Source of the DNA: Candidatus Aenigmatarchaeota archaeon
Lineage (GTDB): Archaea; Aenigmatarchaeota; Aenigmatarchaeia; Aenigmatarchaeales; JACQIB01
Direction of reading: 5' to 3'
Assembly: GCA_046760225.1 (NCBI GenBank)
Contig: JBHIDR010000010.1
Location: 1 to 21,361 of the forward strand
Length of the DNA: 21,361 nucleotides
How positions within the stretch are numbered: the first letter of the stretch is position 1; every line of letters begins with the position of its first letter. The notes below the pieces were generated by a model. That model did not search any database. It was not told where the DNA came from and saw only the letters and a program-made list of their open reading frames with translations. This document shows positions 1 through 21,361 of this stretch, piece by piece. The translations under genes and the position numbers were made by a program.

Positions 1-272
1 GGCATCTTGCCAGCCATTATTGTTTCCTTTATCTTTTCTGATGTCTCTGCAAGTGACTCCACGTTTGAGAAATCGGTTTTCTTTATTATCTCCAGAATCC
101 TGTGCTTCAGGTTGTTATCCTCAATGAACTTGTTGAATGACTCGACTGTTATGAAGAAGGCATCTGGCACAGGGAGCTTGATATTGATCATTTCTGCAAG
201 GTTAGCTGCCTTTCCACCAACTTCCTTGACATTCTCCTTGCTTATGCTTTCAGCAGTGACTACAAATGGCAT
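1..272 (-). CDS. ppsA: Phosphoenolpyruvate synthase (pyruvate,water dikinase), N-terminal part; runs off the left edge of the window
   Basis: Not in the ORF track. Manual minus-strand translation from ATG at 272 gives MPFVVTAESISKENVKEVGGKAANLAEMINIKLPVPDAFFITVESFNKFIEDNNLK..., matching the VGGKxANLxEM...PVPxxFxIT N-terminal signature of PEP synthase/PPDK. No stop before position 1. Confidence 0.88.
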   Translation of the reverse strand, partial: MPFVVTAESISKENVKEVGGKAANLAEMINIKLPVPDAFFITVESFNKFIEDNNLKHRILEIIKKTDFSNVESLAETSEKIKETIMAGKM

Positions 273-293
273 AGAAAGAATTTGTTAAGATGT

Positions 294-301
294 TAAATAA
301 A
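294..301 (-). promoter_or_regulatory. Putative TATA box for ppsA (likely leaderless transcript)
   Basis: Minus strand GAAATC-TTTATTTA, 21 nt upstream of the ATG; purine-rich BRE-like stretch in front. Confidence 0.45.
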
Positions 302-342
302 GATTTCGATAACCATAAAAGGATTACTACCATATTTTAGTT

Positions 343-813
343 ATGACGTTCTGCCCTGATTGTGGTGGCCTGCGGAAAGCGTCTGGACCATGTAAAGTGT
401 GTGTAAGGAAGAAGGAGCAAGACAAAAGGAGGAAAAAAGGCAGAGGGTACCCTAAAAAGAGAAAGGGCAGGAAGACAGTGACCGAGCGATTCGGTGAGAT
501 GCTTGAAAGGACTTTCACATGCAAGGAGGTCACAAGAATAAGGCGTTCCTTCAATTCCTCGAAAATGGCCTCCAAGGATGAGTATCTTAATTATTTGGGC
601 AGGATAGCTGATGACACTGAACCAGACTTTATTAAGTACCAGTGTGAAAAGGGAAAATACATCATTGTCCCAAAATCACGCCTTCGCGATTTTAATTATA
701 AAAGTTTTGTATCGATTACAAGGGCACAGATGGAATGTGGGAAATGTGAAGGTTATGCGTGCTATTTGAAAGCAAAATCCAAGAAAATAAAGGCTACCCG
801 GGCCTCAAGATAA
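343..813 (+). CDS. Hypothetical basic protein with Cys motifs (possible Zn-binding, nucleic-acid-binding)
   Basis: 156-aa ORF divergent from ppsA; CPDC...CKVC at the N-terminus, a K/R-rich stretch, and CGKC near the C-terminus. Fills the space up to the rpl10e stop. Confidence 0.6.
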   Translation: MTFCPDCGGLRKASGPCKVCVRKKEQDKRRKKGRGYPKKRKGRKTVTERFGEMLERTFTCKEVTRIRRSFNSSKMASKDEYLNYLGRIADDTEPDFIKYQCEKGKYIIVPKSRLRDFNYKSFVSITRAQMECGKCEGYACYLKAKSKKIKATRASR

Positions 814-815
814 GT

Positions 816-1340
816 TTATTCTAAGACAATCCTGCATTTTCCTGGAAGCTTCATTGATGCTCTTCTGAGCGCTTCCTTGACTTCCTTTTCCTTCCCTGCA
901 ATTGCCTTCACAGTAACCACTTTCTGGCCTGCCTTTATCCTTGCTGACACGCCGTGAGGCTTTCCAAAGGACCTCCTCATCCCCTCAGAGAATCGGTCAG
1001 CTCCGGCTCCGGTTGCAAGCGGCTTTTCCCTGAGCACGTGGTGGGGATACGGCCTTATCTTGAGGAAGAAGTTCGTTTCCCCCACCTTTGCTGTGAGGTA
1101 TTTGGTTGCACTGACCCTTGCTGCTTCCAGGCAATTGCTTCTCATCTGCCTGTTCTGGGTGCAAACAATATGAAAAGTGAGCGGGAAAGAAGCTGCTCCT
1201 TTGACATTCCCTGTTTCAAAATGATGTATCTTGCCAACTGGCACTCCCTTTACATAGCTCTTCCTAGGGCTTCTTCTGGATACCCTTGTGTAGGGCTTGT
1301 TGGTCTGGTGATGATAACATCTTCCAGGTCTTATTGCCAT
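816..1340 (-). CDS. rpl10e: 50S ribosomal protein L10e (uL16)
   Basis: RPGRCY, PYTR, LEAARV, YPHHVLRE and GAGADRFSEGMRRSFGKP motifs, ending EALRRASMKLP; typical archaeal L10e. Confidence 0.97.
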   Translation of the reverse strand: MAIRPGRCYHHQTNKPYTRVSRRSPRKSYVKGVPVGKIHHFETGNVKGAASFPLTFHIVCTQNRQMRSNCLEAARVSATKYLTAKVGETNFFLKIRPYPHHVLREKPLATGAGADRFSEGMRRSFGKPHGVSARIKAGQKVVTVKAIAGKEKEVKEALRRASMKLPGKCRIVLE

Positions 1341-1372
1341 GACAATCAGTGAATAAAAGCACCTAAGAATAT

Positions 1373-1618
1373 TTAAAGTTTGTCTTCTTCATCAAGAGAA
1401 TCAAGCCCGCAGTAAGGGCATGTTTTCCAGTCCTCCTTGAGTATTTTTCCACATCCTTTGCATGAGTATTCCTCATCCTTATCATCGAAAGTATATGCTG
1501 CCTTCTGCGTGGGATAAACACCATGAGGCCTGTCAGGCCTCCATCCCTCAGGGTCCAGGCTCATTTGAGAAGCTGCCTGATACTTCCCTTCTCCCTTCTT
1601 CTCTTGTTTCTTTTTCAT
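1373..1618 (-). CDS. Small zinc-ribbon domain protein
   Basis: 81 aa with CKGCG-x8-CPYCG; TTTAAA box about 21 nt upstream of the ATG (1640-1645). Confidence 0.65.
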   Translation of the reverse strand: MKKKQEKKGEGKYQAASQMSLDPEGWRPDRPHGVYPTQKAAYTFDDKDEEYSCKGCGKILKEDWKTCPYCGLDSLDEEDKL

Positions 1619-1677
1619 ATGAAAGAATTGGGGGGAAAGTTTAAATAACTCATTCAGAATTTATAGTTCTTCAAAGG

Positions 1678-2361
1678 CTAGGGCAGCTTCTTTATGACCA
1701 GATCCGGGATTCGCGCCCTCACCACAGACTTGAGATATCCGCTATGATAGGCCCCTGAATTCTTTTTGAACCTGAATCTCGGCATCACGTTCTCTTCAAT
1801 TACCTCTATGTCATATTTTCTTCTGAATGCGGAAGTGTACACTTCTTTTCCGAACTTTCGGAAGGCTTTCCTCCATCCTTTCTGTTGCTTGGGCAGTTTC
1901 TTAGTGCCGCCCATGAGATAAATCTCTATTTCACTCCGGTGGAGCATGTAATTGGCTCCTCCATAAGGCTTTAATGGCCAGGCCAAAGCGCTCGTTATTT
2001 TTTTCGCGTCCTCGAAAATTTCCATTATTTCTTCATCGGTTGGCTGGCCCGAAGTCTCTTTCCTATAAAAGAACTTTTCGAAAAAATGGATATCGCCGTT
2101 CTGGCTCAAGGTAGTGAGGGACGGTCCTCCGCGGCCACAATCATTGTCAAACACAGAAAGGTCGCCTGCCCTTGACAGTATGTACCTGGGATCGTTGTAG
2201 GCGCTAACCGCAGCTATTAGTTCCGCTATTTCTTCCTTGTAGTCTGGTATTGGGATATTCACAATATTCATGTTCTCGAAATGGAACCCCAGCATGACGC
2301 TGGGCACGTTTCTGCGTGCAACCTCAAAATGCGACTTGTGTGATGATTCGTAAACCGGCAT
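1678..2361 (-). CDS. Hypothetical protein
   Basis: 227-aa ORF with no long competing frame; TTAAAT box about 24 nt upstream. No confident family. Confidence 0.6.
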   Translation of the reverse strand: MPVYESSHKSHFEVARRNVPSVMLGFHFENMNIVNIPIPDYKEEIAELIAAVSAYNDPRYILSRAGDLSVFDNDCGRGGPSLTTLSQNGDIHFFEKFFYRKETSGQPTDEEIMEIFEDAKKITSALAWPLKPYGGANYMLHRSEIEIYLMGGTKKLPKQQKGWRKAFRKFGKEVYTSAFRRKYDIEVIEENVMPRFRFKKNSGAYHSGYLKSVVRARIPDLVIKKLP

Positions 2362-2393
2362 AAGAAAACTATGGAGAGAAAAGGATTTAAGCG

Positions 2394-3581
2394 TTATTTT
2401 TTCTTTTTCTTTTCTTTCTCTTTTTCCTTTTTCTTTATGTATTTTCTTATCTTGGCTTCGGCTTCCTTTGCTGCTTTTGCATTGTTGCCAACGCCACAGG
2501 TGTTACCCACGCCGAATATAAGAATGCTCTCCCTTTTCCCTGCCCTTCTGACAGCCCTGTCAACCAGCTCTACTGCATTTGGCACAGCATCAACCACTTC
2601 CTTTACCATTGCATTCAGCGCCTCTTCCTCATTGACCTTGATTGCAACAGCATCAATGGGCAGGTTCTTTGCAACAGCTATCTCCTCTATCTCATACCTC
2701 TCGACGCCGACTCCTCCCATTGCTATGCCGACTCCTTCTGCAACAGAGCCTGCTTTCTCTCCTTCCAGCCTGAGTGCTGCGTCAACTGTTATTATCCTGT
2801 TTATCCTGTTCCTCTTGATGAACTTCTTGAGGAACTTGCCTGGATAGCTTGTCTTTGCTCCGGGCCCGCTTGCCTTGGCTATCCATACTTTCCTGCCTGC
2901 AATCTTTGTCCTTGCAACAGCCACTTCCTCTTCCTCATATACCTTGACCCTCGCCTTGGCAGGAATCATGGAGGCCACAACCAGTGGGCCTATACCATCA
3001 CCAATTGGCATTTCATCAGCAAAAGCCTGGGTTGCACCCAAGGCAGCCTTTGCCAGCCTCTCTATAAGTGGTATTTGCATCTGCAGCAGGATTGCAAGCT
3101 GGAAAATCTTGTACTTCTTTATCAGCTCAAGATAGTGCCTGACTATCTTTGCAATCTGGTGGGTTGTCATTGCACCAGCAAGCGCATTTTTCAGATCTGC
3201 CTGCTCGTTCTTGCTCATCCTTGGTGCGATCTGCTTCACAAAGTACCTGAACCTCTGGTCAGACTGCTTTACAACAAGATCTATCTTCTTTATAACACCA
3301 TATGGGTCTGTTGCAACAGGAGGAATAGCGAAAAAATCCATGAAATTGCCAATGTTTGTCTTGAGCTCTTTCGAGGGTCTGGCTGATACCCTCTTTACCA
3401 CTATTGACTTTGCCTTTGTTGCCATATCCTCGAACCTGGCAACATCCCTCTCCAGCTTCCAGATTGTCTGGGTGACCATGAGCCTTGGGCCGAAGAAGAT
3501 GAATACCATGAATATTAGAATCCATAAAAGTGTTGAGGTCCAGTCACCGTTCCCGAGCTGCGCCATCAAAACATCAATCAT
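2394..3581 (-). CDS. DUF1512-family archaeal protein (N-terminal TM)
   Basis: 395 aa; N-terminal TM helix, DPYG, PIGDGIGPLV, ITVDAALRLEGE, AEGVGIAMGGVGVE and GVGNTCGV motifs, which I recognise as DUF1512. Confidence 0.82.
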   Translation of the reverse strand: MIDVLMAQLGNGDWTSTLLWILIFMVFIFFGPRLMVTQTIWKLERDVARFEDMATKAKSIVVKRVSARPSKELKTNIGNFMDFFAIPPVATDPYGVIKKIDLVVKQSDQRFRYFVKQIAPRMSKNEQADLKNALAGAMTTHQIAKIVRHYLELIKKYKIFQLAILLQMQIPLIERLAKAALGATQAFADEMPIGDGIGPLVVASMIPAKARVKVYEEEEVAVARTKIAGRKVWIAKASGPGAKTSYPGKFLKKFIKRNRINRIITVDAALRLEGEKAGSVAEGVGIAMGGVGVERYEIEEIAVAKNLPIDAVAIKVNEEEALNAMVKEVVDAVPNAVELVDRAVRRAGKRESILIFGVGNTCGVGNNAKAAKEAEAKIRKYIKKKEKEKEKKKKK

Positions 3582-3645
3582 AAAAATCCTTTGAATTAGC
3601 TAGTATAAATATCTTTATATAAGAGACAACTAATAAATTATTCTC

Positions 3646-4302
3646 ATGGTTGATTGGAAGATTGTTGTTGCCGGCATAGTAATAATAGCAATAATAGCTT
3701 CAGCAATTCTGGCTACTGGAATGATAAAGGGGGTTGGCGATATATTCAGCCTGCCCCAGAAAATCTTTAAGGGAGAAGGCGTGGAGAAGAATGTCTCTTT
3801 TTCAGCCAACCTGTCCTTTGAGGCATTCGAGGTTGATGTTCCGGCATCTTCCATAGAAGTATCATTCAACATCCCGAACTCGGACGTTTACATAGACAAC
3901 AAGCTCCTCAACACGAAAAATCTTTCAGAAGTGATCTTGAGCCTGGATGAGTTTGAAGGAAAGATATCAGTTGGAAACAAGCTGGGCATCGAGGGAACAG
4001 CAGGCGGATTTGATGCAGACGGCATAGGGCTTGAGACAGAGCAAAGAATACCAATCAGTACAGAGAACCTTTCCTACAACCACATCAACATAATGAACAC
4101 CAATATCTCAGGTTTCTCATTCTCCAGTGTGAGCGGGGCCATTGCTGCTGACAATGGAAAGATATCCATAACAGTGGAGGATGACAAGGTTGTGACAGGA
4201 CCATTCAGCGGTGACATTCTGGTCTCTTCTTCTATTGAGATAACAGGCAGTACAACCAAGATAGAAATCCCGAATGAGAACGAGATTGTTGTGAGCCAGT
4301 AA
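3646..4302 (+). CDS. Hypothetical membrane-anchored/exported beta-rich protein
   Basis: 218 aa; N-terminal hydrophobic helix (IVVAGIVIIAIIASAILA) followed by an acidic beta-strand-rich domain with NxS sequons. Confidence 0.72.
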   Translation: MVDWKIVVAGIVIIAIIASAILATGMIKGVGDIFSLPQKIFKGEGVEKNVSFSANLSFEAFEVDVPASSIEVSFNIPNSDVYIDNKLLNTKNLSEVILSLDEFEGKISVGNKLGIEGTAGGFDADGIGLETEQRIPISTENLSYNHINIMNTNISGFSFSSVSGAIAADNGKISITVEDDKVVTGPFSGDILVSSSIEITGSTTKIEIPNENEIVVSQ

Positions 4303-4911
4303 TCAGAAGGAAAGCAGAAGGGCCACTGCAATTGGGATCGAGATGTTGTCATCGATTTTGGGCATTGCTTCAACAATCGTTACCAACACTGCTACTGCAA
4401 TTGCCTTTGTGGGATTTGCAAAGAAAAGAAGCACGACAAAGCAGGCCACAAGGAAAGCAGTGCTGCCCTCCCAGCTCTTTTTCCTGTTTATGAAGAGCTT
4501 GTTCCTTCCCAATCTCCTTCCAACCAGGGTTGATGCAGAATCTGCCAGCGCAAGGACCAGGATTGCAGGCACAGCCAGTTCAGGAGCAAAGAGCTCTAGT
4601 GTGAATATCACGCCCAGGCCATAGGTTATTGCACCTCCCATTGGGAGCTCTCCTGGCCTTTCAAAGCCGCCTGCCCAGTTCTGGAGCCTTTTTTCCATCC
4701 TGCTTATGATTTTCAGGGGCCAGATTATCCTTTTTTTCTCCCTTATATGAATTGCTATCAGGATGGCAATGAGAAGGGCTATTCCTGTGAGTATCACGGT
4801 CATGCTCTTGCCTAAATGTATAAGAGAAAGGACAAATACTATGCCTGAGACATGTACAAGCTGTCTCTTGAGCTCCTGCGCAAGGCTATCTCTTCCTTTT
4901 TTCCTTTTCAA
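4303..4911 (-). CDS. SEC59/DGK1/VTE5-like CTP-dependent lipid kinase (dolichol/phytol kinase family)
   Basis: ELKRQLVH, LALADSASTLVGRRLG, KKSWEGS and DDNISIP motifs; polytopic membrane protein. The start (TTG at 4911) is uncertain and overlaps the upstream gene. Confidence 0.85.
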   Translation of the reverse strand: MKRKKGRDSLAQELKRQLVHVSGIVFVLSLIHLGKSMTVILTGIALLIAILIAIHIREKKRIIWPLKIISRMEKRLQNWAGGFERPGELPMGGAITYGLGVIFTLELFAPELAVPAILVLALADSASTLVGRRLGRNKLFINRKKSWEGSTAFLVACFVVLLFFANPTKAIAVAVLVTIVEAMPKIDDNISIPIAVALLLSF

Positions 4912-5266
4912 CTTCCTTTACCTCCTTTCTTAACCTTTTTATCTCCTTCTTGTCCCCCTTTCCAAAGATGAGTTTGAAGGGGAATGCGATTACCTTTACA
5001 ATGAAGACTATGAAATGGAAGAACTCATAGGCCAGCAGGAGCGCTACAGCAAGCAGTGCGAACTGCATGCTTGCCTCGAGCGAAGGCACAATGGGAAGGG
5101 GCAAAGAAAGGTAGTCAACCACCCATGGGAAAGCAAGGCCTGCTGCCCCTGCAATAGCAGCCCTTATTGCTAGCTTGAAGAGCTTGTAGAGCACGAAAAC
5201 AACTATTATGAATACCAAAAAGATGGCTATTGTCTGCGCATTCACGACTTCAGGAAGGATTGCCAT
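4886..5266 (-). CDS. Hypothetical membrane protein
   Basis: 126 aa with three hydrophobic segments and a basic tail; overlaps the lipid kinase gene, suggesting an operon. Confidence 0.72.
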   Translation of the reverse strand: MAILPEVVNAQTIAIFLVFIIVVFVLYKLFKLAIRAAIAGAAGLAFPWVVDYLSLPLPIVPSLEASMQFALLAVALLLAYEFFHFIVFIVKVIAFPFKLIFGKGDKKEIKRLRKEVKEVEKEKRKR

Positions 5267-5325
5267 AAAAATGGTTAAGATGGTTTTTATTTAAATGTTT
5301 TTTAATAATCTGGACTAGACTATTT

Positions 5326-5958
5326 ATGGGAAAAACCATTGTGATAGGGACATCGCACATATCGCCCAGAAGCATAGAGAATGTGCGGAACACCATACTC
5401 AAGGAGAAGCCAGGCTGCGTTGCAATAGAGCTCTGCCCTGAGAGGTACAGGGCATTGAGGTCAGGGTACTACAGACCGAGCCTGCGCTTCGGGCTAACGC
5501 ACTATGTGCTTGCTGTGATACAGCAATATCTTGGCAAGAAGACAGGTGTTCTTCCAGGAAGTGAGATGCTTGTTGCAGCTGATACAGGCCTGAGCACAGG
5601 TGCAAAGGTAATCCTCATAGACAAGGACATAAGGGAGATAATGTACGAGATTTCAAGAATAGGTTTTGTTGAGAAGTTCAGGCTGTTTGCAAAGATACTG
5701 CTCTCCCTGCTCTTTTCACCGTTCTCAAAAAAGCAAAGAATAGACCTGAGCAGGGTGCCGCCGGAAAGGATCATAGAGGAGGCAATGAGAATGATGAAGA
5801 GGGACATGCCCAGCTTCTACAAGATACTTGTGGAGGACAGGAACAGGTACATGGCAAGATGGATAAAGGAGCTCTCCAAAAAGTATGATAAGATAGTTGT
5901 CGTTGTTGGCGCTGGCCACAGGAAGGGGCTGGAGAAAATGCTAAAGGTGAGGAAATGA
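5326..5958 (+). CDS. TraB/PrgY/GumN-family protein
   Basis: IGTSHIS, VAIELCPER, PGSEM, LIDKDI, LVEDRNRYMA and VVVVGAGH motifs. Confidence 0.9.
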   Translation: MGKTIVIGTSHISPRSIENVRNTILKEKPGCVAIELCPERYRALRSGYYRPSLRFGLTHYVLAVIQQYLGKKTGVLPGSEMLVAADTGLSTGAKVILIDKDIREIMYEISRIGFVEKFRLFAKILLSLLFSPFSKKQRIDLSRVPPERIIEEAMRMMKRDMPSFYKILVEDRNRYMARWIKELSKKYDKIVVVVGAGHRKGLEKMLKVRK

Positions 5959-6557
5959 AACTGGGGTTGCTTGACTTTAAGCAGAGGGAAATAAGGGACA
6001 TAGTGCTTTCTACACTGGTGCTCGCGTTTGCCTTTTCCAAATTTTATGATTTTCTTGTCTCCCTGTTCATAATCAGCTTTGCCTTTGTGCTGCATGAGCT
6101 CGGCCACAGGACCGCTGCAAGGAAGTTCGGTGCATTTGCTGAATACAGGATGTGGGTATTCGGGCTGATGCTGGCCCTGCTGACCGCAATCCTGCCTGGC
6201 GGCATAATATTCGCGGCTCCTGGCGCTGTTTATTTCTCGCCTATTGTAAAGAAGGAATTTGCCTGGGGCGTACACAGGCTGACAAGAAAGGAGATAGGGC
6301 TGATATCGCTCTCAGGGCCAGCAATAAACCTGGCAATGGGATTCATTTTCGGAGCACTCATCCCTGCTTTGCCTGAGCTGGTATGGATCTTATATCCTGC
6401 TTCAAGAATATGCCTGTTACTGGCATTATTCAACCTTCTGCCAATAGCCCCGCTTGACGGGCAAAAAATACTAAGATGGAATGCACTTGCATGGACTGCT
6501 GCAATGGCAGCTGCTGTTGCAGGGTACCTTATAATTCCCATGCAATTTTTATTATAA
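5955..6557 (+). CDS. Site-2 protease (peptidase M50) family
   Basis: HELGH zinc motif, FAAPGAV, SGPAIN and FNLLPIAPLDG; ATGA overlap with the TraB gene. Confidence 0.93.
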   Translation: MKLGLLDFKQREIRDIVLSTLVLAFAFSKFYDFLVSLFIISFAFVLHELGHRTAARKFGAFAEYRMWVFGLMLALLTAILPGGIIFAAPGAVYFSPIVKKEFAWGVHRLTRKEIGLISLSGPAINLAMGFIFGALIPALPELVWILYPASRICLLLALFNLLPIAPLDGQKILRWNALAWTAAMAAAVAGYLIIPMQFLL

Positions 6558-6894
6558 GCCCCAATGCAACAATCAGGCCTGCAATACCAAAGGGAATGGA
6601 AATCCTTACTAGGAATTCTCCCACCTGATAGGGCATGATTGGTATGGCATACACCACTGTGGTCAGGACCATGAGCGCAATAACTGCCAAGAGGAAGGGC
6701 TGTTCCTCTGCCTTCCTTATATTCAGGATGGCGATTATTGCTCCCATCACTCCAAGCACTATGTAGGTTGCTGCTGCGTCCAATGGCACATAGATAGATA
6801 CTGCGGCCAATGCAAATATGACCACAAGGGCTATGTTCCCCAACTTATGGATGTCAAAGGCCTTCTTTCTTGCTGCCTTTTTTCGCTTTTTCAT
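6529..6894 (-). CDS. Hypothetical four-TM membrane protein
   Basis: ORF 6529-6948 in the track; the more plausible start is MKKRKK at 6894. Four hydrophobic segments follow. Confidence 0.7.
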   Translation of the reverse strand: MKKRKKAARKKAFDIHKLGNIALVVIFALAAVSIYVPLDAAATYIVLGVMGAIIAILNIRKAEEQPFLLAVIALMVLTTVVYAIPIMPYQVGEFLVRISIPFGIAGLIVALGLIIKIAWEL

Positions 6895-6924
6895 AATTAT
6901 AATTACCGAGGCAGTATAAAAATG

Positions 6925-6972
6925 GCATTTAAATCCTTTTCGGTACATAATATATTATGACGTAAAGGTGGT
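6925..6972 (+). promoter_or_regulatory. Putative promoter (GCATTTAAAT), 14-bp palindrome CATAATATATTATG (6946-6959) and GGTGG ribosome-binding site
   Basis: Read directly; TATA-like box, palindrome near the expected start site, and AAGGTGGT just before ATG 6976. Confidence 0.5.
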
Positions 6973-6975
6973 AAA

Positions 6976-8148
6976 ATGACACTGCTGGGAAGCAGAGCAC
7001 GGACTGATTATGAAGATGAGGACGAGCTTGAGTACAGAGAGAAGACCATTAAGTTTTCAGAGGCCCTGGAGTTTGACATGAAAAGGGGAAGGAAGGTTAT
7101 TGACGAGGGTGGCTGTATCTACCTGACTGAAACAGGGAGGGAATTCGTAAAAATGGCGGATATCGAGCCCCTGAGAAGGAAGGACCTCCGCAAGCACACT
7201 CATGATCTCAAGAAACATCTGAAGGACAGTGCTATCAAAAACGTCTCAACACTGATGCTGAGTAATTCTGTTAATATAATGGGGGACTACCTCAAAAAGA
7301 AGCGCAGGAAAAAGGCCAGGAAAAGGGAAAAAATCAAGAACGAGGACAGGAAGTTTGCAAACACACTGAAGTACATTAATTTTGCCCAAAACAAAGCTAA
7401 AGATTATGAAGGAAAGATGATTAAGGTAGTTAAGAAACTTGCCAAGAAGCTGCATGATGAAGATATTGAAAACGACCTCAACAAACTTCTTGATAAAGAG
7501 AAATATGAAAAACTCTACCATGAGATTGAGAATGCAATAGAAAGAGCGGAAATATGTGCAGAAGAATTAGAAGAAAAAGCAGGAAAGAACAAGAAAAAGG
7601 CAAAGAAGTTCAGGGAAGAGGCCGAGTGGTACGTGGACGACATAAAAACACTTGAGAAAATAAAGGTTGTTGCTGATACGCTCAATGAATCCAAGGAAAT
7701 CACAAAGGACGATTATCTCACCTTGAAAAAATATATCATGGGAAAGTACAGCTTCAGGAACAGCAAAAAAATGAATGGGGTATTTAACTTCTATTTCAAG
7801 GCACTTGACAAGATTAACAAGGACAAGGAAGAAGAAGAGGAAGATAAAATTGATGTTGCCATGGTCATGATAAAGGGAGAGCTCAGGCCGTTAAAATACG
7901 TTGCCAAGGGCGATCCGCTCAGGGAAGGCCCTTACAGTTATGAGGGCATAGAAAGGTCTGAACTCCATATAATAGATGAAGATGGCACAGCCTACATCTT
8001 TGATATTCCGGAGGAATTTAATAAAACCTTGTTCGCTTATTCCTTCTGTTACGATATAAACAACAAATCATTTTTTTCAGGAGAAAGGAAAGGCACGACA
8101 ATGTACAAGAACCTGAACACTGGGGGGGCAGAATTTTATGACTCTTAA
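6976..8148 (+). CDS. Hypothetical K/E-rich helical protein
   Basis: 390-aa ORF with RBS; highly charged and coiled-coil-like; shares motifs with ORF 8550. Confidence 0.8.
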   Translation: MTLLGSRARTDYEDEDELEYREKTIKFSEALEFDMKRGRKVIDEGGCIYLTETGREFVKMADIEPLRRKDLRKHTHDLKKHLKDSAIKNVSTLMLSNSVNIMGDYLKKKRRKKARKREKIKNEDRKFANTLKYINFAQNKAKDYEGKMIKVVKKLAKKLHDEDIENDLNKLLDKEKYEKLYHEIENAIERAEICAEELEEKAGKNKKKAKKFREEAEWYVDDIKTLEKIKVVADTLNESKEITKDDYLTLKKYIMGKYSFRNSKKMNGVFNFYFKALDKINKDKEEEEEDKIDVAMVMIKGELRPLKYVAKGDPLREGPYSYEGIERSELHIIDEDGTAYIFDIPEEFNKTLFAYSFCYDINNKSFFSGERKGTTMYKNLNTGGAEFYDS

Positions 8149-8446
8149 TACAGTTGAAAGAAGGCTAAGATGCCCTACATGCAAGTCAACTACTTGGAAG
8201 AATGGCTTCAATGAGAGGTCCCACCAGATTTACAAGTGCAAAAAATGCAACAAACAGTTCACAAAACGCTCAAAATCAAAGTATAGACGGGCAAGGTTCC
8301 CGCAGAAGGTTATTGTTTATGCTGTCAAGCTTCATACCAAACACAACCTTTCAAGCTATGTGATTGCAGAGCTGCTTGCTATGAAAGGAATAAAGGTCTC
8401 ACATGTTTCGGTCCATAAGTGGATCAAAAAATATGGAGGTAGTTAA
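8138..8446 (+). CDS. Zn-ribbon + HTH protein resembling the N-terminus of IS6/IS1-type transposases, lacking a DDE domain (remnant or regulator)
   Basis: CPTC...KNG...YKCKKCNKQF, then RFPQKVIVYAVKLH...LSSYVIAELLAMKGIKVSHVSVHKWIKKY (IS6-like HTH). Stops at 102 aa with no catalytic domain downstream. Confidence 0.7.
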   Translation: MTLNTVERRLRCPTCKSTTWKNGFNERSHQIYKCKKCNKQFTKRSKSKYRRARFPQKVIVYAVKLHTKHNLSSYVIAELLAMKGIKVSHVSVHKWIKKYGGS

Positions 8447-8486
8447 TATTTACGGGTCCAGACTTTCCTTAGGTAAGTTAATGGAA

Positions 8487-8497
8487 AGCATTTAAAT
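8487..8497 (+). promoter_or_regulatory. Putative TATA box for the 8550-17536 gene run
   Basis: GGAAA-GCATTTAAAT, the same 10-mer as upstream of ORF 6976; GGGTGGTG RBS before ATG 8550. Confidence 0.5.
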
Positions 8498-8549
8498 GTT
8501 TTTGGATTCGTAATTATTGATAAGTAATAAAAATCAAGGGTGGTGCTGA

Positions 8550-10334
8550 ATGGTCGAAGAGAAAAAGGAGAAAGATGATTTGGATAAAATCATAGAAGCA
8601 GAAGGAATAGAGAGTAAGGAAGAAAAGGAATCTGAAACAATTGATATATCAAAAGAAGATATGGACTTTGATTATGAAGCGCCAGAAGCATCTGGTCAAG
8701 CGGAGGAGGCGCCACCGGCAGATGAAGCAGTAGAAGAGATGAAAGAAGAACCAGAGGAAAAGGACGAAGCATACAGAGGGCCATCAACAGAAGAAGAGGC
8801 ACTGGAGGAGCTAAAGAAGTGGGAAATTTATGAATCACTTAGTGATGAGGGAAAGGAAAAGTTCGATTTAACAGTAGATTCGATATCAGCGTTGGAAACC
8901 TATAAAATGTTCTTTGATAAGTACAAGGACGAGGAAGACATGGACAAGAAGGTCATAATCTTTTACAAGACGCATGAAAAGGACTATTTTGAAAACATTA
9001 GTCTGGAAGATGTGGAGAACGATTTCGGTACTGTGGCCAAAACTTACAGCAAATATCCGGAAACGTATGATTATTTGTTTGAAGCTGAAGAAGATGAAGA
9101 AGTAGGAAAGGAAGAGGAAGGAGAAGAAGAAGAGGACAGTGAGCTGAAAAAGATCAAGGCTGACCTCAAGAGGCTCGGTTCTGACATGTACAAAGTGGGG
9201 GACGTTAAAGGCAAGGACGGCGAGATGAAAGGCGGTATTAATGTGGACATGGCAAACCTGGACCAGTACGATGGAACCAAGACTGACAGTGATGAAGAAG
9301 GGTTCGATTACCTGCCTATCAAGGTGGAGGTTTTAGAGGAACTTTATGATGTAGGCTTCATCCAGCAGGCAGAAACGCTCCTCCAGGAAGCAGGAGACAA
9401 TAAGAGGATTGTAGGAAATGAGGAAAGAAAAACAGTATCGGATTATATTGGAGAGAATGTAAGCGAGGAAGCTTCCAAGCTGTGGAACAGTCTGCTGAAA
9501 GGCAAGTACGGCAAAGGTCGCGTGATGGGAAATTATCTAGGTTTGATAAGGGGCATAGGAGAAATCAGCGACGAACATTACTTCAAGCATGTAAAGAAGA
9601 ACATACGAAAGGAGATCAGAAAAATCCTTAACAGTGTTGAAGGTAAAAGGGAATTCCATATGATTACTGAGGATGGAAAGACACTGGTGTTCGACTATGA
9701 GAAGGACATAAAGGAGGACATAAACTTCCTCCTGAACATCAAGGAATATGACGAACTGTACAATGATCTGGAGGACAGCATTGCAAAGTACAGGATAATG
9801 ATAAAGGAAACCAAGAAATACAGTCCCTTCTGGTTCGGTAACGAAAGGAAAATGGACGATGCAAAGGAAATAAAGAAGGTCTATGAGAAAATCCTGCCTC
9901 TTGTAGAGAAACTGAAGAAGGGCAAGGCTGAATTCCCTCGCCAGCCGGTTAAGACTATTGTTTACAACACTCATCTGGCAGAAGCACTGACAGGTGCAGG
10001 AATAAACAAGCTGAAGGAACAAATAGAGGACCTGAAGGAAGGACTCGAGAATCCTTCATTGTTCGTGATAAAATATAAGTTTGGAAGGGATGAGGACGGA
10101 GACATCACCTCCATCAAGGCATGCAAGCTCTACATGATTGATGAGAACAAGGAGGAGACCTATGTTGATTTGGTAAAGGAATGTAATGAGTATGCTGAAT
10201 CAAAGGGCGGAAAGAAATGGGGCAAAATCTTCCAGAAAAGATGGGGCATGCTCGAGGACGCAATATATTCTCTTGCCAGGGTCAAAAAGGGCATCAAGGA
10301 TGTAGGCGAAAGACCGCAATACAAGCCAGAGTGA
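8550..10334 (+). CDS. Hypothetical acidic protein (low-complexity E/D-rich N-terminus)
   Basis: 594-aa ORF with RBS; no signal peptide or TM; the C-terminal half resembles ORF 6976. Confidence 0.82.
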   Translation: MVEEKKEKDDLDKIIEAEGIESKEEKESETIDISKEDMDFDYEAPEASGQAEEAPPADEAVEEMKEEPEEKDEAYRGPSTEEEALEELKKWEIYESLSDEGKEKFDLTVDSISALETYKMFFDKYKDEEDMDKKVIIFYKTHEKDYFENISLEDVENDFGTVAKTYSKYPETYDYLFEAEEDEEVGKEEEGEEEEDSELKKIKADLKRLGSDMYKVGDVKGKDGEMKGGINVDMANLDQYDGTKTDSDEEGFDYLPIKVEVLEELYDVGFIQQAETLLQEAGDNKRIVGNEERKTVSDYIGENVSEEASKLWNSLLKGKYGKGRVMGNYLGLIRGIGEISDEHYFKHVKKNIRKEIRKILNSVEGKREFHMITEDGKTLVFDYEKDIKEDINFLLNIKEYDELYNDLEDSIAKYRIMIKETKKYSPFWFGNERKMDDAKEIKKVYEKILPLVEKLKKGKAEFPRQPVKTIVYNTHLAEALTGAGINKLKEQIEDLKEGLENPSLFVIKYKFGRDEDGDITSIKACKLYMIDENKEETYVDLVKECNEYAESKGGKKWGKIFQKRWGMLEDAIYSLARVKKGIKDVGERPQYKPE

Positions 10335-10338
10335 TAAA

Positions 10339-12186
10339 ATGCCGGAAAAAAAGTATACCAAACCTTTGGGCTGGAGGTCCAGGGCAAGAAAGAAAAAGAA
10401 GCAAAGGGATGCTTTGAAAGGGACTGCAATACTTTTTGGAGGTATATTTGGTAGTATTCTTGCAGAAGAGCTACTGAACGACCATCCCATCTATGATTTT
10501 CTTAGTGAAAAATACCCTGGTGTGTTCCCTCCAATAGATGATGAACAGCCCCAACATGTTGACCATGTTGAGGTTACCAACTTCATTGACAATGACCATG
10601 GTAAAGTGGTTGATGCAGACGGAACCCCATACGGGGGTGACGGGATAAAGGAAATTAATATTGATGATCATGGAGAGTTCACAATTGAAAAGCAAGATGG
10701 TACAATTGATAAGGTGTTGGCAAAGGACTTTAATGAATACATGCAAGAAAAGATGGAAAAGGACATGAACATCCAGCCTTATGAGATGAAGAATCCTGGA
10801 GATGATGTTCTTCAGGACGGGGTTTATGCTTATGAATTCAATATTGCAAAGTCGAATATCAAGCCGCTGTTAAAGTACCTCAAGGGCCTTGGTTATGACT
10901 ATATAGAATTTGAGGACGGGAACAGCGGCAAGCTTGTTGTGGAATACAATGTTACGGTCAACGCGTTTAAGGGAGAAATAACAATTGACGGCAAGAAAAT
11001 TGCAGAAAATGTTGTGATAGGCTTTGATGAGAATCTGGACACTTTCAAGCGTTCTATTCTCGGTGAAACGCAGGACTTTCTTGAAGACGGAAAGATAGGT
11101 GACCACAGCTATGCACCGTTCCTTAGCGAGTTTGTCTACAAATGCAAGCTCGACCACACCCAGGACATGCTGGATGATGCAAACCAGCAAATCCAGGATT
11201 TGCAGGATGACATTGCAGAACTTGAAGGCTATCTGAGTGATGCTGATGCTGAAGCAGACGAGTACAGGCCAGGTGACTGGCAGGACCTTGATGACAGGAT
11301 AAGGGACCTCAGGAATGAGCTTACAAATGCAACTGATTACATTGATGAGCTGAAAGGTTACCTTAATGATGCTGATACAGAGGCTGACCAGTACAGGGAA
11401 GGAGACTGGGAAGACCTTGATGACAGGATAAAGGACCTGATAGAAGAGCGGGATGATTTACAGGATGACCTGGATGGTCTTGAGGACTATGTTGACAGCC
11501 TTGACGACAAATATACACAATACTGGCACATCCCCAAGGACCTGTTTGGAATGGTCTATGACAAGCTGATGGCTGATGGAAACCTGAATGAAACAGAAAA
11601 GATATTCCTTGGGTCCCTCTTTATACCTGAGTTCATGGATGATGATCCAGAGAACGACGAACTGAAGGAGATGGTTGTACAGATACAGCCATCAAAGGAG
11701 TATTCCCTCATATACATCAACACAGATATTGGTAGCAACATCACTACCAATCACACAAGAGGGCTTGCAGAAAAGATTGTAAAGACTGCATATGACCTCA
11801 AGGGACAGGATGTTGACCATCATTATGGCTTCACACCAGAATACCTTGAGGGGCTTGACCACGAGAACTTCGTGGCTGCCTGGGAGGTTGCAAAGAAGAA
11901 GCACTGGTACAAGAGGATAAACAGGATGGATGACAACGGAGAGCTCAATGAATCAGGCTCAATGGACTTTTACAACCTCCATGAAAAGGAGGGTGTAACT
12001 GACCTTGATTGGTTTTATGACCAGTGGGAGAACGGAATGATTAAGTATGTTGAGATAGTTGATACAGGAGACGATGAAAAGAACGGTGGTTATGCTGCTG
12101 CATATGACATGAATAACAAGTTGCTGAGAAGGACACCGATAAAGATAGAGAACATAGAAAAGACAAGAGAATACTTCCAAGGGTGA
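10339..12186 (+). CDS. Hypothetical membrane-anchored acidic protein with central coiled-coil repeat
   Basis: 615 aa; basic N-terminus plus hydrophobic segment (TAILFGGIFGSILA); heptad-rich central region with a 43-aa duplication; NxT/S sequons. Confidence 0.82.
   Translation: MPEKKYTKPLGWRSRARKKKKQRDALKGTAILFGGIFGSILAEELLNDHPIYDFLSEKYPGVFPPIDDEQPQHVDHVEVTNFIDNDHGKVVDADGTPYGGDGIKEINIDDHGEFTIEKQDGTIDKVLAKDFNEYMQEKMEKDMNIQPYEMKNPGDDVLQDGVYAYEFNIAKSNIKPLLKYLKGLGYDYIEFEDGNSGKLVVEYNVTVNAFKGEITIDGKKIAENVVIGFDENLDTFKRSILGETQDFLEDGKIGDHSYAPFLSEFVYKCKLDHTQDMLDDANQQIQDLQDDIAELEGYLSDADAEADEYRPGDWQDLDDRIRDLRNELTNATDYIDELKGYLNDADTEADQYREGDWEDLDDRIKDLIEERDDLQDDLDGLEDYVDSLDDKYTQYWHIPKDLFGMVYDKLMADGNLNETEKIFLGSLFIPEFMDDDPENDELKEMVVQIQPSKEYSLIYINTDIGSNITTNHTRGLAEKIVKTAYDLKGQDVDHHYGFTPEYLEGLDHENFVAAWEVAKKKHWYKRINRMDDNGELNESGSMDFYNLHEKEGVTDLDWFYDQWENGMIKYVEIVDTGDDEKNGGYAAAYDMNNKLLRRTPIKIENIEKTREYFQG
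11221..11439 (+). repeat. Intragenic tandem duplication, 129-nt (43-aa) period
   Basis: LEGYLSDADAEADEYRPGDWQDLDDRIRDL (11221-11310) versus LKGYLNDADTEADQYREGDWEDLDDRIKDL (11350-11439). Confidence 0.9.
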
Positions 12187-12190
12187 ATGA

Positions 12191-15100
12191 ATGAAAGGTA
12201 TGAAAGGCTTGCATGAGAAGTTCATCGTTGTTTCAGTAATCATAGCAATGCTAGCAATAGCCATACCTGTTCTTGCAGCTGATACGCACTATGTCAAGAT
12301 CAATGTGTATGACTATGATACTGACAGCAATGTATATTCAGCCTACATGGTTGTCTATGACTCTGATGGCAACATATACAAGGGCCCTGTCTATGGCAAG
12401 AAGATGTGGACATGGTCAATGGCCAATGGACAATATACGCTTGAGGTATACAACAATTCATATGATTTGCACAGGCAGCAGTTCTCACTAAGGAGCGGAA
12501 TGAATGATAATGTCACAATAGAGGCAGGACTTGGTCCTGATGATGTGGCACCTACAACAACATCATCCGGTGATGTTGACTGGACAAACCAGGATGCTGA
12601 CATAACACTCAGCTGCAGCGATTCTGTATCAGACAGCTCAGTTCCCTATGCATCAAGAGGCTCTGGCTGCGACCATACAATGTACAAGATAAACAGCGGT
12701 AACTGGATTACTTATGATTCAGCCTTCACGGTGTCAGCTGAAGGCGATAACACAGTATCATATTACTCGGTTGACAATGCAACAAACCAGGAGCAGACAA
12801 GGACCAATAGCGTAAAAATAGACAAGACAGCTCCGACAACAACGATATCGCTGTCACCTGCAAGCCCGGACGGAGACAACAACTGGTATGTGAGTGATGT
12901 GACTGTAACACTCACATGCGATGATTCAAATGGTGAGCTACAGGTTTCAGGATGCGACTATACCAAGTACAGGATAAACAGTGGTGATTGGCAGACATAT
13001 ACAGATTCGTTCATACTGTCAAATGATGACAGTAATAACACAATTGATTATTATTCGATTGATGTGGCTGGGAACCAGGAGGCAACAAACTCGGAAATTG
13101 ACATAAGCATGGACCAGACAGCTCCTTATTATTCAAACAGGGTAGAGGTTCCTTCTTCACCATACACATACGAGTCAGGAAAGAGTTATAACTTCCTGAT
13201 GGACTGGTATGATGATACCTCAGGACTAAGTGAAATCAACATAACATTTGATGGCGTGGAATATGCTGCAAGTTGGAATGATCCGGACGAGTATATCTTC
13301 ACTATTACTGATTTGCCAGCAGGCGACTACAAGTACAAGTGGAAGGCATGGGACAATGCAGGAAACAGCAATGAAACACAGGAGTACACATACACTGTGG
13401 AGAAGGCAGAGGCCAGCCTTAACCTGACTGCAAGTCCTTCATGGACAGAGACATACGGAACACAGACAACAGTGACATGCGCGCTGCTTGAGGGTGATAG
13501 TGGTGCGACACTGAATCTTACTAGAGATGGTAATGAAGTTGACAGTGACTCAAGCCCTGTGTCGGAAACAGAGACATTCGCTGCTGGAGAATATAGCTAT
13601 GAATGCGAATATGTTGAAACCCAGAACTATACTGATCCCATAACAGAGATAAAAATACTTACAATAAACAAGGCAGACCCGACATCAAACATGCACCTTG
13701 AACTTGATGGCACAGAAGGTAATGTTTCAGTCACGTATCCTGTCAGCACAAATGCAACAGGATGGAATGACTTTGCAGATGCGCAGGACATGACATTCGT
13801 ACTGAAGAGGGACAGCGTAAATGTAAGCAATCCTGACATACTGCAGCTTGCTGCAGGAGAATATGAATATGTTTATCACACTGATGGTGGTGAGAACTAC
13901 ACAGCAGGGGATGTTACATGGTACCTGACCGTGGACAAGGCAACACCAACTGTTTCAGTCAACTTTACAAGCAACCCGATCAGCTATGGTACTGCAGCGG
14001 GGGCGACATGCAGTGTGTCAGATGCACTTGACTACACGCTTTACAGGAACGGAACAGGTGTGGGCCAGTCTGACAACACAGTGCTTGCTGCAGGCGACTA
14101 CAACTATACTTGCGTAGCTGACGGGAACGAGAACTATACTGCTGGCTCTGATGAGCAGATACTCACTGTGAACAAGGCATCAACCAGTACACAGCTGTTC
14201 ATAGACGGCAATCAGGCGAACAATACTGTCACATATGGAACACAGACAAATGCAACTGCAACAACTTCAGCACTTTCAGTCACGCTGTACAGGGACGGAC
14301 AGGCTGTGAGCAACCCAGAAGTAGATACGTTTGCAGCAGGGACCTACAATTACACAGCTGTCAATCCAGGAAACGAGAACTATACTGGAAGTTCAGCTAC
14401 ATGGTGGCTCACTGTCAGCAGGATAAACCCTACTATCCATCTTGCAATAAACGGTGCAGAGGCTGACGGCAACCATGATTACAAAGCAGGCGGACTGAAC
14501 GTTACAGGCTGGACAGAGACAGGTGATGAAAATGCAACTGCAAAGCTCTACCTTGACGGCACAGAAGTGAACAGCCCTTATACTGATTCAGACATGGCTG
14601 CAGGAAACTATGAGATGAATTATACTTATGAACAGTCGCAGAACTACTCTGAGCTCACTGTGACAAGGACGCTCACAATAAACAAGATTGCACCTACCCT
14701 GAAGCTTGAGATAAACGGAGTGGAAGGTGATGTCACAATCGATTACCAGGACCAGCTGAACGTGACAGGGACCATGATAGAAGGTGATTCAGGCGCTACA
14801 ACAGGGCTCTACAGGAACGCTACCCTTGTAAGCAACCCTGACACCACACTGCTCGGCGGAGGCGCTCACAGGTACAACTTCACTTACACTGCTTCAGAGA
14901 ACTACACTGACAGCGAGGTCAGTTATGTTCTTACTGTCAACAAGCTTGACAATCCTGTATGGCTGTTGCTTAATGGAGTGGCAGCTGATGCAAGCCTTAC
15001 TTATGAGGACACCCTGAATGCAACTGCTGGAGCAGAAGCAGGAACAGTTAATATCTACAGGAATGGCACAGATGTCACAAGCGAGAACGGCCAGGACGTG

Positions 15101-17536
15101 ACACTTGCTGCAGGAAGTTACACATACTTTGTGAATGCAACAGGCACTGAGAACTATACAGACAACACAACAGGAGTGAGCTTCAATGTTGACATTGCAA
15201 AGAAGGGCACCACAATGAGGCTGTGGCTGAACGGAACAGAAGGGAACAAGACATACAGCCTGAATGATGTTGCCAACTTCACTGCTGCACTTGATGTTTC
15301 AAAGATAATAACACTGACATATCCTAGTGGAGGAAAGGTCGGCAACACACCGCAGGAGGCAGCTGTGACGCTTGATGAGGAAAAGGACTACAATGTCACT
15401 GCATACTGGAACGGAGATGAGAACTACACAGCAAGCTCAGTCTCTTACTTTGCAAAGGTGCCTGACACAACAGCACCACTGATAACAGTAAACAGCCCGC
15501 TGAACCAGACATACCAGATTGACCAGGTCTGGGCAAATGCAACAATGAATGATGACGGCTCATGGATGAAGGTCGATATTGATGGTACCAATTATACTCT
15601 TGAGAACAGCTCAGGCACATGGAACAAGCTCATAACAGGGCTTGGTGAAGGTGCGCATGCTGCCACATTCTATGGTGCTGATGAGGCAGACAATGAGAAT
15701 ATAAGCGAGACAGTGTACTTCAGCATACCTTGCTTAAGCCACCTGGTGAACACAACTGTTGACGGAGTGTATTATGTAGACAACAAGCTCAACATAGCTG
15801 GCGGAAACAGCACAATAACATGCTCCAATGTGAGCCACTCAACTGTAAGGAACAGTACAATAATCGACTCAACTGTTATATTCAAGGACCTTACAGGCAT
15901 GTATATAGAAGACTCCTTTGTTGACCCGAACTACACAATACCATCTGTTGGTTCAGTAATCAAGGGCAACTCGAACGTTACAATGTCCTCAATAAGGTAC
16001 TCAACAGTGTCAGACCAGTCAAATGTGACATACTCTGAAGTTGTTAACTCCACCGTAAACAACTCAAATGTCTACTGGTCAGACATATGGTACAGTGACA
16101 TCTTGAGGTCTGATATTGAATATTCATGGATAGAGAACTCCAACATAACTGACTCTATTATCAAGAACAGCACTGTGAACAACTCTGATGTGACAGACGC
16201 GTACATAGAAAATGACTTCATGTATAACGGAACACTCGTGTACAACGGCACAAACTACACAACACCCACAAACCTGACAGACATTTACAATCCTGACAGC
16301 AGAGCACCTGTCATAGGCACAATAGTGTTCTCCAACTCGACACCGGCGCCCGGGGACACGGTTAATGTGACAGTTACTGCAACTGACAATGTTGCTGTTG
16401 CCAATGTGACATTCAACAGCACGCTGTATACGCATGCTGCAAACACGAACACATGGACAGGCACATATGCAATACCTTCAGCCAATGGAACATATGAAGT
16501 AGAAGTTGTTGCAACAGACCATACTGGAAACCAGGGCAAGAGGAACATCTCAATAATCGTAAATACAACTGCAGACCCGCAGGTTGAGATTGATGCAAAC
16601 CCGCCTGTGGTTGGAGCAAACACACTTTCAGCAGCTGTGTCTGATGACACAAGTGTTGTATCATGCCAGCTCTACATAAATGACGGTCTTGTTGGTAATA
16701 TGACCGGAACACCAACAAGCAGCGGTACTGTGACATATGCTTATACTTTTGGCTCAACAGGCACTTACACAGCATTTGCAAGCTGCACTGACTCTGCAAA
16801 CAGGACAACAAACGGAACAGCTGTCAACATAACAGTCACAACAGCACCAACAGGACCAGGTGGGCCTGGTGGCCCTGGTGGAAGGGGAGGAACAGTCATA
16901 ATAAGGGCAGGAAAGGTTAGCCTGACAGTGCCTGATTCGATACAAATTCAGCCAGGAGAAACAGGAACATTTGATGTTACTGTTGCAAATACAGGAGAAA
17001 TAACTTTGACAGATGTTTCACTTGATGTAGGAGGACTGCCAATAAGCTGGTTCACAATATCATCCAGCATTGACACGCTCTCTGTAAACAACTCAGTGTC
17101 TTATTCAGTCACAATAAACGTGCCTGCCACTGAACCAATTGGCACAAAGGAGCTTGTGATAAAGGTAAGAACAGCTGAAAGATATGGTGCTGATGCAACA
17201 ACAACCCTGATTGTAGGTAATGTAACTGCCCAGTGTGACTGTCCTGATCCTTCAGGCTGGTCAGACTGTGTTGATGGTGAGCAGACAAGAACAAACTATA
17301 TCTGTGATACCACAACAGGATGGGTATGCGATGAATTCACTGAAACAAGGGCATGTACAGTACAGCCACCCGGACCCGGCGGAATAACAGGTGCTATACT
17401 TGGAGTCACAGAGAACCCAACAGCCCTTGGCGGAATAATAGTCGCAGCCATAGTAATCGGCTCGGTTGCCTGGTCAATGAGGAAGGGCAAGAAAAAAAGA
17501 GGCCGGGCAATTGTAAAGGCCAAGAGCGGGATTTAG
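12191..17536 (+). CDS. Giant cell-surface glycoprotein/adhesin: signal peptide, OmpL47-like and Ig-like beta-sandwich repeats, beta-helix, Cys-rich module, C-terminal TM
   Basis: 1781 aa; Sec-type signal (...AIAIPVLAA); two YxINxGxWxTY...YYS(V/I)DxAxNQE domains; eight AAGxYxY...(E/Q)NY repeats; pentapeptide S-x-(I/V) run; GPGGPGGPGG linker; C-terminal TM with basic tail; many NxT/S sequons. Confidence 0.9.
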   Translation: MKGMKGLHEKFIVVSVIIAMLAIAIPVLAADTHYVKINVYDYDTDSNVYSAYMVVYDSDGNIYKGPVYGKKMWTWSMANGQYTLEVYNNSYDLHRQQFSLRSGMNDNVTIEAGLGPDDVAPTTTSSGDVDWTNQDADITLSCSDSVSDSSVPYASRGSGCDHTMYKINSGNWITYDSAFTVSAEGDNTVSYYSVDNATNQEQTRTNSVKIDKTAPTTTISLSPASPDGDNNWYVSDVTVTLTCDDSNGELQVSGCDYTKYRINSGDWQTYTDSFILSNDDSNNTIDYYSIDVAGNQEATNSEIDISMDQTAPYYSNRVEVPSSPYTYESGKSYNFLMDWYDDTSGLSEINITFDGVEYAASWNDPDEYIFTITDLPAGDYKYKWKAWDNAGNSNETQEYTYTVEKAEASLNLTASPSWTETYGTQTTVTCALLEGDSGATLNLTRDGNEVDSDSSPVSETETFAAGEYSYECEYVETQNYTDPITEIKILTINKADPTSNMHLELDGTEGNVSVTYPVSTNATGWNDFADAQDMTFVLKRDSVNVSNPDILQLAAGEYEYVYHTDGGENYTAGDVTWYLTVDKATPTVSVNFTSNPISYGTAAGATCSVSDALDYTLYRNGTGVGQSDNTVLAAGDYNYTCVADGNENYTAGSDEQILTVNKASTSTQLFIDGNQANNTVTYGTQTNATATTSALSVTLYRDGQAVSNPEVDTFAAGTYNYTAVNPGNENYTGSSATWWLTVSRINPTIHLAINGAEADGNHDYKAGGLNVTGWTETGDENATAKLYLDGTEVNSPYTDSDMAAGNYEMNYTYEQSQNYSELTVTRTLTINKIAPTLKLEINGVEGDVTIDYQDQLNVTGTMIEGDSGATTGLYRNATLVSNPDTTLLGGGAHRYNFTYTASENYTDSEVSYVLTVNKLDNPVWLLLNGVAADASLTYEDTLNATAGAEAGTVNIYRNGTDVTSENGQDVTLAAGSYTYFVNATGTENYTDNTTGVSFNVDIAKKGTTMRLWLNGTEGNKTYSLNDVANFTAALDVSKIITLTYPSGGKVGNTPQEAAVTLDEEKDYNVTAYWNGDENYTASSVSYFAKVPDTTAPLITVNSPLNQTYQIDQVWANATMNDDGSWMKVDIDGTNYTLENSSGTWNKLITGLGEGAHAATFYGADEADNENISETVYFSIPCLSHLVNTTVDGVYYVDNKLNIAGGNSTITCSNVSHSTVRNSTIIDSTVIFKDLTGMYIEDSFVDPNYTIPSVGSVIKGNSNVTMSSIRYSTVSDQSNVTYSEVVNSTVNNSNVYWSDIWYSDILRSDIEYSWIENSNITDSIIKNSTVNNSDVTDAYIENDFMYNGTLVYNGTNYTTPTNLTDIYNPDSRAPVIGTIVFSNSTPAPGDTVNVTVTATDNVAVANVTFNSTLYTHAANTNTWTGTYAIPSANGTYEVEVVATDHTGNQGKRNISIIVNTTADPQVEIDANPPVVGANTLSAAVSDDTSVVSCQLYINDGLVGNMTGTPTSSGTVTYAYTFGSTGTYTAFASCTDSANRTTNGTAVNITVTTAPTGPGGPGGPGGRGGTVIIRAGKVSLTVPDSIQIQPGETGTFDVTVANTGEITLTDVSLDVGGLPISWFTISSSIDTLSVNNSVSYSVTINVPATEPIGTKELVIKVRTAERYGADATTTLIVGNVTAQCDCPDPSGWSDCVDGEQTRTNYICDTTTGWVCDEFTETRACTVQPPGPGGITGAILGVTENPTALGGIIVAAIVIGSVAWSMRKGKKKRGRAIVKAKSGI
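13400..15460 (+). repeat. About eight tandem Ig-like domains of 80-90 aa within the surface protein
   Basis: Recurrent LT(I/V)NK...LYRNG..V....(L/F/M)AAGxYxY......(E/Q)NYT pattern. Boundaries approximate. Confidence 0.85.
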
Positions 17537-17540
17537 CCAC

Positions 17541-17552
17541 TTTTTCTTTTTT
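17541..17552 (+). terminator. Archaeal oligo-T terminator
   Basis: TTTTTCTTTTTT starting 4 nt after the surface-protein stop codon. Confidence 0.6.
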
Positions 17553-17613
17553 AGCCTAAACCGTTAATTTTAAATACCATCTTAACCTAATTATTACTAT
17601 TAGGTGGTTATAA

Positions 17614-18195
17614 ATGAGCTGCAAAAAGACCATAAGGAGACCGATCAAGGACCATATGCCGGATGAGCTGGTGATAGAAGAAGAGAAAGAAGCTACTGAT
17701 TCAGGCCCAAAGGCCGAATATGTGGCACCTGATAAGGATATAATAAAGGTAGAGAAGGTCGAGCTCGTCATAGACAGAAAGACGTACGGCGAAGAATACA
17801 TAACTGATAACGAAATCAAAGAAGTGGAGAAGGGTTTTGCTGATAATCTGGTGGACTTTCTGTGCGGTTGCAAGGAAAAGCCACGCACTTCAACAAGGAT
17901 AGTAAAGGATGTTTACGAATTAGCAGATACTGACGATTCGGGGCCCTGTGAATATGATTTTGCAAAAATTAATAACCCGTGCCCTCTTGCAAGGAAGGAA
18001 ATGGGCGAATACATCTACGGGAGGGGTATTGACGAGTTTTATCTGACATTTACGCTGACAATTGATGGAAAGAAGGAACAAATCAAGCTGGACAGGGGGA
18101 ACCAATGCTATGGAAGGAGATTCGAGAAATGTCCGCTTTATAAAATTGCACTTAACAGGGAATTACAATCGGGTTTAGATACAAAAGATGAGTGA
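17614..18195 (+). CDS. Hypothetical protein with several Cys (possible metal binding); N-terminal IRRPIKDH peptide
   Basis: 193 aa; TTTTAAAT box and TAGGTGGT RBS upstream; CGC, CEY, CPL, CYG and CPLY. Confidence 0.75.
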   Translation: MSCKKTIRRPIKDHMPDELVIEEEKEATDSGPKAEYVAPDKDIIKVEKVELVIDRKTYGEEYITDNEIKEVEKGFADNLVDFLCGCKEKPRTSTRIVKDVYELADTDDSGPCEYDFAKINNPCPLARKEMGEYIYGRGIDEFYLTFTLTIDGKKEQIKLDRGNQCYGRRFEKCPLYKIALNRELQSGLDTKDE

Positions 18196-18225
18196 TTAAT
18201 TAGACAATATCAAATGGGTGGTTTT

Positions 18226-20043
18226 ATGAAATACTCTAAGATTATAAGGAGACCTATAAAGGACCACACTAAAATAAGGGACTACACTAAGGTTAAGAGT
18301 GCTGCTTCTGCTCCCAGAGTGAAGAAGAAAAGGAAGAGAAGGCGTAAAAATGACTACAGGCCTACAAATGAGCTTTATGAGATTCTTAAGGAAAGACCGA
18401 TGACAAGTGAGGAGCTCAGAGCAGCCGGTTACAGGGCATCTGATCTTTATAATCTGCCAGATGTTTCACGCTGGGGCGTATGTCTGGAAAAACCAGTGTT
18501 TTATATTCCAGGCCAAAATGAAGAAAAAACATCTAGTGAAAAGGAGGTGGAGCGTAGAATAATTGAATTCATAAAGACCAAGGATTATGAAGATACTGCA
18601 CTGTCTCTGATAAACAGTGCAAACTATTTTGATAAAGATTTTTTTGCTATGCTGGATTTCCTGCAAAGGTTTGACGTTGGTATAGAGGGGAAAGGGGGAA
18701 AGAGAATAAGATTCTGGGACGAGTTCACATTTTACAAGGTTTTGAGCGGCCTTTATGAGAACAAAAAACTTGAAGAAGTAGAGTGGTTAAAGGAAAAACT
18801 ACCCCTTATTGAAGAATCGAAGATTTCGCCGCTTACTCTTTTGGACTTGCAGCTGGCTGATGCATATGACCTTGTTTCAATAGGCCTATTGAGCCCTGCT
18901 AACACTGAGATGCCCCTGTATCAGTATTCTATTTGCGGGTACCTTGATGTGTGGTTTGAGCGTAACAATGTAAATTGGTCAAAACTGCTTGGAGATGAGA
19001 TTTTTGAGCTTAAACCCGAGCAATTAAAATGGCTGGAAGAACAAGGTCTGGCTGAGCGTTATAAAAAGCATAAGGAGCTCGGCAAACTTACAGTATATGG
19101 AAGAGAGGTCCTTGAATATCTTACCAATTGTACGTGCCTGCCTGGAGAAAACAGGGCCAAACAGATGGAGGAAATAGCAGAGAGATTTGTCAAGAGTGCA
19201 GAAGATGTTGGTAATGATATCAAAGACAAAGGTAAAAGGATATTTTATCAAATGAAAGCAAAGGAAGCATTCATGAAAGCAACAGAACTGCATGCTGATG
19301 AGAACAGAGGTATCAAGACAAAATCCACAAATGACCATATTGTTCCTGAAGAGAAGGAACTCTTTGAGACGTATGAGAGACTAGAAGCAAAGAGAAACGA
19401 GGTTCAAAACCAAATAATTTCTGAAGCACATGATGTTCTCCAAGATCCTCAAAAAACCGGTGAAGCAATAAAGGATTATAAGGATGCTTGTATATTCGCG
19501 CGTGTTTTCAATTATAATGTACCTAGAAATATAAATCGAAATATAAGCTGTAATAGCTTTGTAGAACGATCTACGGAAATCTTGACAGAAGAGTTCTATG
19601 ACTTAAAGAAGAAAATTAGGAGAACCAAGAAGCCAGGAAAAACAATAAAGGAATCTGAAAAACCAAGAAGAATAGTAATGGAAAAGGTAAATTTCTTGAA
19701 TAAGCTGACCCATACCCACAGTGACTTGGAGGAAACTTATATCAGTTATGCGGCTGTCTTTAAAAAATATGAAGAGATAGAAGAAGAAATAGAGAGAAGG
19801 CAACAGAGGGAATTAGAAGAAAAGGAAAGAGAACGTGTCCTGGAGTACATAATGAAACACAAGGATGGTGTTACACCAGCTGCAGCAGCTGGTGAGCTGA
19901 ATATGAAAGAAGAAGATGTTCATCGTTATGTTAAAGAACTGGAGGAAGAAGGCTTCATAGAGATTGATGATATAATAGATTTATGTTATTATCCAATAGA
20001 TAAGCGCTCCCTTACTGAAAAGCTTCTGGACGAAAGGTTGTGA
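18226..20043 (+). CDS. Hypothetical protein with C-terminal winged HTH; N-terminal IRRPIKDH peptide
   Basis: Track start is 18214, but ATG 18226 has a GGTGGT RBS and aligns with the start of ORF 17614. C-terminal RVLEYIMKHKDGVTPAAAAGELNMKEEDVHRYVKELEEEGFI is wHTH-like. Confidence 0.78.
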   Translation: MKYSKIIRRPIKDHTKIRDYTKVKSAASAPRVKKKRKRRRKNDYRPTNELYEILKERPMTSEELRAAGYRASDLYNLPDVSRWGVCLEKPVFYIPGQNEEKTSSEKEVERRIIEFIKTKDYEDTALSLINSANYFDKDFFAMLDFLQRFDVGIEGKGGKRIRFWDEFTFYKVLSGLYENKKLEEVEWLKEKLPLIEESKISPLTLLDLQLADAYDLVSIGLLSPANTEMPLYQYSICGYLDVWFERNNVNWSKLLGDEIFELKPEQLKWLEEQGLAERYKKHKELGKLTVYGREVLEYLTNCTCLPGENRAKQMEEIAERFVKSAEDVGNDIKDKGKRIFYQMKAKEAFMKATELHADENRGIKTKSTNDHIVPEEKELFETYERLEAKRNEVQNQIISEAHDVLQDPQKTGEAIKDYKDACIFARVFNYNVPRNINRNISCNSFVERSTEILTEEFYDLKKKIRRTKKPGKTIKESEKPRRIVMEKVNFLNKLTHTHSDLEETYISYAAVFKKYEEIEEEIERRQQRELEEKERERVLEYIMKHKDGVTPAAAAGELNMKEEDVHRYVKELEEEGFIEIDDIIDLCYYPIDKRSLTEKLLDERL

Positions 20044-20728
20044 TTAAAATTCTTCCAGCTTTTTCTGCTTCTTCTTGCCCTTTAGCATCTCTACTGTTAC
20101 CCAGCTGTGACGGACATAATGCGAGAAGTCTGGATTGTCAATAGCAGCCTTGACAAAGGCTATTGTGCGCTCGTCATGGGGATAGCCCACTCCGAGGTCG
20201 AACTTCACCTTCTTCTTTATCTTCCCTATCTCAGCATCTCTTTCCACCTTTGCTATTATTGATGCTGCTGACACAATCGGGTATCTCTCATCTGCCTTGT
20301 TCTCTGCTATTATTTCCGTGTGGTTCCTTGCCAGATTGAGAAGAATGTTCCTGAACTTTTCGGTTGACACCTGGGGTGCATCCACAATAGCCTTGTCTGC
20401 ACTAGCTTCCTTTATTATCCTTGCCATTGCTTCAGCTTCTATAATATTGAGGTTCTTTTTCTGGCGCAAGGTGTCAATGTTCCTTGCAGAAATCTTTACT
20501 ATATTATAACCTTTGAGGAGCTTCTTGAGCTCTGCATACATAAGCTCCCTTTTCTTTGGCGTCAGAAGTTTGCTGTCCTTGAGGCCAAGTGGAGCAAGCT
20601 TTTTCAGATTCCTTTCCTCTATGATAGCACCTGCTATTACTAGGGGGCCGACGACCGAACCTCTTACGGTAAGTCTAATATCAATTAGACTTATTTCCGC
20701 TTTCGTCAATCCCTAGGATTAGTGTCAC
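20044..20728 (-). CDS. rnhB: Ribonuclease HII, interrupted by a 31-nt putative intron (exon 1 20728-20695, exon 2 20663-20044; 217 aa spliced)
   Basis: Exon 1 from GTG 20728 encodes MTLILGIDESG. Exon 2 continues (R)GSVVGPLVIAG...LKDSKLL...VDA...ENKADERYPIVSAASIIAKVERD...GYPHD. GAGGTGA RBS 7 nt before the GTG; GTGA overlap with the upstream stop. Confidence 0.93.
20664..20694 (-). other. Putative bulge-helix-bulge/loop (tRNA-splicing-endonuclease type) mRNA intron, 31 nt
   Basis: Central helix GCGG/CCGU, 3-nt AAA bulge, perfect 10-bp stem UAAGUCUAAU/AUUAGACUUA with UGAU loop. Removal restores the reading frame and the GIDESGRG motif. Confidence 0.85.
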
Positions 20729-21361
20729 AATACATTCACCTCTTTATTTGTTGGTATTTTGTACCATAAATAATCCTTTCTTCTAACCAAACCTAATCTT
20801 TCTAATTCTTTTAATCTTCTATATGAAGATTTTGGACATACACCAAGTATATCTGAAATATCTTTTGTAGTTCGTGGTTTTCTTAATATTTTCATATATC
20901 TTTGTTTCACGCCTGAAATAAGAATTACATCAGCATCTTTCTGTACCCAGAAGTCTTTACTATAAACCCTAAAGTTTGATATCTTCCCTTCTTTCTTTAA
21001 TTCCGATAATGCTTTTTGAATCCTATTACGACCTCTATTGAATAAGGAAGCTAACTCTGTACTTGTTTTGGGGCTTGATAAATGAGATATTATATTGTTT
21101 TTGATAAAGTTATGGGAATAGTGCAATTCTTTGAATTCATTGTACATTCTCCAAAATTTCTTTTTCTTTTCTGGATGCAAGTCTGCAATTCTTATATTTG
21201 CTAACTTTTCCCAGTTGTATCTACCTGTTATCACGTATGATCTTTCACTTTTCTTAAATTTGAATGATATAGAAAAATGCTCAAGGATATTATCTATAAG
21301 TCTCATTCTCTGTTTTTGCGATATTCTTGCCCCAGCTTTTCCTTGCACAGTTTTTTGATTA
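20725..21361 (-). CDS. C-terminal part of a probable LAGLIDADG-like endonuclease-fold protein with two winged-HTH domains; 5' end outside the window
   Basis: Frame is open to the window edge (NQKTVQGKAG...). RISQ...LIDNILEHFSI...YVITGRYNWEKLA...LHPEKKKKF resembles the second half of a LAGLIDADG domain; two wHTH units follow (KTSTELASLF...LSELKKEGKI; RTTKDISDILGV...LKELERLGLV). About 30% GC in two hand-counted 60-nt lines. The LAGLIDADG motif itself is not visible. Confidence 0.55.
   Translation of the reverse strand, partial: NQKTVQGKAGARISQKQRMRLIDNILEHFSISFKFKKSERSYVITGRYNWEKLANIRIADLHPEKKKKFWRMYNEFKELHYSHNFIKNNIISHLSSPKTSTELASLFNRGRNRIQKALSELKKEGKISNFRVYSKDFWVQKDADVILISGVKQRYMKILRKPRTTKDISDILGVCPKSSYRRLKELERLGLVRRKDYLWYKIPTNKEVNVL
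20736..20742 (-). promoter_or_regulatory. Shine-Dalgarno GAGGTGA for the rnhB GTG start
   Basis: Strong match to the archaeal anti-SD, 7 nt upstream of GTG 20728. Confidence 0.75.

Follow-up and report, generated by a model that had tools for sequence, protein, structure and literature searches.

An archaeal LAGLIDADG endonuclease gene joined to rnhB and to a mini-intron in its active-site motif: a candidate selfish cassette

At one end of the DNA studied here, an AT-rich open reading frame (ORF) runs into the start of rnhB, the gene of RNase HII, and the first codons of that rnhB are parted from the rest by a 31-nt insert within the active-site motif. What is this ORF, and what has it to do with the insert? 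The window, that is, the whole stretch of 21,361 nt that was analysed, contains the ORF in truncated form, so that the family to which it belongs had to be studied through its relatives. We examined the loci of 80 of 93 confirmed relatives, from at least eight archaeal phyla, which span DPANN phyla and Thaumarchaeota. The features of the window concerned are the following.

20725..21361, minus strand: 3' two-thirds of the endonuclease gene, 211 codons plus TGA stop (ORF listing, homologues, alignment A1, GC)
21130..21360 (approximate), minus strand: rest of the second LAGLIDADG half-domain, with beta-saddle and following helices (alignment to the relative P0012)
20959..21075, minus strand: first wHTH domain, residues ~96-134 of the fragment (weak Pfam matches, Sta1-family match, P0012 AF2 model)
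20770..20898, minus strand: second wHTH domain, residues ~155-197 (Pfam HTH_Crp_2 3.5e-8, TrmB 8e-8)
20736..20742, minus strand: Shine-Dalgarno-like GAGGTGA for rnhB exon 1, in the last endonuclease codons, 7 nt before GTG
20725..20728, minus strand: GTGA overlap of rnhB GTG (20728-20726) and endonuclease TGA (20727-20725), seen in the sequence
20695..20728, minus strand: rnhB exon 1, GTG, 10 further codons and 1 nt; its last residues are G-I-D-E-S-G, followed by the first Arg base (sequence, BHB cut rule)
20664..20694, minus strand: predicted 31-nt bulge-helix-bulge (BHB) mini-intron (RNA fold, geometry scan, 56 other loci of the same design)
20044..20663, minus strand: rnhB exon 2, from the last two Arg-codon bases (R-G-S-V-V-G-P...) to the stop (Pfam, NCBIfam)

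The truncated gene and its family

The coding part of the ORF (21360..20728, minus strand) is open at the end of the window, where the contig also ends, and the gene is cut just after its second LAGLIDADG motif. In full-length homologues, which are ~340 aa long and 45-55% identical, motif 2 ends one residue before the part held by the window and motif 1 lies ~110 residues further upstream; the window therefore contains only the post-signature-helix part of the second half-domain and two wHTH domains. The half-domain bounds are taken from P0012, in which Pfam LAGLIDADG_3 covers residues 117-184 and the nuclease domain of the AlphaFold (AF2) model ends near residue 204. Searched against Pfam and NCBIfam, the 211-aa fragment gave wHTH matches and no LAGLIDADG match. 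The first wHTH is matched by GntR (2.1e-3) and HTH_11 (2.7e-3), both below the curated cut-offs, and by a Sta1-family model, and a wHTH is also present in the AF2 model of P0012; PDB profile matches of the second are PH1932 and ZitR-type wHTH proteins.

The motifs of the window copy lie beyond the contig end, and the motif evidence is that of its relatives. Both LAGLIDADG motifs are nearly invariant in alignment A1 (38 full-length relatives), and LAGLIDADG_3 matches 35 of 39 members in Pfam. The AF2 model of P0012 (pLDDT 93.7) is a predicted alpha-beta-beta-alpha-beta-beta-alpha double domain with a DNA-binding beta saddle, and its top Foldseek matches are I-DmoI, E-DreI, PI-SceI and I-Tsp061I, with I-DmoI entries as the top PDB matches (E 2.2e-6, TM on target 0.62-0.68). 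A profile search of PDB sequences with A1 returned wHTH proteins only; the nuclease fold emerged by structure alone. Two glutamates, E17 and E126 in P0012 numbering, are each at least 90% conserved in A1 and stand where the model helices end (residues 17 and 126), and they would correspond to I-DmoI D21/E117 by position rather than by residue-level superposition. Where the loci could be aligned, 77 of 78 have the first Glu and 79 of 80 the second; as the two LAGLIDADG motifs served as search patterns to find these loci, conservation of the motifs among them is partly ascertained, and A1 is the motif-independent sample.

We read the ORF as coding for the last 211 residues of a ~340-aa single-chain, I-DmoI-like LAGLIDADG endonuclease with two wHTH domains. 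An intein-borne endonuclease was rejected, with no intein/Hint family among the matches listed (25 of 41 Pfam families; 39 members), an ORF that has its own stop, and a host frame that is restored at the RNA level. The first-pass annotation, made from the letters of the window, had guessed a homing endonuclease, and the LAGLIDADG_3 matches, the I-DmoI-like model and the retained acidic residues agree with it; the endonuclease fold and catalytic residues that it wanted looked for in the complete protein are both seen in the full-length relatives, the fold by prediction. Its two wHTH domains correspond to the Pfam stretches given above. Its "LAGLIDADG-like segment" within the ORF was right as to family, but the motif itself is absent inside the window by Pfam and NCBIfam, and of its GC estimates ~30% is correct for the ORF (0.303) and ~50% is somewhat high for rnhB (0.448 for exon 2, against 0.434 for the entire window).

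The junction with rnhB and the mini-intron

Exon 2 is assigned to rnhB by Pfam RNase_HII (7.8e-39) and TIGR00729 (4.6e-52). As the first-pass annotation had described, the ORF overlaps the rnhB start by GTGA, holds the rnhB ribosome-binding site (RBS) within its own last codons (GAGGTGA, 20742-20736) and ends about 30 nt from the intron; the distance to the insert is 30 nt. The (A/G)AGGTGA context at the rnhB start recurs in many related loci, and an NTGA overlap is found in 39 of the 73 loci evaluated, window included. The overlap in the window suggests, from sequence, translational coupling of rnhB to the endonuclease gene.

A close examination of the insert in the window reveals a central helix of GCGG (20700-20697) with CCGU (20669-20666), bulges AAA (20696-20694) and AAG (20665-20663), and an inner hairpin of 10 bp (20693-20684 with 20679-20670) closed by loop 20683-20680; an in-frame TGA lies at 20683-20681. 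The RNA folds at -28.4 kcal/mol (z -3.59), a stability reached by 0 of 200 shuffles, and removal of the intron in silico by the geometry scan restores G-I-D-E-S-G-R-G.

Inserts at the Arg codon after D-E-x-G are present in 66 of 79 loci and are 21-43 nt long, apart from one of ~57 and one of 73 nt. The strict BHB was defined as a 4-bp central helix with two 3-nt bulges on opposite strands and cuts after the second bulge nucleotide, the polarity of the motif being reasoned from the tRNA 37/38 case. A strict BHB with canonical cuts that restore the motif occurs in 57 of 67 inserts, the window among them. Besides these 57, another five inserts form three of the four central pairs. When the inserts were scanned blindly, this BHB was the top candidate in 40 of 67. 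Two pairs of the central helix vary among loci, with 5-6 types of pair at each, and permuting the partners among loci left a mean of 11.6 of 57 central helices fully paired. Of the helices that flank the motif in the strict hBHBh' form, the inner one in the intron, h', has a median of 6 bp across loci, against the 10 bp of the window; of the outer one between the exons, h, a single pair or none adjoins the motif in the majority of loci, the window's included. This is the relaxed BHB form, which requires a broad-specificity splicing endonuclease.

Three other readings of the insert, namely ribosomal frameshift, translational bypass and pseudogene, were rejected, because inserts of every length class occur, including multiples of 3 with in-frame stops, and because the BHB shows covariation and exon 1 is conserved across phyla. 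Rfam gave no match above chance, and a sigma-70 promoter/terminator scan was set aside as inapplicable to archaea. At each position of the Arg codon, 60-62 of the 62 spliced sequences agree with AGA, but AGA is the codon in just 3 of 12 uninterrupted loci, a bias that may hint at the site of a target. Some loci have the stop codon of the endonuclease inside the intron, and there splicing would switch a free endonuclease to an endonuclease-RNase HII fusion. Standard gene callers miss the intron and report an rnhB without the D-E catalytic residues.

A proposed selfish cassette and its alternatives

In 79 of the 80 related loci the endonuclease gene directly precedes rnhB, which has the same orientation and whose exon 2 begins 40-120 nt downstream; because of this recurrence the arrangement in the window is not chance. 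In the single locus without the linkage the contig ends 59 nt after the match, which makes the linkage 79 of 79 testable loci. The first-pass annotation had proposed comparing the occurrence of ORF and intron across related genomes, and among the loci that carry the endonuclease gene the mini-intron occurs in the 66 given above. The order is conserved as well: endonuclease gene, 4-nt NTGA overlap with a built-in RBS, exon 1 of ~11 codons, BHB intron of ~30 nt, and exon 2.

We read this unit, on balance and with moderate confidence, as a selfish cassette in which the endonuclease gene is accompanied by a replacement exon 1 and by an immunity intron. The endonuclease would recognise the uninterrupted DNA for G-I-D-E-A/S-G-R-G, ~25 nt into rnhB, and would cut rnhB alleles that lack the cassette, whereupon repair of the break would copy the cassette into the cut site. 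Since the cassette brings its own rnhB 5' end, the host gene would remain functional, and rnhB would from then on share a transcript with the endonuclease gene, the translation of the two being coupled. The mini-intron would split the recognition sequence that the exon 1 copy otherwise regenerates, giving self-immunity at the DNA level, and the tRNA-splicing endonuclease and ligase of the host would excise it from the mRNA. If this reading is true, it shows how a selfish gene can take over the signals from which a housekeeping gene is expressed.

Several traces of insertion are consistent with the cassette. In 7 of 75 loci, against an expected 0.1 (P 1.6e-11), a peptide like the rnhB N-terminus lies in the 160 nt before the endonuclease gene. 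In locus L071 this relic exon 1 comes after a TATA-like box and runs on in frame into the endonuclease, and in L046 it continues through D-E-A-G to ~2 nt from the intron site; at the nucleotide level, a search for a second exon 1 copy upstream of the endonuclease gene was significant in L071 only, and most loci have no separate rnhB-like 5' region there. The relic copies end at D-E(-A-G), which places the insertion point of the endonuclease and the intron site within the same ~10 bp. Compared with rnhB, the endonuclease gene has the higher AT content in 74 of 74 loci; compared with the flanks, in 72 of 74. The trees are also in conflict. By identity, the two rnhB genes nearest to that of the window among the loci are those of L071 and L075 (60-62%), and the endonucleases of these two are the most distant from the window's (30-31% identity, ranks 78 and 80 of 80). 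The rnhB data reject the endonuclease clade L055+L067+L071+L075 in the AU test (p-AU 0.002) and the reciprocal test with endonuclease data is borderline (p 0.057), both of the tested groups having been picked after the trees were seen. The exon 1 relics, the AT-richness and the tree conflict are footprints of a mobile element.

At 13 of 79 loci rnhB is uninterrupted beside an apparently intact endonuclease gene, so the intron is not strictly needed, and these loci are against a simple immunity model. That the endonucleases there might be dead was rejected, as the catalytic Glu is kept (first 13 of 13, second 12 of 13).

The same 13 loci bring up a first alternative, in which a former homing endonuclease has been domesticated as a regulator or partner of rnhB in the manner of WhiA; with its saddle and both wHTH domains it would bind the operon or some other site, and it would no longer promote mobility. 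The wHTH domains are of the regulator type, Foldseek matches the model to WhiA (3hyi, E 6e-5), an Atlas structure search gives WhiA clusters (TM 0.49-0.56), and the translational coupling is conserved. With a median identity of 0.44 the endonuclease is at least as conserved as rnhB (0.40), and their divergence mostly goes in parallel, the pairwise identities of the two being correlated (Pearson 0.51; 0 of 999 Mantel permutations as high). No pair with near-identical endonucleases and divergent rnhB was found among the loci, the largest excess being 0.22. The endonuclease tree largely tracks taxon labels, with Thaumarchaeota and Nanohaloarchaea each monophyletic, from which it follows that long vertical residence is the rule. 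The correlation, the lack of such pairs and the shape of the tree count against the cassette as well. Domestication is weakened, however, by the conservation of both catalytic glutamates in the motif-independent sample, and the three footprints named above also stand against it. So does the patchiness of the insert: of the closest 120 rnhB homologues, scored for the insert, 95 run across the site without interruption, including the four closest (74-81% identity). Altogether we hold domestication to be unlikely.

In a second alternative the invasion happened as proposed, the endonuclease is now inactive on any available target, and the ORF persists because rnhB depends on its promoter and coupling, so that loss or truncation of the ORF would harm rnhB expression. 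The Shine-Dalgarno sequence within the endonuclease gene and the NTGA overlap, in most loci, would fit such a stranded element, as would the general lack of a surviving rnhB-like 5' region upstream and the seven broken copies of the endonuclease (L002, L068, L077, L078, L080, L070 and L047). Selection for an open frame alone, however, would not keep a median identity of 44% and near-invariant motifs across phyla, and the replacement of the endonuclease lineage in one rnhB clade implies activity in the not-too-distant past. This makes the stranded element improbable in our view.

It is very improbable that the two are coincidental neighbours, an active endonuclease with another target (for example intergenic or promoter DNA upstream of rnhB) beside an independent BHB intron. 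The 13 endonuclease-bearing loci without the intron and the shift of its position by 1-3 nt among loci (offsets 19, 20 and 22) would suit them, but the relics of exon 1 stop at the intron site or a few nt from it, and the intron is found in 84% of the endonuclease-bearing loci as against an apparent interruption in no more than 25 of the closest 120 rnhB homologues. Least credible of all is an RNA-level helper, a maturase-like protein or one that binds the pre-mRNA through its wHTH domains and promotes or regulates BHB splicing of rnhB, for which speak Foldseek matches to the bI3 maturase (2ab5, E 7.9e-5) and to SelB winged helices bound to SECIS RNA and the endonuclease stop inside the intron in some loci, and against which stand the intact protein at the 13 loci without an intron, the generic nature of the maturase and SelB matches for the fold, and the fact that for BHB introns the host splicing endonuclease and ligase suffice.

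Relation to known systems

The endonuclease has its closest relatives by fold in archaeal enzymes of the I-DmoI type such as I-Tsp061I (E 1.5e-3), with which it shares the two acid-ended LAGLIDADG helices, the archaeal hosts and the association with BHB introns. It differs from I-DmoI in that the gene is free-standing, upstream of the host's own 5' exon and not intron-borne, in the two extra C-terminal wHTH domains, and in a host gene that is protein-coding (rnhB) rather than rRNA; sequence identity is 14-16%. WhiA, a bacterial regulator built from a LAGLIDADG scaffold and HTH that has lost the catalytic residues, is alike in having a LAGLIDADG double domain followed by HTH domain(s), whereas the present family keeps the acidic residues that end both LAGLIDADG helices and is assigned by Pfam to LAGLIDADG_3 and not to WhiA models. 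Nuclease plus two winged helices is a new LAGLIDADG architecture, and with a predictable natural target of ~25 bp it may interest enzyme engineers.

A second comparison is with collaborative homing in phages, of which cyanophage psbA and T4 mobE/nrdB are reportedly examples. In PMC3984707 it is described as a free-standing endonuclease gene beside a gene whose conserved site holds an ORF-less intron. The archaeal loci would resemble it in the ORF-less intron within a conserved site of the adjoining gene and in an endonuclease target that is proposed to be the intron site. They differ in having an archaeal BHB intron of 21-43 nt removed by host enzymes in place of a self-splicing ribozyme, in their cellular archaeal hosts, and in a cassette that adds a replacement 5' exon and translational coupling. 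That this is the first archaeal collaborative homing, in which a LAGLIDADG-wHTH endonuclease displaces the promoter and first codons of rnhB and supplies exon 1 while the BHB intron acts purely as DNA-level immunity, is a tentative proposal that we think rather less than probable; if true, it would mean that BHB introns of archaeal mRNAs can arise as immunity devices of homing endonucleases, and that the cassette, with the expression of rnhB tied to it, is not easily lost. Within the papers that it covered, our literature search found none that treats an rnhB intron, or a LAGLIDADG gene beside that of RNase HII, in archaea.

The nearest precedent for the intron itself is that of the cbf5 pre-mRNA in Crenarchaeota, which according to PMC2738675 is BHB-type, 16-44 bp long, too short for a nuclease, and subject to lineage-specific loss, cbf5 being the only archaeal protein-coding gene with confirmed BHB splicing; the passages of that paper used here mention no adjacent endonuclease gene. 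Both are thus short BHB-type introns within protein-coding genes of archaea. The present one differs from cbf5 in its gene, in its occurrence in DPANN groups and Thaumarchaeota, in its position at an active-site motif and in the linked adjacent endonuclease gene. With it, rnhB becomes the second archaeal protein-coding gene family with a predicted BHB intron and the first in which such an intron is linked to a homing endonuclease, and the long-standing question of how a free-standing endonuclease and an ORF-less intron arrive at a common target becomes directly testable.

Organization of the rnhB region in the window

The endonuclease ORF, the mini-intron and rnhB all lie on the minus strand, and the first ~130 codons of the endonuclease copy are missing at the contig end.

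Features of the region, from inspection of ORFs and sequence
21360..20728, minus: endonuclease ORF, open at the contig end, 211 codons
20742-20736, minus: GAGGTGA, 7 nt before the GTG
20728-20726, minus: rnhB start GTG, overlapping the ORF stop as GTGA
20727-20725, minus: ORF stop TGA
20700-20697 with 20669-20666, minus: bulge-helix-bulge (BHB) central helix, GCGG with CCGU
20696-20694 and 20665-20663, minus: BHB bulges, AAA and AAG
20693-20684 with 20679-20670, minus: inner hairpin, 10 bp
20694..20664, minus: intron, 31 nt

As proposed in the first-pass annotation, the ORF is AT-rich (GC 0.303, versus 0.448 in rnhB exon 2 and 0.434 in the entire window), overlaps the rnhB start, contains the rnhB ribosome binding site and encodes two winged helix-turn-helix (wHTH) stretches matched by Pfam. 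The short GTG-initiated frame reads through L-G-I-D-E-S-G and then N-K-S-N to TGA 20683-20681, and the long RNase HII frame (Pfam RNase_HII, 7.8e-39; TIGR00729, 4.6e-52) restarts in a different frame at R-G-S-V-V-G-P, so that the 31-nt insert divides the D-E-x-G-R-G active-site codons.

Genes for ribosomal protein L10e and DUF1512 elsewhere in the window indicate a chromosomal setting, and the nearest named rnhB proteins (75% identity) are from Aenigmatarchaeota. We also noticed a 609-aa ORF (18214-20043, plus strand) convergent with rnhB, with no gap between its final base (20043) and that of the rnhB stop codon (20044, minus); it has a C-terminal wHTH (HTH_24, 8e-5) and matches no other family. 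Three big successive ORFs of 594, 615 and 1781 aa (8550-17536, plus strand) may specify proteins of the surface of a DPANN-type cell; the one Pfam match among them is a weak NEW3 domain in the longest. The window's endonuclease protein occurs in one database contig, of 21,361 nt, and the identical rnhB ORF in three, the longest of 21,707 nt; the assembly break at the endonuclease gene may be due to low GC or to polymorphism of the cassette.

The endonuclease family and its linkage to rnhB

Database relatives of the window fragment are about 340 aa long (45-55% identity), and 115 representative clusters are related to it at E up to 1e-3. The alignment of 38 full-length members and the fragment (A1) contains two near-invariant motifs, G-L-W-L-A-E-G-D close to the N-terminus (motif 1) and L-R-G-F-F-A-G-E-G-N around residue 120 (motif 2). 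The contig end (21361) falls within the gene immediately past motif 2. The first window residue in A1 is the N of that motif, so the real LAGLIDADG motif was invisible to the first-pass annotation; the LAGLIDADG-like segment it had placed inside the window is not borne out, as Pfam finds no LAGLIDADG domain in the fragment.

The full-length relatives do provide the endonuclease fold and acidic residues. Pfam LAGLIDADG_3 matches 35/39 family members (best E 3.4e-10) and a TrmB-type wHTH 30/39. The AlphaFold model of the homolog P0012, with A1 as input (pLDDT 93.7, pTM 0.67), has many I-DmoI entries as its top PDB matches (E 2.2e-6, TM on target 0.62-0.68), followed by E-DreI, WhiA, bI3 maturase, PI-SceI and I-Tsp061I, and its LAGLIDADG helices terminate at E17 and E126, each at least 90% conserved in A1. 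Motifs, Pfam matches, modeled fold and the two glutamates together indicate that the family has the fold of active single-chain LAGLIDADG enzymes and their residues at the catalytic positions, and in addition two C-terminal winged helices. In the ESM Atlas, several further archaeal clusters join LAGLIDADG_3 to ArsR/HTH_5 domains; one of them, 370 aa long, is commonest in Hadarchaeota.

Scanning 185,579 species genomes with the two LAGLIDADG motifs as seed patterns gave 93 confirmed relatives, and the loci of 80, ascertained through these motifs, were analyzed. By record titles, with some bins doubtfully labeled, they come from Woese-, Pace-, Nano-, Aenigmat-, Micr- and Iainarchaeota, Nanohaloarchaea, Altiarchaeota and Thaumarchaeota. 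In 79/80, tblastn with window exon 2 places rnhB downstream on the same strand, 40-120 nt past the endonuclease match and with the match beginning at exon 2 residues 1-3; in the sole exception (L061) the contig stops 59 nt past the endonuclease match. The interval between the genes contains a mini exon 1 made up of a start codon, 1-6 codons and G-(I/V/L)-D-(E/D)-(A/S)-G. The start of this exon overlaps the endonuclease stop as NTGA in 39 of the 73 evaluable loci, the window included, and in many loci (A/G)AGGTGA stands immediately upstream of the overlap. The endonuclease copies are mostly intact, with stops or frame breaks in L002, L047, L068, L070, L077, L078 and L080.

The BHB mini-intron

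Co-occurrence of ORF and intron, which the first-pass annotation proposed as a check, is extensive and incomplete: the insert is found in 66/79 endonuclease loci, and rnhB is uninterrupted in 13 (L005, L006, L007, L010, L012, L013, L022, L023, L030, L048, L052, L062 and L074). The 66 inserts and that of the window were scanned blindly for a 4-bp helix that has a 3-nt bulge on its 3' side in both strands and adjoins an inner helix of 3 bp or more. Canonical cuts after the second bulge nucleotide regenerate G-x-D-E-x-G-R-G...G in 57 of the 67, and the frame-restoring BHB is the top-ranked blind candidate in 40; five further inserts have three of four central pairs and five lack a resolved BHB, including longer ones in L036 (about 57 nt) and L044 (73 nt). 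Intron length in the 57 strict cases is 21-43 nt (median 31). In each of the two variable central-helix pairs, an intron base is paired with a synonymous codon position of exon 1. These pairs show 5 and 6 pair types, and when the 3' strands are permuted among loci, on average 11.6/57 helices stay fully paired (maximum 21). The insertion offset differs by 1-3 nt between lineages (offset 19 in seven loci including the window, 20 in 52, 22 in three). The window intron RNA has a folding energy of -28.4 kcal/mol (z -3.59), and its BHB is of the relaxed form, since no outer exon-exon helix adjoins the motif. Judged from sequence, the insert is a BHB intron; frameshifting, bypassing and a pseudogene fail to explain the geometry, pairing and positional regularities.

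Both glutamates are kept in the uninterrupted loci except L062, which has lost one, so the intron is not indispensable. At the insertion site the Arg codon is AGA in spliced sequences (60-62/62 at each of three positions) and in only 3/12 uninterrupted loci, the others having CGN, AAG or AGG; this is a weak hint, since ten of the uninterrupted loci belong to one clade, that codon change may be another route to immunity. In L055, L067, L068, L071 and L075 (proteins P0056, P0058, P0064, P0076 and P0088) the endonuclease frame lacks its own stop, passes through exon 1 and meets a stop within the intron; the spliced message would encode an in-frame endonuclease-RNase HII fusion, unless ribosomes initiate again at the exon 1 start codon.

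Insertion, inheritance and a cassette model

In 7/75 loci the 160 nt preceding the endonuclease gene encode an rnhB-N-terminus-like peptide, with 0.1 expected from two matches in 267,621 nt of control sequence (P 1.6e-11). In L071 this relic follows a TATA-like box, reads M-T-T-I-L-G-I-D-E in frame with the endonuclease and has a 25-nt repeat in common with the downstream exon 1; in L046 it takes in D-E-A-G plus a single base of the Arg codon. These relics indicate that the endonuclease gene was inserted into rnhB at the intron site or a few nucleotides away, and that the downstream functional exon 1 is a second copy. After the L046 relic (L046:1630-1700) we also observed TGGC..GCCA, each trailed by A-rich triplets; this may be what is left of another BHB intron that has degenerated, or it may be chance. 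The endonuclease gene is more AT-rich than rnhB in 74/74 loci and than its flanks in 72/74. Among the 120 closest homologs of the window rnhB (56-81% identity), 95 are uninterrupted, the four closest among them, eight seem to be interrupted and 17 have a short N-terminus; the intron is patchily distributed.

The window's two nearest rnhB relatives among the loci (L071 and L075, 60-62% identity) have the endonucleases most distant from it (30-31%, ranks 78 and 80 of 80), and L033 and L076 are near the window in both genes. The endonuclease tree groups L055, L067, L071 and L075 (SH-like support 99), a group rejected by the rnhB data (delta lnL 292, p-AU 0.002), with the reverse test on the endonuclease data borderline (p 0.057), both groups having been picked after the trees were seen. 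The main rival, a domesticated WhiA-like regulator, draws on evidence that tempers a selfish-element reading, namely the 13 loci with uninterrupted rnhB beside the endonuclease gene and a mostly vertical history, which follows from the monophyly of Thaumarchaeota and of Nanohaloarchaea in the endonuclease tree. Across 64 intact-gene loci, endonuclease and rnhB pairwise identities correlate (Pearson 0.51; Mantel, 0/999 as high), conservation is slightly stronger in the endonuclease than in rnhB (median identity 0.44 versus 0.40), and no pair combines a near-identical endonuclease with a divergent rnhB background.

Among the models, a composite selfish cassette has the best support; its cleavage, target, immunity and splicing are inferred. 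A free-standing LAGLIDADG-wHTH endonuclease would target the uninterrupted G-I-D-E-x-G-R-G codons near the rnhB start and would move together with a replacement exon 1 and the BHB mini-intron, which would divide the regenerated target and so confer immunity, while the cassette would take over the expression signals of rnhB. A limited literature search found no report of an rnhB intron or of a LAGLIDADG-wHTH/rnhB gene pair. The model adds a duplicated 5' exon to the collaborative homing suggested in the first-pass annotation. It resembles that concept as described in PMC3984707, but here the intron is archaeal and would be spliced by the host. The nearest precedent for the mini-intron is the cbf5 intron of Crenarchaeota, which measures 16-44 bp and carries no nuclease (PMC2738675).
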